Assembly (NCBI GenBank): GCA_963514005.1
Contig: OY740808.1
Location: 13,826,001 to 13,890,000 of the forward strand
Direction of reading: 5' to 3'
DNA: 64,000 nt
DNA from: Raja brachyura
Taxonomy: Eukaryota
Below the pieces are notes generated by a model, which had not been told where the DNA came from, searched no databases, and saw nothing but the letters and a program-made list of their open reading frames with translations. Both the position numbers and the translations under genes were made by a program. Shown piece by piece: positions 1 through 64,000 of this stretch. The stretch's first letter is position 1, and each line of letters opens with the position of its first letter.

Positions 1-328
1 ACTCCTCATATGTTAACCCAGTCATCCCCGGGATCATTCTCATGCACCACTTCAGGACCCTCTCCGACACCAGCACATCCTTCCTCAGATATGCCCATAT
101 ATGTTATTGCCAATTTTGAGCACAATTTCAGATGCATGTTCCAGCTGCAGTTTATGAGGAGTTAGATGAGGGTTTTTCTTGATTTAGTTTTTTGAGAAGG
201 TGAAGAAGCTGATTGTTGATAGGAGTGGATATTGTTTTATGGGCTTTGAAGCATTTGCCAAGGTTCCTCTATGGTAAGCTGGTACAGAAGATTAAGTAAC
301 ATGGGATTCATGGTGAACTAGTAATTGG

Positions 329-912
329 ATGTTAAAATTGTGCAAGGCATTGGTGAGACCAAATCTGGAGTATGGTGTACAATTTTGGTCACCCAATTAT
401 AGGAAGGATGTCAACAAAATAGAGAGGGTACAGAGGAGATTTACTAGAATGTTGCCTGGGTTTCAACAGCTAAGTTACAGAGATAGGTTGAATAAATTAG
501 GTCTTTATTCTCTGGAGCGCAGAAGGTTTAGGGGGGACTTGATAGAGGTCTTTAAAATGATAAGAGGGATAGACAGAGTTGATGTGGACAAGCTTTTCCC
601 TTTGAGAATAGGGAAGATTCAAACAAGAGGACATGACTTTAGAATTAAGGGACAGAGGTTTAGGGGTAACATGAGGGGGAACTTCTTTACTCAGAGAGTG
701 GTAGCGGTGTGGAATGAGCTTCCAGTGGAAGTGGTGGCGGCAGGTTCGTTGGTATCATTTAAAAATAAATTGGATAGGCATATGGATGAGAAGGGTATGG
801 AGGGTTATGGTACGAGTGCAGGCAGGTGGGACTAAGGGAAAAAAGTTGTTCGGCACGGACTTGAAGGGCCGAGATGGCCTGCTTCCGTGCTGTAATTGTT
901 ATATGGTTATAA
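329..912 (+). mobile_element. CR1 LINE 3' end (ORF2 C-terminus and 3' UTR), relatively young, nested in an older CR1 relic (about 190-1240)
   Basis: Uninterrupted ORF LVRPNLEYGVQFWSP...[10 protein letters not shown]...RGDLIEVFK...FFTQRVV..WN.LP, typical of CR1 RT C-terminus. Confidence 0.92.
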
Positions 913-1473
913 AATTGGCTTGGTCATAGAAGACAAAATATTGTAATGAATGGGCGTTTTCTCACTGGAGGTTGGAACCAGTGGTATTTTGCTGTTTATA
1001 ATATATATTAATGGTCTGGATGAAATGCAAGTGGGTTCAAGAGTAAGTTTGTAGATGACATAAAAATTGGTGGATTTGTGGATAATGAAGGATATAGGTC
1101 AGTTGGAAATGGCAGATTGAGTTTAATCCAGACCAGTATGAGACGATGCATCATCTCATGCAAGCAGACTATGCACCAGAAATGGCAGAACCTTGAGAAG
1201 CATTATTACGCAGATGGATCTTGGTGAGCAAGTCCATAGCAGAGAGTATTAATAGTTCTTCACATTACCTGTACTCTTTTGGTTTGTTCAAACATTAAAG
1301 CACCCTGCACCAATCTCACAAAAGAGTTACAGCTAGATTTTCTCCACACCACTCCACCACCCACCAGAATATCAAAGTTTATACCCGTCTATATTTGATT
1401 TTCGATGGCTTGATTGTTAAAAGCCATGAGAGAACTTTAAAGATTGGTTTCTTGTAAAGAATGTTCACAGTAC

Positions 1474-1616
1474 CTGATTCGCCAATTATCGTCAAACAAT
1501 CCCTGCTCCAGTTCTGGAAGCAGGAGCGCGATGGCGGTCTCTGCGTACATGCTGATAATCCGCTGTCCTGCACGTAGAGCAGTGTCACGAACAAATTCAT
1601 TCTCATCTGCCAGAGC
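1474..1616 (-). CDS. GCN1: GCN1 exon 42
   Basis: [47 protein letters not shown](R). Confidence 0.96.
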
Positions 1617-4600
1617 CTGCATGAAGAAATGGGCACGCATTGATAAACTGCACGATTTGCCTCTTACTGCCTTGATAGCATTTTTACAGTGCCCTCTATA
1701 ATGTTGGGGACAAAGACCCATCATTTATTTATTTGCCTCTGCACCACAATAGAAAAAAAATCACATGGGGTTAAAGTGCCCATTGTCAGATTTTATTAAA
1801 GGGTACTAATATACATTTTGGTTGCACCATGTAGAAATTGCAGCTGTGTTTATACATAGTCCCCCAATTTCAGGGCACCAAAATGTTTTGGACACATGGC
1901 TTCACAGCCGTTTGTAATTGCTCAGGTATGTTGCCTCCTTAATGCAGGTATAAGAGAGCTCTCAGCATCTAGTCTTTCCTCCAGTCTTTCCGTCACCTAT
2001 GGAAAGTTTTATTGCTGTTTATCAAAATGAGGACCACAGTTGTACCAATTAAAGTCAAAGAAGCCATTATGAGACTGAGGAACAAGAATAAAACTGTTAG
2101 AGACATCAGCCAAACCTTAGGTTTACCAAAATCAACTGTTTGGAACATTAAGAAGAAAGAGAGCACTGGTGAGCTTACTAATCGCAAAGGGACTGGCAGG
2201 CCAAGGAAGACCCCCACAGCTGATGACAGAATAATTCTCTCTATAATAAAGAAAACCCCCCAAACACCTGTCCGACAGATCAGAAACGGAGTCAGGTGTG
2301 GATTTGTCAATGACCACTGTCCGCAAAATACGCAATGAACAGAAATACAGAGGCTACACTGCAAGATGCAAACACTGGTTGGCCGCAAAAATAGTATGAA
2401 CGCGTTACAGTTTGCCAAGAAGTACTTAAACGGGCAACCACAGTTCTGAAAAATGATCTTGCGAACAGATGAGACGAAGATTAACTTATATCAGAGTGAT
2501 GGCAAGAGTAAAGTATGGAGGAGAGAACGAACTGCCCAAGATCCAAAGCATACCACCTCATCTGTGAAACACGGTGGTGGGGGTGTTATGGCCTGCGCAT
2601 GTATAGCTGCTGAAGGTACTGGCTCACTTATCTTCATTGATGATACAATTGTTGATGGTAGTAGCATAATGAATTCTGAAGTGTATAGACACATCCTATC
2701 TGCTCATGTTCAAACAAATTGGCCAGCGGTTCATTCTACAGCTAGACAATAACCACAAACATACTGCTAAAGCAACAAAGGAATTTTTCAAAGCTAAAAA
2801 GTGGTCAATTCTTGAGTGGCCAAGTTTATCACCCGATCTGAACCGAATTGAGCATGCCTTTTATATGCTAAAGAGAAAACTGAAGGGGACTGGCCCCCAA
2901 AACAAGCATAAGCTAAAGATGGCTGCAATACAGGCCTGGCAGAGCATTCCCAGAGAAGACACCCAGCAACTGGTGATGTCCATGAACCACACACTTCAAG
3001 CAGTCATTGCATGCAAAGGATATGCAACAAAATACTAAACATGACTACTTTCATTTCCATGACATTGCTGTGTCCCAAACATTATGGTGCCCTGAAATTG
3101 GGGGGAGGGGGGCTAGGTATAAACACTGCAGTAATTTCTACATGGTGAAGCCAAAATGTATAAAAACAGCTTTTATTAAAATGTGACAATGTGCACTTTA
3201 ACCACATGTGATTTTATTTCTATTACAAATCTTAAATTGCAGAGTACATAGGCAAATAAATAAATGATGGGTCTTTGTTCCAAACATTATGGAGGGCACT
3301 GTATATGGAGAGATTGGACAAACTTAGATTGCTTTCTTTGGAGCGTCATTGGCTGAAGGGGGGGGGGGGGGGGTGACCTGACAGAAATATATAGAATTAT
3401 GATAGACATGGATAGGGGAGATGGCACGACAGGTGGGTGCCTGGAATACGCTACCAGGGGTAGTGATGGAAGCAATGATTAAGAGACATGAATAGGCAGG
3501 TAATACAGGGATATGGACTATGTGCAGGCAAATGGGATGTTCGATTGGCATAGCCAGGGCACACATAGTGGGCTGAAGGACCTGTTCCTGTACACAGGTT
3601 CACCCAAACATCAGGTTTCTCCATAAGTATGATACACTTATGCAAATAGATTTTTAAAACATTGCAAGCTCACTGAAGCTGACAATATCCTACTCCATTA
3701 AAATCAAAGTTGAAAATTCATCTTAAGAATGACCTCAATCATAACACTTTCATGGATGAATACACCATAAATCTTCCACATATGCAGTCTGTCAAATCTT
3801 TAACTACTTTCACATTAACAGCAAGGGGTGGCATTAGAAAGTAGCAATTACGCATCACTTGATATTCATGTGGCCTCTCTGTGCGAGGAGAAAGGCAAAA
3901 TGCATTAATGCTCAAGGTAGACAAAAAAGCTGGAGAAACTCAGCGGGTGAAAAGCTCAAGGTGTTTTATTGTTGTGATGTTTGGCATATCTTATGTGGAG
4001 GGACTGGTAATGCTCACAGTGTTATTGAAGGATAGCCATGGAGACGTTGATGCAGCTGTTGGGACGAGTCATTGCCCATTCTTCTCAGCATTTGAAAGAG
4101 TCTAATGAATAGGTTTTCCTGAATTTTAACTGTGATGTACTATGCTTGAATACAATTTATTGTTGAGAAGGAATTGCTGCACTTAAAAAGATTCTGAGAG
4201 TGAGAGATAAAAATTTCAGACTACGAAAGTGTGAGGAAATCACTGGCCTTTTACCTTCAGAATGCAAGGTATAATGGCTCCAACATATGCAGTAAATTTG
4301 TCGCCAAACGTCACGGGTAGGTAGATGAACATCATCATGTAACCGTCACGGACATGTGGGGCAATCTCCACTTTGCTGGCCGTGGCTACGATGTCCGGCA
4401 TGAGTTTTTCCAACTTTTCAACTCCAAGTCCAGCCATCACCTCAGCCAAGCCTGAAACACAGAAAAGAGGCATTTTCTCTTTGACGGTATAAAGGAGATG
4501 TACATGGTGACAATTTTAAATCAGTAGTTGCAAAGATGGTCGTAGAATTGTCAAAGATACCATAAAAGTACCCTAATTAAATGAGGAATGTCAAATGTAC

Positions 4601-7600
4601 ACATCCATTCTTTGGTATGGCATTCCTTGCTCAATGCACTCTAGATAAACCCACACATGACTGCAACATCAAATTGCTAGACTGGTCCTCGGAAATTATG
4701 TAGATAGGAATTTTCACCACAGTTCATTTTACATGCATTATTAGTTCTAATATTACAACTCCGCTTTCTTTATTAAGGTAACTATGAATCACCGACTCGC
4801 AAGACTTTGTGAAAGTTTGTTGATTTGTAATGTCAACGGGAGATGTGCAAAGTCCAGACAACATCTTAGCTCATCACATTTCTGAATCAACAATTATTTA
4901 GCAATGCTCTTTGAACCTACAGCAGATCGAATGTGCAGGAGCTATAGTCTAGATTCTAGAACACGCAGGAGCTATAGTCTAGATTCTAGAACACGCAGGA
5001 GCTATAGTCTAGATTCTAGAACACGCAGGAGCTATAGTCTAGATTCTAGAACACGCAGGAGCTATAGTCTAGATTCTAGAACACGCAGGAGCTATAGTCT
5101 AGATTCTAGAACACATGAAGCGGTTATGAAATTGAGAGGTAATAGCTCACCCATGTCTCTGTTACCACTAGACTTGATTATTTCAATGCATTCCTGGCCT
5201 AATTTTAGACTTCAAAACTGGGAGGCAAATCAAGAATTCTGGCACCAACTTCTATTCAATCCAATGTGCTAACTGACATCTAATGATTTCTGGTTAGGAT
5301 TATTTCTCATTCTTGTTTCTCATTCTCACCACAGATGCTGCCTGGCCTGCTAAGTTTAGTTTAGAGAAACAGCGTGGAACAGGCCCTTCGGCCCACCGAG
5401 TCCATGCACACCAGCAATCCGCATACACTACCATTAACCTACACACTAGGGACATTTTACAATCTTTAACTTACAAACCTGTACATCCTTGAAGTGTGGG
5501 AGGAAACCGGAGCACCCGGGGAAAACCCATGTGGTTACGGAGAGAAGGTACAAACTTCGTACAGAAAACACCCGTAGTCAGGAATAAACCCAGGTCTCTA
5601 GTGCTGTAAGGCAGCAACTTCTGTTTTTATGTTTATAGAAACTTTCTCTTACTGAAGTCCCGATCTCACCTTGTGCAGCACCAGATCGATCAACCGAGCT
5701 CTGCTCTGATGCAAGCATTTCCATGAGCCAAGGCAGCAGGTTATCAAAGCAGGACTCGCCCATTCCCTTCACCATGGCTCCCAGAGCTTTTGCAGACACG
5801 GTACGAACCTGGTATTTGACAAAAGGACAAGTCATTGAATGAACAAGATCAGGCTGAAAAGCAAAACTTCCACACTCATGCCTTACAACACAGAATTCAA
5901 AGATTGAAGACAGTATCAGGTTCCATAATAGATTCGAATTTTGGTTCATTAACAGCACGGGTTAACCAGGGAGAGCTGCATCAACTCTTACGATTTAGGT
6001 ACTAAACCAGAACATTGATTAATTCTTAGTTCGAGCAATCATATGCCACAATGCATTTACTAAACTTGGCCAAATTCTCAATCATCAATGCATCTACTCA
6101 TCAGCTATTTCACATATTGTCATATTTTGCCAAGATATTGAAGGCAGCTGTTTGGCCAATCTAGCCGAACCCACCTCTCAGACAATCAGTCCTCATCCCC
6201 ATTTATTTAACTTTAGCCTTCAGGGAGTAATTTAAAGTGGCCAATTAACCTACCAGCATGTTTTTGGATTACAGGAAGAGACCCATAAGAAATCCACTGT
6301 CGTAGGGAGACTGCAAAGTCCACACAAAAAACATCCAAAGGTCGGATCAAACCTGGGTGATTGTGTGGCAGCAGCACAGCGATCACTGTGTTTAACAAGC
6401 AATTACCATTTTGGCTCCAGGTAATCACAATGATACCAACTGGGGAGAGCAAAGACTTACCTCTGGAACAGGGTCCAGCAGAGAAAGCTTCAATCCGGGC
6501 ATCACACTGGGCAGGTACGGTGCAAGATCCTGCAACCATGCCAATGGAAAATAATTAACAAGTCTGGTTTGATAACAACATTCAACTCATTAAGAAAAGA
6601 AAATGTTGAAATATACAGCAGTTCCAAAACATTACAACTCGCCAGCTGCTGCTTTACGGGCTCTTCCAGCATTTTCTAGTGCACAATTGCAATATCACAA
6701 TATTTTGTAATCTTACACTAGCTCGTCACAGTTAACTAAACACCTTACACTGTTTTGGTTAATTAGATTTGGAGCTGCACTGTGGATAAGGGGTAACCAG
6801 TGACGACCAGACTCAGACAGATTTCCAAAAAGCATTTCATAAAGTGCCACATCAGGTATTATTGTGAAAGGTTTACAGCAGTGTATTGGCATGGAAGGAA
6901 GAATAAATGGCTAATGCAAAGCAGAGAGTAGACATGAATGGGTGTTTTCTGGTTGGCCAGGTACAATAAGTGGTCTTGCACAGGAATTGGTGCTGGGACG
7001 TCAAGGTTTTTATTATAATTTAGATAAATGACGGATGAATTCACTGAAGGTCTGGTTGCTAAATTTACTTGTATCACAAGACAGAAGTCAAGCTGCGAAG
7101 AGGACGTATGGAGCAGATAGGTTTAAGTGGGCAACGATTGAGCAATAGGAATATCATGTAGGAAACTGAAAGAGCTTTTGGCAGGAAAAATAAAACTAAA
7201 ATAAAATAATGTGATTTAATTTACGGTTCATATGCAGGTACAGTTTATTGCAAAGAGAATTGAATACAAAACTAGAGATTATCTAGGCATTGGCAAAGCC
7301 ACAGCTGGAGTACGCTGCACAGTATTGGTCTATTTCAGGAAAGAGGTAAACATATTGGAATCAGTTCAGAGATGGTTTAGCTAGCAGAATGATATGTTGA
7401 ACCGTTCGGTTGTCTTCTAAGTGAAGACTGATTAGACTAGATGTACCTACTGGGGTTTTGGAGAGCAAGATGGGATTTAATTGAAACAGATTTTGACAGT
7501 TTTGCAGGGCAGAATATGGAGAGAATGTTTCCACTTGTGGGAAGATCTGGAAATAATTGTCCATTTCCAAGTAAGAGGGTGCCCGTATTAGTTATGAGAT

Positions 7601-10600
7601 TAAATGTTTTCTCTGTGTAACAAGCCTTTGGAATTATTTTCCTCAAAGGGTTGAGGGTGCATAGTCACTGAATATTTTACAGGCAGGGTAAACATAGAAA
7701 CATAGAAACATAGAAAATAGGTGCAGGAGTAGGCCATTCGGCCCTTCGAGCCTGCACCGCCATTCAATGTGATCATGGCTGATCATCCAACTCAGTATCC
7801 CGTACCTGCCTTCTCTCCATACCCCCTGATCCCTTTAGCCACAAGTGCCACATCTAACGCCCTCTTAAATATAGCCAATGAACTGGCCTCAACTACCTTC
7901 TGTGGCAGAGAATTCCAGAGACTCACCACTCTCTGTGTAAAGAATGTTTTCCTCATTTCGGTCCTAAAGGAATTCCCCCTTATCCTTAGATAGATTGTTG
8001 ACAATAAAGGGGTGGAAGTATTCCGCAGGATCACAAAGTTGATGTTACAATCAGATCAGCCATGATTTTATTAATTGGCAGAGCAGGCTATAAGAACTGT
8101 GACCTACTCCTGCTCCTAATTCTTATGTTTGTATGCCGAAAATAATGGTCACAGAGATATGGGCAATATTTGCTAACATCAAATTCTTATTAACAACGTT
8201 AGAAAGGATGAAGGTCTTATCTGCAACATTGCAAGCATTACCTTCTGGTCTGTAAGAGAGTACATGTTTCCAATGATCTGAGCTGCCATCTTACGGGTAT
8301 CTGTGGATCGATCCTGGAATGCTCTCTGCACAATTGGCATGATCAGGGCCAGAGATGGAGCATCGATAAAGTGGACAAACTTAGTATCCAGCAGAGTCTG
8401 AAGGCACAACTGTGTCCTCCTGGATGGATCTGTCAGGGCATCCAGTAGAACTGGGGTAATTGCTAGTTAATAAAAACACAAAGCATTAGTTTAATTATTT
8501 GCATCCACATTTAATAAAATGAAAAAGAAACCACAAAACTATTCTTCCCTTAATTCACTGCTCTAAATCAATGCATTTAATACTCGGGTATTGGCTACAA
8601 ACACAAATTCATCAACATTTAATAAACCCCACAAGAAAGTTTAGAATTAAACATAAGTTTGGCCTAAACACCTTTAAAGTACACATTCACTTACCCAGGA
8701 CCAGTTCATTCAAGTTCACTATTACAGACCAAGCACCAGAAAATCCCACCAGGACATGGTACTGAGCACTGCTGCAGTGTAACCAAATAAAATTGTGAAC
8801 TTAGAGCTGCATCCATTACTTGATGCGCTCGATTTACCTTGCTCAAAGGAGCTTTTGCCTGCAGTGCTACCTGCAGCTGTTTATTCTGCAACAAACATGG
8901 ATCACTCACAGGTTTGATCAGTGAGCCACATGTCAATAATAATTAACTACAAAATGAAGAGAAGTTTGGTTCATATACTGGATTATCTATCTTCTCAAGG
9001 AAGGCTTATTGCTTAAGGACCTGACCTGTGTCGGGCATTTATTTTTGAGATTTACCTCCTTGTGATGCCAGCCTGCCTGGAAAATTGGACCTTCCCAAGG
9101 TGGAATCTTGGGAACATCTCTACAATTTGATTCTATTGTCTAAATAAATCCACTTCATGACAGTGCATTGGGAAAGCATGCAGGGAAGAACGGAAGAACG
9201 GTTAATTTGAAGGGGTTTTATATGGAGTCTTGTAAAGGACGAATAGCAATTGCTGTCCAAAAGCTGCAACTCACCTAAGATTTCTGGGTTCCTGATAACA
9301 GAGCCAATCTGCCGTAAAGCCTGCTGTCCCGCCTTCTGCACCTTCACATGGGAATCCGTCAGGACCTCGGTCAGCTTGGGGACAATGCTCGGCAGACAGG
9401 ACGACAGCTGCTTAGGAGCACAGTATGCCATGGCACCCAGCAATTCAACTGAACCTAAAGTTACAATATGGACATCAGTTCAAGGATTCATCCAGGGCAC
9501 AGATAAAAACCACAGACTCGGCTACAAGCAAATTCTATGCATCATTTTCCTGCATTTCATTTAACTTGAAAAATAACAGAGAAATCACAAAGAACAACAT
9601 TTAATACACTAAGTTAACTTTGGGTAAATTTTGAGTAGCTGGGTTACAAATACATTCATCGGTACAGAACAGAATATATTTACATGCTGGCTGACGTCTC
9701 ATTTCTACCTGGTATGATCATAAGTAGCAGTACTTTCTACATGTAATTTAGATGTGCATCAGTTGAGTGTGAGCAAAATCTTTATGGAGTCATCCTTGTG
9801 CAGGATGGGAAAGGAATGATGTATGCATGTATGTGGCTCAGCTTTCTGGGACTTGATGGAATACTCCTTTTCCCTGTAACTTTACAAGGGAAATAAAAAA
9901 TAAAATTTATCGCGGGGAGGGTTCCTGACTGGAAACGTTAAAGAATGGATCGACAGAGCTGATATTCACTGGAATTTAGACGGATGACAGGAGATCTTAT
10001 AGATACATACAAAATTCTTCAGGGATTGGACAGGCTAGATGCAGGAAAAATGTTCCTGATGTTGGAGTCCAGAACCAGGGGTCAGAGTTTAAGAATAAGG
10101 GGCAGGCCATGTAGGACTGAGATGAGGAAAAACCTTTGCATCCAGAAAGTTGTGAATCTGTGGTATTTTCTGCCACAGAAGGCAGTGGAGGCCAATTCAC
10201 TGGATGTTTTCAAGACAGATATAGTTCTTCGGGCTAATGGAATCAACGGATATGGGGTGAAAGCAGGAATGGGATACTGATTTTGGATGACCAGCCAGAT
10301 CATAATGAATGGCGGTGCTGGCTCAAAGGGCCGAATGGCCAACTCCTGCACCTATTTTCTATATTAACTGGTTCTGCTTTCCACCAGATGCTGCTTGACT
10401 GTCAGAGTTCTTACAGCATTTTTTCATTTGTTTCAGATTTCAGCATCTGCAGTTCCCCCCCCCCCCCCCCCAAAAAAAAATTACCCTTGCACTCCATTTT
10501 TTCCTCACTCCCTTACCCACTGATGGCAACTTCCCACATGATGTCAGGTTAAAATTGAGTGATATTTTTAGTCAGTATCCCAGTGATATCCCAATGGTGC

Positions 10601-13600
10601 CACTGAATCCAGGGGTGTGAGAGAGGGGTATGAGAAGAAAGCCTTCTGGGTGTCTTTAAAGTTGGAAAGTGAGAGATCCAAAGCAGTTGAGCGAAGTGGA
10701 CCTGGTTTTACCTGCCCAGCTCCTGTCAGATGGACGAAGTTAAAACCATCATTTGACGATACCTGCTTTAGTTCTCCAGGATTCCTCCTCCAGGGCAACA
10801 AGCAGCGATGGCAGCACAAGCTTCACACCATGTGCACTCAGATTCCGCATCACTGCCTTTGCAGTATCATCAGATGCCTGTGAGGAAGACAAGTTGCAGG
10901 TACTGGTGTTACGTACGCTTCAGAACGATCGCGAGAAGTTAACAACAGACCAGAGTTTATATTATTAATCTAATCCCGCAAGAAAATAGTACCAATACTG
11001 TTTATCTGGACCCTTTACAGGTAACAGGAGGAGACCACTTAATGTCCAGGCCACACACACAAAAATAAAAAAAAGACAAGGTACGGTAAAAGGCTAGTTA
11101 CAAGCAAAAGATCCACTGACCTCTCGGACATACTGGTTGCCATCACCAAAACACAACAGCAAGTGAGGAAGCACGTGCACCACATATGGCTCAAAGAGTT
11201 TCCCCAACATATTGCACAACATCTCAAAAGCAAACAGAGCACCTACGAAGAAATGCAACAAAAAGTAAATGGTGTTACTGAGGCTCAGGGGAATACCTGC
11301 ACTACACAACGTCCAAGGAAAATAGGACATTCCCAGACACTATTAGTAAAATGCTGTTGGGCCAAATGAGTGTTTACCTTTTGTTTGGAGTTATTCAAAA
11401 AAATCAACATTTGAATTGTGTGTCAACATTAATTCAATCATATATATTGTGCTACATCATAGTGCTCCAATTGCAAACAATAACATTATTTCTGTGGCAC
11501 TGATCAGTGCTTAAACAGCACACCAGGGCAAGATGATGTAGGCAATGAAATTGATACATGGGAGGTAGACCCTGTGCCTCATTTTGTTGTGTTGCTATCA
11601 GCTCTGAGCAAGCCTGCATGCCATCCTTTTCCAGTATTCTAATATTCTCGTGATGATCCCTTCAACTTTGATCACATCAGTTTCCTCAGGAATTCCACAT
11701 TCTAATAACTTCTGTGCAAAGATTCTAAGCTTACCTTTTTGGCTTCTAGGGGCTGATTCTACGAATAGGCCCCAATGATACAAAATTACCAGATACTGCA
11801 AGAAATCTTTCATTACCTGTCCCAAAGTACCTTCACAATTCCATACATTTTTGTTCAATGAGTTTTCCTTAAACCTTCTCTATTGTATTAAATGACAGTC
11901 TTTGGTCAACGGAGCCACAGTAAATGATGCAAGACAACAGGAAATGATGCAATCAATAAATAAATACAAATGTGAAAAGTTTTAAAATTGGTGGATCATG
12001 TGCAGAGATTACAATACAGAGAAAGCAAATCTGAATTTACCCCACAGGGCTGAATTAAATAAAACGATACCTTAACATTCACTTTGAAAGCTTACAGGCA
12101 AATTCAAAAAATGAAACGTTTGACGTTGGTAACACTGGAACAGCTGTTCAACAGCTGACCTTTAAAAGCGAGAACTAAGGAAAAGCAATGATCACTTTAC
12201 AGTGCATTGTCACTGCTGTTGACAATGGTGTTTAGAAGATCATGCAGACATTAAATCAGCTAAAATAACATTTGGAGCTATCCCATTTGCAAAATAGTTT
12301 GACACTGTGGGTGGTATTCCAACCATCACATCAACTGTTGTCATTCAGCGTGGATTTCTCAGGTTTAAATTTAGTAATAAGCAGCTGCTCATCTCACCTT
12401 CCCTTCTCCGGAAGTTCTTCTTGTCCTGAATAGCATCTGTCAATGTCACCATTATTTCCTGCTGCTTCAGGGCGAGAATCCCCAATCCTTTTACCAGTCC
12501 AGCCAGACCATACGCTGCTCCTTTCCGCTCAGCGTATTTATCCGACTCCAGTAATAGCTGCAGCAATTTCTGAACCATGCCAGCGGCATCATCTCTAATG
12601 GCAGGCACCAGTGGAGGCAGGCAGCTAGCTACCGACTCCTGAACCTACAAAAGCAAACACGTTTACTTCAGCAGGGAACAAATGACAGGAAACAGGGCCC
12701 ACAGTCGTAGACACCGTCTAATCTTGAGTAGATTTAGATTGATATACAAGACAGTTAGGCCCAAATGTTCGACATCAGAGGATTACATTGGTATCTATAA
12801 CTTAATTTCCAATTCTAAAGCTTTGAAGCAAAGAAAGAATGAATCTATGTACTAAGCTCCTGATGTGCTCAGCAAAGTGCTAAGCAATCCATTAAAGTTA
12901 CTTTTTGAAGTGTGGTCACGGCTGCAAAAGCGGATACTTGACAGTCTTGCAGTCAGAGAAAGAGACAACACAGAAACAGTGCCCCAATCGCCCTGAGTCG
13001 ACGTTGATCATTAATCATCCATTTCCACAACTCACAATTTGTAATTCCTCATTCTCAACTCCCCCCATCTTCTTAATTTTACCACGCACCAATATTCCAG
13101 GGGCAATTAACAGTAAACAATTAACCCACCTTTACACAAGAGTTGGGATATGGGACGAAACCAGAGCACCAGGAGGAAATCCATGTGTCACATGCAAACT
13201 CCATGTGACAGAACCCTAGGTCGGGATTAAACCAACGTCCCTGGTGCTGCACCACCCTATTTTGCAGACATCAAACATCCAAAAACTGCAGAGTGACGAT
13301 GACTAAAATATATTTCATTATTTCAGGAGAGGTAAATTTAATACAGAGGAGAATCCTGATCATCTTCGGGTATTGACACAAGGTATTTTACAGTCTCCTG
13401 AGACAGCACAGTCTCTAACCTCTCATCTGAAAGTCAGTGTGTTGGATGGGACAGCAGTCGTCCTGTACTGCTTTGTAGTGCCCGCCTAAACCTGATGACG
13501 CAGTGCACAGAGTTGGAACAGGATTCTCAAGTGAGCTACCAATGAGCCAAGGACTGGAGTACATTAGTACAATACCTGTTGGGATGGCGTTGAGAGTGCA

Positions 13601-16600
13601 GTGATGAGCTTTGCCACAATGGGTTTTACTTTAGGATCGCTCTTATCCAAATGCTTTGCCAGAGAACCCATGAGAATGACCACGCTTTGCCTCACAGCGT
13701 CGTAATTAGCATCATTAGGGGCATTTCTCAGGAACTCTTCAAATACCGGAAGGAGTGAAGTGACATTATCCTACAGAGAAAAGGGAACAGTAGGTTACTG
13801 GAACAATTTGCAAAGTCTGGCACCATAAAATAATACACATTTACAGCATATGAGATGATCATTCATGCCATTGTGTTTATGCTGGGCAAATCCAGCTAAT
13901 CCCACTCTTGGCCCAGAGTTCTATAAATTGACTTCATCCGGCCTCTGTTTTAATGTGGTGTGGGGTTTTATCTCCAGCATGTCAGACATTGAATGGAAAT
14001 ATTTTTCTTCACCACTTCTTTAATCCTTCCACTAATTAAGTTATACTTATGCCCCCTCACCCCCCCCCCGTTATCGATCTACCTGTTGAAAAAAATGTTT
14101 TACCTTCACTTTGATAAGTGAAGAGAAAACTTGACTTATTTTTTTTTAATACATGTCAATTAAATATTCACTCTACTGCATCGCCTCAGTTCAAGAAAAA
14201 CAATCACTTCAAGAGTTTATCTGCATAACTATAATTCCACAGCTCTGAAAACATCCTTGTAGATCCCTTCTGCATCCTCTCTAATGCCATCACATCCTTC
14301 CTTGAGTATGGCAACCAAATATGAAAAGTGCTCTCACTGCAGTCTAACATTTATAACAGTTTGTCAGTTTTAGTGCCATGTTTTTTATGTTATGTTATAA
14401 TCAGATAAAATTTGGTATAGCTAGGGAGGCAAGCAACAAATAAAAATGTACAAATCAAACACGATACGGGCCACTCAAACAGGCCATGGACAATGAGCTC
14501 AATGAGTTTAACTTGCATTCATTTAACACTCCTCACAATTAAAACAAATATTTAAAGGGATAGGTGCACCTGGCCAACAGAACCGAGTCTACAAACATAT
14601 TTATAGTCACTAGTCAGCGACATCAATTCCTTCTTTAAAAGTCTCTATCTATATACTTTCAAAATATCTTCTGAAATGTCAAGAATTATACCATCAGAGT
14701 TTGTAAATTCATGTTATATCTATTTCACATTAATAGTAATGAACTGTGACATCCTTAAGTAAGGTATCATAACCCGTTTCCTAATTCTTTACTTCCAATA
14801 CAATTTATCAACTATTGTCTTATTACTGTTCCACTAATTGTGGTATCATTTAAAGAATACCTCTGTCACAAAGGAATGGCATCGTTATGAGTCTCTTCTT
14901 TAAATTATTAGAAATACTCACCTCAGAAGAAAACCCAAGGCAAACAATATCCATGAATGAAGCTTAGTTGTACTTACAATGTTCTTTCATGACCTCAACA
15001 TCCCAAAGCACTTACAGCTAATTAAATATGATTAAAGTGTGGTCATTTGGCCACAGCCAATTTGCATTAAATAATCCCGTAACTAAATATAATAGCAGCT
15101 GGGTTTTTTTCTAAGTGCTGTTAGGCCAGGGACAAACGTTGGCCAGAACACCCTTGCCACATATCAGCTAGTGGCTTGCGAACATTTCCTGCATTTAATA
15201 CCTGATCTGAAATACAGCACTTCCAATGATACAGCATCTCTTCAACAGAGCAAAAGAGTGTCAACCAAGATTTTCATGCTCATGTCCCTCCAGTCCTCTG
15301 CCTGAGAGACAATGCCCTCGCAGTGGAGAGACTGAGGTACAGTTGAACTTTTAAGATTCCCAGTGGCTCCACAGCTGCTACAAGCACCTCAATAATGCCT
15401 CCATCCTTGACAAACGATTTGTCAACCATTACCTAATCATTGATGTTTGAACACCATGAACCCAGTGCCACAAACGCTAGTTACTTCATACAGTAGATAG
15501 ACCTACCTTTCCATGGGTGTTAAGTGCAGAAAGAGCCGCATCCAACATGCACTTTCTGACCTCAGGGTGACGGTCATTCAAGGCTTCAGGCACATAGAAT
15601 TGAAATAGGAGCTTGACTTGTGATCCATCGAAATACTGGGATAGTTTGTTCAAAGCCAGAGCAATTCCACACCTACAGAAGTGAGAGCACTCCATTATAA
15701 GCTTTTCCCCACATGTTAAATAGCAGTTTACATAAGCCTGTGCATAAAATCCCAAGCAAATACTCAGTAAAATGGCCCCACATAGTTCTAAGGGATCTTC
15801 GTTTCAGTTGTATCTGTTGGAAGACAATCAAGATGGGCAAGCCAAAAATGGCAACATTGTCTGAAGGGTCACGACCTGAAAGATCACCTATCATTTTTCT
15901 CTGGACATACTGCCTGACCCAGTGAGTTATTCCAGCACCTTCTGCCTATCTAAGGCAAAGCAAAAATAGCATCTGCTTTAGCGAGAAGAAAGAGCCCATA
16001 CAATCTGCCTGAGGTCCACTGACCTCTGCTGGAAGGTATGCATATGCATAGACATTGAGGCTAGGCTCAGCAAAAGCTCCTTTACCAGTCACTACTTTGG
16101 TCAAATAAATTTGGCCATTTGGATGAGATCCTGGAGGGAAACTGGCATTGATGGAACACCACCTTCATATTCACCACAATGTGCATCGTACCTCAACTTA
16201 AAAATGCCACCAGTCCTTTGTAGCTGATGGCCAAGATCCCCCAACTCCACAATGAATAATGCAATGCAGAGTTGCAGCCCAATGTACAAAGGAGTCACCA
16301 ACCCAAATTTGTAAATCAGTTTCTTTACAAGTGGAATAGAATTCTAATGTCAACACATGGGTCAGAGACACTGCCTCCGAGCCTAATGTTGCTATATACC
16401 CTCAGCCCCCCTGATTTGTTTTAAAATTGCTGGGTGTGGAAACCTCAATATGAACATCCACCCTTCGGAATAGTTGAGGCATAATGGGACATGCTACAGC
16501 TATTTGTAAATGTGGCATGCATATATCAGAGGGTATTTGTCCTTCATTGCATGTACTGAATCCTTAGATAGCTATAGATAAGGAATATATGCTGGCCTTG

Positions 16601-19600
16601 GCAATGAGGCACACATGACAAGCAATAACATGCAAAAATAATTTCCAGCTTAGATTTAGGTAGATACTGCACATGAAGGGCATCAAGGAGGAACAACAGA
16701 GGAAAAGGCACTGCATGTTAGCTACCTTTCACACAACACTCACACACCGTACCTGGCTTCCCACTGATCAGGTGGAGATTCGGATATTACTCGACCAAGA
16801 GCATCCAACACTGGAGGTGGCCTCTGCACAAAACAATTAGATTCATCAGCAATTACTGACAACTGAAAGCTAGAAATTGACATTGACATGAACTCAAAGA
16901 ATGAACGTGAGAAAAAGTTTCTAAATATTTTTCTTCCTCCTTTAATTAACAAAATGAAAACTTCAACGTACTCAGTCTGGTCCGGACAATAAGCTGTGAA
17001 CCTGGACGATGCATCATTGGAATAATTACGTTTATTCCTATGAAATTTCTGTCCTTCCCACTGTTTATCTTCTACATATGCCTCTCATACTAATATTAAT
17101 ACATTTAACTCCCTGCTTTTGCAATTTTTTTAATTTTAGGGAAGGCGTAATGAAAATTAGCATGAAACGTTTACATTTATACCTGTTCATTACATCTCAC
17201 TGAATTTATATTTGGTCTTTGAAGCTGACTCTTGGCAGGCTACAAATGTTTGCTCACTAATATGCTTCCCCTTCCTAAATGTACTTTGTGCCAGCATCAC
17301 CCAAAACAAATATTCCACTGAATTAACCATCCAAAACTTAATTCCCTCTTCAAGAGTTCTTCCATGAACTAACAAGCAAAGAAAACCAAGGCATCTACAC
17401 GTCCAAGTTCGGATGAGGATCCTTTGCATTCTTTCCTTACATTTCTCCTCAAGAGAGCTTACGTAAAATTCTTACATATAGTTTCTCCTGGTAAATTTCA
17501 ATCAGCTTAGCCATCACTTCAGCAGCCTGCTGCTGATACTGTGCCACAGCATTGGACAGTGCTTCTGCTCCTGCTTGGCGTATTGCTTCCTCATGATATA
17601 TCACATCCTTAATCAGTAGTGAGCAGAGGTTTGGCTGCAACTCCAGTGCCATGGTGTCCCACAATCTGAGACATAAAAGGAATCATAAAAGAGCATTTAG
17701 ATGATCACTGTTGAGACTCCTACAATCTTTTACCTGATGCAGAGCCCAAACAAACAGATAAATTAGCCACAAAATGCCGGAGTAACTCCGCGGGACAGGC
17801 AGCATCTCTGGAGAGAAGGGCTGGATGAAGTTTCGGGTGAAGTCCGAAGAAGGGTCTCAACCTGAAACGTCACCCATTCATTCTCTTCAGAGATGCTGCC
17901 TGTCCTGCTGAGTTACTACAACTTTTTGCGTCTATTTAATATATTTAGTGGTCTGTATAACATAATTAAAATAAGATATCAAAACATTTCAAATCACTTA
18001 TCTTTTATAATGGAACAAAACAAATACATTTTATAAACAAAGACCATTAAAACATCTCAGTCAATTCCATACTTTTCAAAACATAATCACTTCTATAATA
18101 CTGGGGGAAACAACCAATTTTCATTAACCAGCTCCTCGAAACAGCAATGAAAATAATCAATCCGTTTTAGTAATGTTGATTAAAGAACAGTACCAAGTCT
18201 CAGACAGTACTAATAACTTCCTTCCTCCACTTTAAACTAGTGCCATGGGATCTCTTGCAACAACTGTGAGACCAAAGGTTTAATATCTATTTTAGAAGAA
18301 GCCATCCCAAGAGAGCAGTATTTCCACAGAATTGTACTGCAAATCACAATGGTACCAGGAAAAATAAAATCATAATGACTTCTTACAACAGGAGGTTGGA
18401 TATTTAGTAGGCTTATAGGACATACTCAATGAGTACTGTTATTGTGCGAAGATAGACCACTCAAACACTAATGAAGAAACATTAAGTTATGAGCACTCTT
18501 ATCATCACAATAGGTTGCCAGTAAACAAGTCCTTACTTTTTAGCCTGCAGTCTGCTCTCATCATCAACGTCAAACTGGCAAATCCACAGTCTGCGCAGTA
18601 GGTTCAATCCATTCTTCTCATCACTGTCTGGAGTGGGCAGCACCATGTTCATCTCCAGCAATCCCTGCAAAACAGCAGACGCACAGGATGACTTCTACCA
18701 TCTATTAAGCCTGCCTTAAACTTCTACAGAACAAATTACAGAACCTTACAAGGTGTCAGCCACGTGTCAATGGCAGCAGCACTTAGTGCCAAAAGGCTGC
18801 AAGTTCACATCCACTTTCAGAGACCCAAGTGCAAAATCTAAGGTGACAGAATGCAAAATGAGGATGTAAAGCACCAATGTGGGGACTGAGAGTATGCAAC
18901 CAGCAGGGCGAAAATGATTCCATAATACTCAAATGCAGAATCTCCCTGGGGCTTGTCCAATTGCTATCAATGGATGGTCAGCACCTCATATTTAGCTTGG
19001 CTTGCTTGCACCCCAGCGGTATGAATATTAACTTCTCGAACTTCAAGCAGCCCTTGCATTCCCTCTCCCCATCCCCCCTGACCAGTCTTACTGTCTCAGA
19101 CAACATTTTATATCTGTACTGCCCAATCCCCTGACATCAGTCAGAAGAAAGGTCTCATAGAAACAAAGAAACATAGAAAATAGAAGCAGGAGTAGGCCAT
19201 TCGGCCCAACGAGCCAGCAAAGCTATTCAATATGATGATCATGGCTGATCACCCAAAAACCAGTACCCCGTTCCTGCTTTTTCCCCCATATCCCTTGATT
19301 CCCTTAGCCCTACGAGGTAAATCTAACGCTCTTTTGAAAACATCCAGTGAGTTGGCCTCCACTCCCTTCTGTTCCACAGATTCATAACTCTCTGGGTGAA
19401 AAAGTTTTTCCTCATCTCAGTCCTAAATGGCCTATTCTTAAACTGTGACCCCTGGTTCTGGATTCCCCCAACATCGCAAACATTTTTTCCTGCATCTACG
19501 CTGTCCAATCCTCTAAGAATGTTATATGTAATAATTTTATAAGATTTCCTCTCATCCTTTAAATTCCAGCAAATACAAGCCCAGTTGACCCATTCTTTCA

Positions 19601-22600
19601 TCGTACGTCAATCCCGCTATCCCGGGAATTAACCTGATGAACCTACGCTGCACTCCCTCAATAGCAATAATGTCCCTCCTCAAATTAGGAGACCAAAATT
19701 GCAAACAATACTCCAGGCATGGTCTCACCAGGGCCCTATACAACTGCAGTAGGACCTCCTTCCTCCTAAATTCAAATCCTCTTGCAATGAAGGCCAACAA
19801 GCCATTGGCTTGCTTCACTGCCTGCTGTACCCGTATGCTTACTTTCAGTGACTGATGTACAAGCTCAGGTCTCGTTGCACCTATCCTTCTCCTAATCTGA
19901 TACCATTCAGATAATAGGTAGACACAAAAATGCTGGAGTAACTCAGCGGAACAGGCAGCATCTCTGGAGAGAAGGAATGGATGACGTTTCGGGGCGAGAC
20001 CCTTCTTCAGACTGACGAAGGTATGTCTACCATTCCGATAATAATATGCCTTCTTGTTCTTGCCATCAAAGTGGATAACCTCACATTTATCCACATTATA
20101 CTGCATCTGCAATGCTTCTGAGACTGCATGTCATCCTGCAGCCACATAGCATCCTCTACGCAGCTTACAGTGCCACCCAGCTTTGTGTCATCTGCAAACT
20201 TAGAGATGTTACATTTAATTCCCTCGTCTAAATTGTCAATATATATTGCTAACAACTAGGATCCCAGCACCGAGCCTTGCGGCACCCCACTAGTCACCTG
20301 CTATTCTGAAATGGACCCGTTAATTCCTACTCTTTGCTTGCTTTCTGCCAATCAGTTCTCCATCCATGTCCATACCCTGCCCCCAGTACCATGTGCTTTA
20401 ATTTTGCACATTAATCTCTTGTGTGGGTCTCCCTTATCCATACTACTTGTTACATCCTCAACAAAATCCAAAAGATTAGTCAAGCACGAGTTCCCCTTCA
20501 TAAATCCATGCTGACTTTGATTGATCTCATCACTGCTTTCCAAATGCTCTGCCATAACATCTTTCTCAACCCAAAATGTCACCCTTCCTTCACCCCAGAG
20601 ATGCTGCCTGTCCCGCTGAGTTACTCCAGCATTTTGTGTATTTTTGATGGTCTGGACAATATGACTGCTATTTATGGAAAAAGCAGGAGTGCTTTTCACT
20701 GGCTGAAATGCACTGATATGCTAAAATACAAATGCTTTTCCTCTGCTGTTTATGTGGCCTCCATATCAGTCCTCCCTACAGCCCTCTATGCCAGTGAGAC
20801 ATGGAAAATCAATGTGAAGATGGAAAAGAAATTGAATGTATCCCAACAACGCTGCTTGAGGAAGATCCTGAAGACTAGCGGCAGAGAACACATCACAAAC
20901 GAGGAGATCTACCAGGAAACTGCAACAAAGCCTCTCAGCCAGGACATAGAGGGACGCAGGATGAAGTCTGCAGGATGTGTACTCAGAATGTCACCAGACC
21001 GTGCACCTCAGAGAGCAATGACATGGCAACTTGACGGAAGAAGAAAAAGAGGCCGACCAAAACAAACATGGAGGCGAACATTCCAGAAGTATTTGGAAGC
21101 CCGGGACGAAAGCCTATCGAGGGTGGAAGACATCGCACATAACCGAACAGAACGGCGAAAGCTTGCTGCCCAATGCACTCAACAGTGTGAGAGGAACTAA
21201 GTCTAAGTAAGTCATATTAAGGGGGGGGGGGGGGGGGTGAGAAAGGGGGTGGAACTGGAGGTCTGCAACATTGCATTCTGCCTTCAGTCATTGAAACACA
21301 CACAAAAATGACCAGGATCTCTAACGCAGCATCCCCACAAGGAAGAAGTTGTGCCATTCGTCACCCAGGACCCACACTCGGGAGTTTCTCTTAGAATTAT
21401 AAAATTACAAATTAAGAGCAAAGAGAGAGGTTTTGCAAACCATATCCATGTGCAACTATCCACCCGAATGCATTTACCAGCTTTTGCTCAATTACCTTGT
21501 AGGTATCAGCATTCTGTAACTTGGTTCACCTTCCCACATGTATATCCAACTATCGCAAGTGATGCAAGTTTATGCTTCACCCACCCTTTTAAGCAGAGTG
21601 ACTACAACCATTCACCGGGTAAGGAGAAAGCTGCTGCTTCTTCCTGTTACTGCTTTAACGATTGTTTTAAATATATGCCCCTCTCTTCCACTGATGACTG
21701 TTTTCTTTCACTTTCAGCCTCCTCTGTGCCAAAGAACACAACTGAACACCATCAAATCTTCCATCATTGCAGAAATTCTCCAGGACGAAGTAAAAATCTT
21801 TGAACTCTTCATGTAATCACATCTTCCTGTAGGATGATGACCAGTATTGTATACAGAATTTTAGATTTTTTAGTTTTAAAGATACAGTAGTGTGGTCCAT
21901 GCTGATCAATAATCCCCACACAATAGTTTTGTCCAACAGCTCAGGGACAATTTACAGACGTAATTAACCTACAAACCTGCACGTTTTTGGAGAGTGGGAG
22001 AAAACCTTTGCGTTGCGGGGAGAACCTACAAATTCCATACAGACAGCACCAATAGTCCGGATCGCACCCAGGTCTCTGATGCTATAAAGGGACTGTCCCA
22101 CTTGGCGATTTTTTTGGCGACTGGCGACATCATTGACTGACATATCATGTCACCTAAAAATACGCGGCATGATGACGTATGGCATGTCGCGACCACTTTT
22201 TTGTGTTGATCAGTGTCGCCAAACCCTTTTGCCGACACTGATATCGTGCTGGCAAAATCGCCAAGGGGTTCAGGCCCTGCCTCCAGCATCTCTATTTTCT
22301 TAGTCCTGGAGAATTTCTGCAATGATGGAAGATTTGGCGGTGTTTTGAGTTGCTGCCTCCAGCATCTCTGTGCCACCCTAGGTGCAGTCTAACTCTACAC
22401 AACACAGTTTTAGCACAACTATCAAGCTTCGATATTTATGCCTGAACATCCACAATATCATGCTGACTACCTGTGGCCATGCATTGCAAGGTCCATCTGT
22501 CCCTTTATATCTCTTTGCAAAAATTGGTGTAGGCGAGTGGCTCTGAGGTCAAGGACCAGTCACGATCTTATTGAATGGTAGAAAGGTAGGTGATGCTGCA

Positions 22601-25600
22601 GCCCCAGCCACTTCTTATATTCCTATGCAAAGAAGGATTTAATTGTGATCAAAAGCTTGTTCAGCAGGCTAGATTTTAAGAAATGGTCTGGAAAGAAAGG
22701 CAGACATTGTGTTAAAGACAATCTAGGGCATGACAAGGCAAACATATATTTTCTTGCCTTGGGTTTTCCTTTCCCAAAATTATTACCTGAAATTTTACCT
22801 CTGTGGAATAAACTCCATGCAGGTTTAGCGTTCAATGAACCAGTTGATATCCTCATACGTCATCCTCATCCTATTGCTTTAACAATTATGGTCAACCACA
22901 TGCAGGGTTTTTGTATCACATGCCAGTGAGGAATCATGCCTCCTTGACGTCTAACACACCAAACCCATTGAAATTCCAGTGGAAAGATCCCTTCAGCAAC
23001 CAATGCAGCTACCCAAATGACCCACGTATTTCAATGTTAATAAGCAGAAAATTTGAATGGAAGTTTTGTTACCCTGAGAGCAGCATCCCGCACTGCCGAA
23101 CACGGTGACAGCAGAGCTTGTAAGAGGACATCAACCTCCTCCTGTTCAGCATAAGCACATCCTTCCTCTCCACTGCTGCTGGCACACAAGGATGTCAGAG
23201 TATTGGAAGCCAGTACCTAAAAGGACAGATGTGATTTTGACATTTTACAAATTAACTGGAATCCAAATGTTCTCTTTCCATCTACTTGCTGCTTTGCCAT
23301 GAAATGAACACTCTTTGCAGAATCAGGAGAATAAACATGGAAGATGTTGATACAAAGTGCTGGAGTAACTAACTCATCGGGTCAGGCAGCATCTCTGGAG
23401 GACATGGATGGTGACATTTCGTGTTGGGACCCTTCTTCAGTTTGCAGTGCGTGGCTGAAAGGGGAGAGGCAGGGAAATTGAATGAAGGAAGATCATGAGT
23501 GGGAGGATTAGAATGAAAATTGGAAGGAGGATAGGTAGTCTGGGAAAGTGGGTCACAGTACCTTGAAGATTGGATAAGGAAATTGAATAAGAAGAAGTTC
23601 GAAGACCTGAAATGTCACCTTTTCACATTCTCCATAAATGCTGCCATACATACTAAGTTTCTCCAAAACGGTGTGCTTTTTTTGTAAACCATGATTTGCA
23701 GTTCTTCGTGGCTCCATGGAAGATGATGGCATGTTTTAATGCTGTTTATGGATCCTTGCTAAGCAATCTTATCTAATTGCACCATCTATCAGGTAAATCA
23801 CATGGCACAAAATGTTACCCGTTAATCTTCTGGATTTAATATAAAATGTAATGCTCTAAGTATACGTACTTTCTGAAGACATCAATATTCAAGTTACTGA
23901 GGCTGCACTAATTAAATTAGGCAGTTACAGAAAAATTATTAGCTTAAATTAATAATCTTCTGGTAAAAATTGAGTGACAACATAAATCTGCTTTTATTGA
24001 GGAATAAGCTAAAGAAGGACAGTCAACAAAGATGCTATAAGGGAAGATCCTGTATAACTTAATTAAAAGTATTTTTGAGATAACCAGGATATCTGATCTT
24101 AGTGAGACAACTGACCAAATGCAGCATGGGAGATCCATCAAGAACCTAAAAGTCTATGGGACCCAAAGGAAAGCAATAAGTTGGGTCAAAAATTACTCTG
24201 CCCAATGAGCAACTTGGCAACTGGTGCACCGAGTAAGCCATTTTTTCTTATGGGATATTGAAATGATTTTGACTTAAGTAGGGATGTTGTAATTAAGACA
24301 TTTGGCAATGGCTTCAAAACTGGCTGAATGGTTCAAGGTAAACATTTTCACACCAAGAAAAGGGAAGGGGTTGTCAAATCTAGAAAACAAAACAAAAATG
24401 AAGCTTACATTAGACAATAAGTGTTTAATGCAAAAAAAAAAAACCAGGAGTGTTCTGGAAGTTTACAATTAAATTAAGGGGAAATGTAGAAGATCAAAAT
24501 TCTGGAAGAAGTCAGTGGGTCAGACATCAGTGGAGGGAATCGGTAGATGTTGTTTTGGGTTGGGACCCTCCTTCAGATTGATCAATCTGATGAAAGATCC
24601 TGACCCGAAATGGTGTCTGCCCATTCCCTCCACAGACTTAAATTAACAATCATCCCAGTCTCTGAAAATGAATGAAACTGCAAAGATTTCTCAGCATTTT
24701 AATGTTTCTGAGAGGGATGGAAGACGATTCAAATTATGTGTAGGAAGGAACTGTAGATTGCTGTTTTAAATCGAAGATAAGGCACAAAATGCTGGAGTAA
24801 CTCAGTGGGACAGGCAGCATCTCTGGAGAAAAGGAATGGGTGACGTTTTAGGTTGAGACCCTTCTTAAAATTATGATGTTGATTAAAGGAGAAGAAAGGA
24901 ATATACCAAGCAATTAGATGCTAATTAGCTTAAATTCTCAGATAGAATTATTGGAATCAATTCTGAGGGACAATATAAACCTTCAATTAGATAGACACAG
25001 ATGAATCAAAGACTGTCAGAATGAAATTAAGAGGGAAGGTTGTGTGGGCTAATACATTGTTTTCTTGAGGAAGCATCAAAGAGGGTCAATGAGGGTGATG
25101 AGGCTGTGTTCTACTTGGATGTTAGCAAGTCTTTTCACAAAGTCTCAATTGGTAGTTTGGTCAAAAAAACATGGGATCAAAGAGAAAGTGGAAAAAGTGA
25201 ATACCCAAGGGCAAAAGAAGAAGGTGGAAACATTCATCACATTGAAAAAGTTCTAGAATGTGATCTATAGGGGTACAGAGATGGAGCAATAAGTGGGATT
25301 ACGTTTTCCTTTTGACTGGCAACCACACAATGAGTCAAATAGCCTGCTTGCCTCGTAAACATTATATAATTCTATTTTGGGCAACAGCAGGACATTCGAT
25401 GGACTAGTTAAGCAAGCTCAAAAGAAGCAAATAGGTTTCAGCTCAGTGAAGTATGTGATAAAGAATTTTGGAAAGGTCAATGAAGGAAGGATGGCATGAT
25501 AAACAGTAGGATACTAACATATACAGGAGCAGAGGAACCTTGGAGCACATGCATCCAAATCCTTGAAGATAGTAAGTCAGATAAATATAGAATTTAAGGA

Positions 25601-28600
25601 AGGTTATTGGATTCCTGCCTTTATTGGCTGGGCACAGCACACAAGAGCAATAAGGCAATGTTAGAAGTATGTAAAACATTAGTTAGGGCACACCTAGTGT
25701 ACTGTGTACAATTCGAATTATGACTCAACCACGAGGGTGTGGAAGAATTAATGGGGACAGAGCAGATTAAACAAGGATGCTGGCAAGGTTGTAGAATTGT
25801 GGTTTGCAATGAGACCAACTAGGTTGGAGGTCAATTCCCTCAGATCAAAGGTAAGACTTAGTTGGGTTTTATAAAATCACCGGAGTTCGCACAGGGTAAG
25901 TGAAAACATTCATTTCCTTTGCAAAAGAGTCAGTAATTAGGTTACATAGATTTAAATTAAGTGGTAGAGGTTAGAAGAGATTGATTAAAAAATTCTCATT
26001 AACAAGCAGCGTGGGCCCTGTTCATGGGTATGTACTGTCTTACGGAAAATGTCCCCAGGTATGTGAGAAAAGAAATAGAAGCCATAGAGACTCAAGTGGA
26101 TATCATCTCAAGTAGAAAAGGATGAGTATGAAATTGTGTGCATGGTATCACAGATCAGATCACCACAGATCAGGAATGAAGGGGAACTGTTTGAATTATT
26201 CATTAACTACAGCAATGCTGTGGTCCAAGCAAGTTAACTGGAATGGAATTCAACCATAAGCCTTGACCAATAACCTCAAAGATGAAACTTAGTGTCAGAA
26301 CCACAAGTTCAAAAAAGCCAAATTGACTGTCATTAAATGAGGTTTATTAAAAAATAACCTACAAAGATTAAGTGCACCCAATCGCGAAATGCGAGTAAAA
26401 TCATAATTTATGCCCTACAAATGGAGGTGGTTTGAAATGTACCTGGAGTCGTGGTGAGCCTGTGGCCATGACCCTGGTGAGCAGGAGCAGCATTGCCATC
26501 CGAGGCAGCAGTTCAGGTCCACTCTGTCAAAACAATTATTAATCCATTTAAAGCACTTCATCAATGTAATATTCCAATTGTTACATGAATTACCATCTAA
26601 TAGTCATGAGCTTGGGCTGCTGGCTGCTTTGGCACCTTTGGATCCTACGCTATGGTACACAGGGGTTGCTACCTGAAGGTAGCAACCCCTGCCTGAACCC
26701 GATTGCTTACGCCATCGGCAAATGCCTATACCATAGTCTAGGCTGTCATCTGGACTATTCCCCCTGCCACAACAGTTGGACAATATCTCTCACACACAGC
26801 CACAGATAATCACATAGACATGTACCATCTGATCATCTGTCAGCATTCAGCAATGTGGTGGTTGTAGCTCCAATAAAACAAAGCCTTTTTCTATTATCCT
26901 TGATAATTTTCCTTTCTTGTGGTTTCATTTTTAGATTTTTATTTTATATTTAATGTCTCATCAACATCCCTGTTCACTTCTTTCAACGCCCCAATCCTTA
27001 CTTTGACGTCCATCCAACTATTCTTCAAACACTCAGCTTGGAGACTCAGTGGCTCAAAAGATTGGACCTTGCACGTTGGTGAAGTTAATTATGGCTCAGC
27101 CCTAGGGCATAACCCATAATTAAACTTCAGAAGTACTATAATGGCTGGAAAGCAACCAGAGAAAATGGAAGCCACTATTTGAATATGCTTTCTTCCCATG
27201 ACAGCAACTAAGTAGAATTAGCCCATCTTGAAAGCACTAGATGAGCATGCACTTGAAAAGTCTCGGAAAAGCCAGAGAGAACACATGAATTGCTCAAGGC
27301 CCAAGGCCTTGCCAGCAAGGTTTGCCATCCTCAGAAAGAGCGCCTTCGGCAGTTTGAAAGGCAATTACGATTTTATGGGGTGCGGCAAAGCCTCTTTTTT
27401 GTGATAAATGCACAATGGAAGGTTGAATGGATTTTATTCAGAACCACAGATCACATTTCGAGATCACTTTCTTGGCACAACCAATAAATGGAGCTGTGAC
27501 GAAAAGACCTTCCATCTAGCAATCCATTTACAGTAAATCTACCCTGCAGATATAATGATCTATCACATGAACTAATCCTCACTGATTTGCAAAATGCTGC
27601 CATGCAATTTTATAATACTGAATGTACAATTTGATTGTTCTGTTCACTGTCAGGGTCATTTTGAACAATAACTTTATAACATAGGTACATTCTTTTTGAA
27701 AGACAAAAAGAAAAAGTATAACCATCACCTCATCAATCAGCAGGGAGCCGTCAGTCATTGATCGGAGCTGAGCATGTTCATTGATCATTTGAAGTGCCTG
27801 AATCAACATACCCTCCTTTTCTTCACTATCATTTACTGTGTCTGTCAAGACTATCTTTAATAGTGGGAAGCAATATGCAAAGGCAGGAGCTGTAAGCGGT
27901 TTCACACCTGCAAGGGACAACAAAAAGGAAATGATGCTTAAAGTGGTGCTCAAGCCAAGTCTTCCAGAATCTCAACCCTGAACGTTAAAAAACAATGTGT
28001 TACTCACAAATAATCACCAGTGAGAAATATCACCATAACTGTCCAATAAGTATTCATATGCATTCAAAATACTTCCCATCTGGACTAAAAACTCTCACGC
28101 TCAATGGGATAAAGCATATAGGGGCATCAAGGAGAGGGAAGATATACTTGTCCATTAAAACGCTCAGTAAATATAGATTTGAATTTATTAAAAACAAGAG
28201 GTCATTGGATTCAATAAGTGGAGACCACAACAAAACATTGCAATTTCAGTAAAACAAAGTGCTGAGGGAATCAGCAGGTCAGGCATCTGTGGAGGGAATG
28301 GATGTTTCGGGTCGGGGTCTTTCCTCAATGTAATTTCAGTATATGACATACCTGCCTCAACTTTGCCAACACGGTTAGGCACAGTACGTGAGCGCAGCAG
28401 ACACACAGCACGGGCAGTGGCTGTTTGGAGTTCTTCTTGACACCAAGCTTCATCCAAACTGCACGCAGGTTTTAACAGCCGGAGAGTCACATTACCAACG
28501 AGGCAGCCTGAATCAAATATAGATTTTAAGGTAAGATACATGTTCCCCATGATGCCATTCTTAGGTTGTGAAGCACTGAAGGCCGCGTCCCTGAATGCCT

Positions 28601-31600
28601 GGGACTTGACATTTATATTTAGAGCTCTTCTGTTTGGTCATAACTTAAGTATTTGACAGCAAGCACGCAGTTACCATTGTCAAATCATTTTGGGGGTACA
28701 CGTTTGAGGAGACTGTCAATATTTTACTTTCATACACTAAAAAAGACAATGATGTTGGATGTTTTTAGGCAACATTAGTAATTCCAGACAATAGTATTTT
28801 CACCCACCCATTTTTTGCTCCAGCTTAGATATGGCCCTCCAAATCCAAAGGATTGGTCAGCCTTTGCTTTCAAGTAATCAAATGATACAACCCCCATCCT
28901 ATCAGCACTCTGTGTGTACCTCCACCCTCCGCAGTTCAGTATTACCTTAGCAGTGGCATGAAGGTGTAGACAATAAATGTCAGCAAAGTCACAATCCCAG
29001 AAAATGAATAAGATCAAACAAAGAAAAAAATCAGTAGCTGTTTATTTTAGGATGAATTAATGATTAATACATACCCAGGTTTTTTAGATCAGCTGTCAAG
29101 ACACACGCACTCAAAGCCAGGAATGTTTCCTTAAGTCTGGGAGCAACGAGTGGCGATTGGAATAGTGGGAGGAAAAGACGAATCAACGCAGGGATCTGCT
29201 GTGACAAACCACGGGGGTTCCGCTTTATGATGGCGTTCAGCACATTCAGAGCAGCCTGCAAATCCGCATCTAACTGTGGGAACACAAAATTGGAATCCGT
29301 TTCTTCAAAAGCTCAATAAAGGCATTCAAAAATAGTTCAACAGTTAGCCAACGTATGGGGAACAGGTGTATAAATATGGAATAGTCGGCCAGCAATATTT
29401 TGCATTCACCACACAGGTTCAATCTCGAAACCTGCTCTGGAAGATGGACGTGTTCATGTTGCATAATGCAGGAATTTGCAAATTAAATCTCAATTTAAAA
29501 TACAATTTCTCATTACCTGCATGACAAATACCCTCCAAACCAAAATGTATCAGCTATCCTCAGACCAATTGGATTATGATTCCAAGTGCTCACTATTCTG
29601 GTTATTTGAATAGCAATTGAGTCGACCCCATTCCCATTTCTTTGTCTCTAGCCCTGCAAGTGTTCCACGTATATATCCAATTTCTGTTTGAAAACCACAT
29701 GTCCATGTATATCCACCACATTTTCAGTCAGTGTTTTTAAGATCATAACCGCACAATGCTTAACATGGCTTTTTCTCACATCATCCTTTGATCCCAAACA
29801 CTAAATTGCATTTCCATTCTTGACCATGCAGCTTCTGAGAAAAGTTTCTCCCTATTTACATATCTAAAGGTGTCATGATTTTGTTCCCCTCTCAAACATG
29901 TACGTTCCATGGAGAATGATCAGAAGTTGTCTCGTTTATCATTATAATTAAATCCTGCATCTAATGTAAACAGCTCTAGTAAATATTTTCTGCGCCCTCT
30001 CTAGGATGCTTGCATACTTCCTAATGCAGTTTCCAACAATAGATGCAGTACTTTGTAGCCTAACAGGGAATCACAAAAGCTCAAGATAACCTCCTTGCCT
30101 CTATTCATGTCCATATGACATTTTCAAACCCCCTGCCACCTTTGAAGATGTACGCAGATACAATTCTACAATGATATGAGGCAATGTATCAGTGATTATA
30201 TTTTATCTTTCCTCATTTTTTCCAAATTAGAGCACTTTGTAGATCAATGCATTAAATTTCATCTGCATACGCCTGCCCATTCCAATAGCCCAAGTCCCTA
30301 TGAAATCGGCCATTTCACTCTGTCACATTTTCAATTAAGTGTTATTTGCAAAATTTAAAAACACAATCAGCATATTTAAAAATGTATAAGCAGTATCTCC
30401 TGGACTGACCCAGGGGAATCATTGTCCCTCCCTCTGGTCTGAAAACACAATCCCCAAAACACAATTTTCAATCTTGAGCTAATTTCTTATTGATATTGCT
30501 ATTGACTCAATAATGCTCAGCAGCCTTTTGTTTAGGAATTCATTACTGGCCTTCTTAAAGTTCAAGAGCATGTCATCTGGCAGAAACAAAGAACTGTCAA
30601 TGCTGGTTAATGCACACAAGGACACAAAGTGCTGGTGTAAGTGCCAGAAGAAAATTAAATCACCCAAAATCAAAGTTAAACAAAAATCCTCTGCAAATGT
30701 AGACTGTTGTCTCAAAGTATTAGGGCTTTTCAGTGGTGCACATTCCTTTTTTGTACCTGCTTCAATCGCTTCCTGATCGACGACTCCCTTTCCAGCTGGC
30801 TCTGCAGCATCTCCTTCTGTTTGTTGCTCAACTGCACCTCATCCTTCAGACCTTTCTTCTTCTTAATTTCCTATCAGAAATTATTTAATTTAAAAACAGG
30901 GTTAAAATTCTCTGCCATTCACCAGGTTATTAGTTCACAGTAAACTCAAATCAAGTTTGCCAAAACTTTAATCATGAATTAATGTCAATTTCATCTTCTC
31001 CTTCCTCATCTCAGTGTGAGGCGTTTTACCTGCTGAATTTCAACAAGTCACAAAAGTGAAAATTTACTACTTTAGTCATTTAAGAAACCATTTAAAAATA
31101 GCCATAGGATTCTTGAATTTGAGAAGGTGCAGTTCTCTTCAGTGAGAGAGCAAATTTATGGTATAGAGATGATGCATTATCAAAGTTATAAAATTATGGT
31201 GAGAATGCAGCTCTTTACAGATACAAAAAAATACAAACAAATTAAGCAGGAACGTGAAAATATATTGTTAATACCTCTTTAAGTTCCAAGTCAATGATTT
31301 GTTCCTTGAATGAATAAGCTTTGTTCTCCCGTTTCAGATTGGCCTTCTTTGTGGTTTCCTGTTGAGTCCTAGCACAAAACAGAATGAATCCTATAGTATA
31401 ACCAACAATACTGACCAGTAGGTGAAAGATCAGGCGATTCACCAATTCTGCTTCTCACCATCATGTAAATAATTGGAAGAAACAGTACACCAGAGGAAAC
31501 AAAAATCTAATTTTGTTCTGTTAGTGTGATACATAAATTGGCTATTGACCCCATATCATTTAGAACAAAAGTTTTACCATTATCCTCCCAGGTGTAATGC

Positions 31601-34600
31601 AAGGGTAGAAAGAAAATACAGGAGCGAGAAACTTCCTTTGCAGTCCAATTGTCAACAGGCGAGCATCAAAGAAATATGGTACGAAGTGTTCAAGACATTA
31701 AAAAAACACAAAAGAAAGGTCACATCAACTTTCAGATCTTCATTGCTACTGAAAGCACAAGAAAAAGCTTTCATGAGCGAACTGATGAACTACAGAAATA
31801 ACAAAATAATTTTGATCACTGAATTGATGAAGAAAAATTGATTCAGGATTCCAGTGCCATTAACACCTACATTGCAACCTCAGCCTCAAATTTAATTCAA
31901 ATATCTGGCTGCAGCATGAATAACTTCCCGTGATACATCTTGCAGCACCTTTGATTCTACATTAGGTAAAATCAAATTCTGTTACCAAAAATAATGACTG
32001 CATCGACAACTTGTGAACCAACATGATGGTCCAATTCTACACGGCCATCGTAGAGTCTGTTCTCACCTTCTCCACCGTGGTCTGGTTTGGCTCAGCCACC
32101 AAGCACGACACCTGGGGGCTGCCGCGAATCGTCCGATCAGCAGAGAAGATTATTGGCTGCAACCTTCCCTCCATTGATGAACTGTACACTGCAAGGGCCA
32201 GGAAGCAAGCGGGCAAGATCATCTCTGACCCCTCTCACCCTGGCCACAAACTCTTTGAATCACTTCCTTCTCGAAGGCGACTCTGGACTGTCAAAGCTGC
32301 CACAGCCAGACATAAAAACAGTTTTTATCCACGAGTAGTTGCTCTACTCAACAGCCAAAAATCTGTAGCCTCCCTTTGATCTGGTATTTTGTTGCTTCAC
32401 ATGCTTGATCAATGGTGTTTTATCATTAATGTTTTATTATTATGAATATTTAGTGTTTTCTGAGTCATTCGTAACTGTCACTGTATGTCATGTTGTTACT
32501 TGTGGGCGAAACACCAAGGCAAATTCCTTGTATGTGAGTACTTGGCAAATAAACTTACTTAAATCATTGAAGAAAACTTCACTCACACACAGCTCATAGA
32601 CAAAACATGGCATAGAACATTTTTAGAACTCTGGTCAACAGAATGCGTAACACAAGATTTTATTACTCTACAACATGAGAACAAAATAAGTGTCTATCCA
32701 AGGATACAATTTTTCACACACTGTGCAGACTAACAGGAGGCATAATGGGTTTTTGTCATTACTTACATTTGAATGAACGACTTATCGTACAGCTCTCCCT
32801 CAGGAACCAGCATGATCTCATATTCCTCTTTAGTCACCAGGTGGAAAGCATGGTTTTCCAACATGCTTGTGATCAGGCCGCTCAGGTGCGGCAATACAAC
32901 TGATGAAGCATGGAGCGACAGGGAAGCTATAGTGTTGATGACAGCCTAGGAAACAGGGGGTTTAAAGCATTAAGCTGCAACCAGAATAAAATAGTGAATT
33001 ATACAACGTTTAATTAGGGTGGTAACTACCCACTGTGTTCCTTGCATTGTGAACTAGTCTGATCTCTACATGCAGGCAACTAACAAAGGCTGTGCTTTAG
33101 CCCCTCTCTCTCTCTCACCAAACCACTTTGCTTCACCATCTTCTTTTCCTCCTTAAAGATGCTGCCTAAAATCTGCATTTTAAAACATTACATAATACAG
33201 CACAATACAACGACGATACTCATAAAACGTATTTGCATGTTCATATTAAAAATTCATATCCCCATAAACAAGATATGCAACATCTTGGGTTTGAATCTGA
33301 CAGTATTTATATTGAATGAAATACGAAATTGCCAAAGGCCAAATTCCCCCAAGTTTCGATTTCAGCTCATCATTCAGGTCTTTGGTGGAAGTTGTCAATA
33401 AATATGAGAGAATATGTTTGGCCTGGTATTTTTCTTTTAAAAACATGGGATATGACTCCAAGGACAGGGTCAGCATTCCATCTGCCCCTTGAGCTTACTC
33501 CATCATTCAAAACTCAATTGTATCATGTATTGTCATCACACTGACTAGTTAGCACAGAACAAAAGCTTTTCATTGTACTTTGGTAGACGTGACAATAACT
33601 TGAACAATAAGGGAGATAAGTGGCATAGTGAGGGCTCAACAAAGTGGTATTGAGATCAAGATTGAATCAGCCATAAACATATTGAATGGATAAGCAGGTC
33701 CAAGAGATTGATTGGCCTACTCCTGCTCCATTTTCCTATGACCCCGATCTTTGATGGATAATAGAATCAAGGGATATGGGGAAAAAGCAGGAACAGGGTA
33801 CTGATTTTGGATGAACAGCCATGATCATATCGAATGGCAGTGCTGGCTCGAAGGGCCTACTCCTGCACCAACGCAACTATGCATAAAATGAAAAATGTAC
33901 AATAATTTTATTTGGTTCAAGTCTGCTATCAGTTTTCATGTACCCTACAGGATTAGGCTATTTGCATGCATGCCCATTCCAGAAACTGTAACCACTGCTT
34001 GGCTAATATAATAATTGTAATTGGATGTTGAACATCATCTAATCAGATTGCAATGGATGAGATGTGCAAAGGACATATTGGCTCACCTGGTTCTTGACTA
34101 TCTGAGAGTTTACACTGGGAAGAATGTCAGTCAGATGCTTTTTGATGAATTCAGAGGTGTCCAGCTTCAGTCTCAGGAGAATGGCTGACCATAGACCCAT
34201 TTGAGCAGCTTCTGCAAAAATAAAAGTCCCATCGGGAGCACAGATGAGAACCAGCATGGATCTGTGAACTACAGACCCAACTGGAGATTTAATCTTCATC
34301 TTGTGAACCCAAATACCAAAGAATTGGTTTAAGTCCAAGTATTTCAAATCACAGGTATAGAGGAAAAGGTATTTGACTGGTACTTTATTTGAGAATAAAG
34401 TTCATAAATAATATTAATTAATAATAACACTCCTCAGAGGAAATATGTGTAAGGAACAATACACATCAGGGCTTGCAACTCAATGACTCCGCTGGAGAAC
34501 ACTGGATTCCCAATATCATGCCGGAATTTTGTTAAAGGAGGTTTCCATTTACTGGTTTTAGTTATGGCATTGAATTGCAGTGGAGGTGATGGCCGGTGCA

Positions 34601-37600
34601 AAATTATATCTTCAATAACATGACATGGATTTCCATAAGCCCAGCTCTCCAGAATCATTTCTCTATGGTGCTATCAGTCACAGCTATTCAACAACCTACA
34701 AAACAAACTTAACTGCTAAATGGGATTTGTTAAGTTAAAAACTTTTTTTTTAATTTTTTTAACGCACCGCAACAATGAGCTCCAAATTTTAAGAGGCTTT
34801 AAGAGTTAAAAAAATTAACACACAGAGCAATGAGGACAAAACAAGAAATGTGGGAAGAAAATAAATAAAAACATGTTTTCTAAACTAGCCTCAAACAGAG
34901 CAGGGAGAAAGGAGGTTCAGTATTGTTACTACATGCCAATAAAGGTTATTACATTAATTGTAAAGTTAACCATAGTTAGGTAAGACAAAGGCCCTTTACA
35001 GCTCCTCTCTGCTGAGATTTCCTCTCATTTTTCCATATTTTGTGTTGTAACATATCTGAAAATACTCCCGTCAAATTATAGTCTGGAGAAGACACCTTAG
35101 TCGTTTGTGCTTTTTTTCCTACAATGTAGAGCTAACATAATGGAAGTTAAAAGAAGCAACATAAAGTAAACAGGGATGGTCACTTTCACTGGTCAATGAG
35201 ACCCGGAGAAGACGGGCAAACTCAAATGCAGTAAAATCTGATAAAGGGGAAATTGTTTAAATGTATAAAACAACAATAATCTACTGATGCAGATTTCGCA
35301 AATTTAGAATTGGGATTTGCAGTTGTTATTAAAGAACATTAGCAAATTAGGACAAAGCATAAGAGTAATATTTAAATGAAGGCCTCAAGATAGGTAAAAA
35401 TCTCAATACAACATAGAATCAAGCAGCAACTTTGCTAAATATTAGGTTGTTGTGAAGCAATTTAGGTCGTAGGAAACACAATATATAGTGCAGGTTGTAA
35501 GTGCTTACATTTTTTTTAAATTTCGATATTTGTGAAGACAGGTTATGCTGATAATGCAGAATTTGCTTTACATGCCTACTACTTTTATGCAACCAAGTTA
35601 GAGACAGCCTTCAAAATAAGTTCACTTGATGACTCCTACCTATGGATGGGTGATGTGCCATAAATACAATATCTCTGGCCAATTTCGTAGCCTCGATGGC
35701 ATCATTCTCCAATCCTGGGATACTTGTTATCACACATAATGTTTCAACCAGTATACGAGGTGGGACATAAAACTTTGCAGCTTCCGTGGGTTCACCCGAC
35801 TCTGTTATTAACCGTTCCACAGGGATCACCTTACAAAAAGATACATTATTTTTGATGTATCCCTTAACAAAGCAAATAAATCTATACTCTTTATCCAATA
35901 ACACAAGATCAATCCAGCTCTTGACAAAACCAATAAATAACTAAATGTTTACTGAGCAATTGCATCTAATCGCTAATCCTTATCCAAGAACTACAATAAT
36001 TTAATGGAACATGCAAACATTTGGCTAGGTAGGTCATGCCAAGAAATGGTGTTAATTTCTCACACACCATCTCGATGGTCAATCGGGCCTGCTTTGAATA
36101 AGTCTATTGTGCATTTCAAATACATTTTTTTCCAGACGAGTTAGCAGTTGGCCTTTATGTAAAACTTGACATCACCGTCAGTTGAAGGCCGAATCCACGC
36201 GGAAGGAAGCTGCACACTTAGTGCGAGCTGACCCAAAAAGAATGGGTGTCCAAATCCGTCTTTTATCTGGCATCAAACATTGAGCCACACAACTATCAAT
36301 CTAATTATCTCAGCACCTGCTGCAGATGACTTAACATGCACCTTAAAATTCCTTCATAACACAGTACGCAGGTACTTTGAGATTTTCTATTAATATTTCA
36401 ACATTCTGAGATGCATGTACATCAATTTAACAAATGCAAATTATAGACCTTGTGGGTGTTCAGAATGATTTGGAACTCTTCCAGTAGCCCATATGCTAAT
36501 TTAACACCGCCCAGTGATGAGAGCAACTTCCTGACAGTCTGCTGAGCCTGTTTCCGAACTCGCCATGCTTTACTCAGCAGCACAGTCACCAAGGCTTTGT
36601 GGTACATCCTGTAAATAGCAGAGATCACACAGGTTGCAGTGAGTGGATGCATCACAGCACATTAACACATTCTAAACAGATCTTAAAAATGACTATGACA
36701 CAAGGAGCCTGTTCCCACATGATCATCAGATTAGTATTAAAGCAGCAAGTTAATCAAAAATCATGTCAATGGAAGTTGGAAAACAATTTGAAAACTGGAT
36801 GGACTTATTCCATCCCCATCACCCGAAGCAGTTTCAGAGTTTGATACAAAGTGCTGGAGTAACTCAGCAGGACAGGCATCATCCCTGGAGAACATGGAGA
36901 GGCGACGTTTCGGGTTGGGATGCTTCTCCAGACTGAAGAAAAGTTCCGACCAAAACGTTGCCTATCCATGTTCTCCAGAGATTCTGCCTGTCCTGACTTA
37001 CCTCAGCACTTTGTGGCCTTTTTTGCAAACCAGCATCAGCTTCAGAGTTGGATGTTTTGGCAGTTGGATGATGCCAGTGGCTGGGGCAGCAGAATATTTT
37101 TAACATTGCCACACACCCTGTAACTATGCACAATTACATACACTTAACACCAGGTTGAGAAGGAACTAGGAAACTTAGCTGCCTGAATGTACAGCGTTCC
37201 TGAACTACTATCTGGTTACCAAAATGCCAATACCTCAAGTTAGTGAACAAACATGATAATGCAAAAAGAGAACATGAATTTAATACATACTGGCCCTTGA
37301 TTTCTGGAAGGTCTAAAAGCAGTCTCTCAGTGAGTTGCAACACTGTGCAAAGACCTGCAAAGCAAAACAAAAATCAATGCGAAAGAAAGATAGATAGCAG
37401 GTTGTAATAAACAACTTTACTGCCCAACTAAATTTCATCAGAACAAAGTTTGTTCTAAATCATAGGTTCCACCTCTTTAATTTGGAGTATCAGGAGGCAT
37501 GGATGCCCAACCTTTGATCTGCTCCTTTTGGACAATCCAAGTTCCTGGTAACTTGTGGGAAGTTGGTGGAGGAGAACACAGCCATGCTAATGCCATTAAA

Positions 37601-40600
37601 TATTAAGGCTAGATTATTCAAATTTCTCTTGTTGGGGAGTACAAGTCCAGAGAACAAATGTGTCATAGACCTATTGCCTAAAAGCAACTACTGAGGTAAC
37701 AGAATATTTGATGAATGTTTGATACCTAATATAATTGTAATTTGTTCAGGAAACAGTTCACAGGCAACTGACCAATTGTGCAAAATTCCAAATACTCACC
37801 ATCCTCTGAAGCAAGAGAAAGGAATTTTTCAGAGGTAAAAAACTGCTTCTTCTCATCCAAAAGTAATGTCCAGAAAGTTGTCAGCTTGCTTTCTGAAAAT
37901 TAAAGATGCAAATGAACGACATCAAATTTAATACCATTAGCTTAAACAATTACTTAGATTTCCCTAACTAGGTGGGAAACTGAAGGAAACCACCATACTG
38001 TACGGAATAAATAGAGGGAAGCAAGCCACTTCCATCATACATAGTGGTCATGTCAGATCAACCTGGAACATTAGCCGTTTCTCTTCTCACAGATACAGTC
38101 TGACTTGCTGAGTATTTCCGGCATTTTCTGTTATTATTTCAGATCTCAAGCATCTGTTTTATTATTTGTATTTCCTTTATACAGTTAGATTTAGGGTTTG
38201 CAGTCACACGCATTATCTGTCTTTGCTTGATCTTTGTTTTTTCTGTCTAGCTAAGGAGCCAATTATAGGTCTTTGCTGAAAATAAAACCAAAAATGGACC
38301 TCTATAAACACAAGCCCAAAATTGCTTTTCCACTAGCAGAATCTATTGAACTAAATTGGTTTTTAAATAGATTGATCTGTTGCAAAAAAATCAAAATCAA
38401 TCTACATTAGATAGCCACAACGAGCAGAAGAACTGCAGTCAAACAATTAGCATCAGTCGGGCATCCAATTTATCATATCTGATCCATTATACTTGAAAAA
38501 GTAGTACATCCATTATTTTACCTGAAAAGGCTAATGTACTAAGTGTATCAATGAGACCCATTCCTAGTATCAACTAATTAGTGATTAGCTATAGGACATC
38601 AGGAACAGGGATAAAATATTATCCTAAGAGGTCACTGCATCGTGAACCTATGTACATAGCGGACTTAAAACAAAAAGAAGAGGTGCTGGAAACTGTCAAC
38701 AGGCCAGTCAACATCTGTGGAGAGTGCAGCGGAGTTTTGTATGTTTAAGACCAAAATGTCAACTGTGTCTCTTGCCACAGATGTGGACTCGAGTTTAACA
38801 TTTTCTCTTTTTACTCGAGATTTCCAGCATCTCATTTTGCTCTTGGAAATAAAGGAAACCTTTTTTTAAATTCTATTCTTGATGCTAAGTTGTAAAAAAG
38901 CCACCTACCGACTTGTGTGTCCACCAAAGATAGCCTGCAGATCAAAACAGCAGCTGCAACACCTTCTGTTATTATGGGAACGTGGGTATTCTGTGAGGCC
39001 ACCTTTTCAACAGTCTGCAGGAATAGCGGCAACAGTTCTAATGCTTGAAGTACAGTGTCACCTGATTGGGTGGAAAAGTATCACTCAACAGTGAGTGAAA
39101 AGGTTAGTGCTGATTTTTCCTCCAATTAACAACTTTTAGGCAATGCAGAAATCAATGAAAACAATGATCACATGCACAAAAGCAGCATCGTCAACAGCAA
39201 CATGAAAGCACAAGGTTGATTAATGTTGTTAACTCACACCTACATTGTCCCCTCCTCAATGTCTCAGTGCATACTGGAATCTATAAAGATGAAAGCTGCT
39301 AACACCAACTAATTTGCTGCCTTTGAAAGGTCACCTAATTTCCAGATGCCCAACTGTCTCCAGGTCATTCCATCCAACCCAAGCTACCCAACTACACTTG
39401 CATGTAAAATAGTGCTGTACAACGTTTCTGGCGTATACTTGCTACCACAAATAACATTAGAAAATATCAAAATACTTGGGGTCCTTCGCAAAATCGGTAA
39501 AGGAAAGTCATTGATGAACTCGCTGAAATGTGCGAGCTAGAACCCTAGCTGAGGAACCCTGGGAATGAGGTAATGGGCCTCCCATAAGACAACAACCAAT
39601 CTTTTTTTTGCGAGGTATGCAAAAAACTTTAGTTAAAATCAAGGGTTCTCGCCCGTTGAAAACATACCTTGCAAAAAAAAGATTGGTTGTTGTCTTATGG
39701 GAGGCCCATTACCTCATTCCCAGGGTTCCTCAGCTAGGGTTCTAGCTCGCACATTTCAGCGAGTTCATCAATGACTTTCCTTTATCGGTCAGCAGTGGGG
39801 ATATTCATTCATAACTGCAGAGTGCTGAGGAAACAGACTGCTGGAAGAACTGAGTGGGCCAGGCAACATCCGCAGATGGCAATGGACAGATAATATTGTG
39901 GGTCGGGACCCTTCTTCAGTCTGAAGTCTTCTATCCATTTCCCTCCATGACATTGCCTGGCTTGCCCAGTTCCTCCAGCAGACTGGTTTTTTTTTTGTGC
40001 AGGATTCCAGCATTAGCAGTCTCTTGATAATTAATCAGCCTGTCCCCACAGCACCGAGACCTGGATAACATCCAGCTCAAACTGTTAAACAGGAATTAAT
40101 ATTCAGAGCTTCCAGGCTATGGCCATCTCCAACAAAAGTATTTGGCCATCTTCCCACGTCACAAGACGCCATCTCCATTCTACAACAATTCTCCTCTCTC
40201 ATCTTGTCATCCTGCGATTATTCCTGAGTAGTGCATTTCAGCCACGTATCCCTTAGCTCAGAGTTTCAACCAGTTTTTCAAGTAAATAATAATCTACTAG
40301 CAGCTACTGATGAGAAAACAGATGGGGATCACCAACGAATAGCCTGTACAGATTGCAATTTGTACAACTGATCTTTTTCCAAATGGACTGGTGAACTTAA
40401 AAACATTGATAGCCCATTAGTGCAGATAAATTATCAGGAGATATATCATGCTAACAACAAATACAATATTTGCAGAAGTTTTAAAACTGTACTCACCATG
40501 GAATGAGGCAAGCATACACTGCAAGTAAGCATGCCTGATAGCCGATGTTGAGGTTTTCAGGGTAAAGGCTTTCTTGAACCACTCTACCAGCTTCTTAGGG

Positions 40601-43600
40601 ACCTCAGTGGTGAACTTGCTGCACCAGAGTGCAAGAATAGAAATGGCATGAAGCAATGTGCCCTCATGAACTGCAAGGAGAGCACATAAATGAACACATA
40701 ATTTAAATTGATAACTTAAAAACAACTTAGCCTAGCAGGTCTCATGATGTTAAAAACAGAAAAACACCCTTGAATCTTGCATCAACAGTACTGCGCCCCA
40801 CCATCTTTTAAATGACCCGAGGAAAGTCCTGGCAAATTGACAGCGTTAGCTGAAATATGGAGATCCAAAGTCACTCACCTTCTTGTTGCAGGAAGGGAAT
40901 GAACAGCTCGGTGACTGTACCGCTCAGAGTTTGACTTGACAAACCACTGACTGTGTGGTGACTGCAACTTCCAATACCTGTGCATAGGAACAAATAGTTA
41001 ATCAACCGAACACTGTGTCAGGCATTTTGTGGACCAACACTCAAGATTATATGCAGAAACAAATCCTCACAAGTATGAATTGGTGTCTTTAATCCATTAG
41101 ATAGAAATCACAAATACAAGCCCTCTTGAAGTGAACAGCAGGATCAACAGAACAGAGAGATTCCAAACTCAAGCAAATATTTGTGCTTACCAGTTGAAGA
41201 TGCAGAATTTGAGAAGGAGCTCAATTGTGGTAAGAAGCATTGGAAGCTTTAAGGTCGTGTATGAGGCTACTGTTCCATCACCACAGGCCAAAACAATCAA
41301 TGTTTATGTATTGCAGAATGATTGAGGTTGGGTAAGAGCAGCCTCAAGTGGCTTAAGTCACTTTGACAATCAAAGTTTGACATACAGGCAACAATCTTTA
41401 TTTACCTCAGAGCATGAAGCACAATCTAATTCATCAAATACCTCCACATAAGCATCAATTTTCTTCTATAACAACAGCATCTGCCATTTATAGATCAACG
41501 TTTTGTTTTATTTTAAATGAAGAGCATTAAATCACTAACCTGATAGCACACTTATCTTCTGAGCCACAGCAGTCAGTTTGCCTTCAGAACCTGGATAGAA
41601 ACAAATGATGGCGAAATTAACAGCTCTCATCCAACATCAAAAAACAGTGACATTAATAAATAACCATGCATTCATAGAGTTTTTGCATCCCATTGTCATT
41701 TCGTGGTACTTCATAATCATGAAGTACCATTACAATCTAGTCATTTCAGCAATGAAATGAACAGCTAGCAAAGAGAGACAAGATCCCACTAAATTAAATG
41801 TGACAATTTAATAATTAGCCTGCAGCAGCCATGCAGCACTTTGGACACTAAAGACAAAGGAACTGCAGATGCTGGATTACAAAAAAAGGCAACGTCCTGG
41901 CGTAACTCAGTGGGTCAGGCAGCATCTCTGGAGAAAATGGATAGGCAACTTTTCAGATCAGGACCGTTCTTCAGACTGATTGTAGTGGAGGGAGAAAGCT
42001 GGAAGAGTGGTGGGGGCAGGACAAAGCCTGGCAAGGGAAAAGATACAAGTGTAGGGAAGTGGAGGGAAGGAGGGGAATTGGCAGATGGCTGGACAGAGGC
42101 TAGAGATGACAACCCAAAAGGCAGTAATATAAGGAGATAAGGAAATAAGGAAAGAGGAGGCATGAAATGTGAAGCCAGAAGGATAATATATGTTCATAAT
42201 AAACTTTATTGTAGCACCTTACAATACCTTTTGAAAAATTGATTTAGTACATCCACTGGTTCCCCTTTATCTACTTTTCAAAGGACTCCAATAACATGGT
42301 CAACCACGTTTTCTCGAATGCAATGTGATGTGAAAATCCTAACATTTTCTAAATACCCTGTTATAACAAATATTGGAAAAACTTTGCAACTTCAAATAAC
42401 ACCAAGGTAACGTCTACATTCATTGGAGGGTGCAACAGACATTTCTCTAGTTAGAACTTACACCACAGAGTTACAAAAGTGTTGCGTTTCTTTCCATGCT
42501 AGCCAATTAGAGATTTATCTCCTCGTAGGCTTTTTATTGAAGTGATGGAAATGGGACTCCATTGACACACGTACACAAGATCCACAGGGACACAATGGGA
42601 AAACAGCAACCTGTGCTCATTTTCTGGAATGATTTTACCTGCCACAGCCACAGTTCGAGTTTACACAGTTTACCCCCCACTGCCACAGTTCGAGTTCATG
42701 TGTTGGGACTATTATTGCTGCTGGAAAGATTGTATAATTTGTGATGATGGAGAGGTAATTATACCGATTGTAATAGTAAAAAACAAATTATGGTGACACA
42801 AAGGAAAATACTGAGATTGGGCATGGGCAAAGACACCATATTTGTTTTGTAGAATAAATCTTAGGCAGGTGGTATGTGGACATATTAGAGACTAGATAAT
42901 TTGGGATCTTAGATTTTGGGTTAGTGCTAGTGTATAGGTAATAAAAAAATCAATGACGTTTTAAGCTGATAAGAAAAGGAAATGACAATTAGAAAATGAA
43001 CATAGAGGGCACGAGAAATTAAGGAAAAACGTTGGGAGACCTCTCCAAAAAAAGTACTAAGATAAACAGGCCTGGTGTGGGGTATGCCAAGGAGGATGCA
43101 GGGGGTGTTCTGGATTTGTCCAAAGGGGTATTACCTCCAAGAATGGCAAAGAGATGCCTGACGAGAGATTCAGCAGCTGCCGGATCACTGCATTGGTGGG
43201 TCAGGTTGCGAAGAGCTATCACAGCCTCGTCCATCAGTTGAGGATTGTTAGACTTCAACTGGCCTAGGGAAAGGAAAGAAAATGGCAACATTGGATACTT
43301 AGATTTTAGAGTTATAGAGTCATAGAGTCCAACTTGCCCACACCGGCCAACATGTCCCAGCTACACAAGTCCCACCTACAAGCATTTGGTCCATATCCCT
43401 CCAAACCTATCCTATCCATGTACCTGTCTAACTGTTTCTTAAATGTTGGGATAGTCCCTGCCTCAACTCCCTTCTTTGTTGGCTTGTTCCATACATCCAC
43501 CACCCTTGTGTGAAAAAGCTACCCCTCAGATTCCTATTAAACCTTCACCTTAAATTATTTCCTCTGGTCCTCGATTCACCTCCTCTGGGCAAGAGACTCT

Positions 43601-46600
43601 ATGCATCTACCCGATCTATTCCTCTCATGATCTTATACACCTCAATAATATCACCCATCATCCTCCTGCGCTCCAAGAAATAGAGTCCCAGCCTACTCAA
43701 CCTCTGCCTATAGCTCAGAAGCTCTAGTCCTGGCAACATCCTCGTAAACCTTCTCTGTACCCTTTCCAGCTGGACAACATCTTTCCTATAACACGGTGCC
43801 CAGAACTGAACCCAGTACTTCAAATTGCCATGCATTAATTCATTACAACAAAATCAAAATACAAAAGAAAAGCAATTACCTTGCTGAATCAATTAATTTA
43901 CTTTTGATTTAAGGTTTAACTGGGTCATAATTCAGAGACATGGTCCATAAATTTCAGATGTCCTTAATGGACTGCTGATACGATGTTAAATCTATACAAA
44001 TTATCTATTAAAACAGACTATTTCTTATGTAGTCCTGTATCACACTTACTTGCCAGGCCTTTGGCAATATCCACTGCGTACTGGCTTAGATCAAGGGTGA
44101 CTGAAGATAGTAGATAGGAGATAGCTGTAAACAATGAAGTCAGAAAATGAGTGTCATTCACCCGTACGAATGAGAAGAAATTCAGTACATTACAATATTC
44201 AAAAATAATTGTAGAATATTTAGCTGAGTGGAAATATAGAAAGATCTGTGGATAGAACACCGTTTAATAGCATGCATCATTCTAAGTGTTTTATAGTTAA
44301 TAACATACTTATAAAACAGTCATAATCAGAGCGTAGGAAACGCAGCACCTCCTTCTGTGCAGCAATCCTTGGGAACTGCACTGGGGTATTGTCATAGATA
44401 TAATGAGCGGGATGAACCTACAACCTTCAGTCTGGTCAAAAGATTCTGCAACCTCATTACAAATAATATTACCACCAAGTTCTCAATCGGACTCTTGATG
44501 TATGTCAACTAATAACAGCACAGGACAGTAAGTGTCAGTGCTACGGGCTATCAAGATGCTTTTGAGTACAGCTAAATCAACTTCAATTAACTTTACTTCC
44601 CCTGCTGTCAACCTGTACTGCTCTTGTTTTACTCAAGATTGCAGCATCTACAATTCCTTGTCCCTCCAGGGTCAGTCATGATATTCATTATGATTCAACA
44701 GCTTTGTATTAGTTAATTATTGTCACGTACAGAGATGCAGTGAAAAACTTGTTTGCATGCTGTCCAATAAAATCAGATAATACTACACACAAATACAATC
44801 AAGCCGAACAAGGTCAATAAATACGGCAAAGAGAAAAATACTAGTTCATCAGTCTGTAGAAGGGTCTCGACCCGAAATGTCACCTATTCCTTTGCTCCAT
44901 AGATGCTGCCTCACCCGCTGAGTTTCTCCAGCATTTCTGTCCACCAGAGTATAGACTATAGTTTTTCAACATTGTAGTATAACAGTTCCAGAGGAGAAAT
45001 TGCAATGTGCACAATGAGGTAGGTTGGAAAATCTGGATTGTACCCCAGCTGATCAAAGGACCACTCTGAAGAGTAGGGAAGAAGCTGTTCCGGAGTCTAG
45101 TGATACATGCTCTCAAGGTTTTGTATCTTCTGCCCAGCGCAATAGGGGAGAAGAGGGATTGACCAGGGTGGAAAAGGTCCTTGATTATTTTGGTAGGTTT
45201 CCAGAGGCAGCCTGAACTGTAGATGGAATCAATGGTGGGGAATCTAGTCTGTTTGATGATCTGGGCTACATTTCCATAACTCTATGAAATAACAACTCTT
45301 TGCAAGCTTGACAACAGTATGCCGAAGCTCATAACTTAAGCAATGCAGCAGATGGCTGACGGCACCCAGGGAGCAAACCGTAGTTCGACAAATAAATCAA
45401 ATAAGCAAATTAAAATACAATGCATTGGCACTACAGGCTAGTGTGCAATTTACTTACTCTCAATTACATTTTCAGGGCTGCGCAAAATAGATTTATGCAC
45501 AGTGGGAAGCAGGGAACCCTTGAACTCTTGATGGGACACGTGACGAAGTAGAGGCTCACAGCATTCCTGCAAATAAAAACTCACCATAAGCTACACAGCA
45601 AGTCCTGTTTGTACTACATAATGCAATGTAAACCATTTCTTCATGCAGTTACATTGCTGCGTATAAAGCAAAGCAAGACTGAATAACTTGGAATCCAATC
45701 TATTCCCCAATTAATTAATTGAAGTCTTTGCAATAAAGGAAAAAAACGTTTTATTCATTAAACATGTCAGTATCCACAATACTTCTCTGAACATATGTTC
45801 AAAGTTGCCAGTATAACTGAGAAACAATGTAGTCATTTTATTCTGCCTTTTTATTTTAACAACATTATGAATGCCAGAAATAGAATCCTCACCAGAAGGT
45901 ATTTGGGAGGTTTTATCTTGCTCAAGAGGACTGTTTTCACATAGAGCTCCAAAATGCCATCCTGCAAAACAATCAAAATAATTCATCAGGCCGTTCTTCA
46001 AGAGAATCTGACTAATATATTTGATTGCTTCTTCTGACAACAAATCTCTGAACATAGTACAAGGTAAACATTTGTCATCACTGCACTGCAATAAGCTTAA
46101 GAATCCCACATAACAAAAAGCACCACCAAAAGGATATATTGGCCTTGGAAAAGGGTACAGAAGAAATGTATCCCTGTTCAGGAGTCCAGAACAAGGTGAA
46201 TTAACTTTCAAATCAGAAGCATACCAGTCAGGAGTGAAAACAAGTACTACTTCATAAAATGATGTGTGAAATTTCTATACCCTCACTCCAAAAATCTATA
46301 AAGTTCAAGGGGAGAAGATGGAACATTCAAAGCATCAATATTCTATGATATGTAGCAGTATTAAGAGTTATGGAAACAAGCAGGATGCCTTTAATAAAAA
46401 TAATCTTGATCTAATAGATTGGTGGCATGCTCAACCATAATTATCCTTGTTTTTCCTACATCTCTAATGACGCCCTTTCAATTCCTACTTTGCCGAGTCA
46501 CTTTTGCCCATGGAGATTCTAACACATAATTAGAGCTTTTCATAGAATCATATAACACGTTAGAAGCCAAAAAGGCTATCGTGCATGAGCCAGCTCTTCA

Positions 46601-49600
46601 ATGTAATTCCAATTCATCAACTTCTCTTAAGTGAAAGCCCTACGAATGTTTTCCCTTAAAGTACCCAACAATTCCTTTTTGAAAGTTATTGATCCCATTT
46701 CGACTTTCCACCCTGGGAGCACAATCCAGATTTTAAACCATGGTGAATAAAACCAAAACTTTCCAAATACTTTAAATCCATGTTCTCCGGGTTCTGACGA
46801 CACTGTTGCCGATAGAACTGCTGCTCTTTATTTACTCTATTAAAACCTTCTCTGTTCCATAGATAAGTAGACATTACTTAACTAGTTCAAGATCTTGACA
46901 TAATTCCTGAAGTGTGATAAACAAAATTAAATAATAGTCCATCTGTTAGCCTAGCCAAGTATTTTAAAACCTAGTGTAACTGTCTTGATTTCATGGTCTA
47001 AAATTAATAACCTCTTAAAATGTTGACTCAACTTTCTCTGCCACCTACAGGTTTCTGTACTATCTCCAAGCATGCCTGCCTCTTTTACAATTACAGTATT
47101 CAGTTATCTAGTTTTTCATTTTTCTTCAGATGTGCATCACCTTTTGTGCAGTACATTAAATTTCACCTCTCATTTTTCCACTTAGCTTTTCACTTCTTCA
47201 CTGTTTCATTATACATAATTGATCAAAATTTGTTATGTATACCCAAAGATGTGTGTATTGAAAAGTAGCAGTTCGTCAGTATAAAAAGTAGCTGTCTTTT
47301 AGTAAGAAAGTCATGTTTAGGGATAAGCAAGTCACGGGATAGTAGCTCCTTACGGCAAAACTATCAACTGATTCCCAAAATTTCAAAGTCAAGTGCCCCT
47401 TACGAATGGGTTACAAACCTTATGTTTGTTGATGGTTGCAATGTCTTTCTCATCTGTACAGTACTGAACCAGTACTCCCAGCATAGCTAAATGAAATTGG
47501 TTTTGTTCCAGGCTCACAGTTGTTGCCAGATATTGCTGTGCAAGCTCAGAGTTCTAAATGAAAGTGGACAAAGCAAAATTTAAGACAAAGTGGTTCCTCC
47601 TTTAGTAATGATTGGCAAGTTCCATGATGCTCAAGAACAATATCTGCACAAAAAGATTAAACCATGTTTCTTACATAATATTGTAAAACACGGAGACAAT
47701 CTGTGATCAAATTTACAATTCTTTTATTTTTCCAACTGAAAACCATTTCATTGAAACTTCCCACTTCATGTATTTATTAACATCTATCCCCATTGCTACA
47801 ATCATAGGAAGGAAGAATGTAGTAAACATTTACAGCAAGTCTAACATAAGCAAGTCTGATCAGCTTGAGTCTTTACAATGTACCATTGTGACATCTCAAC
47901 AATTTAACAAATGCGATCAGCAGCATAGCATTTAAACAATGCCTAGCGTATCGGCTCATTGGAAATTATTACTAGATATCACGTATCTAAATACTGCCAT
48001 ACAGAGAATAGTCACATGGCCTTTGTTCCTTACTCTCCACTTTGTTCCTTACCCTAAGCCATTCTTCCATCCATTTTGCAGCAGCATATCTCTACCACCC
48101 CACTGCAAAACCACAATACAACATTATGGCCCAAGGGAATGTTCCATCCTGTAGACCCTGGAAATTCTCCTCGTTCTTACCTCTTTCCATAGATGCCTGA
48201 ACTTTTTGAGAATCCCGTTCACTGTGTGCTTGTTCCCACCGCCCAGGACCTCTGTTAAAAGCAGGCACTGCACCTCGACCTGTCAAGAAGCACAGCACAT
48301 GGCAAATTGGCAAAGCCAAATATATAATGCCCTTTGAATTTCAAAACATAATTTCACAACACAGGCAGATTTTAGTGCATTTCATTAATAAAATAAATCT
48401 TAACACAATTTGGGTGCTTCAACTTGGAGCAAAAGAAAACTGCAGATGCTGGAAATCAAAAATCAAAATAAACTGCACAGCATCAGAGAGGAGAGAAAGT
48501 GTCAACACTTGAGGTCAGGGACCCTCATTAGAAATGTAAAATGAAGAAACCAAGTGCGTGTATAAGTTGTAGAGATGGGGAGAGGTGGAAAGAACAGAGA
48601 GATTACCTGATCAAAGTTGTCACGGTAATGAATTACATTTAAAAACTGGCATTAAAGAGGCATTAAAGAGGCAGGTGACTAGAAATTCTAGGTCAGCTCT
48701 GCAGACCAAATGGAGCTATTCTACAATGGGTGACCCAATTTAAGCAATCATCCTCCTTGCCCCCTCCCCCCGCAAACGCCCCCCTCCTCACCCTCTTCAT
48801 AGATGTGGCTGTAATTTGATTCTTTAATTTGATTCTTTTTTCTTCCATCTAAAATTGTTGCATTTAATTGTGGGTTTTGCTGTTCTGCAAACGTTTTATT
48901 CCTGTACTACCCCAAAGATGAAGTGAGCAACACAGAATATTAAGTGACTAGATGTCCTATTTTACTTACCCAGACCTAGTTACTTTCTTACCAGCAAAAC
49001 GTGTAACAGTCCCATAAGCGTCACTTCTGTTACAGACTCTTTTAGACATTTAACCCAGACCATTGTTAGTCTCGGTCACCACACAGAATAATTTTACTTT
49101 CCCATCTACTCACCATCTTTATCCACATCTCTGTTGCTTGTTTCTCGGGTGCCTTGAAGACTGTCTTGACCAACAATAATGTCCAATTGAGAGCAAGGGA
49201 TGCTGCTGACGCACTGCTCTTACTATGATAGAGAGAGTTCAGGAGTCAGTTACATTAAAGTGTTCCACCTTCAAGTATTTGTGTAAATGCAATTGCTCAA
49301 AGAGATTGAAACCCATTTAACCCCTGCACTGTGGGGAAAGTCCATGCTTTCAACAGTCCTACCCCCACATATGTAGGTATTCAAGATTCTATTCTATTAT
49401 TTCAAATTCTCAGACCTGTTTCTTTGGTTCCCTGGGCAAGATAATGTTCCCATTACTTCTGCTCTGAAGACTAGCAGTAAGATGACTAAACTGGGAAAGA
49501 TTACTATATCCCATCACCTTCCTGAAAGATGTCAGGGATCTCCGTTTCAGTATAATATGCCGAAGCACATAAAGAATATATAACCACAAACATAGGCCTT

Positions 49601-52600
49601 TATAGCTTAGGCTATCCCTTTCAGACAATAATGCCTAAATAAGCTGTCAATATCCTACCAATGCGCTTCCCCAGTAAAGTGTTTGGCAAACATAAACCAC
49701 TCCACGGGGGTTCCCCTCTTCCATTATAGATGAGACTCTCCTTGATATCCCGCAGCTCTGCTCTTACTCCCTGTCCCCCTGGTCCTCACCTTCCATCCCA
49801 ACTAGGTGTCAACTTCTCTACATCGGTGAGACCAAGCGCAGGCTCGGCGATCGTTTCACTGAACACCGCCGCTCAATCCGTCTTAACCTACCTAATCCCG
49901 TGGTGGCTCAGCACTTCAACTCCCCCTCCCATTCCCAATCTGACAATGGAGGAAGCCCAGGACAGAAAGGTCAGAGTGAGGCCCAGCACAAATTGGAGGA
50001 ACGGCACCTCATATTTCGCTTGGGTAGTTTACACCCAAGCGCTATGAACATTGACTTCTCTAGCTTTCCATAGCCCTTGCTTTCCCTCTCCACCCCCCTC
50101 CCCCTTCCCAGTACTCCCACCAGTCTTACTGTCTCCGACCCGAAACGTTGCCAATTCCTTCTCCCCATAGATGCTGCCTCATCCACTGAGTTACTCCAGC
50201 ATTTTGTGTCAACCATTGCACTTATATCCAAGCAACTGCACTTGGCATCGCATCCAAGTTTAATGTCTTTGTTGCGCTTTCATACCTTGGATGGCCATTC
50301 TTGCAGGCGATTCCTGTTGACTGCAGACACTGCACTAGGTGTTTTGTCGTCGTCTCTGGATGACTTTCAGCCAGCTGCTGAATAACTGCCTGAAGAGCTC
50401 TTCGGGACGTTGCATCTCTGCCAAATAACAAGAAAGACTTTCACTGTGCCTTGATATATGTGATAATAATACACCAATACTAAATTCTTGATAATTGCTG
50501 TACTGCTCCATCTCACTTCAAATATTCCCACAGCCCATGCTGATGGAAGAGTTGCACTTGCACAGTGGAGAGTCTTCAGCAGCAGCCAGGCTGGATGAAG
50601 TTTGGGCAAATCCTTTTTGGGCAAAAGCTCATCCACACCTCTACTCTCTCAGGAAATTAGGTATATTTGGCACAACTCGAACAGCTTTCACCAGTTTCTA
50701 TCAATGCGGTGGAGATAGCATCCTATTAGGATGCATCGCAACTTGGTTTGGCAACAGCTCTGCCCAAGTCCGCAAGAAATTACAGAGTTGTGGACGCAGC
50801 CCAGTCCATCACACAAATCAGCCTCTCCTCAATGCCTCAGAAAAACACCCAACATAATCAAGGGCCACTTACACTCTGGCCATTCCCGCTTCTCCCCTCT
50901 CCTATCCTTACAAAAATGTACCACCAGAAGCAGACACTTCTTCCTCACTGTTATCACACTACTGAATAGGCTTCTCATAAGCCAAGGGTGTAGCCCAATC
51001 TCAAAACCTACCACACAGTGGCCATCACACAATTTGTATCTTCCATTTCTCTGGAGTTGTAGCAGCATAACGCTGTAGGACTATGTTCTACACGCTGGGA
51101 CAAAATCACCTCTGCCATTAGTTAGATTTGACCATTATCAGTTTAGGTTTGAAAATCTTTTTGTATTAAGTTCCTAAAAGTCCCAACTGATAAAGTGGCA
51201 AGGAAAACAAGACATCTGAAACCAAAATGAACAGAATAAGCAACTGTTCCTCAATTTAACCCCAACCAGAGTGAGGGTTGTGAAATGAACAATGGAAGGA
51301 CAAAGAAGGAAGTGTAAATTAAAGTGAAATGAAAAGAGAAAATGCTGGAAAAATGCAGTGGTCAGGCAACAGTTGTGAAGAAACATTAAAGGGAAAACAA
51401 GTTTCAAGTTACATGGAATGGATGCAAGGCAAGGCTGAAGTAACAAAAGGGAAAATCGATTAAAACATGTAGGACTGGAGAAATTAAATTGACAAAATGA
51501 ATGAAAACGTAGGTGATTTGATTAGCAACTTCACAGGTGACACAAAAATGGTTGTGGATAATGAGGAAGGTTGTCAAAGGATACAACAGGATATAGGTTA
51601 GTTGGAAATTTAGCAGAGAAGTAACAGATGGACATTAATCTAGACAAATATGAGGTGTTGCATTTTGGGAATACAACCGAAAAAGGATAGTTATGCAGTC
51701 AATGAAAAGGACCTTGTGGAGCATTGACTCAAATGGTACAAGTGCATAGCTACCCACAGTGGCAACACAAATGGGAAGAGTGGTGAACAAGGCGAACAGC
51801 ATGCTCGGCTTTATCGGTCAGAGCATTGACTTTCAAGGTAGCAAAGTCAAGTAGCAGCAGTAAAAATCTTTGGTTAGGGCACATTTGGAGTCTTTTGTGC
51901 ATGTCTGGACGCCACATTACAAGAAGAATGTGGAAGCATTGGAGAGGGTGCAGAAGCAACTCACCACCATGTTGCCTATAGTGGATGGAGTACATTTACA
52001 AGAGGTTGGACAAATTTGGTAGGCACAAAATGCTGGAGTAACTCATCGGGGCAGACAGCATCGCCGGTTTCGGGTTGAGACCCTTCTTCGATTTGGAGTG
52101 TTTTCTTTGGAACATCCAATGCAACAAGTATAATATTATTATGCACTGAAGTGATAGTAGTGCATAAATGTCAAAAACCAGACATGGTTTAAGGTGAGAT
52201 TGGGCAAAATGTAAAGGAGATGCGTGGGGCAAATTTTATTTTTTAAATATACAGTGGGTGGTGAGTACCTGTTACCAGGGATGATGGTGGAGGCAGATAT
52301 GATAGTGGAATTTAAGACACTTTTGGATAGCCACATGGATAGGGAGAGATAAGGATTATATGTGGGCTGATAAGAGCTCGTCTTGGCATCATGTTCACCA
52401 CAGACATTGAGGGCTGAAGAGCTTGTTCCTGTGCTGCGCTATATTCCATGTTCTATAACCCAAAGATACGAATAGCTACCTTCAGTTGGATTGTAGCATT
52501 ATAAAATACCCAGCAAAAACTGTATTAAGATAAACTATAAAACAAAACCAATAGCAATCTCAGGATTAGTAACATACAGTTGCTGTGGCTGCTGCTATAG

Positions 52601-55600
52601 CAGTTACACATGTGAATACATCAATTAAGCCAAAATCTCTGGAACTAACCTATAACGATGAAGTGTTAAGCAGAAAAGTTTGCACAGGCCTTTCACAGCA
52701 CCATCAGGCAGATCTGAAAGGACAAAAAAGATCAGCAACAAACTGCATCTGGTTTATGGACTCCCCACTAGAATTGCCTTCATGTATATTAATAAACTCA
52801 TACATTTCGACATCAAACGTACTACTTGAACTCATGACACTTGCTTTCTGTCACCTTATAACAGTTTTGCTGTTATAAAAAAGAACATCCACCATTGCAC
52901 TCCAACCTGTTGATTAAACCACAGTCTCATTCCACTGTTTCTGGATTGTAGATTGTTCTCCAATATACTCCACCGTGCATCTTTTTGCAGTTCACTTTAT
53001 CTTACTGGCTACAACGGTACCTCACTGAATTCACAAGATCCGCACTGAAAGATATCATCGTACCCTTACCTGGAGAGAATGCATCAGTGAGTGACCGGTC
53101 TAGAGACCAACACCAATCCAGCAATAAACGCCCAAGGCTCCGTGTGGAGGAGCTGCAACTGTTCACTAACGAGATGGGAGGCTCAGTGTTGCACCCTGGC
53201 CAGCAGAGAGATTGTAGTCATGGGACTGGCACACCTGCCCCCATGTGTGGGCAGTCTACTCAAATCCTACTGTCTCTCTAACAAGGCATTTATGTATGCA
53301 ATTTCAAATAAGGATTTACACTTCACCCAAATAAAAATAACATGTGGCTGTTTGCGGACCACAGGGGAAGATGTGGTTCAGCAATTACTTACCTTTTCCA
53401 TTGACACAGCTCCCCAAATCAGAGAGTATCTGCTGCCTCTCTTTTACACTGCCGGTAGTGACTCTCGCAGCAAACCTCCTGAGAGTGTCTGAAACCTGAA
53501 AATTTAATCACAGTTCTCATTTTGTAATCTCTTAAACAATGAATTTATCCCACACATATTGACAAATGACCATGGATGGGGCCAAGTTTACCAGATCCTC
53601 AGCTAGCAGTGCAACACTGAAACAGACCAGTTGGAAAAAAGTAAACTCAGGGCATTGAAATAGCACATTGCAACTTGTAACCTGTGGCACAGGAAATATC
53701 ATCTGCATGCGAGTTAAATTAACTGACTCCAGTAGAGAGTGGTAGATAAAATTAACCCTAGCAAGCCATTAAAAAAGCCACAGTGGCAGATGGTAAGTAT
53801 GCCGACCTCAACTGTATCTGAATTGCCCACCAACTTTCAAAGTTTGGCTCACTTGGTAAGAATGCCACTCAAAAAGTTATTCAAAGGTATGTCTAAATGT
53901 GAAACTGCATCCCAGCATAGTTGAGATTTGCTGCTCACTTGGTGAGACTTAATCAACAAGAGCAGGCAAATCAGGCAAGTTCTTAAAAGTGTTCTTTTTT
54001 TTTTATTGTACTGCTGCTGGCAAGTTCATTTCACTGCACTTTATTGTGCACGTGACGAATAAATCTGACTTTACTTGACAAAGAGGCATTTGCCCACATT
54101 GTAGGCCTCTACAAGTGCAGGCATCTAGAGACCACAAGCAGTCTTTACAGAGATCTCCTCTGTCAACCTCAGACCCGGGTTCCTCAGACTCTCCAATGGG
54201 AGTAGCTTCTAACAATCACCCCATCCATAACAATCATTGCAGTACCCAATGTTGGGCGAGTCCAGAACCAGGGGCCACAGTCTTAGGATAAAGGGGAGGC
54301 CATTTAAGACTGAGGTGAGAAAATACTTTTTCACCCAGAGAGTTGTGAATTTGTGGAATTCCCTGCCACAGAAGGCAGTGGAGGCCAAATCACCGGGTGG
54401 ATTTAAGAGAGAGTTAGATAGAGCTCTAGGGGCTAGTGGAATCAAGGGATATGGGGAGAAGGCAGGCACGGGTTATTGATTGGGGACAATCAGCCATGAT
54501 CACAATGAATGGCGGTGCTGGCTCATAGGGCCAAATGGCCTCCTCCTGCACCTACTTTCTATGTGCCCATTCAATCCAAAAATGATGGTGCGTTGCTTGT
54601 ATTATCCTGGGTCAGTTTAAAATTGCACCTGGTGTGCTACATGTTGAGAATAGCAAGAATTTGCAAAGTAGTAGGGAGAAGGGCATCAAAACTGGCAACA
54701 TTTACGATTAAGCACAACGACGTTTTAACAGAGCAACTTCTAGGTCCTGTCATAAATATAGCATTTGAAGGAAACTTGCTATTTTAGGAACAGCAAGTAC
54801 ATTTTTAAATGCAGTTACTCAAGCTATAATTACGAAACAATTTATCCTTGAACAAAGGCCTACAATTTTCATAGTTATCGCAGTTGGAGACCAATCATCT
54901 CCTCATACCTGCACCAGCTACATCTTTCCAATCATTCCCACTTCTCATTGCCAAAAGCCAGTAATTTTCTTCCTTTCAGGTCGTTACATTTCCTACAACT
55001 GTTTTTAACCTTAATCCAGGCAGAATTTCAGATCATAATTCATTGTGTAAAAGAAAACAAATATTTTCCAACAATGTAAAATTTGTATTCTCTTTGTTGT
55101 TGAACCATCTGCCAATTTCGCTTTATTCGGTGTTAACAACAACCTTCTCTGTTCTTAAGGATATAAAGTGAAGCTCTAGTCTTTGCACAGAATGGAATCG
55201 AACTTATCTACATCATATCCAAAGCTCATTACATGCTTTCTAAATGGTTTAGCTTGCTTTAGTTTAAAGATACGTCACAGAACAGGCCTGTATGTTTCAA
55301 AGAAACATACAGCATAGTGAAAGGCTTGGACAGAGAGAGGATGTTTCCACTATTGGGGGAGTCTATGAGTAGAGGTCAAAGCCTCAGAAATAAAGGATGT
55401 TCTTTTAGTAAGGAGACTAGGTGAAATCTCTTTAGCCAGAGGGTGGTGAATCTATGGAATTCTTTGCCACAGAAGGCTGTAGAGGCCAGGTCAGTGGATA
55501 TTTTTAAGGCAGACATAGGTAGATTTTTGATTAGTACAGGTGTCAGATGTTATGGGAAGGCAGAAAAATTGGCCCATCTAGTCCATGGCAACTATCGATT

Positions 55601-58600
55601 ACCCATTCACACAAGTTATACATTATCTCACTGTCTCATCCACTCCCTATAAATTAGGGGCAATTTTACAGAGACAAATTAATCTACAAAGCAAGACGTC
55701 TTTGAGATGTGGGAGCAAACCGGAGCAGTCACATGGAGAATTTCAAGAGGGCTTCAATATATAAACAGGGATGTAGTGCTGAGGCTATCATAGGCGTTGG
55801 CCGGTAAGGCCGCATTTGAATATTGTGAGCAATTTTGGGCACCATATGTGAGGATGTGCTGGCTCTGCAGAGGGTCCAGAGGAAGTTTACAAGAATGATT
55901 CAGGAAATGAGTCGGTTAACCTATGATTAGCATTTGTCAGCAGTGGGCCTGTACTTGCTGGTGTTTCAAAGAAACATACAGCATAGTGAAAGGCTTGGAC
56001 AGAGTGGATACTGAGAGGATGTTTCCACTATCGGGGGAGTCTATGAGTAGAGGTCATAGCCTCAGAAATAAAGGATGTTCTTTTAGGAAGGAGACTAGGT
56101 GAAATCTCTTTAGCCAGAGGGTGGTGAATCTGTGGAATTATTTGCCACAGAAGGCTGTAGAGGCCAGGTCAGTGGATATTTATAAGGCAGACATAGGTAC
56201 ATTTTTGATTAGTACAGGTGTCAGGTTAATTGGGTTAGGAGGGAGAGATAGATCAGCCATGATTGAATGGCAGAGCAGGTTTGGCAATTAGCACTGTAAG
56301 CGGCAGGGGAGGTGGCACGAGCAACTGTCGGTAGTTAAGTTATCACCCAAATCCGTTATGAAGAGGTCCATTACGAGGGTTTACTGTACAGTATGTCAGT
56401 TTTTACCACAGTGACCATTGAATTGACATGCCATGATCCTCTATTAAACAATGCAACATACTGCCTTCAGCATTTTAGCTTGCAGCAACAAAATTGACTT
56501 GAATACGCTGCAGGGGAAATTACTTTGGTATTATGAGCCTGAAACACACTAGCCTCCAAATTCCCTTTGTGCCATTGATACAATTGTTTTTTTCAGCATT
56601 TCCCATACCACAAGGTTTCTTAGGAATGCAACTACTGTGTTAGGGCAGCACTACGTATATTATTAGTATGACACATTTATACATTTTAATCTTTTGTCTC
56701 ACTTAGTAGCACCCATTCTTTTTTCTCTCTGCTGCTTTTAAAACAACCCCTAATTTTTCCATCCAACACTAGCCTGAAGAAGCCCATAGTGGCCAATTGC
56801 AAATTATGTTTTGAGAAAAGCTTATTAGTCACAGAATTGGCTTGAGAAATCAAAAGAAGGGAAAATGGTAACATCAATAAGTGCTTCATTCCATGGGTTC
56901 AACCCTTCCTTCTTGAATCTGCAAATGCCATGTTAGCTACATTTTTAGTAAAAGAATGCAAGGAAAATCAAGGTAAATAGAGCTAGGGCACAGATGTCCC
57001 ATGATCCAACTGAAGAGCAGAACAGACTTGCGGGGTTACATTTTCTCCTGTTCCAAAGTCATCTATTAAAGTGTTATTAAAACATTGCGCAAATAGACTT
57101 TAGCATTACCAAATGGTTCAAGGCCTGATGTTGGTCTGATTCAAACTAAATATCCATAAATCAGTACAAATTCCAACCGTTAGGAATCCTACAAACCTCC
57201 ATAAATTGCACCATTCTCTCCTTTGCCAGAAGTTGTTATCTCAAGATATTCCAATGAAAGATAGGGAATAAAATTTACTATAGGGAATAAAAATAACATT
57301 TCAACTGAAAATATGGAGTGTTCAGTCAATATTGCTGAATACAATGTTTTCCCCATTAAAAGTTACAGAAACAATAATTTAGCAATATTTGAAAATGTGA
57401 ATTATACACAATTCAAACAAAATCCTTTAAAAGCCCAATTGGATAAAACAATAATAGAGGTAATTAATAAATGCCATAAGTTGACCCAGCAGCAGAAGCA
57501 AAGGCGTTGGAGTGCGTTGACTCAGGGCAGAGGAAGAAGGAAAAGAAAGTACACCACAGTTCATTTCCATTCTATCATTGGAAGTGAGTATCTACCACAT
57601 ATCAACCCTTCCCAGGATCGGCATATACTTTAGGCTCACTCACACTGAATAATAATTTGGATGATATATCAGGAAATTGATGGCAGTGAACCCACCTCCC
57701 AGAGAAGCAGAAAATAAAATGACAAAGTGTACTTCTACCAGTAATTTTTTGGCACAATTCCATTTATCCTCCAAATCCCAACTTTCATTTGTTACATACA
57801 ATCAAGTGAGTAACAGAAGCAGGCAGATACAATCAAGCAGATATGGCCAAACTCTGACTTAACCTTAAGGCAAAAACACGTTTCATGAAACCAAATCTTC
57901 AGCTTTATCAAAAAAAGACAGTTCTTCCACACCTCAAAAAATGTTTGCCTTAAATAGAATCCCAAATTTCCTGAAATTTTCAAAAATGCTTCCTGCGTGC
58001 CTCTCCCTCTCTCTCCCTCCCTCTCCCTCTCCCTCTCCCTCCCTCTCCCCCTCCCCCTCCCTCTCCCTCCCTCTCCCTCCCCCCTTGAGCCCACCCACCA
58101 TTCTGTAAAATCAAGGACAATCCCAATGTAACGGCAATCCCACCGCCCACTGGTCACTTTTCACCACTCAGCTTATCCAGAATTCTACCACTGCATGAAA
58201 AATAATCAAAGGCTCAACTTCCACTGAGAAAGAGAATTCCAAAGACTCATTGTTATACGAGAATTTTCCCGAACAGTCTGTGAACAATAGTGCTATGTTT
58301 AAAGCCCATGGTGCTGCAGCCGGTAGTGCTACATTTAGAACCCATAGCACTGCAGCCGACAGCTCCTTGTTTAAATTCCCACGCGTTAAACTGACGGCTC
58401 TCCGTTTAAACCTTTGAGCGCCAAACCGCAGTGCTGTATGTATTATCTTTACACCCCTTCGTGGACTACATGCGGAAATTTCCCGAAATTAAATTTCCCT
58501 AAAATTACCCAAATTTCCTTAAAAAGACAACCAGAATTTCCCAAACTTCTGGTAATTGCCTTCAAAGTGGAAACACTGATTTCAATGCAATTACTAAAAT

Positions 58601-59797
58601 GTCCATCAGTGAAACAAGAAACCGCAGAACAAATAGACAAATCAATATATTCCCATGAGGACTGTGTTCTATTAATCTCACAAACAGCGCACACTCTAGA
58701 GTTTACAGAAGGGTTACCAAAATGTTGCCTGGATTAGAGGGTATGAGTTACAGGCAGAGTTTGGACAAACTTGGATTGTTTTCTCTGGAATATGAGAGGC
58801 TGAGGGGAGATCTGATTGATACATATACAATTATGAGGAATAGACGGGAGAGAGAGCATCAGAACCGTTTATCTCTCTCCAAGGTGGATAAATGTCAGAC
58901 TAGATGGCTTAGCTCTCTGGTGAGAGGGGCAACATTTAAGGGATGTGAAGGGCAAGTTTTTTTCCCCCACAGAGAGTGGTAGGTGTCTTGGGTGGTGGTG
59001 GATGCAGATACAATAGTGGCATTTAATCAGCTTTTAAATAAGGCACATGGATGTGTAGGGAATGGAGGAACATAGATCACATCCAAGAAGAGGAATCTAA
59101 TTTACCCTGGCATCATGTTTGGCACACATTGCAGGCCAAAGAGCCTGTTCTGTGCTGTACTATTCCATGTTGTATGTTCACATTGAGTACATCCACTAAA
59201 AACTTTGAACATGAACTGGGATTTACCACATGAGCAAAAATAAACATTGTTATCTGCTCATTTTTTAATTCAACTCATCCTGAGTGTCTCAGCATCAAAT
59301 AACTCATCCTTGACCGGCATGTACCGTTTTCTCCGTTATAATTTATCTTTACTATCGATACATTTTATGTCTGTGTGTGTGTGTCGCTCTCTCTCTCGGA
59401 TCTGCAAAGTACATGTCACAGCTTTCCTCTGCCCCACTCCACCCCGTCACCCATTCTCTCCATTAAATTACCCTACTACAATCTCCTGCCAATCTTTCTC
59501 AGCAAAGAAATCCCCCTGGACCCTGTGGGTTCACGTTCAATCGATTCAGCCACTCATTCCTGGAGGTTTTGGCCCGTCGCCCCAACTCCAAGTCTCTCTC
59601 ACGCCCATTCCCCAACAGTGTACGTCTCGCTCACGCCCCCTATCTCAACCCGCCGGGTTACACCCTCTCCCTCGCTCATCCGTCTCTCAACCCCTTTGCT
59701 AACTCAGCCCGTCGCCTTGCACCAGACCGGTCACCAGTCCGAAGGTGATCAATTCAACTTTACTGCTGCCAGCACAGACCTGCGTGTCCGTCGCCAT
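1474..59797 (-). CDS. GCN1: GCN1 activator of EIF2AK4 (GCN2), multi-exon gene, exons 1-42; 3' part lies beyond the left edge
   Basis: 42 exons with GT-AG boundaries join in one frame (5480 nt) from [20 protein letters not shown] to LFDDNWRIR. Recognisable GCN1 motifs: [70 protein letters not shown]. Confidence 0.97.
1687..3301 (+). mobile_element. Tc1/mariner DNA transposon (IR/DR type), full length, transposase frameshifted
   Basis: TA|CAGTGCCCTC...GAGGGCACTG|TA. TIRs about 210 bp with inner direct repeats (about 1871 and 3069-3094). Transposase remnants at 2026-3038: HTH SVRDIS-like motif, [33 protein letters not shown] (DD34E). Confidence 0.95.
3304..3595 (+). mobile_element. Degraded CR1 3' fragment
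   Basis: ttggacaaactt...gacctgacaga...gggctgaaggacctgttcctgt motifs shared with other CR1 copies in the window. Confidence 0.7.
4255..4451 (-). CDS. GCN1: GCN1 exon 41
   Basis: [18 protein letters not shown]...[15 protein letters not shown]...IIPCILK. Confidence 0.96.
4935..5114. repeat. Perfect 30-bp minisatellite, 6 copies
   Basis: (GCAGGAGCTATAGTCTAGATTCTAGAACAC)x6 with no mismatches. Confidence 0.98.
5354..5620 (-). mobile_element. tRNA-derived SINE (HE1/V-SINE-like) with CR1-type tail
   Basis: tgtgggaggaaaccggagcacccgg..aaaaccca V-domain-like core and ggcccttcggccc tail. Related copies at about 6230-6390, 12955-13260, 21865-22085, 55570-55740, 60085-60210. Confidence 0.8.
5670..5808 (-). 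CDS. GCN1: GCN1 exon 40
   Basis: [21 protein letters not shown]...[10 protein letters not shown]. Confidence 0.96.
6461..6529 (-). CDS. GCN1: GCN1 exon 39
   Basis: [23 protein letters not shown]. Confidence 0.95.
6790..8130 (+). mobile_element. Old degraded CR1 ORF2 and 3' UTR, interrupted by a younger antisense CR1
   Basis: gatttccaaaaagcattt (DFQKAF) ... ctggagtac ... gaccttactcctgctcct-like 3' end; many stops and indels. Confidence 0.75.
7692..7988 (-). mobile_element. CR1 3' end with (TTTCTATG)n tail
   Basis: [20 protein letters not shown]...[10 protein letters not shown]; catagaaacatagaaacatagaaa tail. Confidence 0.92.
8242..8462 (-). CDS. GCN1: GCN1 exon 38
   Basis: [13 protein letters not shown]...[21 protein letters not shown]...SLTDQK. 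Confidence 0.96.
9275..9454 (-). CDS. GCN1: GCN1 exon 37
   Basis: [35 protein letters not shown]...RNPEIL. Confidence 0.96.
9955..10362 (+). mobile_element. CR1 3' end
   Basis: [22 protein letters not shown]...LPQKAVEA...; 3' UTR with gggccgaatggcc. Confidence 0.9.
10763..10877 (-). CDS. GCN1: GCN1 exon 36
   Basis: [38 protein letters not shown]. Confidence 0.96.
11121..11242 (-). CDS. GCN1: GCN1 exon 35
   Basis: [40 protein letters not shown]. Confidence 0.96.
12398..12644 (-). CDS. GCN1: GCN1 exon 34
   Basis: [16 protein letters not shown]...[19 protein letters not shown]...NFRRRE. Confidence 0.96.
13400..13555 (-). mobile_element. Ancient Deu-domain SINE relic (SacSINE1/AmnSINE1-like)
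   Basis: tctcatctgaaag...cagca..cc..gtactgc...gctaccaatgagcca pattern. Similar relics at about 14960-15345, 18130-18345, 18750-18930 (+), 21240-21400 (+). Recognised from memory of the consensus. Confidence 0.55.
13576..13770 (-). CDS. GCN1: GCN1 exon 33
   Basis: [14 protein letters not shown]...[43 protein letters not shown]. Confidence 0.96.
13850..14350 (-). mobile_element. Highly degraded CR1 fragment
   Basis: aacatccttgtagatcccttctgcatcctctctaatgcc...tatggcaaccaaa (antisense of QFWSP/ERVQRRF region). Confidence 0.6.
15507..15672 (-). CDS. GCN1: GCN1 exon 32
   Basis: [13 protein letters not shown]...[23 protein letters not shown]. Confidence 0.95.
16753..16823 (-). CDS. GCN1: GCN1 exon 31
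   Basis: [23 protein letters not shown](R). Confidence 0.95.
17476..17665 (-). CDS. GCN1: GCN1 exon 30
   Basis: [37 protein letters not shown]...YQEKLY. Confidence 0.95.
18537..18664 (-). CDS. GCN1: GCN1 exon 29
   Basis: [42 protein letters not shown]. Confidence 0.94.
18975..19156 (+). mobile_element. Penelope-like retroelement 3' fragment
   Basis: [23 protein letters not shown] (typical PLE ORF C-terminus) followed by a pyrimidine tract and a truncated cagtcagaagaaaggtctc terminus. Confidence 0.8.
19156..20560 (-). mobile_element. CR1 LINE RT fragment (about 1.4 kb), interrupted by a Penelope-terminus insertion
   Basis: [56 protein letters not shown]; tail catagaaacaaagaaacatagaaa. Confidence 0.93.
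19917..20027 (-). mobile_element. Short Penelope-type terminal repeat with hammerhead-like core
   Basis: Flanked by a 16-bp TSD with 1 mismatch (taccattcagataata 19901-19916, taccattccgataata 20028-20043). Minus strand contains CTGAAGAagggtctcgccccGAAACGTC. Confidence 0.85.
20660..21213 (+). mobile_element. RTE-clade LINE 3' fragment
   Basis: LYASETW...QRCLRKIL...ITNEE...[15 protein letters not shown], ending in a taagtctaagtaagtc tail. Confidence 0.88.
22088..22278. mobile_element. PIF/Harbinger-like MITE inserted in a SINE
   Basis: TAA|AGGGACTGTCCCACTTGGCGATTTT ... AAAATCGCCAAGGGGTTCAGGCCCT imperfect TIRs; right TSD not preserved. Confidence 0.7.
23073..23216 (-). CDS. GCN1: GCN1 exon 28
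   Basis: [48 protein letters not shown]. Confidence 0.95.
24960..25990 (+). mobile_element. Old degraded CR1 RT fragments
   Basis: [12 protein letters not shown] (YLDFSKAFDKV-like), ttagttagggcacacctagtgtactgtgtacaattc. Confidence 0.7.
26443..26523 (-). CDS. GCN1: GCN1 exon 27
   Basis: [27 protein letters not shown]. Confidence 0.94.
27729..27907 (-). CDS. GCN1: GCN1 exon 26
   Basis: [20 protein letters not shown]...HAQLRS...LIDE. Confidence 0.94.
28352..28507 (-). CDS. GCN1: GCN1 exon 25
   Basis: [26 protein letters not shown]...KVEA. Confidence 0.94.
29075..29273 (-). CDS. GCN1: GCN1 exon 24
   Basis: [20 protein letters not shown]...[15 protein letters not shown]...LKNL. Confidence 0.94.
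29600..30480 (-). mobile_element. Highly degraded CR1 fragment
   Basis: ctagtaaatattttctgcgccctctctagg, ttaaatttcatctgcat...gcccattcc and similar antisense CR1 RT motifs. Confidence 0.55.
30757..30870 (-). CDS. GCN1: GCN1 exon 23
   Basis: [38 protein letters not shown]. Confidence 0.95.
31275..31368 (-). CDS. GCN1: GCN1 exon 22
   Basis: [31 protein letters not shown]. Confidence 0.95.
32020..32560 (+). mobile_element. Rex1/Babar (L2-related) LINE 3' end
   Basis: [20 protein letters not shown]...[16 protein letters not shown]...[15 protein letters not shown]...NSFYP; 3' UTR ending cttggcaaataaacttactta. Confidence 0.88.
32767..32945 (-). CDS. GCN1: GCN1 exon 21
   Basis: [11 protein letters not shown]...[23 protein letters not shown]. 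Confidence 0.93.
34087..34211 (-). CDS. GCN1: GCN1 exon 20
   Basis: [26 protein letters not shown]...KNQ. Confidence 0.92.
35640..35829 (-). CDS. GCN1: GCN1 exon 19
   Basis: [13 protein letters not shown]...[14 protein letters not shown]...HHPSI. Confidence 0.92.
36449..36608 (-). CDS. GCN1: GCN1 exon 18
   Basis: [34 protein letters not shown]...NTHK. Confidence 0.94.
37291..37354 (-). CDS. GCN1: GCN1 exon 17
   Basis: [20 protein letters not shown], phase 1 to 2 fits neighbouring exons. Confidence 0.9.
37800..37892 (-). CDS. GCN1: GCN1 exon 16
   Basis: [30 protein letters not shown]. Confidence 0.94.
38909..39061 (-). CDS. GCN1: GCN1 exon 15
   Basis: [23 protein letters not shown]...LVDTQV. 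Confidence 0.94.
39499..39783. mobile_element. Foldback/MITE-like palindromic insertion with 121-bp inverted arms and 6-bp TSD
   Basis: Arms 39499-39619 and 39663-39783 are reverse complements at 120/121; 43-bp spacer; ATCGGT direct repeat at 39493-39498 and 39784-39789. Confidence 0.88.
40497..40670 (-). CDS. GCN1: GCN1 exon 14
   Basis: [19 protein letters not shown]...[13 protein letters not shown]. Confidence 0.95.
40879..40977 (-). CDS. GCN1: GCN1 exon 13
   Basis: [32 protein letters not shown]. Confidence 0.94.
41540..41590 (-). CDS. GCN1: GCN1 exon 12
   Basis: [16 protein letters not shown]. Confidence 0.93.
43135..43263 (-). CDS. GCN1: GCN1 exon 11
   Basis: [27 protein letters not shown]...LFAILG. 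Confidence 0.95.
43312..43826 (-). mobile_element. CR1 3' end
   Basis: [30 protein letters not shown]...GYGPNA; tail tatagagtcatagagtc. Confidence 0.9.
44050..44124 (-). CDS. GCN1: GCN1 exon 10
   Basis: [24 protein letters not shown]. Confidence 0.94.
44690..45290 (-). mobile_element. Rex1/Babar-like LINE 3' fragment with a nested Penelope terminus (about 44850-44945)
   Basis: Antisense TRLRNSFFP motif and tttttcactgcatctctgtacgtgacaataa 3' end; nested agtctgtagaagggtctcgacccgaaatgtcacc. Confidence 0.7.
45458..45566 (-). CDS. GCN1: GCN1 exon 9
   Basis: [36 protein letters not shown]. Confidence 0.94.
45893..45961 (-). CDS. GCN1: GCN1 exon 8
   Basis: [23 protein letters not shown]. Confidence 0.93.
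47419..47553 (-). CDS. GCN1: GCN1 exon 7
   Basis: [33 protein letters not shown]...NKHK. Confidence 0.92.
48181..48279 (-). CDS. GCN1: GCN1 exon 6
   Basis: [33 protein letters not shown]. Confidence 0.94.
49114..49222 (-). CDS. GCN1: GCN1 exon 5
   Basis: [22 protein letters not shown]...WIKM, AG/GT flanks. Confidence 0.93.
49705..50215 (+). mobile_element. Penelope-like element fragment (GIY-YIG endonuclease remnant plus terminal repeat)
   Basis: ctacatcggtgagaccaagcgcaggctcggcgatcgtttcactgaacac = [16 protein letters not shown]; [11 protein letters not shown]; [24 protein letters not shown]; followed directly by the gacccgaaacgttg...gatgctgcc...ctgagttactccagca terminus. Confidence 0.9.
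50286..50417 (-). CDS. GCN1: GCN1 exon 4
   Basis: [21 protein letters not shown]...KNGHP, AG/GT flanks. Confidence 0.95.
50530..51090 (+). mobile_element. Rex1/Babar-like LINE fragment
   Basis: [11 protein letters not shown]...[28 protein letters not shown]. Confidence 0.82.
51530..52455 (+). mobile_element. Degraded CR1 fragment with nested Penelope terminus (about 52020-52090)
   Basis: ttggttagggcacatttggag...ttggagagggtgcagaag...gggctgaagagcttgttcctgtgctg. Confidence 0.75.
52650..52713 (-). CDS. GCN1: GCN1 exon 3
   Basis: (D)[20 protein letters not shown](R), AG/GT flanks. Confidence 0.95.
53393..53495 (-). CDS. GCN1: GCN1 exon 2
   Basis: ttcag|[34 protein letters not shown]|gtaagt. 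Confidence 0.95.
54245..54563 (+). mobile_element. CR1 3' end
   Basis: [42 protein letters not shown]...[10 protein letters not shown]. Confidence 0.92.
55293..56277 (+). mobile_element. Two near-identical CR1 3' fragments (55293-55550 and 55741-56277) separated by a SINE remnant
   Basis: Shared block tgtttcaaagaaacatacagcatagtgaaaggcttggacag...attagtacaggtgtcag present twice. Confidence 0.85.
56290..56388. mobile_element. Tigger/pogo-like non-autonomous DNA element end
   Basis: ccgttatgaagaggtccattacgagggtttactg|TA resembles CAGTAAACCCTCG-type TIRs; only one end seen. Confidence 0.45.
58001..58085. repeat. (CTCTCC/CTCCC)n polypyrimidine microsatellite in GCN1 intron 1
   Basis: About 85 bp of pure C/T. 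Confidence 0.95.
58700..59175 (+). mobile_element. CR1 3' fragment
   Basis: [33 protein letters not shown]. Confidence 0.85.
59780..59797 (-). CDS. GCN1: GCN1 exon 1 (coding part)
   Basis: aaaATGGCG ACG GAC ACG CAG|gtctgt = MATDTQ; good Kozak context, CpG-rich surroundings. Confidence 0.93.
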
Positions 59798-59930
59798 TTT
59801 CCACGACACGCCGGAAGAGAACGAAGATACCTTCCGGGTTGCCTATGAGCCCGACAAGGGGGGGGGGGGGGGGCGGTGGTGGGGGGGGGGGGGGGGCGGT
59901 TGCTAGGAGCGGTGGTCGCCTGGCAACAGC
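59790..59930 (-). promoter_or_regulatory. GCN1 TATA-less CpG-rich housekeeping promoter and 5' UTR
   Basis: YY1-type AAAATGGCG overlapping the ATG. Two oppositely oriented ETS/GABP CCGGAAG sites (about 59811 and 59831). Pyrimidine tract tcttcgttctcttcc between them. Long G runs at 59858-59897 and local CpG enrichment from about 59500. Confidence 0.7.
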
Positions 59931-60264
59931 CTAGTTCTTCATCACCAGCATCAGCACCACCAGGCTGACAGACTCTGGGTGCTGGACTGAACAAACTGCA
60001 ACGAAAAGCTAATTGCAAGTTTGGAAATTAAGGATTCAACGTCCATGCCGTTGGGTTGCAAGCTACTCAAGCGGACTATGAGACACACCTTTAGCCCACC
60101 GAGTCCATGCCAACCATCGATCACCTACTTGCACTAGTTCTCTATTGTCCAATTTTCGGATCCATCACCCTTTCCTCACCTCCTATACACTGGGGCCAAT
60201 TAAGGATAAATTCTCAGTCCCTATACGCATAGCTATACGGACAAATTTGGTTCTAATTCCATCT

Positions 60265-61090
60265 ACAAGTTTGCAGATGTCATCACCGTGGAGGGTCAAA
60301 TTACAAACAATGATAAGGTGTTCAGGAAGAAGGTAGAGAATTTAGTCACATGGTCTCAGCACAATAACCTTTTCCTCAGTGTTAACAAGACGAAGGAGCT
60401 TGTTATTGACTTCAGGAAGCATGGAGAAGTACATGGCCCAATCAGCATCAATGGTGTGGAAATGGTTGAGAGCTTCCAGTTCCTTGGCATTAATATTAAC
60501 AATGATCTGTCGTGGACCAACCACGTTGATGTGCCAGACAAGAAGGTACACCAAGGTCTTTATTTCCTGAGGAAATGTTGCATGTCTCCTGTGACTCTTA
60601 CAGACTTCTATAGGTGCACGATCGAAAGCATACTGTTGGGTGGCATCACAGCTTGGTTTAGGAACAGCTCTGCAGAAATTGCAGAGATTTATAGATGTAG
60701 CCCAGTCCATCACCCAGACCACTGACTCCATCCACACCTCATGCTGCCATTCCTTCCTATCCCAGTCATTCCTTCTTCACTCTGCTCCTGTCCAGCAGAA
60801 GGTACAGAAGCTTGAAAGTTTGCACTACCAGACTCAGGAACAGCTTCTTCCCATCTGTTAACAAGCTGCTGAATCATCCTTCCATAAGCTTAGGCACCGT
60901 CCAATTCATCTCTATTGCATTGGAGACATTGGACTTTGTCTATGGAATTGATGTTCTACAATGCTGAAAATGTTATTCTGCACTCTGCTCTATCCATTGT
61001 ACTTGAGTTTGACTTTCTTGTATTTATGTATGGTATACATGTTAGGATAGCATACAAAATTAAGCTTTTCATTGTACTTCGGTACACATG
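60265..61090 (+). mobile_element. Rex1/Babar-like LINE RT 3' fragment
   Basis: KFAD..., LSVNKTKELVIDFRK, VESFQFLGININNDLSW, FYRCTIESILLGGITAWF; 3' end aagcttttcattgtacttcggtacacatgac. Confidence 0.88.
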
Positions 61091-62195
61091 ACGATATTAA
61101 ACCTAAATCCAAACCTTGTTAGGCTTGGTTCTGTGCTGTTTGATTCTGAGCATTCATGCAACAAGCCACCAATAATTTTAGTGCAAATACGCTCAATATC
61201 CTTCTCTTTTCTTATACTCCTCCAAACGTATGGGCGATGTTCAACCTATCTATTTCTCACCTAAGCAATTTTATACACATGTTATTACTTACAAATTTCA
61301 GTAACTCATTCAAATGGCAATTAGTTTACTTTGGGTGAGCTGGATATGGTCCTTACCCATAAGTACTTTCCAACAGAGGTCACCAATTAATAAAAACGTA
61401 TTTATCTTAACTGCCTTTGTCATTAGTTCCACATGGATTTTTAGCTGCTACCCCAAAGCCTGTGCCATACTCTGCACAGTTTTATCCTGTTTCTAGGGTA
61501 AAAATGTGCAAAAACGTGTATCATTAGGTGCTGAGGTTGGTGACGACAGCACATCTCTCCTTACCATTGAATGCATCATAAATCAATGCATTGCACATTT
61601 TTCCGTGACCCTGTCCAAACCTATGCTCAATGGTTCCATGTTCCAGAATGTATTGCATTAAGAAATCTACACTTCATTAGTACTCACTACTGAAAGTAGC
61701 TGAGGAAGATCCACACTGTTGAAGAATTCTTGCACTTCTTGCCTCTATCAATCCTATCAGATTGTCAACTGCTTGCAATATTGGATGGATCACAATTATG
61801 AGATATAACGCGTGCTCCAAGACCTCGTACAATCTTCAGGAGATGTTTTGATGCAGTGTTCTCTATTGCCAATAGAGTCTTTGTCACTATCTCTACCCGT
61901 ATGTGCCAATCAACTCCCCTCGGGTGTATCCAGCAAGCACTTGCCAGGCTTTTCCGCACTCCTACCTCTCTTTTCCACTTTTCTCCCCCATACTCCGTCA
62001 GTCTGAAAAAGGATCCTGACCTGAAAAGTTGTCTGCACATCCCCTCACCAGATTCTACCTGTCCCACAAATTCTCAGAAACTTTGTTTTTTTTGCTCATT
62101 CAACACCAGATGGTGCTGCACCGTTTGCATTGTGGCAACAGGTATAATGCTGCCCTCCAGTGGCCTCCTGTTGAATTGAATCATCAGTTATGTTG

Positions 62196-62747
62196 GGTGA
62201 CACAAAAAGCTGGAGAAACTCAGCGGGTGCAGCAGCACCTAAGGAGCGAAGGAGATAGGCGACGTTTCGGGTCGAGACCCTTCTTCAGACTGGTGCGTAG
62301 GGAGGAGGAGAACTTCTTCAAAGTAGGCATACCTTGAGGAGATATCGCAGTGGAGTAGACAAAGTGTTAAAGAAGGAACTGCAGATGCTGGAGAATCGAG
62401 GGTTACACAAAAAGCTGGAGAAACTCAGCGGGTGCAGCAGCACCTAAGGAGCAAAGGAGATAGGCGACGTTTCGGGTCGAGACCCTTCTTCAGACTGGTC
62501 TGCGTAGGGAGGAGGAGAACTTCTTCAAAGTAGGCATACCTTGAGGAGATATCGCAGTGGAGTAGACAAAGTGTTAAAGAAGGAACTGCAGATGCTGGAG
62601 AATCGAGGGTTACACAAAAAGCTGGAGAAACTCAGCGGGTGCAGCAGCATCTAAGGAGCGAAGGAGATAGGCGACGTTTCGGGTCGAGACCCTTCTTCAG
62701 ACTGGTGGGCTGAAGTCTGAAGAAGGGTCTCGACCCGAAACGTCGTC
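62196..62747 (-). mobile_element. Multimeric Penelope-terminus / retrozyme-like insertion (205 + 207 + about 95 bp units plus short inverted end), 14-bp TSD
   Basis: Units start at 62200, 62405 and 62612 and differ at only a few positions. CATCAGTTATGTTG duplicated at 62182-62195 and 62748-62761. Confidence 0.88.
62261..62288 (-). ncRNA. Minimal type I hammerhead ribozyme-like core (further copies 62466-62493 -, 62673-62700 -, 62717-62744 +)
   Basis: CUGAAGA-a-GGGU(cucg)ACCC-GAAA-C-GUC: conserved core boxes, helix II, palindromic ACGU in place of helix III, GUC triplet; helix I weak. Confidence 0.6.
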
Positions 62748-64000
62748 CATCAGTTATGTTGAATGTGTTGAAATGGGAAGAGTGAGAAAGTAACAGAGTA
62801 AAATCAATATAGAGTAAAATGAGACGATGAGGAAAAGAGAATGAGAGGTGAGCTTGGCTGCACGAGTATCCGTTTCTTATTATTTGAATGGCAGAATAAA
62901 AAGGATTTGTGACACAAATGATAAAAATTTGATCGAGACCAATCCACAGAGCAGAAACAATAAGAATGAAACTGTTGATTCTCACAGAAACTAAGCTGGT
63001 TAGCACAGCAGTTAGTGATATAGAAATGTATCAGGGTAGATGTGAAGAAGATTTCCTCTTTTGTTTAGAAATGAAGAATACCTACTTAAGACAGTGATGA
63101 TGCAAGTTTTTTCTCAGAATCCATGCCTTTGAAGGCATTCTCAAAGGGTGGTGGAAATGCAGTGTATATATATTTCTAAATGCTAGATATGTACTTGAAT
63201 ACCCTATCTTGATCCGTTTTGGATGTTGGAAATAGGTGAGAAACTGTTGTTATTCAGTAGGGGGTGAGGTGAATATCCTTTTCCTCTTGCAAAAAAAAAG
63301 GCAAACACTTAGCCAAGTTTATGGAGGCAGGTAAAAACAATATGGCATCTGTACTTTAATAGCAGTGTGAACAATCTTTCTGTAAACATTGAAGATGGAC
63401 TGCGTGCCAAATGAATTTGGCCTTTGCACAAGACCATGACCTAAAGTGGTTTAGAAATCAAATAGTTTTCTCTGTCACTGGTAACTTTTCATGAGAAGGC
63501 TATACCTCAAATATGATCCAAAGGCAGTCACAAGTTTGGTGCAACTCTAGGGGATGAGGACTCGACACAGAGAAGCACTGCGTTTGTGAACATCACACAA
63601 TCATATGGCAAACAAAAATGAAGTTCGATCACATTTAACTTTCCATTCCAAATTTAAAATCAATAAATCCCACCTCATATTCCAACTTGGAGAATTTAGA
63701 TATAATTAAGGAAATAGCTGAACTCAAAAACACGTATCATAATGATTGAATAGTTAAAACTTTTTCTGGCATATTGAATCTTGGGATCCTTATCGTTGTC
63801 TGAAGATCACAGTCCGCAATTCTGTTTGACTCAAAAAACAAAATTTATTTTGCTTATAGATTATACATGAAAATAAATAGTTTTGAAGGGCAGGAGAGGG
63901 TAGGAAAGAGACGTTTATTACAAAGGAAATGTCCATGATAGGGTCAATGGAAATGGCTTGATGTCGGCCGCTGGTACAACTTTAAGGTCTTTGTCTGTGT

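Follow-up and report, generated by a model that had tools for sequence, protein, structure and literature searches.

A short tandem Penelope-derived insert upstream of GCN1 in Raja brachyura that resembles a retrozyme and was probably made by a stuttering reverse transcriptase

Introduction

Inverted and partially tandem terminal-repeat (pLTR) structures are standard for Penelope-like elements (PLEs; PMC3846280), among which Neptune and Nematis are defined by a CX2-5CxxC linker between the reverse transcriptase (RT) and the endonuclease (EN) (PMC8557442). The available portions of two studies of the minimal hammerhead ribozymes of PLEs describe weak cleavage in vitro, likely as dimers, and a helix I of 2 bp in D. 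virilis (PMC4209133, PMC6765202). Non-LTR retrozymes have been described with canonical hammerheads and abundant circRNAs (PMC7229834), and a 2026 preprint places them in 20 of 31 vertebrate genomes, including one chondrichthyan, and links them to pLTRs (bioRxiv 10.64898/2026.07.22.740005). The same preprint records cleavage in one of nine retrozymes tested, and its supplementary tables may list repeats similar to the one considered here. Two further systems concern the behavior of RT at the end of its template: the R2 RT makes end-to-end template jumps with untemplated bases (PMC3414825), and an extra G at the 5' junctions of L1 insertions marks capped 5' ends and has been read as a copied cap (PMC11702581).

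Here we consider an insert in a 64,000-nt stretch of the Raja brachyura assembly (GCA_963514005.1, contig OY740808.1, positions 13,826,001 to 13,890,000; hereafter the window). A sequence-only reading had taken it for a retrozyme-like multimer not known to have been characterised in cartilaginous fish, a view that no longer holds, since tandem hammerhead repeats have already been reported in one chondrichthyan genome and traced to Penelope pLTRs, according to the part of the preprint available (bioRxiv 10.64898/2026.07.22.740005). Its non-coding sequence reproduces, 2.5 times over, the ~200 nt at the 5' end of an autonomous PLE. We suggest that it was probably made in one reaction, in which the RT reached the 5' end of a short linear RNA and on two occasions jumped back to its 3' end.

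Results and Discussion

Structure of the insert

Element positions are numbered from the C of CUGAAGA (position 0), with the predicted cut after +27 and the ATG at +163; coordinates are collected in Table 1.

Table 1. Features of the insert and its target-site duplications (TSDs), in window coordinates.
Feature	Position	Strand	Basis or remark
TSD, left copy, 14 bp	62182..62195	.	perfect duplication
3'-most terminal-repeat copy, element -6 to +92	62196..62294	-	ends at the family's commonest 3' end
Hammerhead core 1 (minimal type I), predicted to cut after 62261	62261..62288	-	motif pattern
205-bp unit junction: ORF +197 joined to -6 through one extra base	62295..62295	-	sequence comparison
Middle copy (element -7 to +197), with hammerhead and terminal repeat, then tail, 5' UTR, ATG at 62330 and 11 codons	62296..62500	-	
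Hammerhead core 2 (minimal type I), predicted to cut after 62466	62466..62493	-	motif pattern
207-bp unit junction: ORF +197 joined to -7 through two extra bases	62501..62502	-	sequence comparison
5'-most direct copy, element -6 to +197, ATG at 62537	62503..62706	-	parent comparison
Minimal type I hammerhead core 3, predicted to be hairpin-trapped by the inverted piece in read-through RNA	62673..62700	-	
7-nt spacer unmatched in the parent element	62707..62713	.	
Inverted 5' piece covering element -3 to +28 and comprising just the hammerhead core	62714..62745	+	
TSD, right copy, 14 bp	62748..62761	.	perfect duplication

The insert (62196-62747) is 552 bp long and non-coding apart from 11 codons of the parent ORF. 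Read along the element, it consists of an inverted piece (+28 to -3), 7 spacer bases, a copy from -6 to +197, two bases, a copy from -7 to +197, one base, and a last copy from -6 to +92. Its outline is as first described: perfect 14-bp TSDs on either side (62182-62195, 62748-62761), units arranged head to tail with periods of 205 and 207 bp and an incomplete third, a 32-bp inverted copy at the right end (62714-62745), and no RT, the 11 codons being all that is left of the parent ORF. The ~80-nt segment that had not been seen in the other copies is the tail, the 5' UTR and the first 11 codons of the parent Penelope element; it runs on into the reading frame elsewhere, and it occurs at 39 other places at 100% identity over 105 nt, among 40 scored of 1293 candidates. 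The earlier view of a single insertion driven by a Penelope RT is supported, and the insertion is young: the three repeats depart from the family's commonest letters at three positions only. Because the 3' end of the insert is the commonest in the family, it is likely where the RT started.

The insert appears to stand alone in its exact form. Both of its exact junctions were found nowhere else in the 2.7-Gb genome (two matches, both the insert's own), and no parent or sibling copy with either junction was found there. In a search for a source copy, an extra C after ORF +197 was met at five other places, none of which has the junction of this insert or the variant A50G; A50G itself is present at 111 places in the genome, which in so large a family is compatible with recurrent mutation. 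The junction forms do match recurrent classes, a C preceding -6 in 5/9 and an A preceding -7 in 5/14, and the 207-bp junction is one substitution away from a form present at a few other loci. The proposal of a separate non-autonomous element is not borne out: the junctions are unique in 2.7 Gb, and loci that share junctions among themselves differ in subfamily variants or are a segmental duplicate. Uniqueness of the multimer to this locus, which the sequence-only reading had named as evidence against itself, holds for the sequence but not for the architecture, of which there are 135 junctions genome-wide.

A50G is present in the two adjacent 3' repeats and absent from the 5'-most one, and A89C is in the last repeat only, whereas a single RNA should have given all three repeats the same letter; moreover, the two junctions have one extra C in common and differ by a plain 2-nt deletion, so that they may have been identical at first. 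Both points weigh against a stuttering RT. They fit an alternative in which one RT jump gave an ordinary one-junction dimer like the ~130 others, and unequal crossover between +50 and +89 (or slippage) between its direct repeats later added the third copy, followed by the loss of two bases at one junction. The direct repeats of such a precursor would have been 99 bp long, and local amplification of a PLE terminus has been proposed, in the portion of the preprint available (bioRxiv 10.64898/2026.07.22.740005). Later duplication requires, however, a 2-nt deletion exactly at the junction in an insert with only about four other changes, and mixed junctions also occur where no duplication could start (L245). 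We regard it as unlikely but as the main rival, the distribution of A50G and A89C being what earns it serious consideration. That an assembly artefact duplicated a unit is scarcely credible. No public contig bridges the insert (in four of 21 public contig sets, compared over 61700-62400, one contig runs 19 letters past the left TSD into the insert, the bridging threshold being 31), but the units differ at the junction and at three sites, the TSD is perfect, and the family contains 27 other multi-junction inserts.

The neighboring gene is GCN1, as had been proposed, and lies on the minus strand: the exon at 12348-12644 matches yeast GCN1 (PDB 7NRC, E 5.9e-9) and there are HEAT Pfam hits, a first search with the N-terminal exon having given no match. 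We take the ATG at 59797, 2.4 kb from the insert, to be the GCN1 start codon. As the insert lies ~2.4 kb upstream of this likely start and in the same orientation, its putative internal start site would face the gene. The window also holds ~18 older fragments of the insert's terminal repeat, a Penelope copy of greater age that is truncated at its 5' end, keeps a terminal repeat and a remnant of GIY-YIG, and sits in an intron of GCN1 (49696-50214), and a perfect minisatellite of six 30-bp units, likewise intronic (4935-5114).

The parent element

The repeat unit of the insert is the 5' end of a PLE that is found as tandem 4043-bp units at locus L033 (G000:C2:3635500-3645400). The N-terminal frame of this parent begins at the same ATG as in the insert and is followed by RT, a CX4CxxC linker and GIY-YIG; the frame is interrupted once in the L033 copy, which as our reference also carries variants of its own at +41/+42. 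The RT and C-terminal GIY-YIG motifs are visible in translation, with Pfam matches (RVT_1, E 3e-4; GIY-YIG, E 7e-4) that are both below the curated cut-offs. CX4CxxC upstream of GIY-YIG fits the linker by which Neptune and Nematis are recognized (CX2-5CxxC between RT and EN), and the parent family has a pLTR with hammerhead, a tail, and tandem as well as inverted copies, as expected of EN+ PLEs. Judged by these motifs, the parent is an endonuclease-bearing PLE of Neptune/Nematis build; it is a young, autonomous Penelope-like element.

Near-full-length parent arrays are present at L033 and L034, with periods of 4043 and 3930 bp, the single ORF being broken in each between the N-terminal part and the RT. 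In the L033 element, a pyrimidine tract and CAG lie just 5' of the hammerhead (-30 to -1) and resemble a splice acceptor, and the context of the ATG (+159 to +168) is donor-like; a back-spliced junction between the acceptor-like site at -1 and the donor-like ATG site was seen in 0/6. The sequence round -3 is, by resemblance, a putative pol II initiator.

The hammerhead motif

Each unit carries a minus-strand core as first read, the last base of GUC falling at 62673, 62466 and 62261, and a fourth core lies on the plus strand in the inverted piece. These four are the only cores in the 64-kb window, all inside the insert, and 20 shuffled versions of the window contained none. The motif matches a minimal PLE type I hammerhead in its features (core boxes, an extra base before helix II, a G10.1-C11.1 pair and a palindromic helix III), so that its earlier description as a minimal, dimer-type ribozyme stands, as does the caution over helix I, which has 2 bp only. 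Across 217 copies, pairs 1 and 2 of helix I are formed in 98% and 92% and pairs 3 and 4 in 12% and 19%; helix II is identical in 188 of these copies, and the remainder show nearly all one-sided changes. An Rfam search returned no hammerhead at the insert, such minimal variants not being modelled in Rfam, and the folding of the predicted 205-nt monomer is no more stable than that of shuffles (z -0.16). Release of a 207-nt monomer, as had been proposed, is doubtful: in a read-through transcript, prediction has the inverted end base-paired to the first hammerhead (core 3), which would leave the 205-nt monomer as the only plausible one.

Junctions across the genome

With a looser pattern, the architecture of the insert recurs in 135 junctions of the same type genome-wide, 100 of them listed. 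From 90 regions taken, 96 junctions in 87 loci were parsed, the window included; three loci lacked exact anchors. On the hammerhead side, 84/96 junctions start at -7 to -2, in samples picked by exact patterns that favor young copies and leave out starts beyond -2. On the ORF side, 76/96 end at +197 to +204. For ends in the range +174 to +204, ~80 among the 100 matches listed end after +194 by a count made by eye, and ranges of equal width gave 6 matches upstream (ends ~+158 to +188) and 32 downstream (+225 to +255), which together mark ~+200 as a hot spot. Another 230 matches near the tail mix true joints with chance neighbors and were left out of the counts.

Three features of these junctions point to the nature of the template. 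An extra G precedes 70/109 starts at -2 to -4 (233 distinct hammerhead contexts; p 4e-11) and none of 29 copies continuous with the 3' UTR; untemplated bases, 1-10 in number, occur in 56/81 single-junction inserts; and the two terminal repeats of one insert share variants 23 times against 3.4 expected (maximum 10 in 5000 shuffles, 52 inserts), G41A being in both repeats of 10 inserts and in one repeat of none. Such sharing indicates that one template serves both repeats, and together with the junction positions and the extra G it suggests a short linear RNA that the RT copied as far as the 5' end and then entered once more from the 3' end. The related inserts bear the hallmarks of Penelope integration: 3' ends at +88 to +95 in 58/87 and at +126 to +132 in 25/87, TSDs of 13-15 bp in 44/87 and of at least 8 bp in 70/87, and 5' inversions in 24/87.

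Most junctions are locus-specific, and twelve forms recur. Secondary spread of the recurrent forms, considered over ten locus pairs, was set aside: one pair is a segmental duplicate (L123/L124) and the rest have unrelated flanks and, where scored, mostly different variants. L123 and L124 (G000:C18, 228 kb apart) are 99.9% identical over 1632 bp and represent a recent segmental duplication or an assembly duplicate.

A smaller group of junctions starts at the predicted cut site. Eight loci start exactly at +28, versus eight over the whole of +3 to +27, and within about +12 to +42 (classed partly by eye) the figure is 9/34 loci, above a downstream smear of 1.6 per position (Poisson 5e-5; 7e-4 after 14 positions). 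An untemplated G on a +29 end could add to the +28 count, with the step still at the cut. Some 30 loci start at or just after the cut versus ~150 upstream, or roughly one in six; among inserts sampled irrespective of junctions, 11/20 terminal-repeat inserts start at -4 to +6 and none at +28. This minority of junctions would constitute indirect evidence that the hammerhead cleaves in vivo. In the literature searched, which covered few subscription papers, we found neither this class of short-unit junctions described nor any junctions that begin where a PLE hammerhead cuts.

Multimers of the family

Counting the window insert, 28 multi-junction inserts were inspected, of which 17 repeat one junction and 11, the window insert among them, have differing junctions; 9 of these 11 re-use one ORF end within 2 nt. 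In 11/28 the repeated unit has no hammerhead core, so that tandem formation needs no ribozyme. Nine multimers (L025, L121, L141, L143, L144, L223, L224, L242 and L245) have none of the terminal redundancy needed for later duplication and hence were multimeric when inserted. Identical-junction multimers are mostly blunt, with untemplated bases in at most 3/13 that bear hammerheads vs 56/81 single junctions (Fisher p 0.004), which argues against descent from genomic dimers through ribozyme-made circles, as the extra bases would have been passed on. Circles closed by ligation, or jumps of great precision, remain compatible with them, the circles at least as well as the jumps, and in this respect the 17/28 count against a stuttering RT.

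Could the window insert itself have come from such a circle? An RT would have rolled round a closed molecule ligated, with no ribozyme, from the two ends of a short transcript, the 2-nt difference being an RT slip or a later mutation. Blunt identical junctions repeated three to six times in L025, L121, L141, L144 and L260 fit this, as does the scarcity of untemplated bases just noted; but the two junctions of the insert are unlike and include extra bases, ligation of a 5' end is not possible while it is capped, and the back-spliced version was sought with the result given above (0/6). We hold a ligated circle to be improbable for this locus.

Several other multimers are worth recording. L242, L245 and L296 (also L260, L266, L283 and L295) consist of tandem, ribozyme-less 168-180-bp units that start at or near the cut site, and are candidates for copies of a 3' cleavage product. 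In the runs of 32-57-nt units at L125, L127, L048 and L272, every unit stops at one ORF position near +200, as though a single RNA end had been entered again and again. Finally, L121 (G000:C16:54534371-54535551), L141 and L144 are tandems of four to six junctions with intact hammerheads and identical junctions, and are better retrozyme candidates than the window insert.

A stuttering reverse transcriptase

We propose that the template of the window insert was a prematurely ended transcript that started at the initiator-like site just upstream of the hammerhead and ended at ~+200, as the DNA junctions would have it. This ~205-nt RNA would likely have been capped at its 5' end. The GIY-YIG domain would cut the target, and the RT would start inside the terminal repeat, as it does in vitro for the anole PLE. 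On reaching the 5' end of the RNA, the RT would add or read 0-2 extra bases and re-prime on the 3' end of the same RNA, twice over, and the inverted piece would come from second priming. The ribozyme would have no role in making the tandem.

The sequence-only reading had given the ribozyme that role, with copying round a ribozyme-made circle. Such copying gives identical joints, which the two joints here are not; they fall 34-35 nt from the cut and precede the hammerhead by 6-7 nt, and the circle is left unsupported. A true retrozyme would further call for a lost or unassembled genomic dimer that was transcribed, cut at two hammerheads, circularised and reverse-transcribed by a Penelope RT. 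Each unit does have an intact core, the family's hammerhead seems to cut in vivo (the 9/34 loci at +28), the 207 junction has its near relatives one substitution away, and circular templates have been proposed for PLEs in the portion of the source available (PMC4209133). Set against this are the two differing junctions with no parent or sibling in the genome, the hammerhead-less multimers of the same build, the rarity with which multimers inherit the untemplated bases that most genomic dimers carry, and a helix I of 2 bp in a predicted monomer that folds no better than shuffles. We therefore think a retrozyme origin very improbable.

Descriptively, the insert shares with retrozymes tandem units within 150-450 bp, each with a complete type I hammerhead motif, a TSD longer than 4 bp and the absence of protein. 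It fails three retrozyme tests: it has no canonical hammerhead with a 6-bp helix I and loop contacts, as in the 2020 description; it has no family of its own at several loci, its junctions being unique and other shared junctions differing in subfamily variants; and its monomers, at 205 and 207 nt, differ at the joint. No spread retrozyme family based on its unit was found in the genome. The best reading is a stuttering-RT Penelope insertion that resembles a retrozyme; it is possibly the seed of one, with no offspring seen. We note that "tandem units with hammerheads" is then insufficient to call a retrozyme.

Taken alone, the locus is ordinary debris of a known retrotransposon class, a dead-end insertion. 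The junction class to which it belongs bears on two open points in the literature, namely the origin of Penelope tandem terminal repeats and in vivo cutting by minimal hammerheads. Over a hundred similar one-off inserts likely record where the RNA of the element starts, where it ends and where it is cut by the ribozyme. Going further, and more tentatively, since we would stop a little short of even confidence in the whole, the junctions may be read as a fossil record of the Penelope cycle in vivo: RT starting in the terminal repeat, a capped start just 5' of the hammerhead, a jump to the 3' end of a ~205-nt transcript that was perhaps trimmed to the footprint of the protein, and tandems that arise without a ribozyme circle. 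About one in six templates would begin at or after the cut, so that a hammerhead with a 2-bp helix I would cleave in the germ line, and the jump would be the birth of pLTR-derived retrozymes. The junctions predict RNA 5' ends at -7 to -2 and at +28, a 3' end at ~+200, and end-to-end RT jumping, and hence offer a useful and testable window on Penelope replication.

Comparison with known systems

These comparisons refer to the available portions of the sources cited. The closest likeness is to EN+ PLEs of the Neptune/Nematis type (Craig et al., 2021, PMC8557442; Arkhipova et al., 2013, PMC3846280), with which the insert and its family share the hammerhead pLTR, partial tandems, an inverted 5' piece and a TSD, an optional 30-40-bp tail, and a parent that combines RT, a CX2-5CxxC linker and GIY-YIG. 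The difference is that those descriptions concern partial tandems of 5'-truncated or full copies, whereas here the unit is the 5' ~200 nt and the junctions are locus-specific. Frangieh et al. (2024, PMC11167929) showed for the Poseidon PLE of Anolis that the tail is defined by a pair of internal RT start sites, which match the 3' ends of our inserts (+88 to +95 and +126 to +132). The portion of that study covered reports no RNA reads ending at the hammerhead cut, whereas DNA junctions peak at the cut site here; nor does it take up template jumping or tandem formation.

Non-LTR retrozymes (Cervera and de la Pena, 2020, PMC7229834; Li et al., 2026) are similar in their short, non-coding tandem units with type I hammerheads, long TSD and PLE pLTR origin, and the insert would pass the motif-in-tandem definition of 2026 (Li et al., 2026, bioRxiv 10.64898/2026.07.22.740005). 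It differs from these retrozymes in its minimal PLE-type ribozyme with a 2-bp helix I, its single locus and its non-identical joints. R2 template jumps and SIDEs (Eickbush and Eickbush, 2012, PMC3414825) offer a parallel in the RT jump from an RNA 5' end to another 3' end, in the untemplated bases and in short, internally deleted derivatives. In contrast with SIDEs, which persist as families (PMC3414825), the jump here seems to lead back to the one short RNA from which it set out, and the products are one-offs.
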